Assembly (NCBI GenBank): GCA_963785045.1
Contig: CAWAUC010000013.1
Location: 204,577-268,576, forward strand
Length of the DNA: 64,000 bases
Source of the DNA: an uncultured delta proteobacterium
GTDB taxonomy: Bacteria > Desulfobacterota > Desulfobacteria > Desulfobacterales > SpSt-501
Direction of reading: 5' to 3'
Part shown: positions 1 through 64,000 of the stretch, piece after piece
How the letters are laid out: each line of letters starts with the position of its first letter
How positions within the stretch are numbered: position 1 is the stretch's first letter
Program-made: the position numbers and the translations under genes
Notes under the pieces: generated by a model
Database searches by the model: none
Told to the model about the DNA's origin: nothing
What the model saw: the letters and a program-made list of their open reading frames with translations, nothing else

Positions 1-25
1 ACGCTAAAAGGAAAGGGCACACACC

Positions 26-424
26 ATGCGGGCATTGATTGCGGAAGACGATTTCACCAGCCGGTTGCTGATGCAGAAGCTTTTGGCGCCCTACGGCGAG
101 AGTCACGTGGCCATCAACGGCAAGGAAGCGCTTGAAGCGTACACGGCTGCCCGGTCGAAGCGGCGGCCTTACGATCTGATCTGTCTGGACATCATGATGC
201 CCGAGATGGACGGGCAGACGGTCCTGCAGGAGATACGGGCGATCGAAGAGGGGGCGGGGATCCGTGCGGGCCGCGGGGTGAAGATCCTTATGACCACCGC
301 CCTGAAGGACCCGAAAAACGTGATGACGGCGTTTCGCGAGCTGTGCGACGGGTACCTGGTCAAGCCCATCGACAAGGCCAAGCTCTTGAAGTATCTGCGG
401 GAGTTCGGGCTGATAGAAAAATAG
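26..424 (+). CDS. Single-domain response regulator (CheY-like receiver)
   Basis: LIAEDD, LICLDIMMPEMDG (phospho-Asp), MTTA and YLVKP receiver motifs. Confidence 0.9.
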   Translation: MRALIAEDDFTSRLLMQKLLAPYGESHVAINGKEALEAYTAARSKRRPYDLICLDIMMPEMDGQTVLQEIRAIEEGAGIRAGRGVKILMTTALKDPKNVMTAFRELCDGYLVKPIDKAKLLKYLREFGLIEK

Positions 425-1018
425 ATGGAACTACTAATCGCCGAAGACGACGTCAGCTCGCGCAGCATGCTGCAGGCCGTGATCGGCCGGTGGGGTTTCG
501 ATGTGGTCGCAGTGTCGGATGGAGCCCAGGCCTGGGCGCGGCTGCAGGAACCGAATGGTCCGCGGCTGGTGCTGCTTGATTGGATGATGCCGGCCATGGA
601 CGGGCTGGAAGTCTGCCGCCGGGTCAGGCAGACGGAGCGGGCCGACTCGCCCTACATCATCATGTTGACCGCACGCACCGTCAAAGGGGACATCGTCGCC
701 GGCTTGGAGGCAGGCGCCAACGACTACATCTCCAAGCCCTTCCACCCTGAAGAGCTGAAAGCCCGGCTGATGGTCGGCAAACGTGTGCTGGAGCTGCAGC
801 GGGCGCTGGCGGAGCGGGTCCGGCAGCTCGAAGCGGCATTGAGCCACGTCAACGTCCTGCAAGGGATTCTGCCCATTTGCACCTACTGCCATAAAATCCG
901 CAATGACAAGGAGAGCTGGGAGCGGCTGGAAAATTACATCATCAAGCATTCGGAGGCGAAATTCACCCACGGTGTCTGTCCGGAATGCATGCAACAGCAA
1001 TTGGCACTGCTGAAATAG
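425..1018 (+). CDS. Response regulator with C-terminal Cys/His-rich domain
   Basis: Receiver (LLDWMMPAMDG, YISKPF), a coiled coil, then LPICTYCHKIR...FTHGVCPEC; starts immediately after the previous stop. Confidence 0.85.
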   Translation: MELLIAEDDVSSRSMLQAVIGRWGFDVVAVSDGAQAWARLQEPNGPRLVLLDWMMPAMDGLEVCRRVRQTERADSPYIIMLTARTVKGDIVAGLEAGANDYISKPFHPEELKARLMVGKRVLELQRALAERVRQLEAALSHVNVLQGILPICTYCHKIRNDKESWERLENYIIKHSEAKFTHGVCPECMQQQLALLK

Positions 1019-1113
1019 TCAGAAGGTGCTTGCTCCCCGGGGCCGGATGGCGCCTTCTATCGTGACATGATCGTCACCTGAGATGGCAAACGCCTCCGGA
1101 TGTGCTCCAAGGC

Positions 1114-1497
1114 TCAGGGGTTGGGGCGCCTGGCAAGCACCGCCTGGATGGCCGCAACCAGGGTTGCACTGTCAGCCGTCTTGGTGACATAGGCCTCACC
1201 ATAAAGCTCGGCCGCGCGCAGCTTGGCTTCGTTTTCATCCACCCCGGTGTGCATGATGACGGGAATCGAAGCGGTATCGATGTCGCTCTTGAGCTCTTCA
1301 AGCAGTTCGAACCCGTCTTTGCCCGGCATCATCACGTCAAGCAGGATCAGATCGGGGGACTTTGTTTTCGCAAACTTCAGCCCTTTGCGCGGGTCATTCA
1401 CGACGCTGACTTTGAAGTTCCCTCCCAACTCCAATTGTGCCTTCTTGATCCTGCAAATATCGCGGTCATCGTCGATCAGGAGGATGTGGATCGTCAT
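1114..1497 (-). CDS. Single-domain response regulator
   Basis: MTIHILLIDDD...PDLILLDVMMPGKDG...IPVIMHT...YVTK; ATG at 1497 chosen from the receiver N-terminus. Confidence 0.85.
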   Translation of the reverse strand: MTIHILLIDDDRDICRIKKAQLELGGNFKVSVVNDPRKGLKFAKTKSPDLILLDVMMPGKDGFELLEELKSDIDTASIPVIMHTGVDENEAKLRAAELYGEAYVTKTADSATLVAAIQAVLARRPNP

Positions 1498-1534
1498 GCT
1501 CTGGCCCTTCGGATTAGGATATTCGCACAGACTC

Positions 1535-1563
1535 ATTATATCAGCCGCATCGGAACCTGTCAA
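1535..1563 (-). promoter_or_regulatory. Sigma70-type promoter of the minus-strand response regulator
   Basis: Minus strand reads TTGACA-N17-TATAAT, a perfect consensus. Confidence 0.75.
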
Positions 1564-1721
1564 TTTTGACGGCTTGCGCTGCCGGCGTAACGAATGCAGT
1601 CCATGACGTAACCGATTCGCCACGTTTGCGGCGCAACCGCCACCTTTCCGCTTGAGTCACCGAAGTCCTCTTCACATCGATTTGCTTAACGATATCAATT
1701 AGTAAAATCAATTTTACAATA

Positions 1722-1737
1722 TTGGCATGGTTCTTGA
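1722..1737 (+). promoter_or_regulatory. Possible sigma54 (-24/-12) promoter of the chemotaxis cluster
   Basis: TTGGCATGGTTCTTGA resembles TTGGCAC-N5-TTGC (the -12 GC is GA); AT-rich tract upstream. Confidence 0.35.
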
Positions 1738-1752
1738 GTATAACGCCTGGGA

Positions 1753-2034
1753 TTGCCTCCCCTTCTTTTCCTTCTCGATGTCTTTCTGCCGGACGCGACG
1801 GCCATGGAACTGATTCCACAGCTCAAGGTCCTGCAAGCGGAGGCCCGGATCATCACTCTCACCGGGCAAAGCAGCCGGGAATTGGAACGCACCCTGAGGG
1901 AGCTGGGAATTTCGTACTACATGGCCAAACCGTTTCAGCGAGATGAACTCCACAGCCTTCTCACGCACATGGCCGGCCGGCGCCGGGCTCGGGGACGCCG
2001 CCGGACCCCCCACCCGATCGTCAACCCAACCTAA
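1753..2034 (+). pseudogene. Partial receiver-domain protein (N-terminus missing)
   Basis: FLLDVFLPD...IITLTG...YYMAKPF is the C-terminal two-thirds of a receiver domain. Confidence 0.6.
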
Positions 2035-2050
2035 ACAGAAAGGAATCGCC

Positions 2051-2558
2051 ATGGGACAAGCCGAAACCGTCATGAGTGATGTGGTTGCACGGGCAGCCGA
2101 CAGGGAGGGCAAGTACCTGACCTTCTCGCTGGCCGGCGAGGAGTACGGCATCGGGATTTTGAAGATCCGGGAGATATCGGCATGCTGCCGATCACCTCGG
2201 TGCCGGAGACCCCGCCCTACGTGAAAGGGGTGATCAACCTGCGGGGCAAAGTGATCCCGGTGGTGGACCTGCGGTTGCGTTTCGGGATGGCCGAGATCGC
2301 TTATACGGATCGCACCTGCATCATCGTCGTGGAGATGAAAAGCCCGGGGAATGGTGCACCATCGGTACCGTCGTGGATTCGGTGTCCGAAGTGCTGAACA
2401 TCAAGGGTGAGGATATCGAGAATACGCCGGCCTTCGGGGCCAAGTTGAACTCCGAGTATATCCTGGGCATGGCCAAGATGGGAAGGGTGAAGATTCTGTT
2501 GGACATCGATGGGGTGCTGAGCTCCGAGGAAATGGCCCAGCGCAAAGAGGCCGCCTGA
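2051..2558 (+). pseudogene. cheW: Chemotaxis protein CheW, frameshifted in this sequence
   Basis: KYLTFSLAGEEYGIGILKIREI / PITSVPETPPYVKGVINLRGKVIPVVDLR / DSVSEVLNI...KILLDID spread over three frames. Confidence 0.85.
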
Positions 2559-2613
2559 CCGGGAAATCTAGTTCAATAATTAAATCATAAACCCCAATAG
2601 AGGAGAACGTAAA

Positions 2614-4566
2614 ATGTTCAAGAACATGAAATTGGGTACTAAGATCAGCATGGGATTCGGCCTTCTCATCGTGATCGCCTGGTTTTGGGCGGCTTGGCGG
2701 TTTTTAACATGAATAAGGTCCAGGCAATGCGACCACCCTGGTCAAGGAGAACGTGCCGGAAGTTCCTGTCGCCAACAAGGTGGAGCGCAATTCGCTTCTG
2801 ACCATGTATGCCGTGCGCGGTTACGCCTCCACCGAAGAAGAACAGTACCTGACCGAGGGCAAAAACGAGCTGGAGCATGTCAAGAAGTACTCGGCGACGT
2901 CAAAATCCTGGGACCGGCCCCCGCCTGGTCAAGCTGGCCGAGGCGGCGCAAAAGGCGGAGACCGCGGCTGGCCACGAGCACCTTTAAGTTAAACGGCGAG
3001 CCTGACCCAGGGGCTCGAGGCGGAACGCAAGGCGCGATGCCGCGTCCGCCAGGTACATGCAGAAGTGCGCGGATTTTCTCGAAGCCCAGAACGAGTAGAT
3101 GGACAAGGACATCGGCCGGAAGGTGCTTGCCTCACTCAAGGAGCGGATGAAAAAAATCAACTTCGTCAACGACATCGTCGACCTGGGCAACCGGATCGCA
3201 CGGACTTCAAATCCCCGTCCCCCGCGACCCGGAAATTTTGACGCGAGGCCAAGAGGCTTTTCGAAAAAGTCGAGCAAGCTCGACAATGAAGGCGATCACC
3301 CGCCAGGACGTAAACCTGAAGCAGATCGAAGAGTGCCGCAGGGCAGCAGGCGTACGAAGGCAAGATGATCACTTTTTGGCCGAGTGGCTGGGCGAGAGGA
3401 AGCGTCCAACAAACGCAACGCCGCGGCCGATGAGGTGCTGTGCAGGCCAAGTCGACCGCGAAGCCGGCATGAGCCAGACCGACAAGGGTTCCAAAGATGG
3501 CCGCGAGCCTCGCCATGCCTCCAGGATGATGATCAGCGGGCTCATCGCGGCGGTGATTATCGGCATCTGTTGGCCTTGTTCGTCACCCGCGATCACCCGC
3601 CCCATTCCCCGCATCGTCGAGGGGCTCAGTGAGGGCGCCGAGGAAGTCTCCTCGGCCTCCGGGCAGGTCTCGTCGGCCAGCCAGTCCCTGGCCGAAGGCG
3701 CCACCGAACAGGCGGCCGCCATCGAAGAGACTTCCTCCTCGCTCGAAGAGATGTCCTCCATGACCAATCAGAACGCCGAAAACGCCGGCAGGCCGACAAC
3801 CTCATGCGGGAAGCCAAGCAGTCGTCGCCAGGGCCAACGAGTCCATGGGCCAACTGACCGCGTCCATGGAGGAAATCTCCAACGCCAGCGACGAAACATC
3901 GAAAATCATCAAAACCATCGACGAAATCGCCTTCCAGACCAACCTGCTGGCGCTGAACGCCGCGGTCGAGGCCGCCCGGGCCGGTGAAGCCGGCGCCGGG
4001 TTTGCGGTGGTGGCCGATGAAGTGAGAAACCTGGCCATGCGCGCGGCCGAAGCCGCCAAGAACACCGCCGATCTGATCGAGGGAACGGTGAAGAACGTGA
4101 AGGACGGCTCGGACCTGGTGGACAGGACCAACGAGGACTTCGCTGGAAGTGTCCAACAACTCGGCCAAGGCGGGCGATCTGGTGGCCGAGATCGCGGCCG
4201 CTTCCAATGAACAGGCCCAGGGTATCGATCAGGTCAACAAGGCCGTGGCGAGATGGACAGGTGACCCAGCAAAACGCCGCCAACGCCGAAGAGTCGGCCT
4301 CCGCGGCCGAGGAAATGAACGCCCAGGCGGAGATCATGAAGGGCATGGTGGATGAACTAGTTGGGATTGTCGGCAATTCGGGCAACGCCCGGAAAGCGGG
4401 GTCCCGCGGCGACCATCATGCACTAAAAGCCGTCGAGCCGCACAAGGCAGTTGCTTCAGCGGTCAACAAACTCAAATCCAAAGTCGGCCCGACCAAGAAA
4501 TCGGCCAAACCGATGGCGGAGGCGGTAATCCCCCTGGACGACGACAAGCAGTTCTCGGACTTTTAG
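2614..4566 (+). pseudogene. Methyl-accepting chemotaxis protein, multiply frameshifted
   Basis: RBS AGGAGA and MFKNMKLGTKISMGFG start; signalling hairpin [34 protein letters not shown]; ends IPLDDDKQFSDF. Confidence 0.85.
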
Positions 4567-4588
4567 CACGACGTGTCGTTGAAAAAGG

Positions 4589-4623
4589 CCCATGGGCGGG
4601 AGGCCAGCGCTTCCGCCCATGGG
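4589..4623. terminator. GC-rich stem-loop between the two MCP genes
   Basis: CCCATGGGCGGGAG-N7-CTTCCGCCCATGGG, preceded by an A-tract. Confidence 0.5.
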
Positions 4624-4683
4624 GCGCATCACGGTTCGGTTTCGCAAAGGATGCATCAGCCATGAGCTGAAAGGATCCGAAAA

Positions 4684-6753
4684 ATGAAGACCAGGTGGAC
4701 CATCGGGAAAAAGCTGTTCGCGGCGTTTGGGGCTGTAGCCGCCATCATGCTGGCGCTGGGGGGCGTGGGGTACTACAGCGCCGTCAAAGGTCAGAACTCC
4801 CTCAACGAAATCGGCAACGTGAGTCTTCCGAGCGTGGACAGTCTTTTGATCATCAAGGAGAATAGCGAAAACATCCGGGGGACCTTGAGGACTCTCAGCA
4901 TCAGCGGATTGTCCCTCGAAATGCGCAAGCGGCAGTACGACAACATTGCTGAGGCCCGCAAGGAATACGAGGCCGCATGGAAGCGCTACGAACAATTGCC
5001 GCAAACCGAGGAGGAAGCGACCTTGTGGAAGCAGTTCGTGCCGGCATGGAATGCATGGCGGGCCGAAAACAACAAGGCCATCCAACTGTCCCATGAAATG
5101 GACCAGCTGTTGGCGGTCTACGATGCCTCGGAGCGCAGCAAGCGCCAATCCTACAAGGACTCCCTGGTCGAATGCGAAACTCGGAGTCTTGAAGCGCTGG
5201 CAGCTTTCGAGCTGCAGGTGCGGGAGTGGAAAAACCTCTTGATGCGCGGGCGCGACCCCGAGCAGTTCAAGCTGTATTGGGCGGCGTTCGAAAAACAGGA
5301 GCAGGCCGTCCAGGGTTCCATTAATAAGATTCAGGACATGGTGCAGGAGCTCGGGTTGGGTTCGGACGCGACTGCCGCCTTGTCGGCGGCTCACGCCACC
5401 CTGGGAGCCCAGTACCGGGAGGCCATCCGAAAATACGACAGGACCGATCCTGCCACGGGGCTGACCGTTGACGGCCTGGTGGCCCGACGGGCTCGCCCGG
5501 TCAACGTGGTGTTCGAGAAGCTGCTCGAAAACGTGCGGCAGGCCAGGCATCAGTATGATGAAATCAACGGCAAGCTCCAGGAGCAGTTGCTGGGGCCCGT
5601 GACCGTAACGCAGCGGGCGGCGATTGACTTGCTGGACAAGCTGGTCCAGCTCAACCGCGCATGCCGCTGACGAAGCAGCAGATCACCCGAACGCGAGCAT
5701 TCTTTCAAAGATGTTTCACGTTGTGCGGCATAAATAATCAGATGATCTTGCTGTCGCTGTCTCTCCGGTTTCATGATATCACAGAACATCTTTCGCAGCC
5801 TCGGGCAGGTAATAAAGGCCGTCCGACGGCGCCGAGCAGGTGGCCGCGGCCGCCGGCCAGGTCTCCGCCGCCTCGCAGTCGCTGGCCGAAGGCGCCACCG
5901 AGCAGGCGGCCTGGATCGAGGAAACCTCCTCGCCTGGAAGAGATGTCCTCCATGACCAAGCAGAACGCCGACAACGCCCAGCAGGCCAATACCCTGACGA
6001 GCGAGGCCGAGCAGGTCGCCGGCACGGCCAACGCGTCCATGGGGCGGATGAACGACGGCCATACGAGATCCAGAAGAGTCGACGAGACCGCCAAGATCAT
6101 CAAGGTCATCGATGAGATCGCCTTCCAGACCAACCTGCTGGCCCTGAACGCCGCGGTGGAGGCCGCCCGCGCGGGCGAGGCCGGCAAGGGGTTTGCCGTG
6201 GTGGCCGAGGAAGTGCGAAACCTGGCCATGCGGTCGGCCGAGGCGGCCAAGAACACGGCCAACATGATCGAGGAATCGGTCAAGAACTCCAAGAACGGCG
6301 TCGGATCTGGTGAGCCGGACCAACGAGGTCTTCCAGGAGATGGCCGGCAGCTCGGCAAGGCGACCGATCTGGTGAGCGAGATCGCCGCGGCCTCCAGGAG
6401 CAGGCCCAGGGCATCGACCAGGTCAACACGGCCGTCGCCCAGATGGACAAGGTCACCCAGCAGAACGCCGCCAACGCCGAGGAATCCGCCAGTGCCTCTG
6501 AGGAGCTGAGCGCCCAGGCCGAGACCATGAAGGACATGGTGGACGAGTTGGTGGCTTCATCCTGCGCAGCGCCGGGACGGCCACAAAGACGACTCGGCGC
6601 GGCGATCATCATGCGCGCAGAACCGCTGGCCGCATAAGGCGACCGGCGCGGTCAACGGAGTAGTTCCAAGGTCGACCCGGGCCAAGGTGGGCCAAACCGG
6701 TGGCGGCGGCAGATGATCCCGCTGGACGAGAACAAGCAATTCTCGGTTTTTGA
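4684..6753 (+). pseudogene. Second methyl-accepting chemotaxis protein (4HB-type sensor), frameshifted in the 3' half
   Basis: MKTRWTIGKKLFAAF TM start; [34 protein letters not shown]; ends IPLDENKQFSVF-TGA at 6751-6753. Confidence 0.85.
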
Positions 6754-6892
6754 TCTGGTCGTGACGGCTCGGATCCAGGGCGGGAAAAATCGCTGACCGG
6801 CACGCTGGTTTGGCGTTGCCTCGTTAAAATCATGGGTCGGTGGCACCGATTCAAAGCTGGGCGGTCTCTGAACAACCAGAAGTGAAATCGCC

Positions 6893-9800
6893 ATGTCGTA
6901 GCCTTGCGTGTAACTCCAGCGTTTCGTGCCCTGGCGGCGACTTCCTCTCCCGGTCCGCTTGCGGCGGGCATAGTCGGTGCAAAGACCACGGCGTTTTTGG
7001 TGACCGTTCTCAACTCGTGCCACCGGCAGGCTATCAATAGTCGGATGACGGGATTGAAGGGATCCTCGAGGGCCTGCGACTCGTACCGTAAGATCAAGCT
7101 GATGATCGAAGCTTACCTCGACCTGGAAAGGTCTCAGAAGAAGCTCGGGAGCGCGCTTGAAGAGCTTCCTCGCCCGGCGAATACCGAAGCCTGCCGATCG
7201 AGCCTTGCCGTTCTCGAACAATTTCCCCGCCTTCGACCTCGTCCTCAGCCACCGCGACAATTTTGAACGGCATCCCATTGTTTTTGCCGGAATCGACGAC
7301 TTCAGGCCGGAAATACTGGAAGGGCCGGACCAGATCAAGAAGATGGCCGAGTTCAAGGACCACGCGAAAATGCCTTGCACTAGCGCTACAGCTCAAGGGC
7401 ACTTGGCCGGGTAGCTCCAGTTCATCGACTGGAAGGCCAACGGCACACGAGATCTGGCGTGGAATGGAAACCATACTTCAGGTTTGCCGAGGCCTCGGTT
7501 AGGGTCGGCTTCAACGCTTCGACCCTATGAAGAAATGACGACGGCGGTTCGCGGAGCGGGCGCCGGACGGCCTGCGTCCTGATCCTGACTTTGCCACGGA
7601 CCGCGCACAAAACGCTGACCCCTGCCGAGCACCGCACTGCAGCAGCGGCAAGGCGACGCCGTTATGCCATAGGCGACCCGCCTGGGCGGGCGGCCCGTTG
7701 AGGGGCCTGCTGATCGGTGGCGCGGAGCATGGCCGCCGTCGCGGCGGCTCTGGCCCTGAGAGTGCTAGGGACGAGGAGCCCGCCTGGATTTTTCCATGAG
7801 AAATCCGCAGTCCTTCCCGTGCAAGTCTGGACTCCCTTCAGTTGCAGCGGTTCGACAGTCCCCTCGATGCCCTTCCAGCGGGCGGTACCTGGTCGAAACC
7901 GACGGCGTCGTTGGGGGGCTCCGCGAGGACGTCCTTGACCAGCGCTCGTCGTCGCCTTGTTTCTTGCCCTGATCGAGCGGATGCTGCTGGTCGTAATGCC
8001 GACGGGGACAGCGACCAAGGCCGCCTTGCGCGATTCCGGAGCCAGGTCCCGCATCATCAGGCCAAAAAATGCTGCGCCTGGGATTACTCGATCGATCCCT
8101 CAGGGAGCAAGTTAGCCCTGTGCCTCCCCCTCCTCCAGGAAAATCTAGGTCAATTCTTTTCACCGGGAGAGCCCCTGAAGCAGGCCAAGGTTTCCTAGCA
8201 CCGATCTCATCCATCCGACGACCAGCCATTCAGAGGCCCACCGCTGTCCCGCCTCGACCAGCCGCCAGGCGGATCAGTCTGCCTCCCGTCCAGCAGCCGG
8301 TCGCGAGGTACATCAGTTCCACCACGATCCGGGCAGTTGCTCAAGTCCAGCGCTTTCTCGGGACCCACGGCAGCAACCGCGACGTCACCGACCGCATGCG
8401 GATGCAAACGGCGCTGCGGGAAAGCGAAGCCCGCTTCCGGGTTTTGTACGAAAAGGCGCCCTTGCCATATCAGTCCCTTGACGAAAACGGCAACTTTATC
8501 GAGGTGAACCAGGCGTTCTTAGACGTGCTCGGGTATGCACGCGCGGACGTCATCGGCAGAAATTTCAGCGAATTTCTGGCGCCGGACCGGGCCGATCATT
8601 TCAAGCAGAATTTTCCCCGGTTCAAAGCCGTCGGCGAAGTCCTCGGCGTCGAATTCGAGATGGTCAAGAAAGACGCTTCCAGGATTCTCGTATCCTTCAA
8701 CGGGAAGATCGCGCATGACGGTCAGGGCCGCTTCAAGCAGACCCACTGCATTTACGGACATTACGGAGCGCCGGCGGGGGGAACGGGACCTGCAGGCCCA
8801 GCGCGACCTGCTGGAGGCCATTTTCGAGAACTCGCCCTTCATCATGCTGCTGGTCGACCAGGACATGCGCGTCAAGCGCATCAACCGTGCCGGAGCCGGT
8901 TTCGCAGGACGGCCGAAGGAGGCGATTCTCGGTCTGCTCTGTGGCGAGGTGCTCAGATGCAACAACTCCTTCCACGGGGCGGGTTGCGGAAGAAATGCCG
9001 CATGCGAAGACTGCCCGGTGCGCTCGCAGGTTGTGCGCACGTTCGAGACGGGTGAGACGGTTCTGGGCACACAAGGCAGGTTCGTCGTCGGCGAGCCCCA
9101 GGAAGTGATGCTGGACATGCTGGTGTCCACGGCCCGAGTGAAGGTGGCGGATCAGGAGTGTGTGCTGGTTTCGATGCTCGACATCACGGAACGCGCCTGC
9201 GCCGTCGCAGCACTCCAGGCGAGCGAGGAACGCTACCAAACGCTGGTCGAAAATGCCCTGGATGCCATTCTCATCACTCAGGACGGGGTGATCAAGTTCC
9301 CCAACCCCAAGACGCTGGAGTGGTTTGGGCTGGACGCTGAAGAATTAAAGGGCCTGCCGTTTGAAACCATCATCCACCCTGCAGACCGGGCCGCCGTGAT
9401 GGCGAGATACCGGCGGCGGCTTGCCGGTGAAAACATCCTGACGCCCAACGACTACCGGGTGGTCAACCCGAAAGGCCAAGAGTTCTGGGTCCAGGTCAAC
9501 ACCGTGGTGATTGAATGGGAGGGTCGGCCGGCGAACTTGAGCTTTATCCGGGACATCACTTCCCAGAAAAAACTCGAGCAGCAGGTGACCCAGGCTCAAA
9601 AAATGGAAGCGATCGGGACTCTTGCCGGCGGCATCGCCCACGATTTCAACAACATCCTCAGCGTGCTCATCGGCAACGCGGAGATCCTCGACCTGACGAA
9701 CGCCGTAAAACTATCGGCCAAGGAGAGTTTGACTCAGATCATGGCCGCCTCCCAGAGGGCCAAACAGCTGGTCAGGCAGATCCTGGCGTTCAGCCGGCAC

Positions 9801-10754
9801 AGCAAACAGGAGAAGCTTGTCATCAACCTGAAGCCGATCGTGAAAGAAACCATAGAATTCCTGCGCTCCTCCCTGCCTGCGACCATCCGGCTGAAACATT
9901 ATCTCGATCCGAACACCGGTCAGGTTCTAGCCGACCCGACCCAGATGCAGCAGGTGCTCATGAATCTATGCACCAATGCCGGACATGCCATGGAAAAGGA
10001 AGGCGGTGTTCTTGAGATCGATCTGAGCAGCGTGGAGCTTGATGAAGAAGATGTTCGGGCAGGGTCGGAAGTGGAAACCGGGGGGTATGTCCGGTTGACT
10101 GTATCGGACACCGGTCACGGCATTGATCCAAGCATCCTGCCGCGGATATTCGAACCCTATTTCACCACCAAGGAGCAGGGCAAGGGAACCGGGTTGGGGC
10201 TCTCCGTCGTGCACGGGATCGTCGAATCCCACGGGGGCATGATCAAGGTGTACAGCGAACCGGGCAAGGGCACGACTTTCAAGGTCTTCTTGCCGCACGC
10301 CGATGGTGCAGGGAAAACGCAGCCGGTGTCGACGAAGCCGATACCCACCGGAGATGAGCGGATTCTTTTCGTCGACGATGAGCCGGCATTGACCGAACTC
10401 AGCCGCCAGATGCTCAGCCGATGGGGCTACCGGGTCGAGGTCAGAACCAGCCCGGTTGAGGCCCTGGAAGCATTTCGGGCGAACCAGGGAAAATTCGACC
10501 TGGTCATCACCGACATGACCATGCCGCAGATGAGCGGGTTGAAGCTGGTGAGGAAGCTGACCGAGATCCGGCCCGATCTGCCCATCATCCTGTGCACGGG
10601 GTTCAGCGACCAAGCCAACGAGGACAGAGCCCGAGCCATGGGGGTTCGGGCCTTTTTGCTAAAGCCGCTGCTCATGCGCGAACTGGCCGAAGCGGTGCGG
10701 AATGCCCTTGATGAACCTCCGCTGCAGAACACAGCCGCCCATGGTGTGGGTTGA
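6893..10754 (+). CDS. Hybrid sensor histidine kinase: ABC-type periplasmic sensor, TM, several PAS, HisKA, HATPase, receiver; 5' part frameshifted and start approximate
   Basis: Fragments VLNS.H, FDLVLSHRD..PIVFAGIDDF, GGAEHG..ALRVL, QLQRF...LPAG; intact 3' part with LAGGIAHDFNNIL, QVLMNLCTNA, DTGHG, FTTK..GKGTGLGL and receiver LFVDDE/TDMTMP. Confidence 0.8.
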
Positions 10755-10918
10755 ACTGCACCAGCGAGCGCACTCCCCGCAGCTGGTTGCGGGGTGCTTT
10801 CATCCTGATTGCGCTTGCTATTGAATCTGCAGTAAGCTAAAAAAATCGGCGGTCCCGAAATAGTCAAACACCTGCCGGGACCGTGGTGGAATCCTTTCAC
10901 CGATCCCAAGGGCTGCCG

Positions 10919-12251
10919 ATGAGAACCCATGCCGTCGCCGTGGTTCGCTACGAGAAACCGATGGAGTCCGTTCGGCGCGCCGTGGAACTGTGCCGCGGGC
11001 TCGGTCACCTTCCCGCCGGGGCCAGAGTTTTTATCAAGCCCAACATCGTCTTCTGGACCCGGGCGGTACCGTTTCCCAAGTGGGGGGTGATCACGACCAC
11101 GCGCGTGGTCGCGGACACGGTCGTGCTTCTAAAAGAGCACGGCATCGACGACATCACCATCGGCGAGGGAATGGTAACCCTGAGTCCCGGGGACGTGGAA
11201 ACGCCGGCCCATGCTTTCGAGACCCTGGGCTATGGGGTGTTGCAGCGTCAGTTTGGGGTGAAGTGCCTGAATGTCTTCGAACGCCCCTTCAGGCTGGTGA
11301 ACCTCGGAGACGGATTCGAACTGCGTTTCAACGTGGATGCCCTCGCAAGCGATTTCATCGTCAACCTGCCCGTGATGAAGTCCCACAACCAGACCGTGGT
11401 CAGCCTGGGCATCAAGAACCTGAAGGGGCTGATCGACATCCCTTCTCGCAAGCGCTGCCACAGCATGCAGCCCGGCCGGGACCTGCATGCCTGGGTTGCC
11501 CGCCTGGCGGACAAATTGCCGCCCATGTTCACCCTGATCGACGGCATCTACACGAACGAGCGCGGTCCCGGCTTCGACGGCCGGGTGAACCGCAGCAACG
11601 TGCTGGTGGCATCTTCCGACGTGCTGTCGGCCGATCTGGTGGGGGCGGGCATCCTTGGGCATGCCCCTGAGGAAGTACCGCATCTCGTTCACGCCGCCCG
11701 GAACCGCCGTCGGTCGACGGACATGGCCGATATTGACGTTCTGGGAGAGAAGATCGAAGGTCTTGTCCGCTATCACGAATATGATTTTCACTACAGCGAG
11801 ACGACCGATGGCATCATGCCGGCAGCGTTGGCCAAGGAGGGGCTGAAGGGGATTTTCTACCGCAAGTACGATCTCTCCATGTGCACCTACTGCTCGGCGG
11901 TCAACGGCATCATGATTTCTGCCATACGCCGTGCCTGGCAGGGGAGGCCCTGGGACCGTGTCGAGGTCTCTAACCGGTAAATCCATGCAGCCGACACCCG
12001 GGATGCAGAAGACGATTCTTATCGGCAAGTGCATGTACAAGGCCCACAAGGACAACCCGGCCATCCGGGAGCTGATTGCGGTGAAAGGCTGCCCGCCCCA
12101 ACCGCAGGATCTGTTGAACGCCCTGCGTCGGGCGGGCATCGCGGCCGATGCCGGCCTCTTCGATAAGATGGGTGAGCTTCCGGGCCGTTTCATGAGCCGC
12201 TATGCCGGTCGGCCGGAGTTCGAGGAGGGGCATTTCAGCCTCCCTGAGTAG
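10919..12251 (+). CDS. DUF362 family protein (single frameshift near 11970)
   Basis: VFIKPN, VNLPVMKSHNQTVVSLGIKNLKG; C-terminal CTYC...GKC...GCPP continues in another frame to 12251. Confidence 0.8.
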
Positions 12252-12282
12252 CTACATTGCCTGTAGTTTTCGTCCTTAGATA

Positions 12283-12357
12283 GCAGCTCGGCTTGCCTTT
12301 TCGCGCCTTCCGCGTATTTCGTAGCTCCCTTTTCCCCATCCATCATTGCCGGCTGAG
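12283..12357 (-). repeat. Dispersed 9-bp-periodic repeat (family B), half element
   Basis: 66/75 nt identical to the reverse complement of 47847-47921; lies between convergent genes. Confidence 0.85.
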
Positions 12358-12376
12358 CAACTGTAATCCGGTGTGT

Positions 12377-13060
12377 CTATATCCGGATCGCTCTCAGTTT
12401 GCTCAGGATCGGCGCAATCCGTTCCCGCTGCTCGGGGGGCAGCATCAGCACCTTCATGGGACGGTTGGCGATCAAGCCGCTTCCGGTGCAATGCAAGGAT
12501 CCCCCGGCGTAGGCCCTGCGCTTTTCGGCACCTGCCAGGACCTCCAGCACATCCAGCAGATTTCCGCTGCACCCGTCGGCATCCAGGTGTTCAACGGTCT
12601 GCAGAAAAAGCGTATTCACCGCCAGCGCTGCCTCGCCCACGTCGGCGTACCCCCTCTCCCCGCAGGGCGTGCGCGAGGTGAAGCAGCGGCAGTTCAAGGG
12701 CCTCACGGCGTAAATCGAACACAGATCCTCCGTGAGAAGCGGACAATTTTCGCTGGTGGAGGCATCGTTTTCGGCCGGCAGGTCTGCATCCGAGGCGCAC
12801 AACTCGGCCAGGGCATTGGTGGTGAGCACCGGTCGGAAGCGTTTGAGTCCGCTTGCCTCGTGGACTCGCCTGAACAGCGTATCGCGTTCCCCGGGCGGAA
12901 GAACGTCGCAGATTTTATAGGCTTCCAGGGTGGTCAGGCTGACATGGGTGGTGCAGCACTGGTGGCAGTGCATTTTGCAGGCGGTTTCCCGGGTGCGGAT
13001 GAATTCGTCGTAGACGGCATAGATCCGGTCGAGGGCCTTGAGCTTGCGGTCGATGTCCAT
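12377..13060 (-). CDS. YkgJ-like CxxxCxxCC cysteine-cluster protein
   Basis: ACKMHCHQCC and CPLL...CSIYAVRPLNCR motifs. Confidence 0.8.
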   Translation of the reverse strand: MDIDRKLKALDRIYAVYDEFIRTRETACKMHCHQCCTTHVSLTTLEAYKICDVLPPGERDTLFRRVHEASGLKRFRPVLTTNALAELCASDADLPAENDASTSENCPLLTEDLCSIYAVRPLNCRCFTSRTPCGERGYADVGEAALAVNTLFLQTVEHLDADGCSGNLLDVLEVLAGAEKRRAYAGGSLHCTGSGLIANRPMKVLMLPPEQRERIAPILSKLRAIRI

Positions 13061-13078
13061 TTTTTCCTGTTAATGCAT

Positions 13079-14035
13079 TTAACGGCGGCTGGCAACCCGT
13101 TGAAAAGCCTCCATGACATTTCCGGGACTGATCTGCGCCCAGCAGTCTGCCGCCGCGCAATTTTCAGCCGCAGTCTCGAAGCAGGGCATGCAATCGAGCA
13201 GCGGCTGTACGATCGCAACCGATCGTCCCCGCGGCCGCCAGCGCACGGGATCGGTCGGCCCGAAGATCACGACGCTGGGAACTCCCGCCCAGGCCGCAAG
13301 GTGGCTGACACCGGAGTCATTGCCGATATAGGCGGCGGCGGACCGCAGCAGAGCCAAGAGGTCAAGGCTTCCGGCCGGGCGGTGAACGGTGGCGCTGCGG
13401 CCTGCAAGCTCCGGCAGAAGATCCTGTTCGGCCGGTCCGATCACGAATTCAGGGCTCAACCGGAGGGCCTCAAGCTGCAGCGCGACCTCCCGAAAACCCG
13501 AAAGCGGCCAGCGCTTGCGCGGGCTGCCGGCGCCGGGGTGGATGAGGACGGTCGTTGAGCGGTTATTTTCGACCGGCGCTGCTGCGGAAGGATCCTCCGT
13601 TTCCGGAGGCGTGCGCTTGCTCTCCGGCAGAAGGCCGCATCCCCGGATATGCGTCAGTGCGTGCTCGGTCACGTGGATGCGCTGGTCCGCCGGCGGCCGC
13701 GGCGGGATGCGGCAGATGCGGGTGGCGCCGATGCGCTGAAGGGAGGAACCCAGGCTCTCCGATCCGGAGAAGACCAGGAAGTGCGTATACGCAGCCAGCC
13801 GCCGCCGGGCTTCACCTCCGGCCTCGCCCGCGAAGAGGGAGGCCGTCCAGGCGGCCTCGATCGGAAACCAGGCCGCGACCAGCCCCTCGGCTGCGGCCAG
13901 CCTCCCCAGATGTTCCTGGCAGAGGATGCCGACCGGACGAAAATGGCGCCGGAGCGCGGCGATGACCGGGAAGATACAGACAAGATCCCCCAATGCCCCC
14001 TGATGCACGATGAGCAGTGCGGGCGGCCTCGTCAT
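13079..14035 (-). CDS. Glycosyltransferase family 9 (heptosyltransferase-like)
   Basis: GALGDLV, IHPGAGSPRKRWP, YIGNDSGVSHLAA, IFGPTDP. Confidence 0.85.
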   Translation of the reverse strand: MTRPPALLIVHQGALGDLVCIFPVIAALRRHFRPVGILCQEHLGRLAAAEGLVAAWFPIEAAWTASLFAGEAGGEARRRLAAYTHFLVFSGSESLGSSLQRIGATRICRIPPRPPADQRIHVTEHALTHIRGCGLLPESKRTPPETEDPSAAAPVENNRSTTVLIHPGAGSPRKRWPLSGFREVALQLEALRLSPEFVIGPAEQDLLPELAGRSATVHRPAGSLDLLALLRSAAAYIGNDSGVSHLAAWAGVPSVVIFGPTDPVRWRPRGRSVAIVQPLLDCMPCFETAAENCAAADCWAQISPGNVMEAFQRVASRR

Positions 14036-14038
14036 TTT

Positions 14039-16588
14039 TTATTTTCGAGCTGGGTGCGGGGCGGCATCCGCTTTGGCGGCCGCAAGACCCGCCTTTTGCT
14101 GCTCGACATCATTGCGCTCGATGGGCACCGGTTCGGCGTGCCAGATGTCGCGGTTGTACTCGCGAATGGTGCGGTCGGAGGAGAACTTGCCGATGCGGGC
14201 GACGTTCAGGATGGACTTCTTCGTCCACGCCTCACTGTCGCAATACAGGGCGTCGATCTCCATCTGGGCGCGGTGGTAGGCTTCGAAGTCGGCCAGCACC
14301 ATGTACCGGTCCTCGTTCAGGAGCAGGTCGACGAGCGGCTGAAACAACCCGCGCTCATCCGGGCTGAAGAAACCCTCGCCGATGAGGTCGATGGTTTGCT
14401 TCAAGAACGGGTTGCCGGCGTAATAGTCATGCGGGCGGTAGGAAGGCCGTGCGGCGACCACCTCCTCGGTGGTGAGGCCGAAGATGAACAGGTTCTCCCG
14501 GCCGACCTCTTCCATGATCTCGATGTTGGCGCCATCGAGGGTGCCGATGGTTAGGGCGCCGTTCAGGGCGAACTTCATGTTGCTGGTGCCCGAGGCCTCG
14601 TAGCCGGCGGTGGAGATCTGCTCGGAAACATCTGCGCCGGCGAAAATCACCTCGGCCAGCGTGACGCGGTAATTCGGGAGGAAAACCACCTTGAGGCTCT
14701 GATTGGTGGCGGTGTCGCGGTTGATCATGTCGGCCACGTGACAGATCAGCCGGATGATCAGCTTGGCCGTGTGGTAGGCTGGGGCGGCCTTGCCCCCGAA
14801 GAAGAAGGTGTGGGGGTGGATCCGGAATTGCGGGTCCTCCTTGAGCCTGAGCCAGAGATAGACCACGTGCAGGATGTTCAGCAGCTGGCGCTTGTATTCG
14901 TGGATGCGCTTGACCTGGACGTCGAAAATCGAATCCGGGTCGAGCCGCTCCCCGGTCAGTTTGAAGGCCAGGGCCGCCAGGCGCTGCTTGTTGCGGCGCT
15001 TGATCTCCTGCCACTCCCGGCGGCAGTCGACATCCTCGGTCAGCGGCTCGATCCGCTTGAGTTCAAAAAGATCCTTGACCCAGTCGCTGCCGATGTGACG
15101 GGTGATCAGCCCGGACAGCCCCGGGTTGGCAGCCAGCAGCCACCGGCGCGGCGTGATGCCGTTGGTCTTGTTGTTGAATCGTCCCGGGTACATCTCGGCG
15201 AAATTCTTGAGCTCCTTTTCGCGCAGCAGGCGGGTGTGCAGGGCGGCAACCCCGTTGACGGAGTGCGAACCGACGATGGCGAGGTGAGCCATGCGCACGC
15301 GCTTTTCAGGCCCCTCCTCGATGATCGACATATCGCGCTGGCGCTCGTTGTCGCGCATGAAGCGGATGGACACATCCCTCAGAAAACGCCGGTTGATTTC
15401 GAAAATGATCTCCAGGTGCCGGGGCAGGAGCCTGCCGAACAGCGAGACCGGCCATTTTTCCATGGCCTCGGACAACAGGGTGTGGTTCGTGTAGGCGCAG
15501 GTGTGGGTGGTGAGGTCCCAGGCCTTTTCCCAGCTCAGGCCGTAGCTGTCCAGGAAAAGACGCATGAGTTCGCTGACGGCGAGCGCGGGGTGCGTGTCGT
15601 TCATCTGGAGCGCGACCTTGTCGGGGAAGGCGTCGAAGTCCTGGTGGTTCACGAGGTAGCGCCGGATGATGTCCTTGATCGAGCAGGACACGAAAAAGTA
15701 CTGCTGTTTGAGCCGCAGTTCGCGGCCCTCGTAGAACTCGTCGCTGGGGTAGAGCACCTTGGAGATGTTCTCGGAGATGTTCTTCTCCTCCACGGCCTTG
15801 AGATAGTCCCCGTGCTGAAAGTAGTTCAAGTCGAATTCGTTGGAAGCGCGCGCCGACCACAACCGCAGGGTGTTCACCGTATTGTTGCCGTAACCGGCAA
15901 TCGGGATGTCATAGGGGATGCCCACGACGTCGCTCGTGTCGACCCACTCGCTTTTGAGGGTGCCGTCCGGCAGCTTGGTCTGCTTGACGCGCCCGTAGTA
16001 GTGGACGGTGTAGATGACCTCCGGGTGGGAAATCTCCCAGGGGTTGGCATATCGCAGCCAGTTCTCGGGCAGCTCCACCTGGCCCAGGTTGCGGATCTCC
16101 TGATCGAAGATCCCAAACTCGTAGCGGATCCCGTAGCCGACGGCCGGAAGCTCGAGCGTTGCCAGGGAGTCCAGGAAACAGGCGGCCAGGCGGCCCAGGC
16201 CGCCGTTCCCAAGCCCCATGTCCGGCTCCTCGGTGGCAAGCTCCTCCACATCGATGGAGAGTCCCTCCATGGCCTTGCGGGATTCTTCGTACATGCCCAG
16301 GTTGATGAGGTTGTTGACCAGCACGCGGCCCATCAGGTATTCGGCGGACAGGTAGTACACCCGCTTGACATCACTGGTGTAATATTTCTGCTGGGTCTTG
16401 ATCCAGCGCTCGATCAGCCGGTCCCGGGCGGCGAGGGCGAGCGACAGGTAAAGGTCGCGGTTGGTGGAGGTGTGCTGGTCCTTGGACAGCGAATACTCCA
16501 GGTGGCTGGCGAAGGAAAGCTGAATGCTTTGTGCGTCCAACCCCTTGCGGAAAGTGCCCCACGACTGGAAGAGTTTGCTCTTCTTCAT
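14039..16588 (-). CDS. glgP: Glycogen/alpha-glucan phosphorylase
   Basis: GLGNGGLGRLAACFLDS, LRLKQQYFF, VKRIHEYKRQ, EASGTSNMKF (PLP lysine); 849 aa. Confidence 0.97.
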   Translation of the reverse strand: MKKSKLFQSWGTFRKGLDAQSIQLSFASHLEYSLSKDQHTSTNRDLYLSLALAARDRLIERWIKTQQKYYTSDVKRVYYLSAEYLMGRVLVNNLINLGMYEESRKAMEGLSIDVEELATEEPDMGLGNGGLGRLAACFLDSLATLELPAVGYGIRYEFGIFDQEIRNLGQVELPENWLRYANPWEISHPEVIYTVHYYGRVKQTKLPDGTLKSEWVDTSDVVGIPYDIPIAGYGNNTVNTLRLWSARASNEFDLNYFQHGDYLKAVEEKNISENISKVLYPSDEFYEGRELRLKQQYFFVSCSIKDIIRRYLVNHQDFDAFPDKVALQMNDTHPALAVSELMRLFLDSYGLSWEKAWDLTTHTCAYTNHTLLSEAMEKWPVSLFGRLLPRHLEIIFEINRRFLRDVSIRFMRDNERQRDMSIIEEGPEKRVRMAHLAIVGSHSVNGVAALHTRLLREKELKNFAEMYPGRFNNKTNGITPRRWLLAANPGLSGLITRHIGSDWVKDLFELKRIEPLTEDVDCRREWQEIKRRNKQRLAALAFKLTGERLDPDSIFDVQVKRIHEYKRQLLNILHVVYLWLRLKEDPQFRIHPHTFFFGGKAAPAYHTAKLIIRLICHVADMINRDTATNQSLKVVFLPNYRVTLAEVIFAGADVSEQISTAGYEASGTSNMKFALNGALTIGTLDGANIEIMEEVGRENLFIFGLTTEEVVAARPSYRPHDYYAGNPFLKQTIDLIGEGFFSPDERGLFQPLVDLLLNEDRYMVLADFEAYHRAQMEIDALYCDSEAWTKKSILNVARIGKFSSDRTIREYNRDIWHAEPVPIERNDVEQQKAGLAAAKADAAPHPARK

Positions 16589-16687
16589 AAAAAGCTCCTT
16601 GCGATGCAGAAGCGGCAGGGTCCCTGTTTCCGATCAGACCGACGCCTCGGGAAGGGCATGAGGATAAGAGGTCATTCTCAAAAGAAA

Positions 16688-16716
16688 ATTTTAACATAGC
16701 GATTGCGGGGAGTCAA
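16688..16716 (-). promoter_or_regulatory. Sigma70-type promoter of glgP
   Basis: Minus strand TTGACT-N17-TAAAAT with a TG extension. Confidence 0.55.
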
Positions 16717-16799
16717 ATTTTTGCGGTCCGAATCCGGTTGTGCAGGGGGGCGATATGATCTAAGATGATCCCGCAGGAGTCGGATTCCCAAACCCCATA

Positions 16800-18051
16800 A
16801 TGAGCGAGCAGGATCCCATGGCAGAACCCGTTGCGACGTCATCCACTGCCTGGCCCGCGGTGGAGATATCGCCGCGTGCGGCCAAAAAGATAGCCGCCGG
16901 CGTTTTGTGGGTCTATTCGAACGAGGTCGAGCGTCGGGAGGAGCCGCCGGCTGCCGCCTTCCTGTGCCGCTTCATGCGCAACGGCCGGGCGGTTGCGGCC
17001 GGCTACTTCAACAAGCACTCCCTGATCGCCGGACGGGTGCTCGCCGTCGGTGAGGCCCCGGACCTCGAGGGGCTCCTCACCCGGCGGCTGCGGGAGGCCT
17101 TTGCACGACGGGCGCCGGGCGTGCGGCGGTGCGGCGCGGCTGGTCTTCTCGGAGGCTGACCTGCTGCCCGGGCTCGTGCTCGACTTCTACCCGCCCGATG
17201 CCGTCCTCCAGAGCAGCACCGCTGGAATGGATCTGCTGCTGCCGATCCTGGAGGGCTGCGTGCCGCAGCTGATCGAAGAGACGTTCGGCTCAAAGCTGCA
17301 GGGGCTGGTGCTGCGCTGCGATGCGGGGGTGCGCAGGCTGGAGGCGGTGGACATGTTCAGCCGGGTGTGTTTCGGAGACCGGGAGCGGCTTACCCAGGCG
17401 ACCGTGACGGAGGCCGGCGTACGGGTGGTCGCCGATCTCCTCGGCGGCCAAAAGACCGGCTTCTTCCTCGACCAACGGGACAACCGGCTGTTCTTGGGCA
17501 ACCGGGTGCGGCAGATGCCCGGTGCCCGCGTGCTGGATCTCTTCTGCTACTCCGGAGGATGGGGGCTGCGGGCGCTGCGGGAAGGCGCCCGGCATGTGAC
17601 CTTCGTCGACCAGAGCCGCGAGGCCATGCATTTGCTCGAAAAGGGCCTGGCCGCCAACGCGTTCCCGCCGGAGGCCGCCGAGTCCGTACGCGCGGATGTC
17701 TTTGAGTTCCTCGCCCGCGATCTGGCGCTCTATGACGTGGTCGTGGCGGACCCGCCGGCCTTCGTCAAATCCCGGAAGAACCTGGCCCAGGCGATCAAGG
17801 CCTATCAGAAGCTTAACCGGCTGGCCTGGCGCCGGGTCAGGCCCGGCGGGCTGTTGATCACCTGCAGCTGCAGTCATCACTTGGCCGAGGGCGAGTTCCT
17901 CAACCTGCTGGCCGCCGCCGTCGCACGGGAGCAGGGGCTGGCCCAGATTGTCCACCGGGGCGGGCAGGCCGCAGACCATCCGGCTCTGTTGTCCATGCCC
18001 GAGACCGCCTACCTCAAATGCGTCGGACTTCGGAAAATGAAGCCGGAATGA
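16800..18051 (+). CDS. RlmI/YccW-family SAM-dependent rRNA methyltransferase (frameshift near 17120)
   Basis: PUA-like WVYSNE; SEADLLPGLVLD; GQKTGFFLDQRDNR; VLDLFCYSGG; DPPAF; TCSCS; ETAYLK. Confidence 0.85.
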
Positions 18052-18237
18052 CGTCGGGGCATGCAACGGCAAGCGGCTGGTAACATTTTGCTTGCTTTTG
18101 AATCGTGCATGCCGTATCGGGTCTCGTCGGTCCGGGACCAGAACGTCTGCCGGAGAGCCCCCCGCCCCTGGCGCCTGGGCGCACTCCTGCCCGTTTTGCC
18201 CTCGACCTGATGGGCCTAAAGCGGAAGGGATACGCCC

Positions 18238-19497
18238 ATGACCGCCCCCCGTAAAGATTTTTATTTCCTCAGCGAATTTCTGGCGCGCAAGCTCTACCAG
18301 CCTGACGGTAACTGTTTCGGCCGGGTCGTCGACCTGGTCGCCGAGAGGGCCGAGCCCTACCCGGTGGTGACCGGCTTGATGATCCGCCGGGGGGTGCGGG
18401 GGCCCAAGGCGTTTCTGCCATGGTCCGCCGTGAGCCGGATCGACCCGCAACTCATGTTGTCCCCGGATTCGATTCAGCGCTCGGAAGCGCCCGAGCACGG
18501 TGGCAAAACCGTTTTTCTGCGGGAAGATGTTCTGGACAAGCAGATTGTGGATACCTTCGGCGCCAAGGTGGTCCGGGTCAATGATCTTCAGTTTCTGTGC
18601 CTCGAATCCCGACAACTGCGGCTGGTGCATGTGGATGTGGGCTTCCGGGGGCTGATGCGCCGGGTGGGCTGGAAAAACTGGATCTCCGCGGTGCTGCACT
18701 GGTTGTTCGCGTACGAGCTGCCCGATCATTTCATCCCGTGGAAGTATGTCCAGCTCCTTTCCGGCTCCGGCCCTCTGCATTTGAGCGTCTCTCAAAAGAA
18801 GCTCGGACAGCTTCATCCGGCGGAGCTGGCGGACATCCTCGAGGATTTAGGCGGCCGCGACCGGTCCGCGATTTTTCATGCGCTGGACACCGAAACCGCG
18901 GCGGACACCTTGGAGGAAATCGATGACCCCAAGCTGCAGAAAGCCCTGATCGAGACCGTTACCGTTGAGAAAGCCTCCGACATCATCGAGGAAATGTCGC
19001 CGGCCGACGCGGTCGACTTACTGGCGGACTTGCCTCAAGATACCGCCGATGAAATTCTGGACGGTATGGAAGCGGGGTGGGCGGACGACCTCCGGGAGCT
19101 TTTGGTGCACCCGGAAGAGACCGCCGGCGGCATGATGACCACCGCCTATCTCGGCCTGGCGCCGGACGTGACCGCCGCCGGCGCCTGGCAGCGTCTGAGG
19201 GATGAGGCGGACCACCTGGAGGTCATCGATTATGTGTATGTGGTGAACGGGGAAGAGGTGTTGCAGGGAGTGGTGAGCATCCGCGACCTGCTGACCAGCC
19301 TTCCGCAGAAACGCCTCGCCGAGATTCAATCCTCCCGGCTGGTTACGGTCGCACCGGACTCGGACAAGGACGAGGCCGTCGAATTGCTGGCCAAATATGG
19401 ATTCAAGGCCCTGCCGGTCGTGGACGAGCAAAACCACCTGGAGGGAGTCATCAGCTTCCGCAGCGCGCTGGAGGTGTTGGCTCCGGATGCCGGCTGA
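18238..19497 (+). CDS. PRC-barrel / MgtE N-domain / CBS-pair protein without a transmembrane domain
   Basis: VLDKQIVDTFGAKVVRVND, LHPAELADILE, ETAGGMMTT, two CBS repeats; ends right after the CBS pair. Confidence 0.85.
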   Translation: MTAPRKDFYFLSEFLARKLYQPDGNCFGRVVDLVAERAEPYPVVTGLMIRRGVRGPKAFLPWSAVSRIDPQLMLSPDSIQRSEAPEHGGKTVFLREDVLDKQIVDTFGAKVVRVNDLQFLCLESRQLRLVHVDVGFRGLMRRVGWKNWISAVLHWLFAYELPDHFIPWKYVQLLSGSGPLHLSVSQKKLGQLHPAELADILEDLGGRDRSAIFHALDTETAADTLEEIDDPKLQKALIETVTVEKASDIIEEMSPADAVDLLADLPQDTADEILDGMEAGWADDLRELLVHPEETAGGMMTTAYLGLAPDVTAAGAWQRLRDEADHLEVIDYVYVVNGEEVLQGVVSIRDLLTSLPQKRLAEIQSSRLVTVAPDSDKDEAVELLAKYGFKALPVVDEQNHLEGVISFRSALEVLAPDAG

Positions 19498-19549
19498 CGC
19501 TGGCGCACGGTTCGGCTGCCGCTTTTCCGGATTCGTGGGGATAAGTTGC

Positions 19550-20803
19550 ATGAACGCTTATTGGAAATGGATGGCCAACCCGAACAGGCCCTTTTGGAAG
19601 AACCTCAGCCTTTTCTTCATCCTCATGGGCCCCGGGATCATCACCTCCAACGTGGACAATGACGCCGGCGGCATCACCACGTATTCCCTGGCGGGCGCCC
19701 AGTACGGACTCAAGTTGATCTGGTCTCTGATCCCGATCATGATCGCCCTGATCGTGGTGCAGGAAATGTGCTCGCGCATGGGCGTTGTGACCGGCAAGGG
19801 CCTCTCGGATCTGATCCGCGAAAAATTCGGCGCCAAGATCACATTTTACCTGATGATCGGCATGTTCCTGACCAACATGGGCAACGTGGTCTCGGAGTTT
19901 GCCGGGGTCGCCGCCGGGATGGAGGTGTTCGGCGTCAGCAAGTTCCTCTCGGTACCCATCAGCGCCCTGCTGGTCTGGGCCATGGTGGTCAAGGGCACGT
20001 ACAAGCAGGTTGAGAAGATTTTCTTGGTGGCCTGCGTGTTCTACATCGCCTACGTCGTCACGGGCGTCATCGTGAAGCCGGATTGGGGCGAGGTCCTGGA
20101 CCAGTTTATCCACCCCCGGATGAGCCTTGCGCCCTCCGAGATGACCATGGTCATCGGCCTGGTCGGAACGACCATCGCGCCCTGGATGCAGTTTTATCTC
20201 CAGGCCTCCATCGTCGAGAAAGGCATCCGGATGGACGAGTACAAGTTCGCCCGGTTCGACGTCGTCATGGGCTCGATCGCCGTCCACGTAGTGGCCTTCT
20301 TCATCATCCTGGTCTGCGCCGAAACCCTGCACAAGCACGGCATCGCGATCGAAACCGCCAAGGACGCCGCCCTTTCATTAGCTCCGCTGGCGGGCCGCTA
20401 CTGCACCTTCCTGTTCGCGTTCGGCCTGGTCAATGCCTCCCTGTTTGCTGCGTCCATCCTGCCGCTGTCCACGACCTATCTGATCTGCGAAGGACTGGGG
20501 TGGGAAACCGGGATCGACAAGAAGTTTATCGAGGCGCCCGAGTTCTACGGGTTTTACTCGTTGATGATTTTTCTCGGGGCGGGCATCATTCTGTTTCCCG
20601 GCATGCCGCTGATCGCCATCATGTATGTCTCGCAGGTCATCAACGGCATCGTGTTGCCGGTGGTCCTGATATTCATCCTGCTGCTGGTCAACGACCGTAA
20701 CCTGATGCAGGAGCACACCAACGGGCCAGTGTTCAATACCGTGGCCTGGCTGACCACGGTGGTGATGATTGCCCTCACCGTGGTGCTGCTCGTACAGTTA
20801 TGA
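19550..20803 (+). CDS. NRAMP/SLC11-family divalent metal transporter (NRMT-like)
   Basis: GPGIITSNVDNDAGGITTYS, QEMCSRMG, GTTIAPWMQF; about 11 TM segments. Confidence 0.88.
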   Translation: MNAYWKWMANPNRPFWKNLSLFFILMGPGIITSNVDNDAGGITTYSLAGAQYGLKLIWSLIPIMIALIVVQEMCSRMGVVTGKGLSDLIREKFGAKITFYLMIGMFLTNMGNVVSEFAGVAAGMEVFGVSKFLSVPISALLVWAMVVKGTYKQVEKIFLVACVFYIAYVVTGVIVKPDWGEVLDQFIHPRMSLAPSEMTMVIGLVGTTIAPWMQFYLQASIVEKGIRMDEYKFARFDVVMGSIAVHVVAFFIILVCAETLHKHGIAIETAKDAALSLAPLAGRYCTFLFAFGLVNASLFAASILPLSTTYLICEGLGWETGIDKKFIEAPEFYGFYSLMIFLGAGIILFPGMPLIAIMYVSQVINGIVLPVVLIFILLLVNDRNLMQEHTNGPVFNTVAWLTTVVMIALTVVLLVQL

Positions 20804-20806
20804 AAA

Positions 20807-20906
20807 CGGGGGCGTTGGCGAAGCCAGGGAGTTTTCTGCGGCGGCCCCTGCGCACGGCAGACCCCAGCGGGCCGCTATGCGAATCGACAGAATCGCTCAA
20901 GTTAGG
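20807..20906 (+). repeat. Partial copy (right end) of the long-hairpin element
   Basis: 88/100 nt identical to 28462-28561. Confidence 0.9.
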
Positions 20907-20912
20907 TTTTAC

Positions 20913-22576
20913 TCAGTTTAGGTGGGTAGCGGTGAAACCGGAGCTGATCGGCGCCGGGCGCAGGGGATCTGTTCGAACGGCGCCCTGGATCACGTCAGAG
21001 AGATCTGCGCCCGCCTGGCCCCACCAGTTGTTGCCGGCGTAGACCTCCGCGGGTGCACCGATCGTTTTGATGCCCCAGCGGCCGTTGTTGATGATGTTGT
21101 TGCCCTCGATGATCGCGGGGGAACCCTCCAGCAGGAAGCCTCCGGCGGTGTTCTCGGTGATCACCGAATCCTTCACATCGAGCCGCGAATTGCGTGCAGC
21201 GATCCCGGTTTTGGCCGACGCGCGCACCAGGCTGCCGCGGATATCGACCTGGCCATCTTCGGCCACCACGCCCCAGGTGTTTTCCTGAAGCCGGCAGTCT
21301 TCAACGACGAGCCGTGCACGGGTGGAGCGGATGCCGAACTCCGCTCCGGAAATTTGGCAGTGGCGAAAACGGTTTTCGCCCTCGCGGCCTTCGATGAAGA
21401 TCCCCTTCCAGCCCTTGACGTTCAAGCCGCTGAAGGTCACCGGTTGCTCGGCGGTGCCGCAGGCCTGGAGGGTCCCCTTCACCACCACCCCCAGGGTGCG
21501 GAACCAGATGACCACTCCGGCTTCGATGGTCAGCGTGGCGCCGGGCATGACCACCAGGGCGTCTTCCACTAGATAAGGACTTTGGTCTGCAGCCAGCACG
21601 GTGTCGGTTGCGATGACGGATGGCAGGAGCGTCGGCCGTCCGGCCCGAATCGGCCCCAGGGTGTCCACCCACTGGCGGCTGGATCCGGAAGGCGACCGCA
21701 GATACCCCGTCAGTTGTCCTTCCGCCAAACGGTCCTGGGGTCGAATGCGGTAGGATGCAACATAGACACCCGGCTCTTTTTCTTCCATGGGCGCATCCAG
21801 CAGCAGCGGCGGAAGACTCAGGCTGGCTTTATTATTTTTGTCGCCGATCATGACCACCCGCAGTTCATCGCCGGGCGAAAGCAGGCTGGCGGCCGCGTTG
21901 TGCACCAGGGCCTGGATCTGCGGCGGAACGTCGGCGTCGGCCGGGGGGTTCGGGATGGTTGCGGCCATCTGCATGCACAGCTCGGAGGCGGCCTGCAGGG
22001 TGTTGCTCTGCTGATAGTTGAAGGCGGTTTTCACGAGGGCGGCCGCCAGGCCGGGAAGCGACAAGGGCAGATCTCCTTCGTGCAACGTGACGGTGTGCTC
22101 CATTTCCCAGATGACCTGCCCCGTGCTGCAGCGCAGCATCCGCGCATGCAGCCCCGCCTGCTGGTTGGCGTAGACCAGGGCATAGATCTGCCCGAGAGCC
22201 AGGGCCTCTCCCACCACCACGGCATCGACCCCCAGCAGCCGTCCGAGCATTCCAGCGGCAAGGATCCATCGGCCCCCAGGGTCTTCACGGCCTGGCTGGC
22301 CTCAAGGGTCGCGTCCACTACCGCCGGTTCTATGTCCACATAGTTGAGCGAGCTGAAAAAGTTGAAAAACATCCGTCGCAGCAGGGTGGCGGCTTCGGGG
22401 TTGGAAGTGCGGTTTTGAAAGGGTAGCACAGCGACCTTGCGCGGCAGACGCATTGCGGAGGCGGACGTGTTGACGGCGGGCCTGGGCATCTGCGAACAGG
22501 CGCAAAAAGGCATGAGCGCCAGGAGAAGCAATCCCCCGGCGATCCGGCTACCACGGAGTCTCGGAGTCGTTTTCAT
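20913..22576 (-). CDS. Lipoprotein with a DUF799/GNA1162-like N-domain and a C-terminal parallel beta-helix (frameshift near 22250)
   Basis: Lipobox-like LALMPFCAC; VAVLPFQNRT; LGVDAVVVG; SPYLVEDALVVMPGATLTIEAG, GTAEQPVTF, AGNNWWG. Confidence 0.7.
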
Positions 22577-23999
22577 GGGGGGTCTCTTCAAAAAGGTATT
22601 TCATGATCCATGAACTCCGGGCGCCGGACTCCTCGAGCAGCTGGCGGACCTTCTCCTTCTCGTCGGGTGCCGCCGGTTTGAGCGCTTGGTCTTCAGGGTG
22701 TGACGGTGCTGGCGTTTGCACCGGCTCGGCCAGTTTGCGGTGACAGGTGGCTATTTTTTCATGAATGTCCGTGGCGTCCGGATCGATGAGGGTATAGCGT
22801 TCAAGGTAGACCAGCGCTTTCGCCCAGTTGCCTGCCTTGAAATGTGCATCGCCCTCGGTGCGGTAATATTCCCGGATTTGCTCGATGCGTTTCAGCGCGG
22901 TCTCGTTTTGCGGCTCGCAAGCGAGCACGGCCTGGTAGAGGCGGTAGGCATTCTGATGGACCGGGGTCAGGTAGCGTTTCTCGGCGAAATACGCTTCGGC
23001 CTCTTTGAGCAGCTGGGCCACTGTCAATGCCGGGTGCGCGTTGTTCGGGTTGGCCAGTCCAAGCGGTTGAGTGGGCCCCTGTGCGTCCGTACCATACGGA
23101 TTGTCGGCGGCGGTACCGTTCTCGGACGGCGGGTTTCGGTCCAGGACGACCCTCCGTTGGTCCCGTGCGCTGCCGGCCCCGCCGGCGTCGGTCTGCGCGG
23201 CGATGGACGCCAAGGTGTGTGCGTTCATCCAGGGGAAGACCCGCATGCCATAGGCGGCATATCCGGCCGCGATGGCGACGAGAAAGACGAAGACCCAACG
23301 GCGGCGCAGCGAATGGCGGGGATGCGGCTGTTCCTGCACCCGGGTGTCGTCGCGCCGGCTGGAGATAAAGGCGAGCGACCAGGCTCCGATCTTCAGTTGG
23401 TCTCCGGAATACAGGCGCTTCTCGTTTGCCGGCTCCGCATTGATCGTCAGCGGGTTGGACGCGCTGATGTTGCGGATATGGTAGATACCCTCGCGGGCCT
23501 CGATGACGCAGTGGTACCGGGACACGGAAGGGTCGTCCAGGACGATATCCGCTTCCGTGGAGCGCCCGATCACCATCTTGGCCTGAGACAGTCGATGCGT
23601 CGCCGCCTGGCCCGATGGAGAGGTGCACACCAGGCGTCTTTCGGGGGAGGCGGCGGCATGCTCGGAGGCGAGGATCGTTTTGGCCTCGGAGGAAGGTACC
23701 ACGGCGGACTCCGCGCCGGCTTGATAGAGGAAGCGGGTTTTCCCGAATGTGATCTCGTCCCCGGGTTTGAGAAGGCCGCCGTCAGTGGCGCGGCCGTTGA
23801 TGCGCAGGGCGTTGCGCCCCAGGTTTTTGATGAGGTGGCGGCCGTTTTCAAACGATACCTTGGCCTGGACCCGGGACACGTGGGCCTCGGGGATGATAAT
23901 ATCGCACTCCTGGGCGCGGCCGACCAGAAAGCTGTCCCGACGCGTTTCAAAGTATCGTTTTGGATTGTTTTTCTGAATCAAACGGAAGGCGCCGTCCAC
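22548..23999 (-). CDS. Double-FHA domain membrane protein with TPR-like C-terminus
   Basis: Two FHA motifs (VGRAQECDI..HVSR; IGRSTEADI..SVSRYH), one TM segment, helical repeats. Confidence 0.8.
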   Translation of the reverse strand: MDGAFRLIQKNNPKRYFETRRDSFLVGRAQECDIIIPEAHVSRVQAKVSFENGRHLIKNLGRNALRINGRATDGGLLKPGDEITFGKTRFLYQAGAESAVVPSSEAKTILASEHAAASPERRLVCTSPSGQAATHRLSQAKMVIGRSTEADIVLDDPSVSRYHCVIEAREGIYHIRNISASNPLTINAEPANEKRLYSGDQLKIGAWSLAFISSRRDDTRVQEQPHPRHSLRRRWVFVFLVAIAAGYAAYGMRVFPWMNAHTLASIAAQTDAGGAGSARDQRRVVLDRNPPSENGTAADNPYGTDAQGPTQPLGLANPNNAHPALTVAQLLKEAEAYFAEKRYLTPVHQNAYRLYQAVLACEPQNETALKRIEQIREYYRTEGDAHFKAGNWAKALVYLERYTLIDPDATDIHEKIATCHRKLAEPVQTPAPSHPEDQALKPAAPDEKEKVRQLLEESGARSSWIMKYLFEETPHENDSETPW

Positions 24000-24048
24000 G
24001 TCGATCCCCCTCGTACCCCTTGCCTCTGGAAATACCTATCCTGGATTT

Positions 24049-24075
24049 CTATCGGCGTTTCAGCGGCAAACTTGA
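24049..24075 (-). promoter_or_regulatory. Sigma28 (FliA)-type promoter
   Basis: Minus strand TCAAG-N14-GCCGATAG about 50 nt upstream of the FHA gene start. Confidence 0.65.
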
Positions 24076-24233
24076 GTACGCGCGCTACTCATGTTGAAGC
24101 CAAGGATGGGGCGGGGAAGTGCGGAGGCGAACCAGAACGGGCAGGCCGGAGCCAATTGAAATTCAGTTTGAATGCATTTTGCAAAGAAATCCGCTTATAA
24201 CGTACTAGTGAGGGGTTCGAACGGGAAGACATG

Positions 24234-25250
24234 CTATGCAAACAGTTTGGACCACTCCCGTCGCGGCCGCTTTTTCCAATTTTTCTGGTGGTAGAGGAAG
24301 CTGACGATGAGCGGCACGACGGTGGTGGCCTCGGCGAAGACCATCTGTTCGTAGGTCGTGTCCACCTTGCCCCAGGAGGCGGCCTCCTTGAGGGTCGAGC
24401 TCGAGCAGGCGCCGTCGCGCGCGTCGGCCACCGTGATCTGCACGGCGTAACGGTGCATGGGGACTTGCCGGCCGAGCACCTCGGCGCAGATGACGGTGTC
24501 CTGGACGAAGTTCTTGGGCACCCCGCCGCCGACCATGAAAAGCCCCGTCGTCTTCGCCTCCATCTTGATCCGGGTCAGTTCATAAAAATCGCGCACGGAA
24601 TCCAGCGTAAGATGCCGTTCGGGGCGGTCCACCTGGTGCTTGACCAGGCCGAAGCCGGCGCTCGAGTCCGTGAAGGCGGGGCAGAAGACGGGCACGTTGT
24701 GCCGGAAGGCGAGCTCGACGAGAGAGCCCTTTTTGACGGCGTGCCGGGTCAGGTAGCGGCCCATCTCATGGATGAACTCCCGGGAGGAGGTGGGGCGGGG
24801 CTCGAGGCGATCGGCGATTTTCTTTACGGTCATGTCGCAGGTCTGCAGCTGCCCCTCGTCGATGTAGGTGTCGTAGATCCGGTCGATGTAGTTCCGCCGC
24901 AGTTCGCGGTCGTCCGCGAAGGGGCTGCCCTGATAGTGCCTGAACCCCAGGGCTTCGAAGAAGTCCATGTCCACGATGGAAGCGCCGGTCGCCACCACCA
25001 CGTCCACCATGTTGTACCGGATCATGTCGGCATAGACCTGCATGCAGCCCCCGGCGCTGGTGCTGCCGGCCAGGGTGAGCACGATGGTGCAGCCGCGGTC
25101 CTTGATCATGCGTTCAAAGATGTCGGCCGCGGCGGCGGTGTCCCGCGAACTGAAGGACATCTCGCGCATGGCCGAGATGATGGGGGTGGCGTTGAACGAC
25201 GCGATATCGACGTGCGTGACCTGTTTCTTGAGCAAGCCTTTCTTTTTCAT
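24234..25250 (-). CDS. Deoxyhypusine synthase-like protein (homospermidine pathway)
   Basis: LTLAGS, VATGA, IDRIYDT, FCPAFTDSSAG, GGGVPKNF, DGACSSSTLKEAASWGK. Confidence 0.9.
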   Translation of the reverse strand: MKKKGLLKKQVTHVDIASFNATPIISAMREMSFSSRDTAAAADIFERMIKDRGCTIVLTLAGSTSAGGCMQVYADMIRYNMVDVVVATGASIVDMDFFEALGFRHYQGSPFADDRELRRNYIDRIYDTYIDEGQLQTCDMTVKKIADRLEPRPTSSREFIHEMGRYLTRHAVKKGSLVELAFRHNVPVFCPAFTDSSAGFGLVKHQVDRPERHLTLDSVRDFYELTRIKMEAKTTGLFMVGGGVPKNFVQDTVICAEVLGRQVPMHRYAVQITVADARDGACSSSTLKEAASWGKVDTTYEQMVFAEATTVVPLIVSFLYHQKNWKKRPRREWSKLFA

Positions 25251-26104
25251 GAGCCGCTTCCTTCCTCGAACCGGTAGCTCAATAGTTTGTAAATCAATTT
25301 TGCCGATAGAAAATCCGGCGCCTTGTTGTGCTCGCCGGGGCACAGCTCGACCACGTCAAAGCCGACGATACGGCAGCGGCGGCTTACCGCCCGCAGGAGC
25401 CGGGTGACGTCGTACCAGAACAGCCCGCCCGGCTCGGGCGTGCCCGTGGAGGGCATGAGCGAAGGGTCGAACACGTCCAGATCGATCGTGATGTAGCAGC
25501 TCTTCCCCAGCCGCGCGACCACCGCGTCGGCCCAGCCCGGGGTTTCGGCCATCTCATGCGCCCAGAACACACTTCCTTCCGTGAGGCTCCGGCGTTCGTC
25601 GGCGTCCATGCTGCGGATGCCGACCTGGACGATCGGGCAGAGCTCGCGCACCCGGGCCATGACGCAGGCGTGGTTGAACGGACTGCCCTCATATGTGTCC
25701 CGCAGGTCGGCATGGGCGTCGAGTTGCAGCACGCACAGATCCGGATAACGCACGGCGTGAGCCTGGACGGCGCCGATCGCGACCGAGTGCTCGCCGCCGA
25801 CGGTGACGACGAATTGGTCCCTTTCAAGGCAGCCCGAGACGCGCTCGCGCACGGCGGCGACCATGGCCTTCGGCGTACGCTTTTCGGTGACGGGCTCGGC
25901 GGTGAAAATGCCCCGGCGAAAGACCTCGCTCGCGGTCTCGATGTCGTAGAGCTCCATGTTGGCCGAGGCCGCGATGATGGCCGCCGGGCCTTTGTCGGCG
26001 CCCTTCAGCCACGTGGAAGTTTCGTCATAGGGCACCGGCAACAGCACGACCCCTGCAAATTTTTCATTTGCAAACTCGACGGGGATCGCACCGAAATTGG
26101 ACAT
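25247..26104 (-). CDS. speB: Agmatinase (ureohydrolase)
   Basis: GGEHS, DAHAD, NHA, TIDLDVFDPS..TGTPEPGG, DVVE. Confidence 0.92.
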   Translation of the reverse strand: MSNFGAIPVEFANEKFAGVVLLPVPYDETSTWLKGADKGPAAIIAASANMELYDIETASEVFRRGIFTAEPVTEKRTPKAMVAAVRERVSGCLERDQFVVTVGGEHSVAIGAVQAHAVRYPDLCVLQLDAHADLRDTYEGSPFNHACVMARVRELCPIVQVGIRSMDADERRSLTEGSVFWAHEMAETPGWADAVVARLGKSCYITIDLDVFDPSLMPSTGTPEPGGLFWYDVTRLLRAVSRRCRIVGFDVVELCPGEHNKAPDFLSAKLIYKLLSYRFEEGSGS

Positions 26105-26688
26105 CAGGCGTTCAGGTTGACCCGCAGAATCGGGTAATGGTAGTTCACGAAGCACAGCGCCACAAGGGCGGTGCCGTACTTCTTTTTGGGCACGAAGCTT
26201 TCCGTGGTGACGCGCCGCTCCTTCAGGTGGAACGCATCCGAGTAGCCGTTGGTGTAAAGCTCATCGAGGCTGGCGTGCAGCCGCCGCTCAATCTCCTTGA
26301 TGGAGTGGTCTCCGTAGAGCTCACAGACCAGGCCGCCGTACTTGGCGCGCGTCTTCTTGTGGTACAGCCACCCGAAAATGATCCCGGCCGTGGCGCGCTC
26401 GCCCTGGTTGACCGTGCAGACGGAGAAAATCGACTCCATCACGGAACCGTGAACGAGTTGCTTGGGCCTTGGGATTTCGGTGGCGATGGCCGGCAGGATG
26501 GAGGAGTATGTCATGATGTTGCACATCTCCACCCCGGCCTTCTTGAGGGCCAGATGGTAGGAACCCGCGTGGACGGTCAGCTCGCTTTGACCCGTGCCCT
26601 TGGTAATGAAGTAATCCTTGGGGATCCGGTTACCAATGATCAACTCACCCAAACGGCCTTCCACGTGCAAGATATCTTCTTTTTCCAC
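26104..26688 (-). CDS. pdaD: Pyruvoyl-dependent arginine decarboxylase
   Basis: IPKDYFITKGTG...SYHLAL..AGVEMCNIMTYSSILP (Ser-Ser self-cleavage site); overlaps the speB start. Confidence 0.88.
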   Translation of the reverse strand: MEKEDILHVEGRLGELIIGNRIPKDYFITKGTGQSELTVHAGSYHLALKKAGVEMCNIMTYSSILPAIATEIPRPKQLVHGSVMESIFSVCTVNQGERATAGIIFGWLYHKKTRAKYGGLVCELYGDHSIKEIERRLHASLDELYTNGYSDAFHLKERRVTTESFVPKKKYGTALVALCFVNYHYPILRVNLNA

Positions 26689-26927
26689 TCCCTGTATTCC
26701 CCTTTATTATCATAAAAAATCCTGATTTCAGGTTCGATCGAAGACCCTCCCGACGGTCACCTGCTGCTGCAGGGGGGTCGAAAGGAATCTGCCCCAGCCA
26801 TTTAAAAAGAACGCAGCAAAATAGCATCAAAAAAATATTTTGCAATAGATTTTTTTTGCAATGATTTCATATGGGTTGACAAGAGCCCCTTCCCGGCTGC
26901 CCCCTGTGTCCCTCCTTTCATTCGAGG

Positions 26928-28157
26928 TTAAGGAAGCCCGGCCAGGTACTGACAGGCCGGGGCGATCAGGATCGTCTGGTCGTCGTTGGATATCCGCCGG
27001 TAGCCTGCCGCCGTTCGCACCAAGTGAATCGCAGGCACCTTCAATGCGGTCTGGAACTTGATCAGGGCCGCCGACGGCTGGAGCTCATCCGCCCTTGCAT
27101 CGATCAGCAGCACTGGTTTGCCGTTGTTGCTGATGATGAAATCAACCTCCTGTTGGTCCTTGGTCCGGATGAAGTTCAGGCCGAAGCAGCCATAGCCCAG
27201 CTCGTTCCAATTCGACACCGCCCGGAAGAGCTCGAGGGCCACCATGTTCTCGAAGCGCGCCGCAGGGTGCTCCACGCGCGGGGCGTCCCACAGGTAGATC
27301 TTTTGTCCCTCTCGGATCGCGCGCGGGATCCCGCGCGTCCAGGGCGCGAGGCTGAGCACCGCGAAGAAACGCTGCAGCGTGAAAATCCAGCTGCGAATGG
27401 TGTTGTAGGCCATTTGAAGCCCCTGGGCCAAGGCCGGCACGGACGAAAGCTGCCCCACCTGGGCCGGCAGCAGCTGGTAGAGGGTCGCCAGCTCGTCAAT
27501 GGCCTTGATCCCCGTCAGATCCCGGATGTCCTCCCGGATCAACTGCTCGGCATAGGCGGTCGACCAGCGCCGGTAGGAGGTCTTGCGCCCGGACAAATAC
27601 GGCTCGGGAAACCCGCTGTGCTCCGAGAGCGTCTGCCACAGCTCCTGCAGCTCGCCCTGTCGCTCCATGCAGACCAGCTGCGGATGGGCGAAAAACTCCT
27701 CGGCGTTCAGGTTGGCCCGGCCCAACTCCGCCTGGGTGAAAGGCCACAGGTGCAGCAGGTAATACCGCCCGGCCAGGGAGTCCCCGCGCCGCTGGGGGTA
27801 GTCCAGCCGGCTGGAGCCTGCGATCAGGAATTGATAGTCGTCCTGGAACCGGTCATAGATTCCCTTCAGGTATTTGCGCCATCCGCGGTGCTTGTTGATC
27901 TCGTCAAACATTACGAACGGGGTGGATTCGTCCCGGCGCTCGACCGTCTCGAAAAAGGCGGGCTCCCGGATCAGGCGCGCGCGGTCCCCGGGGATCTCCC
28001 AGCTCAGGTACACCTGGTTCGGAAACGACTCGGCGATCATCTCCCCCAGGGTCGTCTTGCCCACGCGCCGCGCCCCCGCCATGAAGACCATGCGCTTTTC
28101 CTTGGTCAGTTCCGTCCAGATATGTCGGTACAGGGGTCGATCCAGCATGCCCGGCAT
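26928..28157 (-). CDS. AAA_14 / DUF4143 ATP-binding protein
   Basis: GARRVGKTT, FDEI, GSS...SLAGR, GFPEP, KIYLWD, ENMV..EL, EVDFII; start uncertain (28148, 28157 or 28184). Confidence 0.85.
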   Translation of the reverse strand: MPGMLDRPLYRHIWTELTKEKRMVFMAGARRVGKTTLGEMIAESFPNQVYLSWEIPGDRARLIREPAFFETVERRDESTPFVMFDEINKHRGWRKYLKGIYDRFQDDYQFLIAGSSRLDYPQRRGDSLAGRYYLLHLWPFTQAELGRANLNAEEFFAHPQLVCMERQGELQELWQTLSEHSGFPEPYLSGRKTSYRRWSTAYAEQLIREDIRDLTGIKAIDELATLYQLLPAQVGQLSSVPALAQGLQMAYNTIRSWIFTLQRFFAVLSLAPWTRGIPRAIREGQKIYLWDAPRVEHPAARFENMVALELFRAVSNWNELGYGCFGLNFIRTKDQQEVDFIISNNGKPVLLIDARADELQPSAALIKFQTALKVPAIHLVRTAAGYRRISNDDQTILIAPACQYLAGLP

Positions 28158-28270
28158 TGTTTCATCATACTGAAAGATAGTCAAGTCTAAATTTCATTGG
28201 CGTCAAACTTAACCATATACTATTAGTTGTCAATTGTTTTTCGCCTCCGGTTTGATTTAACCTATCGCTG

Positions 28271-28561
28271 AGTTGAGCGGTTCTGATTTTGGTTTTGGCG
28301 GACCGACCCGCTGGGGTCTGCCGTCCGCATGTGCCGCCGCAATTTTTGCCCCGGCCGTCGCGACGGCAGCAGGGCCGCTCAAATATCCCCAGAAAGCCCC
28401 GGAACCCAGCGCTCCACGACAGAGACTGCCGCCGCTGCCGGTGAGGGGGTTATCGAAACCCCGGGGGCGCTGGCGTAGCCTGGGTGTTTTTTGCGGCGGC
28501 ACATGCGGACGGCAGACCCCAGCGGGCCTCGATGGGAATCGACAGAATCGCTCAATTTAGG
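28271..28561. repeat. Long-hairpin palindromic element, copy 1
   Basis: Perfect 36-bp inverted arms 28307-28342/28491-28526 around a 148-bp core; outer IR AGTTGAGCGGTTCTG / CAGAATCGCTCAATT. Confidence 0.9.
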
Positions 28562-28667
28562 CTATAGTTGCTCGACTGGGATGTATTCTGCATTCCCGGG
28601 CGTGTGACGGCATTTCAGCGAAAAACAAGTAAGATGGCTTTTTAAAGAATCCAATTGCGGAGTTGCG

Positions 28668-29537
28668 ATGGACCCAGTGGACGCAACAAGACATGCTCGT
28701 CAGGTAAGGGACTACTACGACCGCAACACCGGGCGCTTTTTAAGGTGGGGAAAAGACGAAGGCACCGGCAACCTCCACGGTGCCTTGTGGCCGCCCGAGG
28801 TCAACTCCCTGAGCGCGGCCATGCATTTTTCCAACGAGTTGATGGCGCGCGAGATAGAGCAATGTCCCATCCCCGTGAACCGCGTGCTCGACCTGGGCTG
28901 CGGAGTGGGCGGCAGCCTTTTTTACCTCGGGCGGCGGCTGCCCGGGGTTCGATGCTTCACGGGCATCAGCCTGAGCCCGGTGCAAATCGACAGCGCCCGC
29001 CAGCGCATCCCTGAAACCCAGAATCGCCGGTTTCATTTCGAAGAAGGCTGTTTCTTGCAGCTTCCGGCCGAACGATTCAAGACCGACTTTTCCTATGCCA
29101 TCGAAGCCTTCGCACACGGGCCTCATCCCGATGCTTTTTTCGGCGTTCAAGCGGGCGTCTTGCCGCCCGGCGGTCGCCTGGCCATCATCGACGATTTCCT
29201 GAGCGATGAGCTGCACACCGAAGGACGGCTGCTGGGCATTTACCGCCGGAATTGGCTGCTGCCGGGTTTGCGGGGCCTTGCCGCTCTGAAATCCCTCGCG
29301 GCAGAAAAGGGCTTGCGCCTCATCAAGGATCAAAACCTGACTCCGCATCTGCGCCTGGGCCGGCCGCGTGACAAGGCGATAACCGTGCTGGTGCGATGGC
29401 TTGGCCCCTGCATGGATCGCCACACCTATCTCAGGTCCCTGTTGGGCGGGGATGCCAAACAAAAATGCTATCGGGAAGGTCTGATCCATTATCGGCTCCT
29501 GGTCTTTGAAAAACGTGCAACAGATTCAGGAAAATGA
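28668..29537 (+). CDS. Class I SAM-dependent methyltransferase (sterol/tocopherol C-methyltransferase-like)
   Basis: VRDYYD, LHGALW, VLDLGCGVGG, GISLSPVQ, AIEAFAH, LPPGGRL. Confidence 0.8.
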   Translation: MDPVDATRHARQVRDYYDRNTGRFLRWGKDEGTGNLHGALWPPEVNSLSAAMHFSNELMAREIEQCPIPVNRVLDLGCGVGGSLFYLGRRLPGVRCFTGISLSPVQIDSARQRIPETQNRRFHFEEGCFLQLPAERFKTDFSYAIEAFAHGPHPDAFFGVQAGVLPPGGRLAIIDDFLSDELHTEGRLLGIYRRNWLLPGLRGLAALKSLAAEKGLRLIKDQNLTPHLRLGRPRDKAITVLVRWLGPCMDRHTYLRSLLGGDAKQKCYREGLIHYRLLVFEKRATDSGK

Positions 29538-29597
29538 AGGAGCAGATGCTCCAGGCCCTAGGGGCCGGAATCATTAACCATTAACGCGGCTGTTTCA

Positions 29598-29866
29598 GAA
29601 CCTAACCCGAAGATCTATCACGAGTGCCTCCGCCGTTTGAAGGCAACACCGGAGGAGTGTATGTTTGTTGGAGATGGGGGGCATGGAGAACTTGGGGGGC
29701 GAGGGCGGTTGGGATTCACACGGTCTTGTTCTCCGGAGTAATTCAGCAAACGAGACCGGAGCGCATTCCTGCGTTGCTGGCCGACGCTGATTCGCATGTT
29801 TCATCGCTGGACCAACTGTTTTCGATACCTATGTTTCGCGAATTACGGATTCCGACGGATGCCTAA
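29598..29866 (+). pseudogene. C-terminal fragment of a HAD-superfamily hydrolase (cassette gene remnant)
   Basis: PNPKIYHECLRRL..TPEECMFVGDGG..EL / GARAVGIHTV (HAD motifs III-IV), one frameshift, lower GC than the flanks. Confidence 0.7.
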
Positions 29867-29925
29867 CCTGCCGTTCAAGCCGATCGCCGCCCCTTGTGCC
29901 GCTCCGGCCTAGCTCTACGATGTGC
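29861..29925 (+). other. Degenerate integron attC site
   Basis: GCCTAAC (R'') containing the gene's TAA, then GTTCAAGC, CCGATCGCCGC...GCTCCGG, GCCTAG and GATGTGC (mutated GTTRRRY); 65 bp. Confidence 0.6.
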
Positions 29926-29944
29926 GCAAAAATATATTGACAAC

Positions 29945-32900
29945 CTACATGCAGGCGGCCCCTGATCGGTCCGTTCTTTCCGGCACCGTCAGGGCCGAAG
30001 TCTTTTCCACGGTAAGCGTCACGGCCCCCCAGTCTTCCTCGACTTTCCCCTCAAGCAGATACGGCCGCTCGCGGTCCAGCAGGTGGCAGAAACGGCGGTA
30101 GGCCTCGGGGAAAAAAGTGGTTTCCACGAGCCCCGTCTGGTCCTCGAACGTCAGAAACTCCATGGGCTCGCCCTTTTTGGTTTCCACCACCTTGCCGGTG
30201 ATGAGCCAACCGGCGAAGCGCACGCGCCGCCCGATGCGGCGCGGGATATCGGCGGCCTGGACCGCCCCCGTCCGTTTCACGGCGTCGGCGTAGAGTTCCA
30301 TGGGGTGCCGATCGCAGAGGAAGCCGAGCACGGAAAACTCCCGCCGCAAGCGTTCGCGGGCGTCGTCCGGGGGCAGGTGCGGGGTGCGTTTGTCGGCGTC
30401 CGGCGCTGCGAACAGCGACCCGTTCCGGGCCACCCTCCCGGCGGTAGGGCGGGATGGCAGCCGGCGCGTCGATTCCCACAGGAGCTCGGCGCGGCTGGCC
30501 CCCGGGACGAGGGGGTCGAGCGCCCCGCAGTGAACGAGCGCCCGCAGCTCGACTGCATCCGGCCGCACCTGCTCCAGGAAGTCCCCGAGACCTGCGTAGG
30601 CCCGGCCCTCGCGGCCGGCGACGATCCGCTCCTGGGTGGCCGTCGCCAGGCCCTTGATGGACAGCAGACCGACCCGCAGCGTGGCGTTTTTTCCCGTCCA
30701 GCGCACCTCGCTGGCGTTCACATCCGGCGGCAGCACCCCGAGGCCCAGGCGCCGGGCTTCCGAGACATAGGCGAAGGTGCTGTAGAACCCGCCCTGGTTG
30801 CTGATCACCGCGGCCATGAACTCCGCCGGGTGGTGGACCTTGAGAAACGCCGCCTGGAACGAAACGCGCGCGTAGGAAGCGCTGTGGGGCTTGCAGAACG
30901 AGTACCCGTCGAAGCTCATCATCATGTCCCAGATCGCCCTGATCTGCTCGTCGGAAACTCCCTGCGCCCGGGCGCCCTCTCGAAAGCGCCGGGCATAGTT
31001 CTGCAGCCGCAGGTGCCGGTCTTTCTTGGAGAGGATCCTGCGCAGGCCGTCGGCCTCGGCGTGGGAAAACCCGGCCAGCGCCACCGCCACGCGCGAGACG
31101 TCCTCCTGGTAGACCATGATGCCGAAGGTTTCCTCCAGCACATCGGAGAGCAGCGGGTGGATGGGGTCCCACGGCCCGCCGTGCAGCCGACGGATGTACT
31201 CGCGGATGTAGTCGTTGGCGGCCGGCCGGATGATGCTGCTGTGGATGACGAGGTGCTCGAAATCGCCCACCCGCGACTTTTGCTGCAACAGACGCATGGC
31301 CGGGCTTTCGATGTAGAAGCATCCCATGGTGCGGCCCTGGGCCACGGCCTGCTGGGTGGCGAGATCCTCCTCAGGCTCCCAGCGGGCCTCGTCGAACGCG
31401 GCCCCGTTCGCCTGCAGGTTGGCGAGGGCATCGCGGATCACGCCCAGGCTGCGGTTTCCCAGGATATCGATCTTGACCAGGCCGGCGTCCTCCGCCGCGT
31501 CTTTTTCCCACTGGATGATCGGAACCCCCTTCGGTGCGCGTTCCAGCGGCACGTACTCGGCGATCGGCCGCGGGGTGATGACGACCCCGCCGGGATGCAC
31601 GGAGAGATACCGCGGGGTGCCGATGATCCGCTGGGCATGTGCCAGGATCTCGGGCCAGGGCGGTGGGAACTGCACGGCCTTCAGCGCGGGCTGCTTTTTA
31701 AGCTCGGCCAGGAAATCGGCATCCATCTCCTCGGCGCTCCAGTACCAGGGCAGGCGCTTGGCGACGCGGCCGATCTCGGCGGCGGTCAGGCCGTAGACCT
31801 TGGCGACTTCCCGCACCGCCATGCGCGGCTGGAACAGGACGTGGTTTGACACCATGGCGGCGTGGTCGCGGTGGCGGGCGAGCACGGCCTGCAGCACGGC
31901 GTCGCGCTCGTCCCAGGCGAAGTCCACGTCGATGTCGGGCGGGTCCATACGGCCCGGGTTGAGAAAGCGTTCGAAGTAGAGGTTGTGCTTGAGAGGGCAG
32001 ACGTTGGTGATGCCGAGGCAGTAGGCGGCGAGCGAGGCCGCGCCTGAGCCGCGGCCGCAGGTGCGCGGGCTCAACGCCACGATGTCGCGCACGATCAGAA
32101 AGTAGGCGGCAAAGCCCATGGCCGCGATGATGGTGAGCTCCCGCTCCAGCCGCTCCACCACGGCTTCCGAAAGCTCGCTGCCGTAGCGGCGGTGAGCGCC
32201 GGCATAGGCGTCCGCCCGCAGCCGGTCGGCGGCGGACGGCCCATCCGGCCCGGGAAGGGGCGGGAGCACCGTGCCGAAATCCGGGCCGGTGAAGGTGAAG
32301 CGCGCGGCGAGGGTGGCGGTGGCCGCAACCGCCTCCGGGCAGGGCAAAAACCGCCGTGCGTACTCCTCCCGGGGGGCGAGCCAGGCGTCCGCCGGGGCGG
32401 TGTCCCGGGGCGCGAGGCGGGAGAGGGACGTGTTGTGCGCAATCGCCCGCAGGATGCGGTGGACGGCCATGTCTTCCGGCCGCAGAAGAAAACTGTCGGG
32501 TGTGGCGGCCGCCGGCAGCCCCCGTCGACGGGCGGCGGCGCGCAGCGGGTGAGTGGCGGGAAGCGGGTGGCGCGGCATGGCAGCCACCACCGAGACTCCA
32601 GCGGCATGCCAGGCTTCGAGCAGACCGGGATGCGTGGTCAGCACCGTCAGGCCGGCGGCGCGGGCGGGCAGATCGGCCTGCAGGTCGAAGGCGTCCGCCC
32701 GGAGCCGCCGGTGCGTGAGCAGCCGGCAGAGGTTGCGATAGCCCTCCTCGGTTTCGACCAGGCAGGCGGCACTCCGGCCGCGGCCGGGGTCGGTAACTTC
32801 CGCCCCGATGACGGAGGTGATGCCCTCCTCGCGGCAGGCCGTCAAAAAAGGCCACAGCCCGTAGAGGTTGTCGGTGTCGGTCAGTGCCAGGCGGTCATAC

Positions 32901-32989
32901 CCCAACTGCCGCGCCGTACGGCACAGCTGCCGGGGCGAGGCCGTGCCCCACATGAGGGAGTAATGAGAGCGGACGACGAGAGGAACCAT
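29945..32989 (-). CDS. dnaE2: Error-prone-type DNA polymerase III alpha subunit (DnaE2/ImuC-like)
   Basis: Degenerate PHP domain, GRGSGAAS, FERFL, PDIDVDF, HPGG, KIDILG, YSFCKPHS, OB-fold C-terminus; 1014 aa; in the lexA operon. Confidence 0.88.
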   Translation of the reverse strand: MVPLVVRSHYSLMWGTASPRQLCRTARQLGYDRLALTDTDNLYGLWPFLTACREEGITSVIGAEVTDPGRGRSAACLVETEEGYRNLCRLLTHRRLRADAFDLQADLPARAAGLTVLTTHPGLLEAWHAAGVSVVAAMPRHPLPATHPLRAAARRRGLPAAATPDSFLLRPEDMAVHRILRAIAHNTSLSRLAPRDTAPADAWLAPREEYARRFLPCPEAVAATATLAARFTFTGPDFGTVLPPLPGPDGPSAADRLRADAYAGAHRRYGSELSEAVVERLERELTIIAAMGFAAYFLIVRDIVALSPRTCGRGSGAASLAAYCLGITNVCPLKHNLYFERFLNPGRMDPPDIDVDFAWDERDAVLQAVLARHRDHAAMVSNHVLFQPRMAVREVAKVYGLTAAEIGRVAKRLPWYWSAEEMDADFLAELKKQPALKAVQFPPPWPEILAHAQRIIGTPRYLSVHPGGVVITPRPIAEYVPLERAPKGVPIIQWEKDAAEDAGLVKIDILGNRSLGVIRDALANLQANGAAFDEARWEPEEDLATQQAVAQGRTMGCFYIESPAMRLLQQKSRVGDFEHLVIHSSIIRPAANDYIREYIRRLHGGPWDPIHPLLSDVLEETFGIMVYQEDVSRVAVALAGFSHAEADGLRRILSKKDRHLRLQNYARRFREGARAQGVSDEQIRAIWDMMMSFDGYSFCKPHSASYARVSFQAAFLKVHHPAEFMAAVISNQGGFYSTFAYVSEARRLGLGVLPPDVNASEVRWTGKNATLRVGLLSIKGLATATQERIVAGREGRAYAGLGDFLEQVRPDAVELRALVHCGALDPLVPGASRAELLWESTRRLPSRPTAGRVARNGSLFAAPDADKRTPHLPPDDARERLRREFSVLGFLCDRHPMELYADAVKRTGAVQAADIPRRIGRRVRFAGWLITGKVVETKKGEPMEFLTFEDQTGLVETTFFPEAYRRFCHLLDRERPYLLEGKVEEDWGAVTLTVEKTSALTVPERTDRSGAACM

Positions 32990-33002
32990 AGGATTCTAAT
33001 TT

Positions 33003-33415
33003 TTCACCGCAAAGGCGCAAAGGGCGCAGAGGGAACTTCTTCCTTTTGTTTTCCGGTGAGAGGCCGGAAGGCAAAAAACAAGCCGCTCATTCTTTTAGAT
33101 CCTTCACAATTCGCGTGATACCATCGCGCATTACAGGCACGTTGAAGTTCAACAATAATCCCAAATTCAAGCCTGATAGCTTCAAGTACGTCAATAATTG
33201 GGCTTTATAGATCGGTTCAATCTTCTCGCACGCTTGCAATTCAAGGATGATGGTATTCTCCACAACGAGATCCAACCGATACCCACAATCGAGGCATTCC
33301 CCTTTATACACAAGGGGCAATGGGACCTGGCTTTCAAAATCTATCCCGCGCAGCTTCAACTCGTGGCACAGGCACCTTAAAACAATCTCTGCGCTCTCTG
33401 CGCTTTTGCGGTGAA
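33003..33415. mobile_element. Inverted-repeat-bounded element carrying a GxxExxY gene remnant (family A, copy 1)
   Basis: 29-bp IRs 33003-33031 / 33387-33415 (26/29 match), internal hairpin 33044-33076, low-GC cargo. Confidence 0.75.
33087..33374 (-). pseudogene. GxxExxY family PD-(D/E)XK protein, 5'-truncated
   Basis: CLCHELKLRGIDFESQVPLPLVYKG..LDCGYRLDLVVE..IILELQA...AQLLTYLKLSG..LGLLLNFN; the N-terminal GxxExxY segment is deleted and ELK reads ELQ. Confidence 0.88.
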
Positions 33416-33427
33416 GTTTTTCTTTTC

Positions 33428-34600
33428 TTATGCCGCCAAGGTTCGCCCGATTTGCAGCGCATGGTCCCCGAAGCGGTGGCGGACGGCGTCCACGGCGCCG
33501 ATGAGACGGTCGCGTTTTTCGGCCTGCTGCCGGTCGTCGCCGAACAGCGCGAGTTGGGCCGGTGGGAACACCAGCCGGTCGCAGACGAGCCGCAGGTGCC
33601 GGACCCGCACCCGCCGGGCCCAGGCCAGAAACAAGGCCCGGCGGGCAGTCTCGAACAGGGTGAGGTCGTTGGCGGTGGCGGGCCGCGCGGCGGCCTGGCG
33701 GATGCAGCGCGCGCCGTCGGAGTAGTCCAGCACGACGGTCACCCGCCGCGCCGCCCGCCGCCGCCGCCGCAGCTCGCTGCCAACCTGCTCCACCTCCCCG
33801 TAGAGGGCCGAAAACAGGGTGTCGGTGTCGGTGGTGTCGGTGGCGAACGCGTGGTCCGCCGCGACCGCCGGCGGCTTCTCCCCGACCGCGAGCACGGGGG
33901 AAGAGTCGATGCCCCGCACGGTCTCGTAGAGAAACATGGCGCGGCGTCCAAACGGCACCTGCAGTTCTTCCAGGCGCAGGGACGCGACGTCGTCGACCCG
34001 CGTCAGGTTGAACTCGCGCAGACGGGTGAGGTCGTCACGTTCGATGCCTGGGATCAGCTCCAGACGAAGGGGGGCGAGAAACGGCTGCTCCTCGCCCGCA
34101 GCGACGATGTACTCGCCCTCGGGCTTGACCAGGCGGGTAGCCACCTTGGCCACCAGCTTGTTGGGGGCCACCGACCAGATCGGGGCGAGGCCGAGGTGGG
34201 CGCGGATCTCCCGGCGCAGGCGCCAGGCCACGTCCATGGGCGGCCCGAGCAGGCGGTCGGTGCCGGTCGCGTCGATGAAGAGGTGACCGTCGTTCTCGCC
34301 GGCCTCGATGCGCGGGGAGAAGGATAGGGCGCGCTGCAGCAGGGCCCGCATGGCCTGCGCGTAGCGCTCGGGGTGCGGCGGCAGAACGCAGGCATCCCGG
34401 CACCGGCGCGCCGCCCGGGCAAGCGCCATGCCCTTGCGGATCCCGGCCCGAAAGGCCTCCTCGCTCATGTCGTAGACGGCCGCTCGCTCCGCGCCCGCCG
34501 GGGCGATGACCACGGGGCGGCCGGCAAGCCGCCGGTCGATGGTCCGCTCCACCGCCACGGCGAAGTCGGTTACGTTCAAATGAATGATGGCGCGGTCCAT
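33428..34600 (-). CDS. Y-family polymerase homologue, ImuB-like (catalytic residues substituted)
   Basis: IIHLNVTDFAVAVE, S.EA..AGIRKGM, NKLVAKVA, IPGI, clamp motif QLALF, VDAVRHRFG. Confidence 0.85.
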   Translation of the reverse strand: MDRAIIHLNVTDFAVAVERTIDRRLAGRPVVIAPAGAERAAVYDMSEEAFRAGIRKGMALARAARRCRDACVLPPHPERYAQAMRALLQRALSFSPRIEAGENDGHLFIDATGTDRLLGPPMDVAWRLRREIRAHLGLAPIWSVAPNKLVAKVATRLVKPEGEYIVAAGEEQPFLAPLRLELIPGIERDDLTRLREFNLTRVDDVASLRLEELQVPFGRRAMFLYETVRGIDSSPVLAVGEKPPAVAADHAFATDTTDTDTLFSALYGEVEQVGSELRRRRRAARRVTVVLDYSDGARCIRQAAARPATANDLTLFETARRALFLAWARRVRVRHLRLVCDRLVFPPAQLALFGDDRQQAEKRDRLIGAVDAVRHRFGDHALQIGRTLAA

Positions 34601-34621
34601 GTCGCTCTATAATAAAACATG

Positions 34622-34804
34622 CTCACTGCAGAGGCGCAAAGAGCGCAGAGGGAACGATTTTTTTTGAAACGTCGTGAGAGGCGGCGTTTCAAAAAACACC
34701 CGCCGTGAAGCGGCTGAACGGTTTTCATTTGCCGGTGTCGCAGCGGCAAATGAAAGGATTAAACTCTCTGCGCTCTTTGCGTCTCGAGCAAAGCGGGCGG
34801 TGAA
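34622..34804. repeat. Empty inverted-repeat element (family A, copy 2)
   Basis: CTCACTGCAGAGGCGCAAAGAGCGCAGAG ... CTCTGCGCTCTTTGCGTCTC(GAGCAAAGCGG)GCGGTGAA with two internal hairpins. Confidence 0.85.
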
Positions 34805-34828
34805 TTGGATAAAATTGTAGATCTCTTC

Positions 34829-35662
34829 CTATGTCAGTCCTCGTTCGGCGAGCAGCCGCACCATTTGCGCGGCATTGCGGGGGGCCTGGGCGCGGACGTG
34901 GTTGTTGAAGAAGATGACCCCTTGCGCCGCCCGGCCGGCCATGCGGGGCAGGGGGCCGTCGGCCCACTCGCGCAGTTCTTCATCCGTGTAGTCGTAGTCG
35001 AATTGCTTCTGCATGTTGCCCGAGCGCCAGCCCCGGGCGTTGCGGCCGTGGAAGCGGACGTAGAAGAGCTCGGGGTTGGTGACCACGTCGAGCCGCGGGA
35101 AAAGGCCTGGAAGCCCCGGTGCGTCCACGGTCACGAGAGTGGTGCGGCGGCGCTCGAGTTCGGCAAACACCCGGTCCGCGGCCCAGGAGACGTGGCGGAA
35201 CTCGACCGCCAGGGGCAGCCCCGCCAGCGCGTCCAGAAGCTCGGCGAGGTACCGGCGGCTGGCAGCATCACGGGTGAACCCCGGCGGGAACTGCAGCAGC
35301 AGCGCCGCGAGCTGCTGCGCCTGGAGCAGGGGGCCGATGCCTTCCCGGTACTGGGCGGCCTGGCCGCGCCACTGGCCGGGGTCGACCTCGTGGGTCAGGG
35401 TGCGGGTCAGCTTGGCGGCGAAGCGGAAGCCGGCCGGGGCCAGCCGGCGCATGCGCTCGACGGCCGGTGCCTTGGGCATCTGGTACCAGGTGAAATTGAG
35501 CTCGGTGATGCCGAACTGCCGGGCATACAGGGGCAGCATCGCGCCGGCCTTGGTCCCCGGCGGGTAAAACCCGGCGTCAGCCCACTCGGCGTACGAGTAG
35601 CCGCTGGTCCCAACGAGGATGGAGCCGGCAGTGTTTCGATGGGTCGGCGTTGCGTCGTTCAT
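34829..35662 (-). CDS. DUF72 (YecE-like) family protein
   Basis: VGTSGYSY..W..FYP, ELNFTWY, FAAKL..LTH, LLQFPP, AVEFRH, YVRFHGRN, FFNNH...A..NA. Confidence 0.9.
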   Translation of the reverse strand: MNDATPTHRNTAGSILVGTSGYSYAEWADAGFYPPGTKAGAMLPLYARQFGITELNFTWYQMPKAPAVERMRRLAPAGFRFAAKLTRTLTHEVDPGQWRGQAAQYREGIGPLLQAQQLAALLLQFPPGFTRDAASRRYLAELLDALAGLPLAVEFRHVSWAADRVFAELERRRTTLVTVDAPGLPGLFPRLDVVTNPELFYVRFHGRNARGWRSGNMQKQFDYDYTDEELREWADGPLPRMAGRAAQGVIFFNNHVRAQAPRNAAQMVRLLAERGLT

Positions 35663-35718
35663 ATGCCGTATATTCTCAGGAGAGCAGCCCGGAGGCGTTC
35701 GGAGCGGCCCGCGGTCTC

Positions 35719-35856
35719 GAGGAGCGCCCCCCTGGGCGCGAGGGTGTGAGGAGCGGCCCTGCAGGCCTTGAGGCAAGGCCTCTTTTGCCTCAAGCGCAGC
35801 GCTCCACGAGTCTCTGCGCAGCAGGCACGCTCTTCAAGCCCCCTGGGGCGCTCCTC
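35719..35856. repeat. Nested palindromic element between lexA and DUF72
   Basis: Perfect 12-bp IR GAGGAGCGCCCC/GGGGCGCTCCTC; central hairpin CTTGAGGCAA-N8-TTGCCTCAAG at 35767-35794. Confidence 0.6.
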
Positions 35857-36496
35857 CAGGCCCTTTTGATCCGCTCATGATTGTGCGCTGCAACCCGATC
35901 ACCTTCCCCTGCACGAGGACTTCGCCGAAGTCGTGGCGCATGGGGGCGTAGTCGGGGTTTTCCGGCCGCAGTTCGATGTGGTCGGCCCGGAGGAAAAAGC
36001 GCTTGACGGTGGCCTCCTCACCGTGGACGAGGGCCACCACGATCTCACCGTTGTGGGCATACTGGCGCGGCTCACAGATCACGAGGTCGCCGTCCAGAAT
36101 GCCGGCCCCCCTCATGGAGTCCCCCCGCACCCGCAGGGCGAACAGGTTCGGGCCGCGGAAGACCGCGGCGTCCACGATGATGCTGCCGTCCCAGTCCGCC
36201 TGGGCGTACATCGGAAGCCCCGCCGCGATGCGCCCGACAATCGGCACGTCGCGGCCGCGCTGCAGGGCCGAGGTCTCGCGGGCGCGGTTCAGCAGATGCA
36301 CCGTGCGGCCGTAGCGTCCTTCGCGTTTCAGGAGCCCCTTGGATTCCAGCACGCGCAGGGTGCGGGCAACGGCCGCATGACTCACTTGCATGTCCGCTGC
36401 CGCTTCGCGCAGGCTGGGAACCCGGCCGTCGGCTGCGATTTTCCGCTGCAGGTAGTCCAGCAGGCGCTGCTGGGTCGGGGTCAGGCGGTTCGGCAT
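35834..36496 (-). CDS. lexA: SOS repressor LexA
   Basis: LTPTQQRLLDYL..PSLRE wHTH; RIAAG cleavage site; GDSM serine; ATVKRF lysine. Confidence 0.93.
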   Translation of the reverse strand: MPNRLTPTQQRLLDYLQRKIAADGRVPSLREAAADMQVSHAAVARTLRVLESKGLLKREGRYGRTVHLLNRARETSALQRGRDVPIVGRIAAGLPMYAQADWDGSIIVDAAVFRGPNLFALRVRGDSMRGAGILDGDLVICEPRQYAHNGEIVVALVHGEEATVKRFFLRADHIELRPENPDYAPMRHDFGEVLVQGKVIGLQRTIMSGSKGPGGAPQGA

Positions 36497-36578
36497 GGAT
36501 TCGATCTCCTTGAACCGAGGGCTTCCTGCGAAGCCGTCACTCTCGGGCTTCGAAAGAATTCAGCATAGTCTTGCTCAT

Positions 36579-36625
36579 ATCTTAGGCAGACAAAATGTAA
36601 ATGTCAATGTAAACATTAATGTAAA
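36579..36625 (-). promoter_or_regulatory. lexA promoter with overlapping direct-repeat operator candidate
   Basis: Minus strand TTGACA-N17-TAAGAT; AATGTAAA at 36594, 36606 and 36618 (12-bp period). Confidence 0.7.
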
Positions 36626-36685
36626 TTATAAAGCACGAAGCTCGAAGGATTAAGGATGAACGGAAGACCTGAAACGAAGGTGTTT

Positions 36686-38386
36686 TCAGATGTAAACTTT
36701 GGCGAGGCGCTTCTCCCCGAAGCGCAAGGGCAGAACGATGGCGAGCAGGCTCAGCGTGAAGGCAGTGCCGAAGGCGGCGGCGGTCCAGAGCCAGACCGCC
36801 GTCGACAGGGCGCGTCCGTGGAGGTCCGCCATGAAGATCCGGTACACGGGACCGGCCTCGAGCAGGACCACCACCCCGATGTAGAGGGTGCAGGCGATCA
36901 TGAACATCAGGCCTCCGAAGCTCGTCACCGTCTGGGTCGGGTTTTCCGCTTTGAAGTCCGGGAAGGCGGCGCCGAGGCCGATGCCCATGGCGACGATTCC
37001 CGGCACGATGAAAAAAACGGTGACGGTCGAAAGTGCCATCATGAACGGGGTCACCTGGAGCAGCAGGTTGGTGGCGACGGTCAGCACTTCGGTCAGCACC
37101 AGCAGCGGCAGATAGTAGATGAAAAATTTGATGCGCAGGAACGTGCGCAGGGACAGCGGCGAGGTCTTCACCAGCCAGAAGGCCTCGCGTTCCATGCTCA
37201 CGGCCGGGTAGGCGAAGCGGGCCGTCACCGCTGTCAGTACGAAGAGCGCCAGGGCCATGTTCAGAAAGGAGAACAGGTTTTGCAGGTAGGCCGTCGGGAT
37301 GGGAGATCTTTCCAGCGGCAGCGCGGCGAAGTTGTAGATGTAGATGACCACCAGCGCAGCGATCAGGAAGAGCTGCGACCACTGGGTCTGGTCGCGCAGG
37401 AAGGTCTTGATCTCCTTCACCGTGAAGGAGCGGGCCGGCCCGGGGAGAAACCGGAACAGGCGCTCGCTGATCCCTCCCCGTCGGACCAGGCGCACGGAGG
37501 CGGTCTGGGTGCGGGAGAAGCCTTTGAAATACAGGGCGTCGGCGGCGAGGGTCAGAACGCAGATCAGGCTGACGGCAAAGCTGGCGGCGAGAGCCGTGTG
37601 GAAGAGGCTTCGCGCGGGCAAGCCCGCGAGCGCCGACTGGATGCTGTCATAGGCCCAGGTGCTCGGCAACAGGGGCGAGACCGGGGCCTGCAGCGAAGCC
37701 ATGTAGGCCATGACGGTGTCGAACACCTCCGGGTTGACCAATTGCTCCGGCCGCGACAGGCGTATCGCCAGGTAAAGTGTTACGAACAGCAGCACTCCCA
37801 GAACGATGACGATGCTGCGCATTCGGCCGGCGGGAACGAGCATGACGCCGGCCATCACCGCAAGCGTGCTCAGCGCCGAGGCGATGGCGGCCAGCACGAT
37901 CAGGGAGAGCAGGGTTGCCGCGTAATACCCCGCTCCGGCCGCGAACACGATGCCGTAGGCCAGGAAGATGGGCAAGGTGAACAGGATCACCATCCAACCG
38001 CTGTCGGCCGTGCTGTCGACCCAGCGGGCGAGGAAGACCCGGTGGCTCGCGACCGGTGTCGAGTGGACGAGAAAGAGGTCCCGGGAAAGGTAGAGCGTGG
38101 AGAGCGAGGTCAGGATGCTGCTGAACAGCAGCAGGGCGAAGCAGACAATCAGGATCATCGACAGCAGCTTGAAGGCCAGGATGTCGCCGATGTCCTCGAT
38201 GCCCTTGAAGTACCGCAGGACACGCCAGGAGACCGCAAAAAGCCCGCACCAGAAGGCGGCCCCCACCCCTCCCAGCACCGCAAGTCGGGCGGTGCCGCCG
38301 CGGGTGCTCCGGCCCAGGCCGCGTCTCAGGACCGGCAACAGCCGTGGCCTCAGCAGCATGCCTATGTCCGCTAACAATCCATTCAT
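36686..38386 (-). CDS. Putative ABC-2 type exporter permease
   Basis: Many TM segments; LYLSRDL..V.STP, KEIKTFLRD, SMEREAFWLVKTSP. Confidence 0.8.
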   Translation of the reverse strand: MNGLLADIGMLLRPRLLPVLRRGLGRSTRGGTARLAVLGGVGAAFWCGLFAVSWRVLRYFKGIEDIGDILAFKLLSMILIVCFALLLFSSILTSLSTLYLSRDLFLVHSTPVASHRVFLARWVDSTADSGWMVILFTLPIFLAYGIVFAAGAGYYAATLLSLIVLAAIASALSTLAVMAGVMLVPAGRMRSIVIVLGVLLFVTLYLAIRLSRPEQLVNPEVFDTVMAYMASLQAPVSPLLPSTWAYDSIQSALAGLPARSLFHTALAASFAVSLICVLTLAADALYFKGFSRTQTASVRLVRRGGISERLFRFLPGPARSFTVKEIKTFLRDQTQWSQLFLIAALVVIYIYNFAALPLERSPIPTAYLQNLFSFLNMALALFVLTAVTARFAYPAVSMEREAFWLVKTSPLSLRTFLRIKFFIYYLPLLVLTEVLTVATNLLLQVTPFMMALSTVTVFFIVPGIVAMGIGLGAAFPDFKAENPTQTVTSFGGLMFMIACTLYIGVVVLLEAGPVYRIFMADLHGRALSTAVWLWTAAAFGTAFTLSLLAIVLPLRFGEKRLAKVYI

Positions 38387-39123
38387 GCGTCGGAGGCGGG
38401 CCCATTTGTCGTCAGGTTCATAAAAACCTGCTCCAAATCGGCCTCGGTCACGTGGGCCTCCCGCCGCAGGTCGGCGGCGGTGCCGTTGGCGATCAGGCGG
38501 CCCCGGGCGATGATGCCGATGCGGTCGCAGATGTCTTCTGCGAGCTTCAGCGTGTGAGTCGACATGAAAATGGTGACGCCCTCCGCCGCCAGCCGCCGGA
38601 AGAGCTTTTTGACCATGATCATGGCCAGCGGATCGAGCCCCACCATGGGCTCGTCCACGATCAGCACCTCCGGGTCGTGCAGCACGGCCGCGGCCATGAT
38701 GAGACGCTGTTTCATGCCGTGGGAGTAGGATTCGATGAGCTCGTTGGCCCAGTCCACCAGGGCGAACATCTCCAGGGTGGCCGTCGCTTTCGGCTGGAAC
38801 TCGAATGCCGGCACGCCGTAGATGTCGGCCATGAAGCGCAGGAACTCGAGGCCGGTGAGCTTCTCATAGATATAGGGGCGGTCCGGTATGAAGCCGATCT
38901 TGCGCTTCGCCCGCTCCGGCTCCGCCTGCAGGTCGATGTCGCAAACGGCGACCGACCCGGCCGTCGGCGCCAGCACGCCGCCCAGCATCTTGATGGTGGT
39001 GGTCTTGCCGGCGCCGTTGGGCCCGATGAACCCGAAAATTTCACCCCGGCCGACCCTCAGGGTGAGGCGGTCGACGGCGGTGAAACCGTTGTAGGTCTTG
39101 GTCAGTTGGGTCAACTGGATCAT
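38383..39123 (-). CDS. ABC transporter ATP-binding protein
   Basis: GPNGAGKTT, YSHGMKQR, LIVDEP, STH. Confidence 0.92.
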   Translation of the reverse strand: MIQLTQLTKTYNGFTAVDRLTLRVGRGEIFGFIGPNGAGKTTTIKMLGGVLAPTAGSVAVCDIDLQAEPERAKRKIGFIPDRPYIYEKLTGLEFLRFMADIYGVPAFEFQPKATATLEMFALVDWANELIESYSHGMKQRLIMAAAVLHDPEVLIVDEPMVGLDPLAMIMVKKLFRRLAAEGVTIFMSTHTLKLAEDICDRIGIIARGRLIANGTAADLRREAHVTEADLEQVFMNLTTNGPASDA

Positions 39124-39320
39124 GGGTGCGAGAATGGCCTGGTGCCCGAATACCGGGCCGGGCCCATCGGAAGCGGGTTGGTAATCGAAGCGTTCAGCTT
39201 CAGGCAAAGACTGATCGGTCTTACGCCGCTCGTTTTCGATTCCTCATTATAGCACATCGCAGGCGTCTGCCAAGGCGGCCGCCCGGGGAATGCCGCACCC
39301 CGGCGCGCTCCGTCGCCGCG

Positions 39321-40802
39321 TCATTCCAGGATGGTGATGCGCAACCTGCCCATGAGCCCCACCAGGTCCAGCGACTGCTGCATCGAGCCGGTGGCGAACC
39401 GGATGTGCGTCACGTCCGCCGGGAGCTGGTCGAACAGGGCATCCGCCGTGACCCAGCGTCCCAGGTACAGCAGGTTCCAGGCGTGGTAGTAGAATTTGCC
39501 GCGCAGGTAGACGACGCCGGCCTCCACGCGGGCCGGGATCCCGGCCGCCCGCGCCAGGGCGGCGAACAGCACGGCATGCTCGTTGCAATCACCCATGCGG
39601 TTTTCGAGGGTCGACACGGCATCCGGCAGGGACAGCACCGGCCGTCTCTCGATATTGGCGCGGATCCAGTCCATGATGCGGCGGGCCTTCTCGAGCGGCG
39701 GCATTTGCGCGTTGTCGCCGAGGATCGAGCGCACCTGCGCGCGGATCTTCGCGTGATCGGACTCGATGAACGGCTCGGGCTTCAAAAACACCCGTTCGAG
39801 GGTCGGCAGGCTCTGCTCCGTCAGCTCGTCCGGCAGCCCTTCGAGCGACTCCTTGCGCACGGTGAGCACACCGTCGGAAAGCTTCTGGCGTCCGCCCTGC
39901 AGGCGCAGGCCCCCTGTCGTTACGCCGCCGATCGAAACCCGCAGCACGTCCAGGGCCGCGGGGCTCGCGATGGGTCGATTGGGCGTGATCGCGGCGAGTT
40001 CGGTCAGGTCCTGGCTGGCGGCGAGCCCCATGTCGTCCAGGGCATCCGTGCGGGAGGTCTTTTCCAGGCGCATGCCCAGCAGACCGCGTTCCTTGAGGAG
40101 GTCGCCGTTTTGACCGATCCAGGCGCTTTGGATCATGCCCCGGAAATTCAGGGTCACCTTGGTGGCGGGGAGGCGTTGCCCCATGACCGCCACGTCCTCC
40201 GGCCCGACGATCTCGACCAGCACGGGTATCTGCGCCAGTGCCGCCGGGTCGAACACATCGAATGTGTAGCGGTTGCCGGGCGTGAGGTCCGCCATCGCCA
40301 GGGCGTCGATGATGGCCGCCGTCGGTTTGATGTCCTTTTGGACGGGCACCTCGATGCGGCGCCGGTCGCCGGCGGCCTCGGTGCGGACGGACAGCACACC
40401 GCCGGATGCCTCGCCCCGGGCCGAAAAGCGGAACCGGCCCGACTCGATCCCGAACTCGAAGCGTTCCAAGGCGAGGTCCCGGCTCAGCCGCGAGCGGGTC
40501 TGCAGGCGAAGGTCCTGGAGCATGCCCATGGTATTGATCCGCATGGCCACTTCTTCTTCCAGCTCATAGCCGGTCTCCGTGGGCTGCAGGCGGCTGTGGG
40601 AGAAACCGATCTTGCGATTTTTCTGGAAAATGTTCATCCAGGACTCCCGCGCCCGGACATGCTCGCCCGCATCGGTCGGCAAAACTCGCGGCCGCGCAGC
40701 GAACTTCTGCCAGACATCCAGCCGGATGCCGAGCAGAACGGCGAAGACAAGGGCGGCGGCGATTCCGGTGACCCGGAATCCGCTCATGCGATGCTCAGTC
40801 AT
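39321..40802 (-). CDS. Transglutaminase-like domain protein, membrane-anchored or exported
   Basis: GDCNEHA (Cys), YHAWN (His), WVTAD (Asp); N-terminal TM segment. Confidence 0.85.
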   Translation of the reverse strand: MTEHRMSGFRVTGIAAALVFAVLLGIRLDVWQKFAARPRVLPTDAGEHVRARESWMNIFQKNRKIGFSHSRLQPTETGYELEEEVAMRINTMGMLQDLRLQTRSRLSRDLALERFEFGIESGRFRFSARGEASGGVLSVRTEAAGDRRRIEVPVQKDIKPTAAIIDALAMADLTPGNRYTFDVFDPAALAQIPVLVEIVGPEDVAVMGQRLPATKVTLNFRGMIQSAWIGQNGDLLKERGLLGMRLEKTSRTDALDDMGLAASQDLTELAAITPNRPIASPAALDVLRVSIGGVTTGGLRLQGGRQKLSDGVLTVRKESLEGLPDELTEQSLPTLERVFLKPEPFIESDHAKIRAQVRSILGDNAQMPPLEKARRIMDWIRANIERRPVLSLPDAVSTLENRMGDCNEHAVLFAALARAAGIPARVEAGVVYLRGKFYYHAWNLLYLGRWVTADALFDQLPADVTHIRFATGSMQQSLDLVGLMGRLRITILE

Positions 40803-40871
40803 GGTTGGCGGCTCTGCGACTGGTTTCGACTCAAGCGCTGGTAGAACCCCTGCGGGTGCCTATCCCGCATT

Positions 40872-41015
40872 AGTGCCCATCCATAAACGGCGTCTTTCGG
40901 CCCATGCCGGCGTTCTCGCTCTTCGCAATCCTCGGCAAAGTCTCACTTTGCCTGTGGTTGCGAAATCGCTGCGGCCTTGGCCTAAACCGAAATCCACCAT
41001 TTCTGGATGGACAGT
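40872..41015. mobile_element. MITE-like element
   Basis: Imperfect TIR AGTGCCCATCCATAAA / TTTCTGGATGGACAGT; central hairpin GGCAAAGT-CTC-ACTTTGCC. Confidence 0.6.
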
Positions 41016-41328
41016 TTAGCATGGCAGCCCCTAAAAAGCGAAACGCCGCGCACACTTTTTCCCGGTCCGGGGCGGCGCCCGGGGTGGAGCACGACCCGGT
41101 GCAAGACCCTTCTGTAGAGATGGCCGGTGGATCGAAGCACAATATGTGGGGTCGGCAGAAATCCTTTATTTTTCGGGGGATTCGGTCTGTTTTTCTATTG
41201 ACAACCCGTTTATTTTTCGGGATAGTAAAATCACGTTAATGTTAGTGGATATTGGTACTCGAGATGAAGTTGTTTTGTGAGATCCATCGATTTGCCACAT
41301 TCCCTATTCACTCGTGTTGAGGCTTCTG

Positions 41329-41361
41329 AAGCAGGGCCAGAAATGGTTCTGCTTTTTTTTT
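41329..41361 (+). terminator. Terminator-like hairpin in the csp leader
   Basis: AAGCAGGGCCA-GAAA-TGGTTCTGCTT running into a T9 tract. Confidence 0.6.
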
Positions 41362-41410
41362 GTTTGAGGGTCGCGCGCAGAGTCAATTAATCAATCAGGA
41401 GGAGGAGAGT

Positions 41411-41614
41411 ATGCCGGAAGGAGTCGTCAAGTGGTTCAACGAGAAGAAGGGGTTCGGGTTCATTAAAAAGGAAGACGGGCAAGACGTTTTCGTCCATTAT
41501 TCCGCCATCAAGGGCCAGGGATTCAAGTCCCTGGTGGAGGGTGATCGCGTGCGTTTTGAAGTCCAGCAGGGCGCCAAGGGACCGGCGGCCTCCGATGTGG
41601 AGAAACTCGCCTAA
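41411..41614 (+). CDS. Cold-shock protein (CspA family)
   Basis: [24 protein letters not shown]...GAKGPAA; strong AGGAGG RBS. Confidence 0.95.
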
Positions 41615-41648
41615 CAGGGTGTTGAAAAACCTGTTTTTAAACACCCTG
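41615..41648. terminator. Hairpin downstream of csp (terminator or collapsed MITE ends)
   Basis: CAGGGTGTTGAAAAA-CCTG-TTTTTAAACACCCTG. Confidence 0.5.
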
Positions 41649-41709
41649 ATAGAATGAGCTGTTGGCATGCCCCATTGATCCCCCGTTCACGCGTCGGCGC
41701 GGCGGGGGA

Positions 41710-43407
41710 TCATTTTTTCAGCAGCTCCCGGGCGTGCTCGAGCGTCACGCGGGTGATCTTTTCGCCGCCGAGCATCCGCGCGATCTCGCGGGTGCGATCG
41801 TCGGCGGTAAGCAGCGTGATGGCGGTCCGGGTGCGGCCGGAGGCCACGTGCTTGGAGATCTTGAAATGGTGGTCGCTGAATTTGGCGATTTGGGGCAGAT
41901 GGGTGATGCAGATGACCTGATGGTGCCGGGCAAGGGTGGCCAGCTTGCGGCCGACCACCTCGGCGACGGCCCCGCCGATGCCCGCATCGACCTCGTCGAA
42001 AACGATGGTGGCCACGGACTCGCTGGCGGCGAGGATCGACTTCAGTGCCAGCACCACCCGCGACAGTTCCCCGCCCGAGGCGATGGCGGCCAGGGGTTTG
42101 AGCGTTTCGCCGACATTCGGCGCGATCGTGAAAACCGCACGGTCGATACCACTCTCGGCCGCCGCGTTCGAGCCGACGACGAGGTGCGGGTCGGTGTCCG
42201 CGTCCGCCGGGATGGCGCTCAGGGCTACCGCGAATTCGGTTTCGGCCATTTTCAACGTGGACAGCTCGGCCGCCACGCGTGCGGCGAAGCGCTGCGCCGC
42301 CGCCTGACGTTTCTTCGAAAGCAGCACGGCCTGCCGGACGATCCCGGCGTGCCGCTCGCGCAGCCGGTCTTCCAGCGTCGCGATCTCGGTGCTGATGTTT
42401 TCGATAGCGGCCAGTTCCGCCGTTGAGCTGGCGAGCTTCTCCAGCGCGGCCTCGATCGAGCCGCCGTATTTGCGTTTGAGCCGGTTCAGCACATCCAGCC
42501 GCTCTTCGACCTCCTCCTGGCGCCGGTCGTTGAATTCGATCGACTTCAGGTAGGCGCGCAGCTCCCCCACGAGGTCTTCGACGCGGTAGACGATCTCGGC
42601 GCAGGCCTCGGCTTTGGCCCCCACCTGCGGGTCGATCCGCCCCATCCGCTCGAGACTCCGGCGCACCTCGGTCAAGCGCTCCGCTACAGAGCCGGATGCA
42701 CTGTAGAGCGTGTCGACTCCTCCCTGGACGGCTTCGACCAGGGCGCCCGCGTTCTTCAGGCGCGTGCGCTCCTGCTCGAGCTCGCGGTCTTCCCCCGGCG
42801 CGATGCCCGCGGCTGCGATCTCTTTCTGCTGGAACTCCAACAACTCCGTGAGCTCGGTCTGCCGGGCCTGCCGCACCCGCAGTTCTCTGAGGTGCTTCAG
42901 CTCAGGGATGATCTCGCGGACCAGGGCGCCGACGGCCTCGCGCTGGAGCATCAACCCCGCGAACTGGTCCAGCATGAGCAGGTGCTGGTCCTCCTTGAGC
43001 AGTCCCTGGTGGGCGTGCTGGCCGGAGATGCTGGCCATGTTTTCGGTGATGGCGGAGAGCACCTGAAGGGTAGCGAGGCGGCCGTTGACGTAGCTGCGGT
43101 TGCCCTCCGCCCGCGAGATGACGCGCCGCACCAGGAGCCCCTCCTTCAAGCTGTACCCCATGTCGGCTGCCGTCTGTGCGGTCCGGGATTGCGGGGCGAT
43201 GTCGAAAAGCGCCTCGAGCTCCGCCGATTCGGCGCCCGTACGCACCATGTCGGTGGACGCACGGCTGCCCAGGATCAGATTGACGGCGTTGATGATGATG
43301 GATTTGCCGGCGCCGGTCTCGCCGGAGAGAATCGTCAGCCCCGCGTCGAAGCGGATGTGGAGATCGTCGATGATGGCGAAGTTGCGGATCGAAAGTTCTT
43401 TCAGCAT
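41710..43407 (-). CDS. recN: DNA repair protein RecN
   Basis: MLKELSIRNFAII, SGETGAGKSII, GQH, ASGGELSR, FDEVDAGIGG, ITHLPQIA, EIARMLGG. Confidence 0.96.
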   Translation of the reverse strand: MLKELSIRNFAIIDDLHIRFDAGLTILSGETGAGKSIIINAVNLILGSRASTDMVRTGAESAELEALFDIAPQSRTAQTAADMGYSLKEGLLVRRVISRAEGNRSYVNGRLATLQVLSAITENMASISGQHAHQGLLKEDQHLLMLDQFAGLMLQREAVGALVREIIPELKHLRELRVRQARQTELTELLEFQQKEIAAAGIAPGEDRELEQERTRLKNAGALVEAVQGGVDTLYSASGSVAERLTEVRRSLERMGRIDPQVGAKAEACAEIVYRVEDLVGELRAYLKSIEFNDRRQEEVEERLDVLNRLKRKYGGSIEAALEKLASSTAELAAIENISTEIATLEDRLRERHAGIVRQAVLLSKKRQAAAQRFAARVAAELSTLKMAETEFAVALSAIPADADTDPHLVVGSNAAAESGIDRAVFTIAPNVGETLKPLAAIASGGELSRVVLALKSILAASESVATIVFDEVDAGIGGAVAEVVGRKLATLARHHQVICITHLPQIAKFSDHHFKISKHVASGRTRTAITLLTADDRTREIARMLGGEKITRVTLEHARELLKK

Positions 43408-43588
43408 AAGCCGCCTGGGGTGAACGGTGGCAAGGGCCGTCATTATACACCGGCCGGGCATGTTGTAAAGATGCAGGACGCCTGCTCCCGAAAAAACTTG
43501 AATGCCGAGCGCAAAGATTTTAAAGTAGCCGACATGCGCCGGTCGGTACCCGGCGCAATCCCCCTTATGAAAGCGAGAACACGAACCG

Positions 43589-44236
43589 ATGGGAAAGTTG
43601 CCGATTCTGGTGATAGCGACGCGTAACCCCGGCAAGGCAGCTGAAATCTGCGAGCTGCTGCAGGGGTTTCCGGTCGAGATCAAGAGCCTGTCCGATTTCG
43701 GGCCGATTCCCGAAGTCGAAGAGGACGGAGACACGTTCGACGCCAACGCTTACAAGAAGGCGAGTTTCACGGCGCGCGTGCTCGGCTTCCCGGCGCTCGC
43801 CGACGACTCCGGGATCGCCGTGGAGGCCCTGAACGGGGCGCCGGGGGTGCATTCGGCCCGCTATGGAGGAGCGGGCGCCTCCGACGAGGACCGCCGCCGC
43901 AAGCTGCTGGCCCAAATGGACGGCCGCACCCGTCGCAACGCGGCCTTCGAGTGCGTGATCTCGCTGGCCGTCCCCTCGGGACCGGCGCTCACCTACGAAG
44001 GCCGGTGCGAGGGAGTGTTGACCAAGGCGCCTACGGGCGCCAACGGTTTCGGCTACGACCCGATTTTTTACTATCCCCCGCTTCAGAAAACCTTCGCCGA
44101 GCTCACGCGCGAGGAGAAAAGCCGGGTCAGCCACCGGGGCAAGGCCCTGCGCGAGCTGCGGGGCGAATTCGACAAGGTGATGCAATGGGTCCGGAGGCAT
44201 ATGCCGCCGGAGGACCCGTGGAACCTGGAAAAATAG
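43589..44236 (+). CDS. rdgB: XTP/dITP diphosphatase (Ham1 family)
   Basis: ATRNPGK..E, ADDSG, GAPGVHSARY, GFGYDPIF, KSRVSHRGKA. Confidence 0.95.
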   Translation: MGKLPILVIATRNPGKAAEICELLQGFPVEIKSLSDFGPIPEVEEDGDTFDANAYKKASFTARVLGFPALADDSGIAVEALNGAPGVHSARYGGAGASDEDRRRKLLAQMDGRTRRNAAFECVISLAVPSGPALTYEGRCEGVLTKAPTGANGFGYDPIFYYPPLQKTFAELTREEKSRVSHRGKALRELRGEFDKVMQWVRRHMPPEDPWNLEK

Positions 44237-44390
44237 ACGGACTCGTAAAAAGTCATCACAATCGATGGCTTTGTAAAAAGCCCAAGTTCAAGGCGCCCGA
44301 TTCCCGCGGAGTGAGGCGTACTTAAAGTACGCCGCAGCGACAGCGGGATGAAGCGCAACGCCGAAATTGGGTTTTTTACGAAGCCATCGA
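44236..44390. mobile_element. MITE-like element with an extra left-end copy
   Basis: 24-bp TIR TCGATGGCTTTGTAAAAAGCCCAA (44262-44285) / 44367-44390, 22/24 match; extra GACGGACTCGTAAAAAG at 44236; central GGCGTACTTAAAGTACGCC. Confidence 0.75.
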
Positions 44391-44406
44391 AGACATCGAG
44401 GACCCA

Positions 44407-45657
44407 TTGGCCGTTCGTACGAACACGGTTGCGGCGACACTTTGCAGCCGCCGGATGATCGTTGCCCTTCTGATGGGTTTCTCCTGCGGCCTGCCCCTGC
44501 TGCTGACGCTGGGTGTCCTGCAGGCTTGGATGACCGAGGAGGGTGTCGATCTCACCTGGGTGGGCATGATCACCCTGGTGCAGAGCCCCTATTCCTGGAA
44601 GTTCCTGTGGGCCCCCGTTCTGGACCGCTTCACGCTGCCGTTTCTCGGCCGCCGCCGGGGGTGGCTGCTGGTCGCGCAGCTGGCGTTGATGGCGGCCATC
44701 GCCGCGCTGGCGTTCGCCGATCCGGTCAAGCGCCCGGTCTGGATGGTGGCGGCCGCGGTGCTCGTGGCCTTTTTCAGCGCCACCCAGGACACGGTCGTGG
44801 ACGCTTACCGCCGGGAGGATTTGCCCGATAGCGAGCTGGGACTCGGCTCCTCCATGTATGTTTACGGCTACCGCATCGGGATGTGGGCGGCCTCGGGGGG
44901 CGGCCTCATTCTGGCCGATCGTATGCCCTTCTCACAGGTCTACCTGGTGATGGCCGCAGGCATGCTGCTCGGCGTGCTGACGACCCTGCTTGCCCCCGAG
45001 CCCCGCGCGGCCAACGGTCTGCCGCTGTCGCTGCGGGAGGCCGCCTGGCAGCCTCTGTCCGATTTCTTCCGCCGGGATGGCGCCCTCTGGGTGCTGGCCT
45101 TCATCCTGCTTTACAAGGTCGGCGACAGCATGGCCGGCGCCGTCAGCATCCCCTTTTATCTCGAGCTCGGTTACTCCAAGTCCGAGATCGGCACGGTGGT
45201 CAAGCTCTTCGGGGCATGGGCCACCATCGCCGGCGGCATCCTCGGCGGCATCCTGATGCTGAAGACCGGCATCCAGCGCAGTCTCTGGGTGTTCGGCGGG
45301 CTTCAGGCGGTCTCGACCGCAGGTTTTGCCGTGCTGGCCCGCATCGGACCCAGCCTGCCGGCGCTTGCGACCGTGGTCGCCTTCGAGAGCATTACGGCCG
45401 GCATGGGAACCAGCGCCTTTGTCGCGTTTATCGCCAGCCTGACCAACCGCAAGTTCACCGCCACCCAGTACGCGCTGCTGACGAGCATCATGGGGCTTCC
45501 GCGGGTGCTGGCCTCGGCGCCGACGGGGTTTGCCGCCAAGCACCTGGGCTGGGAAGGCTTTTTCATCTTCTGCACCCTCGCGGCCATCCCGGGCATGCTG
45601 GTTCTCTGCCGCATCGCCCCCTGGCGAGCCCGCCCCGCGCCCACGGATTCCACGTAG
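44407..45657 (+). CDS. ampG: AmpG-family muropeptide MFS transporter
   Basis: GFSCGLPLLL, PYSWKFLWAPVLDRF..LGRRRGW, SATQD..VDAYR, FTATQYALL. Confidence 0.92.
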   Translation: MAVRTNTVAATLCSRRMIVALLMGFSCGLPLLLTLGVLQAWMTEEGVDLTWVGMITLVQSPYSWKFLWAPVLDRFTLPFLGRRRGWLLVAQLALMAAIAALAFADPVKRPVWMVAAAVLVAFFSATQDTVVDAYRREDLPDSELGLGSSMYVYGYRIGMWAASGGGLILADRMPFSQVYLVMAAGMLLGVLTTLLAPEPRAANGLPLSLREAAWQPLSDFFRRDGALWVLAFILLYKVGDSMAGAVSIPFYLELGYSKSEIGTVVKLFGAWATIAGGILGGILMLKTGIQRSLWVFGGLQAVSTAGFAVLARIGPSLPALATVVAFESITAGMGTSAFVAFIASLTNRKFTATQYALLTSIMGLPRVLASAPTGFAAKHLGWEGFFIFCTLAAIPGMLVLCRIAPWRARPAPTDST

Positions 45658-45686
45658 CATTTGCTTTGTGAATCGGGGCCTGTTAT

Positions 45687-46037
45687 TACTCCGGCAATTA
45701 TCACTCCGGCGATTAAATATGTAACATGGGCTGCTAAGGGAACCTTCCTTTTGTCGGCGGACCAGGGCAGGGCCCGGTGGGGGGCGGGGCCGCTGTCGGC
45801 CGCAGCCAGTGACACCTGGGCTGCGACAACGCCCCAGGGGTTTCTAGAATAGTCCCTCACAGGCAGCGCGGAAGTCTTTGTCGTGAGGCTGTGATCTGGG
45901 GGCTTTTCCGGGTATCTCGAAGCGGCCCGGCTGCCGCCCGTAGGAGCCCGGAAAAGATGTCTGCGGCCGACAGCGGCCCCACCCCCCACCGGGCCTCGTG
46001 GCAGCCACGACATTTGGCCTGTTTAATCGCCGGAGTA
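45687..46037. repeat. Long-hairpin palindromic element, copy 2 (opposite orientation)
   Basis: Perfect 15-bp TIR ACTCCGGCGATTAAA 45703-45717/46022-46036; 35-bp arms 45771-45805/45961-45995 (34/35); core homologous to 28343-28490. Confidence 0.9.
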
Positions 46038-46091
46038 CTAAAGAGGGTTGGGGCCCGCCGCGTTCAACCCCCTGAGGCCGACGGAACCGAC

Positions 46092-47843
46092 ATGACTGAG
46101 ACACTTCCCGACAAAGCCATCCATGAGCGCTTGAAAGCGCTGCAGCGCGAGCGCCACGAGATCCTGGCCCTGCCGCCGGAAGAGGCGCTGAACCGGATTC
46201 TGTCCGCGCGTGAGCCGGCCGCCCTGGTGCACTCCATTCCAGAGTCGGATCTCTACCTTCTGGTGCACGACATCGGCCCCGAGGACGCCCTGCCGTTGCT
46301 GGCGCTGGCCTCCGACAAGCAGTGGGACCACATCGTGGACCTCGAGAGCTGGACCCGGGACCGCATCGAGGTGCACAGCGTCACGCGCTGGCTCAATCTC
46401 TTGCTGGAATCGGACCCGCAGCGCTTCCTGCGATGGTTTTTAAAGGACCACCTCGAGTTTGCCGAACTTTACCTGTTTCACACGATCGAGGTGCGGGCCT
46501 TGGAGCAGGACCAGGACCCCTCCGAGTTCGGCGACGATTTCTTCACCCTGGACGGCACGTATTATGTACGCTTTTTGAAGCTGCCGCCCGTGCTCGACAG
46601 CTCCGCGATCGGCGAGGAAGAGCGCCGGGAGTTTCTGATGAAACTCCTCCAGCGCCTGGCGGCCCAGGACCATCTCAATTTTATAAACGTGCTGATCGAG
46701 GCGACCCATGTCATCCCCGCCGAGACCGAGGAAGAGGAGTACCACTGGCGCAGCGTGCGCCTGGCGGAGAAGGGGTTCGCCCCGTTCGGCGAGGCCATCG
46801 GGATCTACCAGCCCGTCCAGCCGAAGGATCTGGAAGCCCGGGCCCCGAAACACATTGCCCGCCGGCGGGCGGAGAGTTCCCTGCTGCCCGTGCCATCCTA
46901 CCCGCTGCGGGAGATGGAGGCGGACAATCACTTCAGCCGCGCCCTCGCCCGGCTCGAGCCGCAGGACATCCTCACCCAGGTGCAGTGGGAGTTCGCCAAC
47001 CTTTGCAACCAGATCATCGTCGCCGACCAGAAGGCCATCCGCAGCCGCGCGCAGCTGCACGACATCGTAAAGAAGGCCTGCGGGTACATCAGCATGGGCC
47101 TGGAGCGGCTGAGGGCCACGGGGGAAAAAGAGGCCGATCCCCGCCAGGCGGCGGCGGCCCTGATCCGCCACCCGCTGGTCCAGGTTTTCCGACTCGGGTT
47201 CGGCGCCGTGCTCGAGCTCAAGTGGGAGGCTGAAAAGTGGCTGAGCCGATGCTGGTTCACCACGTCCGGGCTGCGCCTGACCTTCTGGGGGGAGCAGTGG
47301 ATGGGAGTCCTCGGCGGCCTGCTGCTCAAGAAGCCCCTTTACTACGACAACTACAAGACCGGCGTGCTCTACCGGGAGTTCATCGCGCTGGAGGAGGTCG
47401 CGCTGACCGAAAAGATCCTGCGGCGGGTGCAGGCGGTCGACCACCTGCTCGCGCGCATGAACCTCCAACTGGGGTCCGTGTCCCAGTATGGTTTTCTGAC
47501 CTACAAAAACCTGATTCTCACCCGGTGGGCCGCGCATTGCCTGGGGCTTCGGGAGGAAAAATTGGCCGCCATCCCGGTCAGCGGCTTCAAAACCTTTTAC
47601 GCGCAGCTTCTGCCGAGCGAGCCCTCCAGCGAGTCAACGGCGCCGCGCCGCATTCCCGAAGAGATGAAGTCGGGCTTCATCGCCTGGCTGGCCCGTGAGA
47701 CCGGCCTCACGGATGTTGAGATTACCGAACGCCTGGGGCGGATATTCGAGGAGCTCTTCGATGAGATCGAGGCGGAGTATGGCCGGGTGACGGCCAAGGA
47801 TCTGGATCCTCGCTTCGTGCAGCTCTTCCTGCTAAAAACATGA
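46092..47843 (+). CDS. Conserved hypothetical protein (DUF6178-like)
   Basis: 583-aa ORF; DLESW..D, EEEEYHWRSVRLAEKGF, LANLCN-like segment; family name recalled from memory. Confidence 0.65.
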   Translation: MTETLPDKAIHERLKALQRERHEILALPPEEALNRILSAREPAALVHSIPESDLYLLVHDIGPEDALPLLALASDKQWDHIVDLESWTRDRIEVHSVTRWLNLLLESDPQRFLRWFLKDHLEFAELYLFHTIEVRALEQDQDPSEFGDDFFTLDGTYYVRFLKLPPVLDSSAIGEEERREFLMKLLQRLAAQDHLNFINVLIEATHVIPAETEEEEYHWRSVRLAEKGFAPFGEAIGIYQPVQPKDLEARAPKHIARRRAESSLLPVPSYPLREMEADNHFSRALARLEPQDILTQVQWEFANLCNQIIVADQKAIRSRAQLHDIVKKACGYISMGLERLRATGEKEADPRQAAAALIRHPLVQVFRLGFGAVLELKWEAEKWLSRCWFTTSGLRLTFWGEQWMGVLGGLLLKKPLYYDNYKTGVLYREFIALEEVALTEKILRRVQAVDHLLARMNLQLGSVSQYGFLTYKNLILTRWAAHCLGLREEKLAAIPVSGFKTFYAQLLPSEPSSESTAPRRIPEEMKSGFIAWLARETGLTDVEITERLGRIFEELFDEIEAEYGRVTAKDLDPRFVQLFLLKT

Positions 47844-47846
47844 CCA

Positions 47847-47990
47847 CTCAGGCGGCTATGATGGATGGAGAAGAGGGAACTACGAAATACGCGAAAGGCG
47901 CGGAAAGGGAAGCCGAACTGCAATCAAGCGCTTTCGCGGTTTTCGCGCATTTCGTAGTTAAAAATGCATTCAGGTAGCTGAGTCGTAACG
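47847..47990. repeat. Family B 9-bp-periodic inverted-repeat element
   Basis: AACTACGAAATACGCGAAAGGCGCGGAAAG (47878-47907) inverted against 47931-47959; bounded by CTCAG ... CTGAG. Confidence 0.85.
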
Positions 47991-47996
47991 AGGCTT

Positions 47997-48974
47997 TTAT
48001 TCCCCCGTCAGGGGCTCTTCTTTGCGGCGCTTGAAATCGATGCAAAACGCGGTGTCCAGTCGCTCGGGCTCCTGGTAGAACCCGTAGAAGCCCGCCTCTA
48101 TGAACGCCGCCTTGATCCGCTCGTATTCCACGGGCTCAAGGCAGCCGCTGATCGGCGGGTGGCACTCTGCGTGATAGAACGGCCGGTACTGGGCCATCAG
48201 GCTGATCGTCACGTCCTGGGGGTCGAAGGTTTTTTTCAGAAAGGCCAGGACCTCGCGGCTGGCCGACTGGTCGTTCGGCAGCACGAGGTGGCGGATGCAC
48301 AGCCCGCGGTAGGCGATGCCGCTTTGCTCGCAGCGCAGGGGGCCGACCTGCCGGAACATGCGGCGGATGGCGGCCTGGTTGACCTCCACGTAATCCGGTG
48401 CCGCCGAGTAGCGCCGGGCCGGCACGTTGTCGCCAAATTTCATGTCGGGCAGCCAGACGTCCACCACGTCCTTGAGCAGGTCGATCGTCTCCACCCGCTC
48501 GTAGCCGCCGCAGTTGTAGACGATCGGCAGGTGCAGGCCGGCGGCGGCCGCAATCTTCAGCGACCGTAGGATCCAGGGCAGAAAATGGGTGGGCGTGACC
48601 CAGTTGATGTTGTGGCAGCCCAGGTCTTGGAGGTGCAGCAACTTCTGCGCCAGTTCCGCCTCCGCGAACGACCGGCCCTCCTGTTCGTGGGAGATCTGGT
48701 AGTTCTGGCAGAAGACGCACTTGAGAGTGCAGTGGGTGAAAAACACCGTGCCCGAACCGTCGGTGCCGGAAAGGGGCGGCTCCTCGCCGTGGTGGGGGAA
48801 GATGCTCGAGACGATGAGCTCACCCGGCGCCGCGCAGAAGCCCCGCTCGCTTTCGAAACGGTTCACGCCGCAGCGGCGCGGGCAAAGCTCGCAGCAGCCG
48901 GCGATCCGCTCCAGCGCATGGATGCGCTCGGCCCAGTCGGAGTCGTTCAGGAAGGTGTAGGAAGCTGCTATCAT
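47997..48974 (-). CDS. Radical SAM protein, PflX family
   Basis: CELCPRRCGVNR, HHGEEPPLSG..GSGTVFF, CTLKCVFCQN, RHLVLP. Confidence 0.9.
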   Translation of the reverse strand: MIAASYTFLNDSDWAERIHALERIAGCCELCPRRCGVNRFESERGFCAAPGELIVSSIFPHHGEEPPLSGTDGSGTVFFTHCTLKCVFCQNYQISHEQEGRSFAEAELAQKLLHLQDLGCHNINWVTPTHFLPWILRSLKIAAAAGLHLPIVYNCGGYERVETIDLLKDVVDVWLPDMKFGDNVPARRYSAAPDYVEVNQAAIRRMFRQVGPLRCEQSGIAYRGLCIRHLVLPNDQSASREVLAFLKKTFDPQDVTISLMAQYRPFYHAECHPPISGCLEPVEYERIKAAFIEAGFYGFYQEPERLDTAFCIDFKRRKEEPLTGE

Positions 48975-49125
48975 GGAATATGCCTTGTTGTGATCGGCCC
49001 GCATTCTAGCCCCTTCTCCCCGTTTTTTCAAACCGCCTGATCCTTTTTCTCGTTCCCTCACTCTTTTTCGACTCCGGCCCTGCCGGAGGCGAAAAAGTTC
49101 TTGACAGCCTTTGGGTGGCTGGATA

Positions 49126-49148
49126 AATAGGATAAAAAAGATCCTATT
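49126..49148. promoter_or_regulatory. Palindromic operator candidate for the Rrf2 regulator
   Basis: AATAGGAT-N7-ATCCTATT between TTGACA (49101) and the rrf2 start. Confidence 0.7.
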
Positions 49149-49170
49149 AATCCTGTTGACACGAGACCTC

Positions 49171-49659
49171 ATGCGACTGACGCGGGCGGGGGAATATGCG
49201 GTGCGCTGTGTGCTCTACCTGGCATCCCAGGGGACGGGGCGGCTTTGCGTCCGCAAGGACATCGCCCGCCACATGGACATCCCGGACCAATTCCTGGGCA
49301 AGATCGCTCAGCAGCTGGCCCGGGCCGGGCTGATCGAGATCGTCCAGGGGGCCAAGGGTGGATTCCGGCTGGTGGTCGCCCCCGAGCAGGTGACGCTGCT
49401 GGAGGTGGTCGAGGCGGTGATCGGCGAGATCTTCCTGAACGACTGCGTCATGCGGCCGGATGCCTGCAACCGCAGCCACGCCTGCGCCGTGCACGGTATC
49501 TGGGCCAAGGCCAAGGACCAGCTGCGCCAGACGCTCAAGGAAGCCACCTTCGCCCGGATTCTGCAGGAAACCAGCTGCCTGACGTCATTGCCGTCGGAGG
49601 CGACGCCGGCCCGCCGGCCGCCTCGCCGGGTCAATCCTCTCACGAAAGGAGCCAATTGA
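49171..49659 (+). CDS. Rrf2-family transcriptional regulator with three C-terminal Cys
   Basis: MRLTRAGEYAVR, FLGKIAQQLARAGLI..QGAKGGFRL, NDC...AC...AC. Confidence 0.92.
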   Translation: MRLTRAGEYAVRCVLYLASQGTGRLCVRKDIARHMDIPDQFLGKIAQQLARAGLIEIVQGAKGGFRLVVAPEQVTLLEVVEAVIGEIFLNDCVMRPDACNRSHACAVHGIWAKAKDQLRQTLKEATFARILQETSCLTSLPSEATPARRPPRRVNPLTKGAN

Positions 49660-50994
49660 ATGGATGCCTTGTTGCTCTCGCGGCTGCAGTTCACCACGAC
49701 CACGATTTTCCACTTCTTCTTCGTCCCCCTGACGTTGGGGCTTTCGGTGCTGGTCGCGGTCATGGAGACTCAGTACGCGCGCACCGGCAACGAAACCTAC
49801 CTCAAGATGACCCGGTTCTGGGGCAAGCTATTCCTGATCAACTTCGCCGTGGGGATCGTCACCGGCATTACGCTGGAGTTCCAGTTCGGCACCAACTGGT
49901 CGCGGTATTCGGCTTACGTGGGCGACATCTTCGGCTCGCTTTTGGCCATCGAAGCCACCGTGGCCTTTTTCCTGGAGTCCACGCTGATCGGTGTGTGGGT
50001 GTTCGGTTGGAAGAAGCTCTCGCCTACGGCGCATGCAGTGGTGATGTGGCTCGTGGCCGGGGCGAGCAACCTCTCCGCGATCTGGATTCTCACCGCCAAC
50101 GGCTGGATGCAGCAACCGGTGGGCTATGCCATCCGCAACGGCCGGGCCGAGCTGACCGACTTCGCGGCCGTGGTCTTCAATACCTTCAGCATCCTGCAGA
50201 TCCTGCACGTTATACCGGCGGCCTTGCTGGTGGCAGCCTTTTTTGTCATGGGCATCAGCGCCTATCACCTGCTCAGGCAACAACACCTGGACTTTTTCAC
50301 CCGTTCCTTCCGGCTCGGTCTGGTGGTAGGCGCGATCGCCTCCGTGTGGGTCATCCTCGAGGGTGACATGCACGCCAAGCATGTGACCAAGGTCCAGCCC
50401 GCCAAGCTTGCCGCCATGGAGTCGCTCTGGGACACCACGTCTCGAGCGCCGATTTACCTGCTGGCCGTGCCGGATGAGCAGAACGAGCGCAACACCGTTG
50501 AGATCGGCGCCATCCCGGGCCTTCTGAGCTTCCTGGGCCACGGTGATTTCAGTGCCACGGTGCAAGGGTTGAAGGAGTTCCCGAAAGGCGAGCGCCCGCC
50601 GGTGCTGCTGACGTTTCTGGCCTTCCGCGTCATGGTCGTCCTGGGGACCTACTTCGTCGCCATGATGCTCATCGGGATCTTCCTCCGCAAACGGCTGCTG
50701 GAAAACCCCTGGTATCTCAGGCTGATGCTGTTCTCCCTCCCGCTGCCTTTCCTGGCACACACGGCCGGCTGGGTCCTGGCGGAAGTGGGCCGTCAACCCT
50801 GGATCGTCTATGGGCTGATGAAAACCGCCGATGCGGTCTCGCCCATCGCCGTCTCTCAGGTCGCCGTGAGCCTGGTGGCGTTCATCCTGGTGTACGGCCT
50901 GCTGGGCGCCGCGGGCTATTACCTTATCGCCAAATATGCGCGCCTGGGTCCGGACGCCGTCGCCGGCCCGACGGCAGCCCTCGGCAGGGCTTGA
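49660..50994 (+). CDS. cydA: Cytochrome bd ubiquinol oxidase subunit I
   Basis: LSRLQF..HFFFVPLT, EFQFGTNW, QPAKLAAME, EVGRQPW. Confidence 0.97.
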   Translation: MDALLLSRLQFTTTTIFHFFFVPLTLGLSVLVAVMETQYARTGNETYLKMTRFWGKLFLINFAVGIVTGITLEFQFGTNWSRYSAYVGDIFGSLLAIEATVAFFLESTLIGVWVFGWKKLSPTAHAVVMWLVAGASNLSAIWILTANGWMQQPVGYAIRNGRAELTDFAAVVFNTFSILQILHVIPAALLVAAFFVMGISAYHLLRQQHLDFFTRSFRLGLVVGAIASVWVILEGDMHAKHVTKVQPAKLAAMESLWDTTSRAPIYLLAVPDEQNERNTVEIGAIPGLLSFLGHGDFSATVQGLKEFPKGERPPVLLTFLAFRVMVVLGTYFVAMMLIGIFLRKRLLENPWYLRLMLFSLPLPFLAHTAGWVLAEVGRQPWIVYGLMKTADAVSPIAVSQVAVSLVAFILVYGLLGAAGYYLIAKYARLGPDAVAGPTAALGRA

Positions 50995-51059
50995 GGCCGG
51001 CGGCCGTTTGAGAGGACTGAACGATCAACGTTTCCGTAACGTGAAGGAGGGAATATAAA

Positions 51060-52076
51060 ATGGTGCTCGAATCCATATGGTTTTTTCTCTGGGGGCTTTT
51101 GTGGGCGGTGTATTTCATGACCGACGGCTTTGACCTCGGGATCGGGTCGCTGCTGCCCTTCCTAGGAAAAACCGAAGAGGACAAGCGCGTCATGGTGAAC
51201 GCCATGGGGCCGCTGTGGGACGGAAACCAGGTCTGGCTGCTGTCGGCGGGCGGTGTGACGTTTGCGGCCTTCCCGCGCGTCTACGCGGTGATGTTCTCGT
51301 CGCTGTACTCGGCGCTCATGCTCATCCTGTTTGCCCTGATCCTGCGCGGGGTGGCCTTCGAGTTCCGCGGCAAGGTGGCCAGCCCCGGCTGGCGAAAGCT
51401 CTGGGACGCGGCCATCTTCGTCGGCAGCTTCGCCCCGGCGCTGCTCTTCGGGGTGGCCTTCGCCAACATCTTTCAGGGTATCCCCATCGACCAGAAGGGG
51501 GTCTACCAGGGGACGCTCTTCACACTGCTTAACCCGTACGGGTTGATCGGCGGGGTGCTCTTCGTGCTGCTTTTCCTGGTGCACGGCGCCCTCTGGCTGT
51601 CAGCCAGAACCGAGGGCGAGCTTCAGGCCCGGGCGGCATCGGCGGCGGCCAGGATCTGGCCGGTGGAAGTGGTGGTGGCCGTGGTGTTTTTGGTGGCAAG
51701 CTTCTTTACAACCAAGCTCTATGCCAATTATCTGGCCAACCCGCTGCTTTTCGCGGTGATCCTGCTCACGGTGGCCGCGCTGTTCGGCATCCGGGTGTTC
51801 CTGGCGAAGAAGGCCTTTTTCAAGGCATGGTTCGCCTCCGCCCTCACCATTGTGGGTGCCACCTTCTACGGTGTGGTCGGCCTTTTCCCGAACATGTTCC
51901 CGTCGAGCCTGAATCCGGCCTGGAACCTGACGGCGCACAACGCGTCCTCGACGCAGCTCACCCTTACGATTATGCTGGTCGTGGTGACCATCTTCGTGCC
52001 GATCGTGCTGGCCTACCAGGTCTGGGCTTACAACCTGTTCAAAACCAAGGTGACATTGGAAGACCTGGCGTACTGA
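51060..52076 (+). CDS. cydB: Cytochrome bd ubiquinol oxidase subunit II
   Basis: DGFDLGIG, PLWDGNQVWL, AAFP..Y, RGVAFEFR. Confidence 0.97.
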   Translation: MVLESIWFFLWGLLWAVYFMTDGFDLGIGSLLPFLGKTEEDKRVMVNAMGPLWDGNQVWLLSAGGVTFAAFPRVYAVMFSSLYSALMLILFALILRGVAFEFRGKVASPGWRKLWDAAIFVGSFAPALLFGVAFANIFQGIPIDQKGVYQGTLFTLLNPYGLIGGVLFVLLFLVHGALWLSARTEGELQARAASAAARIWPVEVVVAVVFLVASFFTTKLYANYLANPLLFAVILLTVAALFGIRVFLAKKAFFKAWFASALTIVGATFYGVVGLFPNMFPSSLNPAWNLTAHNASSTQLTLTIMLVVVTIFVPIVLAYQVWAYNLFKTKVTLEDLAY

Positions 52077-52099
52077 AGCGCAAACATTTCCTCCCTGCT

Positions 52100-52141
52100 A
52101 AAAAAGAGCCCTTTCGGGTCTCCCCGGAAGGGCTCTTTTTT
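52100..52141. terminator. Bidirectional intrinsic terminator
   Basis: A6-GAGCCCTTTCGGG-TCTC-CCCGGAAGGGCTC-T6 between convergent operons. Confidence 0.9.
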
Positions 52142-52147
52142 AATCGG

Positions 52148-53299
52148 CTACGGCGTAATCAGCGCCGGGTCGGTAATCACCCCGAGATAGCGGAAGCGGC
52201 CGTCCTTCACTTGCTGCACCTGGACCGCCTTCACCACTTCGCCTTTGGTGAAGCCCTTGATGACCCCGGTCAGGCCGTCATAGTCCTTGGTGGCGGCGAT
52301 GGCCGCCCGCAAGGCCTTGCCGCTGGTGCTCTTGGCGCGCTGGATCCCGTCGCAGATGATCATGAACGCGTCGTAGGCCGAAGCGCCGACCATATCGGGT
52401 TGGATCTTGTACCGGATCTCGTACTCCTTCAGAAACTCCTGCACGAACGGCCGCTTGTCGTCGCGGTTGAGGTTGGTGACGATGACAAAGCCCTCCGCCG
52501 CGTCACCGGCGATTTCGAGCGTCTTGGGCGAGTCGGCGCCCTCTTCGCCGATGATCTGGGTCTTCATGCCGAGCTCGCGTGCCTGCTTGAGCACCGGCCC
52601 GGTCTGGAAGTAGTAGCCGCTCGAAAAGATTACGTCCGGGTTCACTTCCTTGATCTTCGAGAGGTAGGGTTTGAAATCCTTCTCGGACATGGGGTAGGTC
52701 AGGGCGATGACGATCTCTGCCTTGCCTTTGGCGAACCTGGAAATATACTCGTTGAAGCCTTCGGCCAGGGTGCGGCCGAAGTCGTTGTCGCTGGTTAGAA
52801 GGGCGATTTTCTTGGCCTTCATCAGCTCCACCGCCGTGCAGGCGGCGGCCCGGCCCTCCACCGCTCCGAGAAAGCCGTTTCTGAAGTTGAAATCCCCGGC
52901 TTTGGTGACGTCGGGGTGGATCGCGTAGGCCGCCACCAGAGGTATTCCCTCATCCTGGAAAAGGGGTGCCACGGCCCGGGTGGGCATGCTGTAGGAGCCG
53001 GCCACCAGACCCACGACCCTGTCCTGCTGGATGAGCTTTTGAGCCAGAGCCACGGCCTCCTTGGCGTCGGCCCGGTCGTCGTAGGTCACCAGTTCGACTT
53101 TTTTCCCGAGCAGGCCGCCGGCCTTGTTCACTTTTTCCACAGCCAGGTCCACGGAGTTCTTCACGCTGGCGCCGTCCGCCGCAGCAAACCCGGTGAGCGG
53201 GGCCAGCAGGCCGATCTTGATCGTTTCCACAGCCTCGGCTGCGCCGAGGCTGTATCCGAATACCAATGTCGTCAGAAGCAGCGATCGGATAATTTTCAT
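52148..53299 (-). CDS. LIV-type ABC transporter substrate-binding protein
   Basis: Signal peptide, IKIGLLAPLTG, VNKAGGLLGKKVELVTYDD, YDA. Confidence 0.9.
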   Translation of the reverse strand: MKIIRSLLLTTLVFGYSLGAAEAVETIKIGLLAPLTGFAAADGASVKNSVDLAVEKVNKAGGLLGKKVELVTYDDRADAKEAVALAQKLIQQDRVVGLVAGSYSMPTRAVAPLFQDEGIPLVAAYAIHPDVTKAGDFNFRNGFLGAVEGRAAACTAVELMKAKKIALLTSDNDFGRTLAEGFNEYISRFAKGKAEIVIALTYPMSEKDFKPYLSKIKEVNPDVIFSSGYYFQTGPVLKQARELGMKTQIIGEEGADSPKTLEIAGDAAEGFVIVTNLNRDDKRPFVQEFLKEYEIRYKIQPDMVGASAYDAFMIICDGIQRAKSTSGKALRAAIAATKDYDGLTGVIKGFTKGEVVKAVQVQQVKDGRFRYLGVITDPALITP

Positions 53300-53324
53300 G
53301 GGTCCTCCTTTTGTTTTGTTGGTC

Positions 53325-53372
53325 CACCAACTCCAAACACCCACACCCCAACACCCGACACCCAAACACCTA
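53325..53372. repeat. Degenerate 7-bp tandem repeat
   Basis: CAACTCC AAACACC CACACCC CAACACC CGACACC CAAACACC. Confidence 0.6.
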
Positions 53373-54080
53373 CTCCCCCAAATAGGCGGCTTTGAGCTTC
53401 GGGTCCCTCAACAGGTCTTCGGCGCGGCCTGCGAACACGCAGGCGCCGGTCTCGAGCACATAGGCCCGCTGGGAGATGTCGAGGGACGCCATGGCATTCT
53501 GTTCCACCAGGAGGATGGTCAGGCCGTCCTCGCGGTTGAGTCGGGCGAGCACCTCGAAGACCTGGTCCACGAGCTTGGGCATGAGCCCCATGGAGACCTC
53601 GTCGACCAGCAGCAGGTCCGGGCCCGATATGAGCGCCCGGGCGATGGCCAGTTGCTGCTGTTCGCCGCCCGAGAGCGTGGATGCCGGCTGAGCGTGGCGT
53701 GCCTCGAGAATCGGGAACAGATCATGCAGCCAGGCGATGCGCCGGCCGACATCGATCTTGCGGCGCAGCCGGTAAACCCCGGTCATCAGGTTCTCCTGCA
53801 CGCTCAGCCGGGGGAATACCCGCGCGCGCTCCGGGACGAGCCGCATGCCTGCCCGCGCACGCTCAAATGCCGCCAGCCGGCTCATTTCCCGGCCCTTGAA
53901 GCGGATGCTGCCCCGGCGCACCGGCACCATGCCCATGATGCCGGCGAGAATGGAGGTCTTGCCCGCCCCGTTGGCGCCGATGATGGAAACGAGCTCCCCC
54001 TTTTCTATTGCGAAGTTGACTCCCGACACCGCGCGGATGTCGCCGTAGGAGATGTGCAGATCGCTCACCTCAAGCAGCAT
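53370..54080 (-). CDS. livF: LIV-type ABC ATPase (LivF-like)
   Basis: GANGAGKTS, LSGGEQQQLAIARAL, LVDEVSMGL, LVEQN. Confidence 0.88.
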   Translation of the reverse strand: MLLEVSDLHISYGDIRAVSGVNFAIEKGELVSIIGANGAGKTSILAGIMGMVPVRRGSIRFKGREMSRLAAFERARAGMRLVPERARVFPRLSVQENLMTGVYRLRRKIDVGRRIAWLHDLFPILEARHAQPASTLSGGEQQQLAIARALISGPDLLLVDEVSMGLMPKLVDQVFEVLARLNREDGLTILLVEQNAMASLDISQRAYVLETGACVFAGRAEDLLRDPKLKAAYLGE

Positions 54081-54837
54081 GCGCACTTCCTTTCCGGCCC
54101 AGGTAGGCGTCGATCACGGCCTCGTCGGCGCGTACCTCCGCCGGCCGGCCCTCGGCCAGCTTGCGGCCGTGATACAGCACCACCAGCCGGTCGCACAACC
54201 CCATGGCGACCCGCATGTTGTGCTCGATCAGGAGCACCGTCAGGCCGTCCGCGCGGATGGCGCGAATGAGCGCTTCCAGCTGCGCAATCTCCTCGTGGCG
54301 CAGGCCGGAAAAGGACTCGTCCAGCAGCAAAAGTTTTTTGCCGGCGGCGAGCGCGCGCGCGATCTCGAGCCGGCGCAGGTTTCCCAGGGGCAGCAGCCCC
54401 GCCCGGCGTTCAGCCAGGTCGGCAAGCCCCACCCGCTCAAGCAGACGCAACCCCGCGCGCCGCTCGAACGGGGTCTTCCAGCTCGACCAGATGTTCGGCA
54501 GGCTTCGGTAGCGCTCGATGCCGCGGGCCGCGCAGACGTTTTCGAGCACGCTCAGGTGGGCAAACGGTTTGACAATCTGAAACGTCCGACCGATGCCGAG
54601 GCCTGCGATCACGTGCGGGGCGAGCCCGTCAATGCGCTGTCCCTCGAAGACGATCTGCCCCGCGGTGGGTTTGGTGACGCCGGAGACGAGGTTGAAGCAG
54701 ACCGTTTTACCGGCGCCGTTCGGTCCGAGGAGTCCGAGAATTTCGCCGCGCTGGATGTCGAAGCTGACGCCGTCCACGGCCCGCAGCCCGTCGAAGTGCT
54801 TGGACAGCCCGGAGATTTCGAGCAGCGGCCGGTTCAT
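54070..54837 (-). CDS. livG: LIV-type ABC ATPase (LivG-like)
   Basis: GPNGAGKT, GRTFQ, LEIARALA, LLDE, IEHNM, AYLG. Confidence 0.88.
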   Translation of the reverse strand: MNRPLLEISGLSKHFDGLRAVDGVSFDIQRGEILGLLGPNGAGKTVCFNLVSGVTKPTAGQIVFEGQRIDGLAPHVIAGLGIGRTFQIVKPFAHLSVLENVCAARGIERYRSLPNIWSSWKTPFERRAGLRLLERVGLADLAERRAGLLPLGNLRRLEIARALAAGKKLLLLDESFSGLRHEEIAQLEALIRAIRADGLTVLLIEHNMRVAMGLCDRLVVLYHGRKLAEGRPAEVRADEAVIDAYLGRKGSAHAA

Positions 54838-55718
54838 GGGTTGCCCCCGGGCAGCATCCGCGCGAACACTCGTCGTGCCGCGCTGTTCTCGCCGAGAAGC
54901 CCGCCGGGTTGGAAGCGGATCATCAACAGGAGCAGCATGCTGGTGAGAAGGATGCGGTAGTCGCTCAGGGGTCGAAAGAGCTCGGGCAGCACCCCGATGA
55001 TCAACGCGCCGAGGATCGGCCCCCACAGCGTCCCCATGCCCCCCACCACTACCATGCTCAGCAGCGACACCGACAAGGGGAAGTCGAAATCGGAGGCCGA
55101 GATGAAGCGCATGAAATGGGCATACAGCGCCCCGCCCAAACCCGCCATGCCGGTGCCGATCACAAAGGCCAGCAGCTTGAAGCGGACGGGCGAGATCCCG
55201 ACGCTGGCGGCGGCCGTCTCCTCCTCACGCAGGGCGAAGCAGGCCAGGCCCGCCCAGCAGCGCGTGAGCCACCAGCAGGCGGCCGTCACGAGGACCAGAA
55301 AAAACAGGCACACGCAAAAGAACTCCGTGCCCCGGAACGTTACGTTGAACAGCGCCACCCGGGGGATCCCGCCGATGCCCAGCGCCCCGCCGAAGAACTC
55401 GAAGTTGTTGAAAACCGCTTCGACGATGAAGTTGATGCCGATGGTGGTGATGGCCAGGAAATCCTCACGCACCCGCAGGCTGGGGATGCCCAGCAGCAGC
55501 CCGATGAAAGCGCTCATGACGATCACGCAGGGCAGCGCCGCCCAGAAGGACAGCCCCGCCTGAGTAGCCAGCAGGGCAGCGGTATAGGCCCCGATCCCGA
55601 AGAAGGCGGCATGCCCGAGGGAGATCTGTCCCGCGAAGCCCACGATCACGTTGAGGCCGCAGGCCACGATGGCGTTGATGGCGATGATGGTGGCTATGGT
55701 GATCAGGTATCCGCTCAC
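54834..55718 (-). CDS. livM: LIV-type ABC permease (LivM-like)
   Basis: GFAGQISLGHAAFFGIGAY, LRVREDFLAITT, VVVGGMGT. Confidence 0.88.
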   Translation of the reverse strand: MSGYLITIATIIAINAIVACGLNVIVGFAGQISLGHAAFFGIGAYTAALLATQAGLSFWAALPCVIVMSAFIGLLLGIPSLRVREDFLAITTIGINFIVEAVFNNFEFFGGALGIGGIPRVALFNVTFRGTEFFCVCLFFLVLVTAACWWLTRCWAGLACFALREEETAAASVGISPVRFKLLAFVIGTGMAGLGGALYAHFMRFISASDFDFPLSVSLLSMVVVGGMGTLWGPILGALIIGVLPELFRPLSDYRILLTSMLLLLMIRFQPGGLLGENSAARRVFARMLPGGNP

Positions 55719-55728
55719 GTCAGCTTCC

Positions 55729-56592
55729 TCAGCGCGACCCCATCAGCCCCTGGGGCCGCCACATGAGCACCCCGATCATGGCGATAAAGGCAAGCGCGTC
55801 CCGGGGCAGGGGGATGTTTGCGTAGCCGATGAGGAGTGTCTCCGCCATCCCGAGCAGCAGCGATGCGACGACCGCACCGGGCATCGAACCCAGGCCGCCC
55901 ACCACGATGAGGGCAAGCGTTTTGTAGGCCGGGATGGCACCCATGGTCGGGTAAACCTGGTTGAAGTAAATGCCCACCAGGATCCCAGCGATGGCCGCGA
56001 TGGCCGAGCCGATGACGAAGGTGACGCTCACGATCAGGTGGGAGTTGATCCCCATGGCATCGGCGATGGCCATGTCCTGGGAGGCCGCCCGCATGGCAAG
56101 TCCCAGCTCGGTTTTCGTCGTGATGAACCAGAGCAACAGCAGCACCGCACCGGTAATGCAGCAGACCGCAGTGATCGTGGAGGTCACCGTGACGCCGGCC
56201 ACGTGAAACTCCGGAAACGGCAAAACGGCCGGAAAGGTCAGAATCTGGGGTCCGCCGATCAGCCGGCAAAGCTCCTCGACCGACAGCAGGATCGCGATGC
56301 TCGCAATCAGGGGCACGAAGGGCGGGTATTTCAGCAGGGGGAAGTAGATGAAACGTTCGATCGCCACCCCCACCAGGGCACAGACGGCCATGCTTCCCAG
56401 GACGGCCAACCAGAGGCTGCCGGTGAGGGTAAAAAACAGGAGCCCCACGTAGGCGCCGATGGAGAAGACCGCTGCGTGGGCGACGTGCAGGATGCGCATG
56501 ATTCCATAGACGAGCGCCAGGCCCAGGGTGACAAGGGCATAGATCGACCCGGTGGCGATGCCGTTCAACAGTTGTTCGAGAAAAAGCTGCAT
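55729..56592 (-). CDS. livH: LIV-type ABC permease (LivH-like)
   Basis: QLLNGIATGSIYALVTLGLALVYG, GLAMRA, VGGLGS, RPQGL. Confidence 0.88.
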   Translation of the reverse strand: MQLFLEQLLNGIATGSIYALVTLGLALVYGIMRILHVAHAAVFSIGAYVGLLFFTLTGSLWLAVLGSMAVCALVGVAIERFIYFPLLKYPPFVPLIASIAILLSVEELCRLIGGPQILTFPAVLPFPEFHVAGVTVTSTITAVCCITGAVLLLLWFITTKTELGLAMRAASQDMAIADAMGINSHLIVSVTFVIGSAIAAIAGILVGIYFNQVYPTMGAIPAYKTLALIVVGGLGSMPGAVVASLLLGMAETLLIGYANIPLPRDALAFIAMIGVLMWRPQGLMGSR

Positions 56593-56643
56593 CGGTTCCG
56601 CAGTCTCTCTCGTTGTGGGAGCCGCTCCCACAAGGAGAACGCG

Positions 56644-57261
56644 TTATAGCTTTACCAAAGACAGCACCTCTTTCTCCTTCGCCTCGGCCGCGGCTTCGAG
56701 CCGGTCGGCTTCCTGTTGCAGTTCGGAGGTGAACGCCTTGTCCTTGATTGAGCCGAGGTTGATCCGGACGTTGTAGACTGCCGCGCGCGCGGCCATGCGG
56801 GCGGCCAGCACCCCGGCGGCCCCGTCGGAGCTGGCGTTGGGATTGCCGCGGGTGATCACGGTGCGGCCGAGATCCATCAAGGCGACGGCGGCCCGGGCAA
56901 CCCCCAACGGGACGAGGGCCGCCTGCTTGAAGGCCTCCTGCACCGCCCGGGCGCGGCCGGCCTTCTCCGCCTCCGTGCCCTTCGGCATCTGAAAGGCCCT
57001 CAGCACCCCGGCGTAGGCATCGGAATCGCGGTCGATGTCCTCGATGAGTTTCTGCCGCAGGGTTGACGCGTTGTCGGCCGCTTCCCGCATTGCGGCATCC
57101 ACGTGTTCGAAATTTTTCCGGCCGATCGTCAGCCGCGCCACCATCTCGATCAATGCCGCGGCCAGCGCGGCATTCAAGGCGGCGGCGCTGCCGCCGCCGG
57201 GCACGGGATCCCCGGATGCGGTTTTCGATAGATAGTCTGCTATGCTCAGGTCTTTCAGCAC
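56644..57261 (-). CDS. Formiminotetrahydrofolate cyclodeaminase / cyclohydrolase (FTCD C-domain)
   Basis: PVPGGGSAAA, D.DSDAY, GNPNASSD, NVRINL. Confidence 0.9.
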   Translation of the reverse strand: MLKDLSIADYLSKTASGDPVPGGGSAAALNAALAAALIEMVARLTIGRKNFEHVDAAMREAADNASTLRQKLIEDIDRDSDAYAGVLRAFQMPKGTEAEKAGRARAVQEAFKQAALVPLGVARAAVALMDLGRTVITRGNPNASSDGAAGVLAARMAARAAVYNVRINLGSIKDKAFTSELQQEADRLEAAAEAKEKEVLSLVKL

Positions 57262-58547
57262 CGCCGATCTCCTTGGTTTAGCTTGTCGAAGACGACGCTT
57301 CCCCCCTTGATCACTTTCTCCACCGTGCTCACGCCGATGTGGTAGGGGATGAAGCGGTAGGATGGGTTTTCCAGAATGATCACGTCCCCCTGTTTACCGG
57401 GATCTAAACTGCCGGCGACCTGCGCTCGCCCCAGGGCTGCTGCGCCGTTCAGGGTGAGCGCGGTCACGATCTCCTCCGGCGAGAGGTTCATGTAGAGCGC
57501 TGCGAGCGCTGCCGCCAGCGGGATGGACTCCGAAAAACAGCTGCCTGGGTTGAAATCCGTGGCGAGCGCGACCGCGCAGCCGGCATCGATCATGAAGCGT
57601 CCCCGGGCATAAGGCTCCCGCAGGCTGAAGGCCGTGGCCGGCAACAGGGTGGCCACTACCCCCGCCGCCGCCATGGCGCGCAGGCCCTCGTCGGAGGCGT
57701 TCAGCAGATGATCGGCCGACGCCGCACCGATCTCGGCGGCCAGCTCCGCACCCCCCAAGCAGACGATCTCGTCGGCGTGCAGCTTCGACTTCAACCCCGC
57801 TTGGGCGGCATGGGTCAACAGGCGCCGGGACTGTGCGACGGAGAACACGTTCTGCTCGCAGAAAACGTCGCAGAACTCGGCCAGGTGGCGGGAGACGACC
57901 TCCGGCACCACCTCTTTCAGCAGGAAATCGATGTAGGCCTCTTCGCGGCCCTTGTGCTCGGGCAGGACCGCATGCGCCCCCATGAAGGTGGGCACGACCT
58001 CCAGCGGGTGCCGGCGGTTCAGATCGGCCATGACCTCCAGCTGCTTGATCTCGGTTTCCAGGTCCAGGCCGTAGCCGCTTTTGCCCTCGACGGTCGTGAC
58101 CCCGAAGGCCAGCATGGAGTCGAGCCGCTTCAGCCCGGCTTCGGTCAGCTCCTCGCGCGAGGCGCTGCGCGTGGCGGCGACCGTGCTGAGAATGCCCCCG
58201 CCGGCCTGCAGGATGTCCATGTAGCTGTCGCCCTTCAACCGCCGGGCATATTCCTCGGCCCGGTAGCCGCCGAAGACGAGGTGGGTGTGGGAGTCGACGA
58301 ACCCCGGCAGTACGGCTTTGCCGGAAGCATCGAGCACGTCGAAGCCGGAAAGCTCTTTGCCGGATGTTTCCATCTCAGCCATCACGTCGGTGGTACTCCC
58401 CACCCGCGCGATCTTTCCCTGCTCGATGACCACGGCGCCGTCGGCGATGATGCCCAGCTCGGACATCTCTTTGCCCTGCTTGGCGCTGAAGCCGCTGCAG
58501 GTCACCACCTCAGAGGCGTTTTTAATGATGAGGTTGCCGTTATTCAT
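57255..58547 (-). CDS. hutI: Imidazolonepropionase
   Basis: PGFVDSHTHLVF, GGGILSTV, EGKSGYGL, HADE, SADHL, ATDFNPG. Confidence 0.96.
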   Translation of the reverse strand: MNNGNLIIKNASEVVTCSGFSAKQGKEMSELGIIADGAVVIEQGKIARVGSTTDVMAEMETSGKELSGFDVLDASGKAVLPGFVDSHTHLVFGGYRAEEYARRLKGDSYMDILQAGGGILSTVAATRSASREELTEAGLKRLDSMLAFGVTTVEGKSGYGLDLETEIKQLEVMADLNRRHPLEVVPTFMGAHAVLPEHKGREEAYIDFLLKEVVPEVVSRHLAEFCDVFCEQNVFSVAQSRRLLTHAAQAGLKSKLHADEIVCLGGAELAAEIGAASADHLLNASDEGLRAMAAAGVVATLLPATAFSLREPYARGRFMIDAGCAVALATDFNPGSCFSESIPLAAALAALYMNLSPEEIVTALTLNGAAALGRAQVAGSLDPGKQGDVIILENPSYRFIPYHIGVSTVEKVIKGGSVVFDKLNQGDRRC

Positions 58548-59445
58548 AGATTCTGGATTCGAGCACCTGCTCGGTCTTGAAGTTCTCGATCTGGAGGTAA
58601 TAGACGGCCGTGTCGATCAGAGCACCCATGGGCACCAGGCCGATGATTTCGCTGCCCAGCACCGGCACGCCCCAGCGTTTGGCCTCGATCCGGATCAGCT
58701 CGAAGACCCGGTAGAGGGCGGTCCTGGTGTAATCGGTCATGTTGATGGACACCTGCACGATGCCGCGGTCCTTGAGCTCGATCCCGATGGCTTTGCAGTA
58801 GCGCAGGCCTCCGCTGAGATGCCGGATCTTCCGGGCGATGTCGTTGGCGATCGCCAGATCGGCGGTGCCGAGGTTGACGTTGTAGGCCACCAACGGCATG
58901 CGGGCGCCCATGGCACTCACACCGGCGGATGGGTGGATTCCGACCGGCCCGAAATCGGGCTTCCACGCAGGCTGCTGGATCTTCTCCGGCATGCCCTCGA
59001 ACTGTCCCTTGCGGATCTCGGCGAGGTTGCGGCGATGGGCGGCCGTGGCGGATTCTTCGTAAAGGAAAACCGGCAGGTTGTATGTCCGGGCCGCGGCCTG
59101 TGCCACCTGGCGCGACAACTCGATGGCTTCCTTCATGGTGACATTCCTCACCGGGATGAACGGCACCACATCCACGGCCCCCATGCGCGGGTGCTGGCCT
59201 TTGTGGCCGCGCATGTCGATCACCGCGATCGCCGCTCCTATGGCTTCAAGCACGGCGGCCTTGAGCGCTTCGGGTTCGCCCACCACCGTGACGACGCAAC
59301 GGTTGTGGTCCTCATCCCGCTGGTAGTCGAGCAGCTTGACGCCTTCCCGGCCCCGGAAGGGTTGGACGATTTTTTCGATCTTCTCCAGGCTGCGCCCCTC
59401 GCTGAAATTAGGGACGCACTCGACGATTCTGGTCATCCCGGACAT
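58540..59445 (-). CDS. ftcD: Glutamate formiminotransferase
   Basis: IVECVPNFSEGR, DHNR, HKGQHPRMGAVDVVPF, GAR..LVAYNVNL, QVSIN. Confidence 0.95.
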   Translation of the reverse strand: MSGMTRIVECVPNFSEGRSLEKIEKIVQPFRGREGVKLLDYQRDEDHNRCVVTVVGEPEALKAAVLEAIGAAIAVIDMRGHKGQHPRMGAVDVVPFIPVRNVTMKEAIELSRQVAQAAARTYNLPVFLYEESATAAHRRNLAEIRKGQFEGMPEKIQQPAWKPDFGPVGIHPSAGVSAMGARMPLVAYNVNLGTADLAIANDIARKIRHLSGGLRYCKAIGIELKDRGIVQVSINMTDYTRTALYRVFELIRIEAKRWGVPVLGSEIIGLVPMGALIDTAVYYLQIENFKTEQVLESRIYE

Positions 59446-59455
59446 AGTACTCTCC

Positions 59456-61504
59456 CTATTTCTTTTTCGATTCGGCGAAACGATCCGCCACCAGTTTCTT
59501 GACCATCCCCTCATCGGCCTGGTACGGCAGCGTGATGTGGTCCGAGCCGGCGTGCTGCTCGTTGTAGTGGATGCAGGTTTCGATGGCGGCCTCGTTGCGG
59601 GCCCATGCGCGGCGCGCTACCCCGCCCATCACGTCCCAGGGGATGGCGCGGCGGATGATTGCGTCGATCCGCTCGCTTCCGTCCAGCACCAGCCCGAAGC
59701 CGCCGTTGATGGCCTTGCCGATGCCCACCCCGCCGCCGTTGTGCAGCGCCACCAGGCTCATGCCGCGGGCGGCGTTGCCGGCAAAGCAGTGGGTCGCCAT
59801 GTCGGCCATGATGTTGCTGCCGTCGCGGATGTTGGCCGTCTCCCGGAAAGGCGAGTCCGTGCCGCCGGTGTCGTGGTGGTCGCGGCCGAGCATGACCGGC
59901 CCGATCTCTTTGGTTCGCACCATCGCGTTGAACTTCAGGGCGATCTGCATTCGTCCCAACGCATCCTGATAAAGGATGCGGGCCTTGGTGCCGACCACGA
60001 GCTTGTTTTTTGCGGCGTCCCGAATCCAATTGTAGTTGTCGCGGTCCTGGAAGCGGCGCTCGGGGTCGATGCACGCCATGGCGGCGAGATCGGTCTTGGC
60101 GAGATCCTCGTCCCGGCCGCTCAGGCACACCCAGCGAAACGGGCCATAGCCGTAGTCGAAGAGCAGCGGCCCCATGATGTCTTCCACGTAGGACTGGAAG
60201 TTGAACCCGTCCAGCGGGTTCTCGCCGTTTTTGCAGATCTCCTTGATGCCGGCGTCATAGACCGCCTTGAGAAAGCTGTTGCCGTAGTCGAAAAAGTAGG
60301 TGCCGCGCTCGGAGAGGGTCTTGATGAGCGTGTAGTGGTGACGCAGGGTCGCGTCCACCATCTCCTTGAACCCGGCCTGGCCGCTGCGCAACAGCTCGGT
60401 GCGCTCCGCGAAGCTGATGCCCTGGGGACAGTAGCCGCCTTCGTAGACGGCGTGGCAGGAGGTCTGGTCGGAGAGCAGGTCGATCTTTATGTCTTGGAGA
60501 ACGGCGTATTCCAAGAGGTCGACTACATTTCCGTAGAAGGCGATGGCCCGGCTCCGGTGTTGGCGCTGATAGTCGCGCGCGGCGGCGAAGGCCTCGGCGG
60601 GACTGTCCGTCACCTGGTCGATCCAGCCCTGGTCGAGCCGGGTCTGGATGCGGGATTGATCCACCTCGGCGATGATGCCGACCCCGTTGGCGATGACGAC
60701 GGCCTTGCCCTGGGCGCCGCTCATGCCGCCCAGCCCCGAGGTCACGAACAGCCGGCCGGCCAGGTCCTGGTCGGCCGGGATGCCGAGCTTGGCGCGGCCG
60801 GCGTTCAGCAGGGTGCTGTAGGTGCCGTGCACGATGCCCTGGGGGCCGATGTACATCCAGCCGCCGGCGGTCATCTGCCCGTAGTTGGCCACCCCCAGCG
60901 CCATGGCGCGGTGCCAGTTCTCCGGGTCGTCGAAGCAGCCCACCATCAGCGCGTTGGTGATGATGACGCGCGGCGCCTCGGGGGACGAGGCAAAGAGCCC
61001 CAACGGGTGGCCCGAGGCCATGACGAGCGTCTGCTCCCGGGTGAGCACCTCGAGATAGCGCTTGATCAGCCGGTACTGCATCCAGTTCTGGCAGACCTGG
61101 CCGGTCTCCCCGTAGGTCACAAGTTCATAGGGGTAGAGGGCCACGTCGAAGTCGAGGTTGTTGTCGATCATCACCTGGCAGGCCCGGCCTTCGATGCAGG
61201 TCCCGGCATAGTCGTCGATCGGGCGCCCGCAGAGCCGCCCCGGCGGCCGGAAACGGTAGCCGTAGATCCTGCCGCGCGTCGTCAGCTCTTCCATGAACTC
61301 CGGCGCAAGCCGCGCGTGCCACTTTTCCGGGATATAGCGCAGGGCATTCTTCAGGGCGAGCTCGGTATCCTTCCGGGACAGGTTGAAGTGCCGCGACGGG
61401 GCGCGCCGGATGCCCGGGACGAAATCCGGCATGGGCGGCAGCTCGTCGAACAGCGCCCCGAGATGGATTTCCATGGCCTTGGCGATGTCGGTATTGGCGA
61501 TCAT
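59456..61504 (-). CDS. hutU: Urocanate hydratase (long form)
   Basis: NNLD..VA, YGQMTAGGWMYIGPQGIVHGT, SGLGGMSGAQ, SDQTSCH, GPFRW, RDHHD, HNGGGVGIG. Confidence 0.97.
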   Translation of the reverse strand: MIANTDIAKAMEIHLGALFDELPPMPDFVPGIRRAPSRHFNLSRKDTELALKNALRYIPEKWHARLAPEFMEELTTRGRIYGYRFRPPGRLCGRPIDDYAGTCIEGRACQVMIDNNLDFDVALYPYELVTYGETGQVCQNWMQYRLIKRYLEVLTREQTLVMASGHPLGLFASSPEAPRVIITNALMVGCFDDPENWHRAMALGVANYGQMTAGGWMYIGPQGIVHGTYSTLLNAGRAKLGIPADQDLAGRLFVTSGLGGMSGAQGKAVVIANGVGIIAEVDQSRIQTRLDQGWIDQVTDSPAEAFAAARDYQRQHRSRAIAFYGNVVDLLEYAVLQDIKIDLLSDQTSCHAVYEGGYCPQGISFAERTELLRSGQAGFKEMVDATLRHHYTLIKTLSERGTYFFDYGNSFLKAVYDAGIKEICKNGENPLDGFNFQSYVEDIMGPLLFDYGYGPFRWVCLSGRDEDLAKTDLAAMACIDPERRFQDRDNYNWIRDAAKNKLVVGTKARILYQDALGRMQIALKFNAMVRTKEIGPVMLGRDHHDTGGTDSPFRETANIRDGSNIMADMATHCFAGNAARGMSLVALHNGGGVGIGKAINGGFGLVLDGSERIDAIIRRAIPWDVMGGVARRAWARNEAAIETCIHYNEQHAGSDHITLPYQADEGMVKKLVADRFAESKKK

Positions 61505-61539
61505 GATGCCTTTCCTTATACGATAAGCGAAAAACTCAG

Positions 61540-62060
61540 GCACCTGTTACCGGGACTGTGAAATCAATGCTTATGACTTAGGATTCCGGCGATACCGGCG
61601 TGGCTTTTTGGAGATAAAGCTTTTTTAAGGAGCTTACGAATAGCTAAACCTAATCCGACAGCCTTCAGCGGGGTGATCTCAGTGCTGTTTTCTACCGTGA
61701 TCACCTACCATGTAGATGCCATAGCGAACATTTTGTGCTCTCAAATATTGGCCTGACGAAGTTGGTTTTCCAGGCGTTTGAAGAAATCATCGGGCTGTCC
61801 ATTGATTGTTTATCCGCCCATTTGATTTCGACGGGGACAGGTGAAATACCGGGATATTCAAAATGCAGATCCGGTCTCTGGGCTCGGTCTATTTCCACTT
61901 CCTGCGGTATTATATAACGCTTTCTAGATCGGTCGGTCAATTTTCGTTGTAACCAGCGCCTCAAAGCAGATTCATCCCAATCTATATGCACTTCATCACG
62001 CAAACTATTTTCTGAACGCTCTACCTCATATTTAATATCAACAGCGATTTTCGCGCGATT
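61540..62060 (-). pseudogene. Low-GC 3' remnant of a large protein ending in a PD-(D/E)XK-like domain
   Basis: DIKYEVE..E.ALRRWL...QEVEIDRAQRPDL...PVEIKWA / RLENQL..QYLR..RYGIYMV / VISIDF across several frameshifts; ends approximate. Confidence 0.6.
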
Positions 62061-62373
62061 CGATTTTGACCGTCACAGTGGCCAGTAAATCTCCCGAAAA
62101 ACTAAAAATGATATGATTTCAATAGGTTCACAACCCGCCGTATCCGTAGACCTTATATCAAATGACGTTTATATTCCAACTATCCGGCTGTTTAAATCCC
62201 TTCTGCAAGATTCAATCGCCAGCGGTAGCCTGGCGCTGATTCCCGTTGGAGCTCATATAATATGGGCTCTACAAGGTTTTCAATACTGCGCCAACCTTTT
62301 TGCCCACGCGCCTCGCTGGCATTTTAATAATTTAGATATTGACATCATAACCGCCAAAGCGTATAAGCTCGAT

Positions 62374-64000
62374 ATGCGCGATGAGAGCTTCTTCCTCCGG
62401 CCCGTCCACGAATGGCAGCGCCGCTATGAGGCCCTGCGAGCCTCCTTTGTCGAACGGCTGCCCGCCCGTATCATCGCCGAGCGTTTCGGCTACTCCCTAT
62501 CCTATGTGCACCTGCTCCGGCACCTGTTCACCTACCAGAAGATCGACTTCTCCGAACCCGTCCCCGAGGGCAAGGCCAACCGCCGCCGACTCGACTCCGC
62601 GCTCAAGGCCAAAATCTGCAACTGGCGTGAGCAGCGGCTGTCGGCCGGAGAGATCACTGCCCTCTTGTCCGAAGAAGGGGTTGAAATCTCGGTGCGCACC
62701 ATCGAGCGGGTGCTGGCCGAAGAGGGCTTCCCCAGACTGCCCCGAAGAAGCCGCCTGAAGCTCGGGCTGACGGTTAAGGGTGCTCAGGTGCCGGCCGTGG
62801 CAGAGAAGCTTGAGCTTGCCGAGATGCCCAAGAGTTCCTGGGAGTCGGAGGCCGCCGGCGTGTTGTTGTTTGCCCCCTTCATCGACCAGCTCAACCTGCC
62901 CAAGGTCGTGGAGGAGGCCGGCTTGCCCGGCACAAAAACGATCCCCGCCCTGAGCTATTTTTTATCCTTTCTCGCCCTCAAGCTGATCGGCACCGAGCGC
63001 TACGCGCATCTCACCGAGCATGCCTTCGATCCGGGCCTGGGTCTTTTTGCCGGTCTCAATGTGTTGCCCAAGTGCACGGCGATGTCCACCTACTCCTACC
63101 GCCTGGATGCGGTCCACCTGTTGCGTCTGCAGCAGAGCTTCGTCAAACAGGCCGCCCGGCTGCGGCTCTATGAGGCGGATCTGATCAATCTGGACTTCCA
63201 CACCATCCCCCACTACGGGGAGCAATCGGTTCTGGAGAACCACTGGGCCGGCTCCCGCAACAAGGCCATGAAGGGGGCGCTGGCCTTGTTTGCCCAGGAT
63301 GCCGCCTCCAAGCTCATCCTTTACACTGCAGCCGACATCCAACGCGACGAGGCCAGCGAGCAGGTCCTGGCTTTTCTCTCCTTCTGGAGAAAGCAGCAGC
63401 GGGGGCTTAAACCCACCTTCGTCTTCGACTCCAAGTTCACCAGCTATGCCAATCTCTCGGAGCTAAACCGCGCCGGGGTTCACTTCATCACTCTGCGGCG
63501 CCGGGGAAAATCCATGGTCGAGTGCCTGGAGGCGCTCTCCCCTTGGCAGCGTATCCATATCCCCCACGGCAAGCGAAAGTACCCCAACCCGATCGTCCAT
63601 GAATCGACCATCACGCTGCCCGATTACCAGGGGGAGCTGCGGCAGGTAATCATCCGCGGCAATGGGCGTGAAAAGCCTGCCTTTCTCATCTCCAATGACT
63701 TCGCCACCCCCACCGAGCTGCTCGTGGGCAACTATGCCCGTCGCTGGCGGGTGGAGAATGTGATCGCCGAGGCCGTCAAGTTCTTCAACCTCAATGCGCT
63801 ATCCTCCCCCATCCTGGTGAAGGTGCACTTTGACGTGGTCATGACCATGATCGCCGATACGCTCTACAGCCTTTTGGCCAGGAAGCTACGGGGATTTGAA
63901 GCCTGTGACGCCGCCAAGATCTATCGGCTCTTCGTCAAGGGCAAGGCCCGGGTCAGCTTTCGCCGCCAGAAGCTTACCGTCACTTTCCCGCGCAGGGCCC
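62374..64000 (+). mobile_element. IS transposase (DDE, IS4-superfamily-like) with N-terminal HTH; open to the window edge
   Basis: Uninterrupted frame from ATG 62374 (absent from the ORF track because it has no stop): NLDFHTIP, VFDSK, FITLR, YARRWRVEN; TTGACA at 62339 upstream. Confidence 0.88.

Follow-up and report, generated by a model that had tools for sequence, protein, structure and literature searches.

What keeps the two arms of a long DNA hairpin complementary while the arm sequence itself drifts from copy to copy? Two copies of an inverted-repeat element raise this question in a 64,000-nucleotide stretch of an uncultured Desulfobacterales genome (the window; C13:204577-268576 of the 5.46-Mb genome G000). 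The original prediction described a conserved core between arms that differ between the copies yet pair within each of them, and suggested a structured RNA or single-stranded DNA module under selection, carried between different terminal repeats. A comparison of 53 aligned copies has led us to a different reading. The hairpin is probably the interior of a non-autonomous type II MITE of ~295 bp, in which copying at the DNA level keeps the arms alike and inverts the spacer between them.

Results

Anatomy of the two copies and of their family

The palindrome of copy 1 agrees with its first description, having arms of 36 nt that are 100% complementary with 148 nt between them. It is far beyond chance: folded as single-stranded DNA, the whole copy reaches -101.5 kcal/mol, compared to -61.5 +/- 3.6 for shuffled sequences (z = -11.1; 0 of 200 as good). 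In copies aligned with their flanks, similarity reaches ~40 bp past each arm, to mutually inverted termini, CCTAAATTGAGCGATTCT and CCTGAGTTGAGCGGTTCT, inside which lie two unlike subterminal tails, a short one (X) and a long one (Y) (Table 1). The X-end tail has a small hairpin of its own (TCGAT..ATCGA), and the first base of the Y-end TIR of copy 1 is mutated relative to the consensus C. The core of copy 1 is in the Y-left state, in which the Y end lies to the left of the core and the X end to its right. Contigs of other copies from public runs diverge at 28268 and at 28560-28562, matching the borders of copy 1, and one contig each of runs X1 and X2 contains a joint of 28298 to 28510, which represents a short form.

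Table 1. Features of the hairpin MITE in the window
Feature	Position	Strand	Basis
Truncated A-type copy: X end and one arm; core and second arm lost	20836..20906	-	end-motif scan
Copy 1: left TSD, CTATC	28262..28266	.	4 of 5 bases same as right flank CTATA
Copy 1: complete A-type MITE, 295 bp	28267..28561	+	similarity among aligned copies begins and ends here
Copy 1: Y end, TIR GCTGAGTTGAGCGGTTCT plus long subterminal tail	28267..28306	+	Y-end motif scan, end classification
Copy 1: 5' arm of internal palindrome	28307..28342	+	inverted-repeat scan
Copy 1: core (spacer), 148 nt	28343..28490	+	found in both orientations relative to X/Y ends across copies
Copy 1: 3' arm of internal palindrome	28491..28526	+	inverted-repeat scan
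Copy 1: X end, TIR CCTAAATTGAGCGATTCT (read inward) plus short tail	28527..28561	-	X-end motif scan
Copy 1: right TSD, CTATA	28562..28566	.	TSD survey
Copy 2: B-type element, same arms and core in a different shell	45683..46041	-	inverted-repeat scan, copy alignment
Copy 2: arm, 3' arm on the strand co-oriented with copy 1	45771..45808	-	inverted-repeat scan
Copy 2: arm, 5' arm on the strand co-oriented with copy 1	45958..45995	-	inverted-repeat scan

Copy 1 lies between an AAA_14/DUF4143 gene (26928-28184, minus strand) and a methyltransferase gene (28668-29537, plus strand). A promoter-like hybrid at 28539-28568, consisting of TCGACA in the X end, an 18-nt spacer and TATAGT in the flank, points to the latter gene. 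A general outward hybrid promoter at the X end was rejected, as a -10-like flank is found at 5 of 40 X ends versus 5 of 38 Y ends.

Copy 2 carries the same arms and core between different ends. Its inverted repeat spans 38 nt at 95% or, in a separate scan, 35 bp with one mismatch around a 155-nt loop. As predicted, copies 1 and 2 can be aligned in reverse complement, with a mean column identity of 75%, and belong to one family; both contain the GGCAGC/GCTGCC pair, which is present in 51 to 52 of the 53 aligned copies. Their outermost repeats differ (TTGAGCG-type versus ACTCCGGCGATTAAA), and the module thus sits in two kinds of terminal repeat, the A/C shell and the B shell. B-shell termini read TTACTCCGGCRATYAAA, with TTA always outside; those of copy 2 are at 45698-45716 and 46022-46041, with an extra partial TIR at 45683-45699. 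At this end (45683-45716), two B-type terminal repeats overlap in tandem, TTATTACTCCGGCAATT and then TTATCACTCCGGCGATTAAA, and the outer of the two may be left over from another end. The neighbors of copy 2 are an MFS transporter gene (44407-45657) and a DUF6178 gene. For the B shell, a 5-bp duplication could not be established from the five full copies in G000, and the lone B-type end at G000 C14:5509, a lead to a partner insertion sequence (IS), has no clear transposase frame adjoining it.

A genome-wide search with the 148-nt core gives 35 blastn matches in G000. End motifs (50 X and 30 Y) outnumber the cores because many copies are derivatives: in 10 short forms, X and Y are joined via part of one or the other arm, the junctions falling at microhomologies (CCGCAA or GCCG, for example), and other truncated copies retain X and one arm. 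A nested origin, with the module inserting into an empty X-Y shell, was considered and rejected, since no clean empty shell was found and all 10 short forms keep arm remnants. Subfamily A has 22 full copies in G000 and occurs also in G021, G007 and G001; subfamily B comprises the five full copies in G000, copy 2 among them; and subfamily C, in G004 and G002, has termini as in A with diverged tails and arms. G004 contains at least 19 copies.

Of the 27 genomes of the GTDB family, 7 were found to contain the element, all of them in one genus, compared to 0 of 16 genomes representing 16 further families of the order. Scanning named records for its pattern returned 29 stretches, mostly in MAGs labeled Desulfatibacillum, Desulfobacterales or Desulfobacteraceae, and the whole element had no blastn match in plasmid and phage collections. 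A-type copies also lie on three contigs (L097, L098 and L102) in MAGs labeled Euryarchaeota and Blastocatellia. The flanks of L097 on both sides, and that of L102 on one side, are 84 to 92% identical to G000 DNA, and from their sequence these contigs look like mis-binned DNA of the same Desulfobacterales genus rather than transfers.

Target duplications and empty sites

Target duplications of 5 bp were surveyed in the 30 copies with both tips located. They are perfect in 12 copies and have one mismatch in 9, two in 6, three in 1 and four in 2, which places 21 of the 30 at no more than one mismatch. Three near-identical G004 copies (G004e, G004f and G004g) have three different perfect duplications. 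Empty sites were found as well: at seven loci of G001, G004 and G021, both flanks map 12 to 50 bp apart in G000, and in the alignments inspected by eye (3 of 6: G001a, G004f and G021c) the duplicated 5-mer is single in G000. At least four further loci in named MAGs likewise correspond to empty sites in G000. At one shared site, G021 has a full copy, and all that remains in G000 (C27:92880-92966) is CCTAAATTG fused to the second arm and the Y end. The 10 short forms occupy 10 different G000 loci, and flank pairs of those inspected include TTTCA/TTTCA and TTATA/TTATA. The element therefore has the properties of a MITE, being 295 bp long, without a transposase gene, bounded by CCTAAATTGAGCGATT-type TIRs at both ends and a 5-bp duplication, and present in dispersed copies with empty sites.

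Two other repeats accompany the family. One, with ends CTAACAGGGTGTTGAAAAAC, lies in G000 at C29:24213-24430 and C23:182925-183176, where relatives carry the hairpin MITE; a remnant of a hairpin-MITE Y end (C23:183161-183176) sits beside it, in the same flank as the G004o insertion. The other is an unrelated MITE of ~146 bp, seen at 40871-41016 of the window, with ends TAGTGYCCATCCA...TGGATGGRCACTA and a 13-nt end motif that has 167 matches in G000 at no more than one mismatch. It abuts or interrupts some hairpin-MITE copies, for example at C5:55820-55965.

Termini shared with an IS1380-family element

The congener G004 contains a partner IS (contig C41) of 1715 bp, with an open frame of 488 codons whose product scores 240 bits on the IS1380-family model NF033539 (cut-off 180). 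Its TIRs are CCTAAGCTGAGCGATT and CCTAAATTGAGCGATT, and it is flanked by the perfect 5-bp duplication TTCTA. Only the last 17 to 22 bp are common to this IS and the MITEs, with all 12 blastn matches falling within IS positions 1694-1715, and the X end of copy 1 agrees with the right end of the IS at 18 of 18 terminal bases. Under the definition of type II MITEs in PMC10969869, namely, non-autonomous elements that have only TIRs in common with an IS, this places the hairpin MITE among them.

A search of G000 itself found no IS whose termini match exactly. The single IS1380 element there that exceeds the cut-off, with a transposase gene at C8:133951-135144 (305.9 bits), has variant TIRs, CCCAAGAACCGCGATT and CCCAAAATCCGCGATT, which match the MITE terminus at 12 of 16 positions in a count made by hand. 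IS1380-family ends typically begin with CC and duplications measure 4 to 5 bp, and the ends of ISEcp1 resemble CCTAGATT. A 667-codon open frame at 62848-63939 of the window matches the IS1380 model weakly (58.4 bits; cut-off 180) and is probably the transposase of another family.

Mirrored changes in the arms

The covariation of the arms is real. Across the 53 copies, 97.0% of arm cells are paired versus 84.7% in shuffles (0 of 500 as high), and 23 of 30 arm pairs are altered on both sides. Mismatches are limited to 49 of 1937 pairs, and 22 of the 53 copies are perfect. The changes come in mirrored form, the A clade having 10 distinct mirrored arm variants and the C clade 18, and length changes are mirrored too: three copies have a 1-nt deletion in both arms, and G002a has 49-bp arms with extra bases in both. 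Each copy retains its own pairing while arm sequence drifts between lineages, and in our preferred reading this would be because arm is copied from arm. In G004, private mirrored changes amount to 0.0156 per pair per copy and the core private rate is 0.0142, as predicted by unbiased copying between the arms. The A clade behaves differently, since its private arm changes comprise 21 one-arm changes versus 1 mirrored change, at 43% of the core private rate. This one-sided excess, together with the low rate, indicates that homogenization is slow or that purifying selection contributes.

The original prediction saw in the family the reverse of the usual MITE pattern, with a conserved interior between drifting ends. 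The full alignment does not bear this out. Pairwise identity within A is 93% in the arms and 85% in the core; between subfamilies, arms and core diverge about equally fast (A versus B, 56% in the arms and 64.5% in the core; A versus C, 69 to 70% and 71%), and the true termini are conserved in A and C, as in any MITE. The reversed pattern appeared because an A copy had been compared with a B copy. The core is not featureless, with 67 of 154 columns conserved in all three clades and three runs of at least 6 columns (permutation P = 0.008). The clustered blocks include CGGCAGC and its complement GCTGCCG, CCGCT and GAAACCCCNGGGGCGTTG, and GAAACCCCNGGGGCG likewise counts as a conserved block; they do not fit a purely neutral spacer, and arm copying does not explain them.

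These conserved blocks, the one-sided changes of the A clade and the mismatches of one datable old copy (G021f, with 2 in 36 bp, not clearly fewer than neutral decay expects) make selection on the hairpin for the element's own spread a live rival. An extruded cruciform or a single-strand hairpin could, for example, join the X and Y termini for the transposase. Lineages losing pairing would then stop multiplying, and pairing would be kept by selection among copies and not by neutral copying. Most insertions are younger than the species splits, as judged from empty orthologous sites, yet cores within one genome differ by 15%, which means that much of the divergence arose in proliferating source lineages that kept their pairing. 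The greater conservation of arms than of core within A, the one-arm private changes at about half the core rate and the retention of the module in two different shells point the same way. However, the freshly transposed G004e, G004f and G004g, with their different perfect duplications, have 2 to 3 arm mismatches, so that perfect pairing is unnecessary for jumping; and an old-looking copy with decayed TIRs and no recognizable duplication (C11:245496) still has perfect 35-bp arms. The partner IS in G004 lacks such a palindrome, as do the short forms at their 10 loci, whose insertion could predate or postdate the deletion, and mirrored indels require a copying step regardless. On balance, we regard a need for the hairpin in spreading as rather unlikely, and its corollary of selection among copies as equally so.

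Orientation of the core

Relative to the ends, the core is X-left in 33 copies and Y-left in 15, and both orientations occur in A, in C and in G007. Two sister copies (C15:73248 and C8:62584) have a common shell variant and opposite core orientations. On the core tree we counted 12 orientation changes (bootstrap range, 11 to 13), at least 5 of them forced by well-supported branches, and on a tree of the shell only, 7 changes, with at least 2 forced. Among the public-run contigs, there was no locus with the core in both orientations and no strand-switch joint.

Two G004 copies, G004o and G004p (L068 and L069; G004:C17:25412-26429 and G004:C2:128406-129423), are at different loci with different duplications. 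Their arms, core and Y end are identical, and their X ends differ at several positions, a pattern that suggests sequence exchange between copies. Given such exchange, the inversion count on the core tree may be inflated.

Mirrored arm changes and the presence of both spacer orientations suggest that arm homogenization and spacer inversion take place at the DNA level. The original prediction had named intra-element gene conversion as an account of arm identity that would speak against selection, and the mirrored changes, indels included, and the repeated inversion of the spacer largely bear that account out.

The frequent occurrence of both orientations, scattered over the tree, is also what a mobile switch would produce, in which a site-specific recombinase flips the core at a conserved inner arm and places neighboring genes under phase-variable control. 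The inner 12 bp of the arms (GGCCGCCGCAA) are indeed conserved between the A and C clades, and copy 1 lies between divergently transcribed genes. We nevertheless hold such a switch to be extremely unlikely, as the core contains no promoter-like site, arm sequence varies from copy to copy over most of its length and no locus occurs in two states among the contigs. Furthermore, homologous recombination or template switching can act on 36 to 39 bp of perfect identity and needs no dedicated enzyme to do so.

Folding and coding potential of the core

A structured RNA should leave its mark on the core, and the proposal of one is not borne out there. No Rfam family matches the window at its gathering score (the best weak match has E = 0.27 and 20.3 bits versus a gathering score of 95), neither strand of the core by itself folds more stably than its shuffles (z = -0.31 and -0.37), and in the two predicted helices of the core 0 of 10 pairs are altered on both sides among the 53 copies. 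Arm mismatches comprise 20 of G.T type on the core strand, 11 of A.C type and 18 that pair on neither strand, without significant wobble bias (P = 0.15). The single arm mismatch of copy 2, described originally as a G-U pair, is indeed a T opposite G on the strand co-oriented with copy 1. It carries no RNA signal, since the same position on the same strand is C.A in the sister copy C13:114117; in the other three B copies it is T-A or C-G.

The arms and core could still be a selected structured RNA, such as a double-stranded hairpin processed by RNase III, an sRNA or a transcript stabilizer or terminator, with the shells as mere carriers. This reading would draw on the strong covariation of the arms, the slight excess of G.T over A.C mismatches (20 versus 11) and the short conserved core blocks, as well as on the location of 23 of 27 G000 copies between long open frames in a rough stop-to-stop scan, whose ORFs are not necessarily genes in this GC-rich genome. 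Run X11, an RNA library, has contigs that span parts of related copies, with 5 to 11 differences, and PMC10969869 reports RNase III cleavage of Correia-element hairpins in transcripts. Set against these points are the folding of the core, the absence of covariation within it and of an Rfam family at gathering score, the 18 of 49 arm mismatches without pairing on either strand and the arm position that reads T.G in one B copy and C.A in a second. Moreover, the core flips relative to its surroundings, and an outside promoter would therefore read either strand; the module of copy 1 contains no promoter-like site; and RNA contigs of run X10, which carry no strand or end information, cover the upstream neighboring gene only and not the element. 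Taken together, these data make a selected RNA very unlikely.

Coding potential was rejected as well. In line with the original prediction, no reading frame is conserved: the copies are mutually frame-shifted, the best frame is open in only 37 of the 53, and variability does not peak at the third codon position (0.109, 0.095 and 0.064), leaving no third-position excess.

A further reading takes the module to be functional cargo, a self-correcting, orientation-switching DNA cassette captured separately by two unrelated transposon shells. We think this quite unlikely. Were it true, the symmetric motifs CGGCAGC/GCTGCCG and CCCCNGGGG would be orientation-independent binding sites or part of a hairpin RNA, and the element would be mobile and regulatory or phase variable, residing in the intergenic regions of these relatives of sulfate reducers.

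Discussion

We propose the following model for the hairpin MITE. Its IS1380-family termini would be recognized in trans by the DDE transposase of that family, which would move it and generate the 5-bp target duplications. The near-perfect inverted repeat of 36 to 39 bp that lies between the unlike X and Y ends, with a spacer of ~148 nt, would allow the arms to interact as DNA, one arm being templated from the other. The copying could proceed by template switching during replication or by intramolecular recombination with gene conversion, and the data fit both routes equally; the same processes would also invert the spacer. In addition, the palindrome would act as a deletion hot spot and thus as a source of the many short derivatives. 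The anatomy, target duplications and empty sites of the element, its partner IS in G004, its mirrored arm changes, its two spacer orientations and its deletion derivatives are observed. We infer the molecular process that copies and flips, as well as its neutrality rather than selection.

Precedent for such a process is available. Flip-flop recombination of long inverted repeats is familiar from the plastid inverted repeat and the yeast 2-micron plasmid. Template switching between inverted-repeat arms yields arm homogenization and reversible spacer inversion according to PMC8604942, and PMC8794818 and PMC7202029 give the same outcome in outline.

The hairpin MITE carries a warning for scans of genomes for structured RNAs, as arm copying can give a long hairpin in repeated DNA strong "compensatory" covariation, which need not mean a structured RNA. 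With more than 50 copies, it also offers a natural series for the comparative study of arm homogenization, of spacer inversion and of deletion driven by the palindrome in bacterial genomes. In uncultured Desulfobacterales, it ties a MITE to a partner of the IS1380 family, and it helps account for the fragmentation of these metagenome assemblies.

How does the hairpin MITE compare with known systems? Like other type II MITEs, it is small (295 bp), non-coding, multicopy and mostly intergenic, has TIRs, a target duplication and empty sites, and shares identical TIRs and no other similarity with an autonomous IS. It differs from them in its long internal near-perfect palindrome, its flipping spacer and its ends, which are unlike beyond the TIR; in open-access literature text we found no account of a MITE that combines an internal palindrome with a flipping spacer. 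With the IS1380 family (ISEcp1, ISPme1 and relatives), the element has its termini in common, the G004 partner having the NF033539 transposase, TIRs and 5-bp duplication of that family, whereas the hairpin MITE is devoid of a transposase and of internal sequence common with the IS. Outward promoters, reported for the IS1380 family in PMC9330008, are not a general feature of the hairpin MITE.

Among processes, the closest likeness is to quasipalindrome correction by template switching, in which mirrored arm changes and reversible spacer inversion also occur together. The yeast spacers in PMC8604942 are a few bases long, whereas that of the hairpin MITE measures 148 nt and belongs to a mobile element with dozens of copies, in which the process is put forward from the comparison of copies.

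Correia elements, ERIC and REP/BIME are, like the hairpin MITE, repeated intergenic palindromic DNA able to fold in transcripts, yet they have no sequence relation to it. In Correia elements, the hairpin is made by the TIRs themselves, as PMC10969869 describes, and not by an internal palindrome; REP elements are 20 to 40 bp long and moved by a different enzyme. A palindrome-associated element of the IS200/IS605 type, with subterminal hairpins and neither TIR nor target duplication, was also considered and rejected, as the hairpin MITE has TIRs and a 5-bp duplication. Overall, the hairpin MITE is an ordinary kind of element, a MITE with IS1380-type ends, that has one unusual trait, a self-homogenizing palindrome with a flipping spacer.

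Follow-up and report, generated by a model that had tools for sequence, protein, structure and literature searches.

A decayed GxxExxY cassette between phased inverted arrays in a polymerase operon spacer, and its relatives across phyla

The element and its surroundings

The spacer between a Y-family polymerase gene and a DnaE2-like gene was found to contain an element of 413 bp in total, and a second, gene-less element is located one gene further upstream in the same stretch of DNA (64 kb in full, referred to as the window). The features of this region are listed below.

29945..32989, minus strand: DnaE-type polymerase gene (DnaE2-like), downstream of the cassette; TIGR00594, 571.5 bits, above the cut-off
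33003..33031, minus strand: arm 3' of the gene, three phased words; inverted repeat, tandem period 8-9, 3.0 copies
33042..33079, no strand: inner hairpin between the gene's stop and the 3' arm; stem of about 15 bp, conserved 7-base loop at 33057-33063
33087..33395, minus strand: GxxExxY (PD-(D/E)XK) gene remnant; TIGR04256, PF13366 and alignment
33387..33415, minus strand: arm 5' of the gene, three phased 7-base words; inverted repeat, tandem period 9
33428..34600, minus strand: Y-family polymerase gene (ImuB/DinB-like), between both elements; PF00817 (IMS) and PF11799 (IMS_C)
34622..34804, no strand: gene-less element in the spacer between the DUF72 and Y-family polymerase genes; arms and inner hairpins
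34829..35776, minus strand: DUF72 protein gene, upstream of the second element; PF01904, 188.7 bits

The first element is bounded by an inverted repeat of 29 nt (33003-33031 and 33387-33415) in which 26 of 29 positions are complementary, with 355 nt between the arms. Each arm is in turn a tandem array with a period of 8-9, in which Tandem Repeats Finder recognized about three copies of a purine-rich 7-base word. The GC content was 0.43-0.50 within the element versus 0.67-0.78 in the adjoining genes. An initial annotation of this DNA had described a low-GC GxxExxY remnant inside an inverted repeat, which these values confirm; it had also placed the repeat units about 9 bp apart, and the units are indeed phased, but not at a strict 9. 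When inverted repeats were scored without gaps at +1/-2, the 33003/33387 arm pair reached 20, whereas only 1 of 281 displaced control windows at related loci scored 14 or higher, and none exceeded 15. The arm pattern, with up to two mismatches allowed, was present in 16 of 41 related genomes, and the reversed pattern, used as a control, in none of them. The inner hairpin at 33042-33079 is part of an 'end module' together with the adjoining arm. A 677-nt contig from a public DNA run covers positions 32842-33518 with 2 differences, and this run may be the source sample.

In the folded sense transcript of the whole element, the arms formed the closing stem (-152 kcal/mol, z -4.7). An Rfam search over 32800-35000 at a permissive threshold returned two chance-level matches only, and a scan for promoters and terminators gave counts no higher than chance. 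In three RNA sequencing runs, 6-9% of the words were present; the contigs from one run came only from relatives and were located over the polymerase genes, with none over 33086-33409.

The remnant frame comprises 102 open codons and extends into the arm, with its stop codon at 33087-33089 and homology spanning 33105-33377. It matched the GxxExxY model TIGR04256 (E 1.1e-31, 109.5 bits, cut-off 35) over profile positions 28-116 of 116 only, and PF13366 (PDDEXK_3) with an E value of 1.3e-30 (106.6 bits, cut-off 22). The N-terminal block with the name-giving GxxExxY motif, present in 22 aligned relatives, is absent, and the lysine of the ExK motif, which is K in at least 90% of the alignment rows, is replaced by Q, while the D and E are retained. 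Judged from its sequence, the remnant is a truncated, non-functional member of the GxxExxY family, as the initial annotation had proposed when it called this copy dead.

An AlphaFold2 model of an intact relative (pLDDT 96.3) adopted a restriction-endonuclease-like fold, with the best structural matches to Cas4, Hjc-type resolvases, NucS and restriction enzymes (Z up to 7.6); on the basis of this model, none of the matches appears near enough to point to a specific activity. Foldseek returned no match to the model at E <=0.001, the only PADLOC match was a weak resemblance to Cas4 (E 6e-4), PHROGs gave no match, and no transposase domain was found in the cassette with Pfam profiles. The sole solved-structure profile match, phage T7-type endonuclease I, was too weak to use (E 0.24-0.29). 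A survey of PD-(D/E)XK proteins enters PF13366 as 'unknown' and credits it with several transfers among bacterial divisions and archaea (PMC3424549).

The neighbouring genes could be named at the family level. With NF004225, a model of error-prone polymerases that requires 939 bits, the DnaE-type gene scored 589.5 bits, and all DNA polymerase IV models were below cut-off for the Y-family gene. The initial labels 'imuB' and 'dnaE2' therefore stand as plausible family-level names for Y-family and DnaE-type polymerases whose sequence matches lie below the NCBIfam equivalog cut-offs. The gene upstream of the second element is not imuA; it encodes a DUF72 protein (PF01904).

The second element had been described as an empty one with the same ends, and this was borne out: its left end is 91% identical over 33 nt to an end of the 33003-33415 element, and it contains no gene. 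Its arms are located at 34623-34650 and 34766-34804, the latter interrupted by extra bases, and its inner hairpins at 34660-34696 and 34723-34755. Its RNA folds gave z values of -7.3 and -9.5 against shuffles on the two strands.

The source genome (5.46 Mb, 31 contigs, 97.8% complete) contained a single GxxExxY match, the remnant itself, consistent with the earlier suggestion that any active source would lie elsewhere. Arms of the GxxExxY word type numbered six, four of them in the 64-kb window; the other two were a solo arm on contig 22 and an arm beside two inner hairpins on contig 21. A strict search of the source genome found only one more conserved-loop hairpin, in the second element. With one dead gene and six arms, the GxxExxY cassette system is extinct in this genome.

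Insertion history of the polymerase operon spacers

The gene order DUF72, Y-family polymerase and DnaE2-like gene was kept at 18 loci of the genus, which allowed the spacers to be compared directly. The spacer before the DnaE2-like gene measured 15-27 nt and carried no repeat in 6 of the 18 (G007, G015, G013, G019, G020 and G010), and this short empty spacer was nearly identical in G007 and G015. Elements of the 33003-33415 word type were observed at 5 of the 18 loci, phased inverted arrays of two other word families at 6, and unrelated sequence at 1. Since the orthologous spacers are empty in these relatives, the block is an insertion, in line with the initial annotation's view that such elements insert between operon genes. 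The 33003-33415 block was thus inserted within the genus into a polymerase spacer of about 17 nt, and its N-terminus and catalytic lysine were lost later. The five spacers with elements of this word type are as follows.

64-kb window: 439 nt, truncated GxxExxY gene
G009: 204 nt, both arms, both inner hairpins and the gene's last codons only
G003: 108 nt, two arms back to back
G011 (L070): solo arm, fused to the polymerase gene end
G042: decayed trace of an element

The G009 element is, by the parts that it retains, an internal-deletion derivative of a gene-bearing copy. Internal deletion is thus at least an occasional origin of gene-less forms. Together, the polymerase operon offers an orthologous series that runs from the empty site through a gene-bearing copy, a truncated gene and a gutted copy to a bare hairpin, a solo arm and replacement by other repeat families.

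On the tree of the polymerase proteins, the four basal rows were empty, and in the crown empty spacers, filled spacers and different repeat families were interleaved, which reflects either repeated hits on the spacer or allele exchange via the flanking homology. The spacer between the DUF72 and polymerase genes was empty in 7 of 17 loci and contained various repeat elements in the others. No consistent target-site duplication emerged from two pairs of filled and empty sites or from 42 ends of elements; the flanks are A/T-rich. For the intact cassette of G019, no empty orthologous site was found, as none of 26 further genomes of the genus has a matching neighbourhood.

Several further observations concern these two spacers. 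Arrays of the two other word families were seen in the polymerase spacer of L062-L065 (at about 2660-2880 or on the reverse strand), L067 and L073, and different repeat families have repeatedly settled in the polymerase spacer. The DUF72/polymerase spacer of L061-L068 and L070 contained a palindromic element of about 150 nt, present in at least eight relatives and in three tandem copies in G023 (L064), and often followed by solo arms of the four-helix-bundle type described below. In L070 (G011), the solo arm at about 2640-2683 is fused to the Y-family polymerase gene at its 3' end, where it seems to provide the stop codon.

Pairing of gene and arms across genomes

Relatives of the GxxExxY protein were searched in one genome per species, and of the first 600 pattern matches 581 proved to be relatives. 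The best 80 of these at least 581 relatives (protein identity 57-77%) were analysed as loci, 79 of them with both flanks. These best 80 loci were distributed over more than 12 phyla, with hosts in Acidobacteriota, Planctomycetota, Chloroflexota, several proteobacterial classes, Verrucomicrobiota, Actinomycetota, Bacteroidota, Chlamydiota and others, including two methanogen-related archaea. A locus was regarded as boxed when the 200 nt preceding the gene and the 250 nt following it formed an inverted repeat that scored at least 14. By this measure, GxxExxY genes were located between such arms at 53 of the 79 loci, compared with 1 of 281 displaced controls, so that the repeat is strongly enriched beside these genes. 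Among the 53 boxed loci, 44 carried the word type of the 33003-33415 element with the same outward-facing terminus, 6 showed the reverse arrangement, and 3 were too short to be called. Intact cassettes were compact, with about 10-60 nt from the arm to the start codon and likewise from the stop codon to the arm, and a whole gene-bearing cassette measures about 450-500 bp. Distant GxxExxY subfamilies in the relatives passed the score at 12 of 22 loci, some of them with other words.

The tree of 64 arm-bearing proteins showed a deep split with 99% SH-aLRT support. All members of a clade of 6 carried other words, and 54 members of the clade of 58 carried the same word as the 33003-33415 element, the remaining 4 having short or ambiguous arms. 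The arm word label required 4 changes on the protein tree versus 9.5 in shuffles, and none of 500 shuffles was as low. Host phyla were thoroughly mixed on the same tree. That the arm word type tracks the deep protein split indicates that gene and arms move together; physical linkage by itself would also make arms and protein covary.

At the level of whole genomes, the pairing was looser. Of 201 genomes of the class, 47 contained arms and the gene, 18 arms only, 48 the gene only and 88 neither (odds ratio 4.8, not corrected for relatedness). The refuting outcomes named in the initial annotation, repeats not enriched beside the gene or repeat-rich genomes without it, gave a mixed picture: enrichment beside the gene is strong, and the gene was present in 28 of 35 arm-rich genomes (at least 5 arm matches) and absent from 7, one of which (G134, 99% complete) has 45 arm matches, mostly as tight doublets. 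Arms outnumber genes in some genomes, for example 153 versus 2 or 98 versus 3. Within the genus of the source genome, 13 of 24 sampled relatives had arms, and 9 of these 13 lacked the gene. The association between arms and gene is real and not obligatory; either the arms outlive the gene, or they can move without it.

The orientation of the cassette gene was strongly biased. By a longest-ORF heuristic, it was on the same strand as both neighbours at 47 loci and opposed to both at 3, and the copy at 33003-33415 is likewise co-oriented with its neighbours. This fits a promoter-less cassette that needs host transcription, and insertion tied to the direction of replication would fit too. On the coding strand, arm mismatches were G.T in 39 cases versus A.C in 34, and with the two kinds at similar numbers there is no sign of selection specifically for an RNA stem.

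In the genus, the conserved-loop hairpins were located directly inside an arm in all 19 distinct copies. Over 14 positions, the stems of these 19 arm-adjoining hairpins were 94% paired, compared with 34-54% in shifted controls. Compensatory changes were observed at 11 of the 14 positions of these 14-bp stems, with only 4 wobble cells, a count biased against wobble in the 7 loop-proximal pairs, where G.T was treated as a mismatch when the hairpins were selected. Within one element, the loops of the two hairpins are reverse complements of each other. Since the hairpins lie inside the arms and their loops are reverse-complementary, each end is a module of arm and hairpin, with two-fold symmetry between both ends, which is what a DNA-level reader of transposon-like ends needs and an RNA function does not.

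One cassette-rich island was examined separately. At L230 (G040 contig 99, 5600-12300), an rmlD-rmlB-rmlA-like operon is followed by a string of co-oriented small genes. A DUF5615 gene and a toxin-antitoxin pair of the ParE/HTH kind stand there together with GxxExxY genes, of which there are three, two being identical copies. In this one island the cassettes had neither an integrase nor a transposase beside them, so that an integron-like reading, which was also considered, found no support there.

Sister cassettes, known elements and competing explanations

The boxed layout was not confined to GxxExxY genes. Genes of a four-helix-bundle family (TIGR02436), first seen within intervening sequences (IVS) of 23S rRNA, were found in 33 of the 41 related genomes, and the source genome has three such genes. 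They were located between phased inverted arrays at 23 of 27 loci versus 1 of 94 displaced controls. Their arm words were mostly G/T-rich, and the GxxExxY word was found at none of the 23 boxed loci. Two of the source-genome genes, at 407701-408018 on contig 9 (L195) and at 172390-172707 on contig 6, are boxed with scores of 19 and 26, and the four-helix-bundle cassette may thus still be intact in this genome, where the GxxExxY type is dead. Because these unrelated, non-nuclease genes are boxed alike, the layout is not tied to a PD-(D/E)XK enzyme. The initial annotation had inferred a mobile system built on such a protein; its proposal is partly supported, in that the gene-arm unit recurs across phyla far above controls, and the same layout around four-helix-bundle genes qualifies the part given to the nuclease.

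The window also contains, at 53320-53380, a solo array of C/A-rich 8-base units, placed in a spacer with a minus-strand gene on either side. Read as its reverse complement, the array shows the word type found around the four-helix-bundle gene on contig 6, and no inverted partner was found within 900 nt.

The boxing of a 23S IVS family in the same manner makes ORF-bearing rRNA IVS the closest known kind of element. Such IVS occur in helix 45 of Coxiella burnetii, in Leptospira and in others. The Coxiella element measures 428 nt; RNase III cuts its terminal stem of 28 bp, and its S23p ORF is preceded by three tandem heptamers (PMC4990558). Its origin and mobility are given as unknown, and rRNA IVS are considered selfish, with an ORF that is often decaying. 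The likeness extends to a unit of about 400-450 nt, one small ORF within terminal inverted repeats, a stem of about 28 bp and, in Coxiella, the tandem heptamers that lie ahead of the ORF in the region of the arm. The 33003-33415 cassette differs in that it is located between protein-coding genes and not in a 23S rRNA helix, that its cargo is a GxxExxY protein of the PD-(D/E)XK fold instead of S23p or a four-helix bundle, and that its gene-less copies are numerous in some genomes. It is better filed as an 'IVS-type cassette outside rRNA' with a new cargo.

The analogy drawn at the outset was with RAYT/REPIN systems, in which a single gene is flanked by inverted copies of a repeat that also forms many gene-less, hairpin-forming doublets (PMC3116915, PMC3337134). 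With these systems the present elements share a gene flanked by inverted copies of a repeat that also occurs as gene-less extragenic doublets, the excess of doublets over genes, and the concordance of gene and repeat type. The autonomous/non-autonomous part of the analogy may hold, in that gene-less copies with the same ends exist, at up to 153 arms versus 2 genes. The differences lie in the enzyme fold (PD-(D/E)XK, not an HUH Y1 transposase), in arms made of phased short-word arrays instead of one palindromic REP, in the transfer of the unit across phyla including archaea and its co-orientation with host operons, and in a sister cassette whose cargo is not enzyme-like. MITEs are gene-less internal-deletion derivatives of IS parents with terminal inverted repeats, and the present elements resemble them in their terminal inverted repeats and in the gene-less deletion derivative represented by G009 relative to the 33003-33415 element. 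Unlike in MITEs and their IS parents, no domain of a DDE or other known transposase was found in the GxxExxY cassette and no consistent target-site duplication beside it, and with its gene it reaches no more than about 450-500 bp.

In the main texts of the open literature, no paper linking GxxExxY to repeats, no match for typical arm words and no IVS-type cassettes outside rRNA were found. The cassette type is widespread and apparently undescribed.

We consider it reasonably probable (about 0.6) that the block derives, through decay, from a small insertable cassette whose arms are likely the recognition sites of its own protein, which would promote copying or insertion. The cassette consists of a promoter-less GxxExxY gene within two inverted arms, each of three phased 7-base words, and would be expressed via read-through transcription of the host operon. 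The phased words, joined in the genus by the adjoining conserved-loop hairpin, would serve as DNA-level recognition sites, read most likely by the cassette's own protein, which would promote copying or insertion with the help of host repair functions. After loss of the gene, the arms would persist as inert hairpins, and by analogy with rRNA IVS their stem of about 27 bp in the operon transcript may be cut by RNase III. Several points count against this mechanism: joining strands is beyond a PD-(D/E)XK nuclease on its own, the gene is missing from 7 of the 35 arm-rich genomes and from 9 of the 13 arm-bearing relatives in the genus, no consistent target-site duplication was found, and four-helix-bundle genes are boxed alike. 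A wider proposal is possible but tentative and rather doubtful, namely that GxxExxY proteins are sequence- and structure-specific nucleases that read phased arrays of a 7-base word and drive their own 450-bp cassette and its gene-less derivatives, with rRNA IVS and four-helix-bundle cassettes as sister branches. If it were true, it would define a class of mobile DNA without a DDE, HUH or recombinase enzyme. It would also bring two large protein families, GxxExxY (PF13366) and the four-helix bundles of 23S IVS, together with the origin of rRNA IVS under a single type of element: a very small gene without a promoter, enclosed by phased inverted arrays, that enters the spacers of operons and passes between phyla and domains.

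The arms may instead be made and moved by an unlinked host or mobile-element function, with GxxExxY and four-helix-bundle proteins as trapped cargo, for example for addiction or defence. Two unrelated cargo families in the same layout, the existence of arm-rich genomes without a GxxExxY gene and the occurrence of one relative's GxxExxY cassettes in a small-gene island with toxin-antitoxin modules would all agree with such a passenger role. We regard it as unlikely, however, in view of the non-random cargo: 54 of 58 arm-bearing rows of the clade share one word type, with the other 4 short or ambiguous, and none of the 23 boxed four-helix-bundle loci carries the GxxExxY word. Moreover, neither an integrase nor a transposase was seen beside the cassettes in the one island examined, and the gene is nearly always readable by host transcription (47 versus 3), which suggests that its expression matters.

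An element acting at the RNA level, whose transcript stem tunes the polymerase genes through RNase III processing or as an exonuclease barrier and whose small gene is incidental, is quite improbable. It could draw on the excision by RNase III of classical 23S rRNA IVS of the same layout (PMC4990558), on the stable stem closed by the arms in the sense transcript and on the strong co-orientation with host genes. Yet the transcribed strand shows no excess of G.U over A.C (39 versus 34), the inner hairpins are nearly free of wobble pairs, and their reverse-complementary loops form a two-fold symmetry that can be read alike at both ends only in DNA. Close relatives also lack any element in the DnaE2-like spacer, and phased words are not needed to build a stem. 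The possibility of a chance likeness or of misassembly is practically negligible, as the arm pair scores above all 281 controls, the reversed pattern was absent from all 41 genomes, the 677-nt contig of a public run (possibly the source sample) spans 32842-33518 with 2 differences, and homologous elements occupy the same site in relatives.

The orthologous series at the polymerase operon also offers defined substrates for biochemical tests, and the cassettes create spurious ORFs, change operon spacers and complicate the annotation of intergenic repeats. At L033 (2428-2510), a short arm doublet is located in an open frame of 466 codons and is read through in frame, so that the product gains a stretch of acidic, low-complexity sequence; the GxxExxY ORF next to it likewise has an annotated N-terminus lengthened by such arms. 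At L089 (1890-2520), an intact cassette is preceded by a tandem duplication of about 52 nt that comprises the arm and the gene start, and is followed by a partial second copy of the 3' half of the gene, which points to local rearrangement at the arms. Just upstream of the L089 cassette lies an ORF end that we take to be IS110-like.
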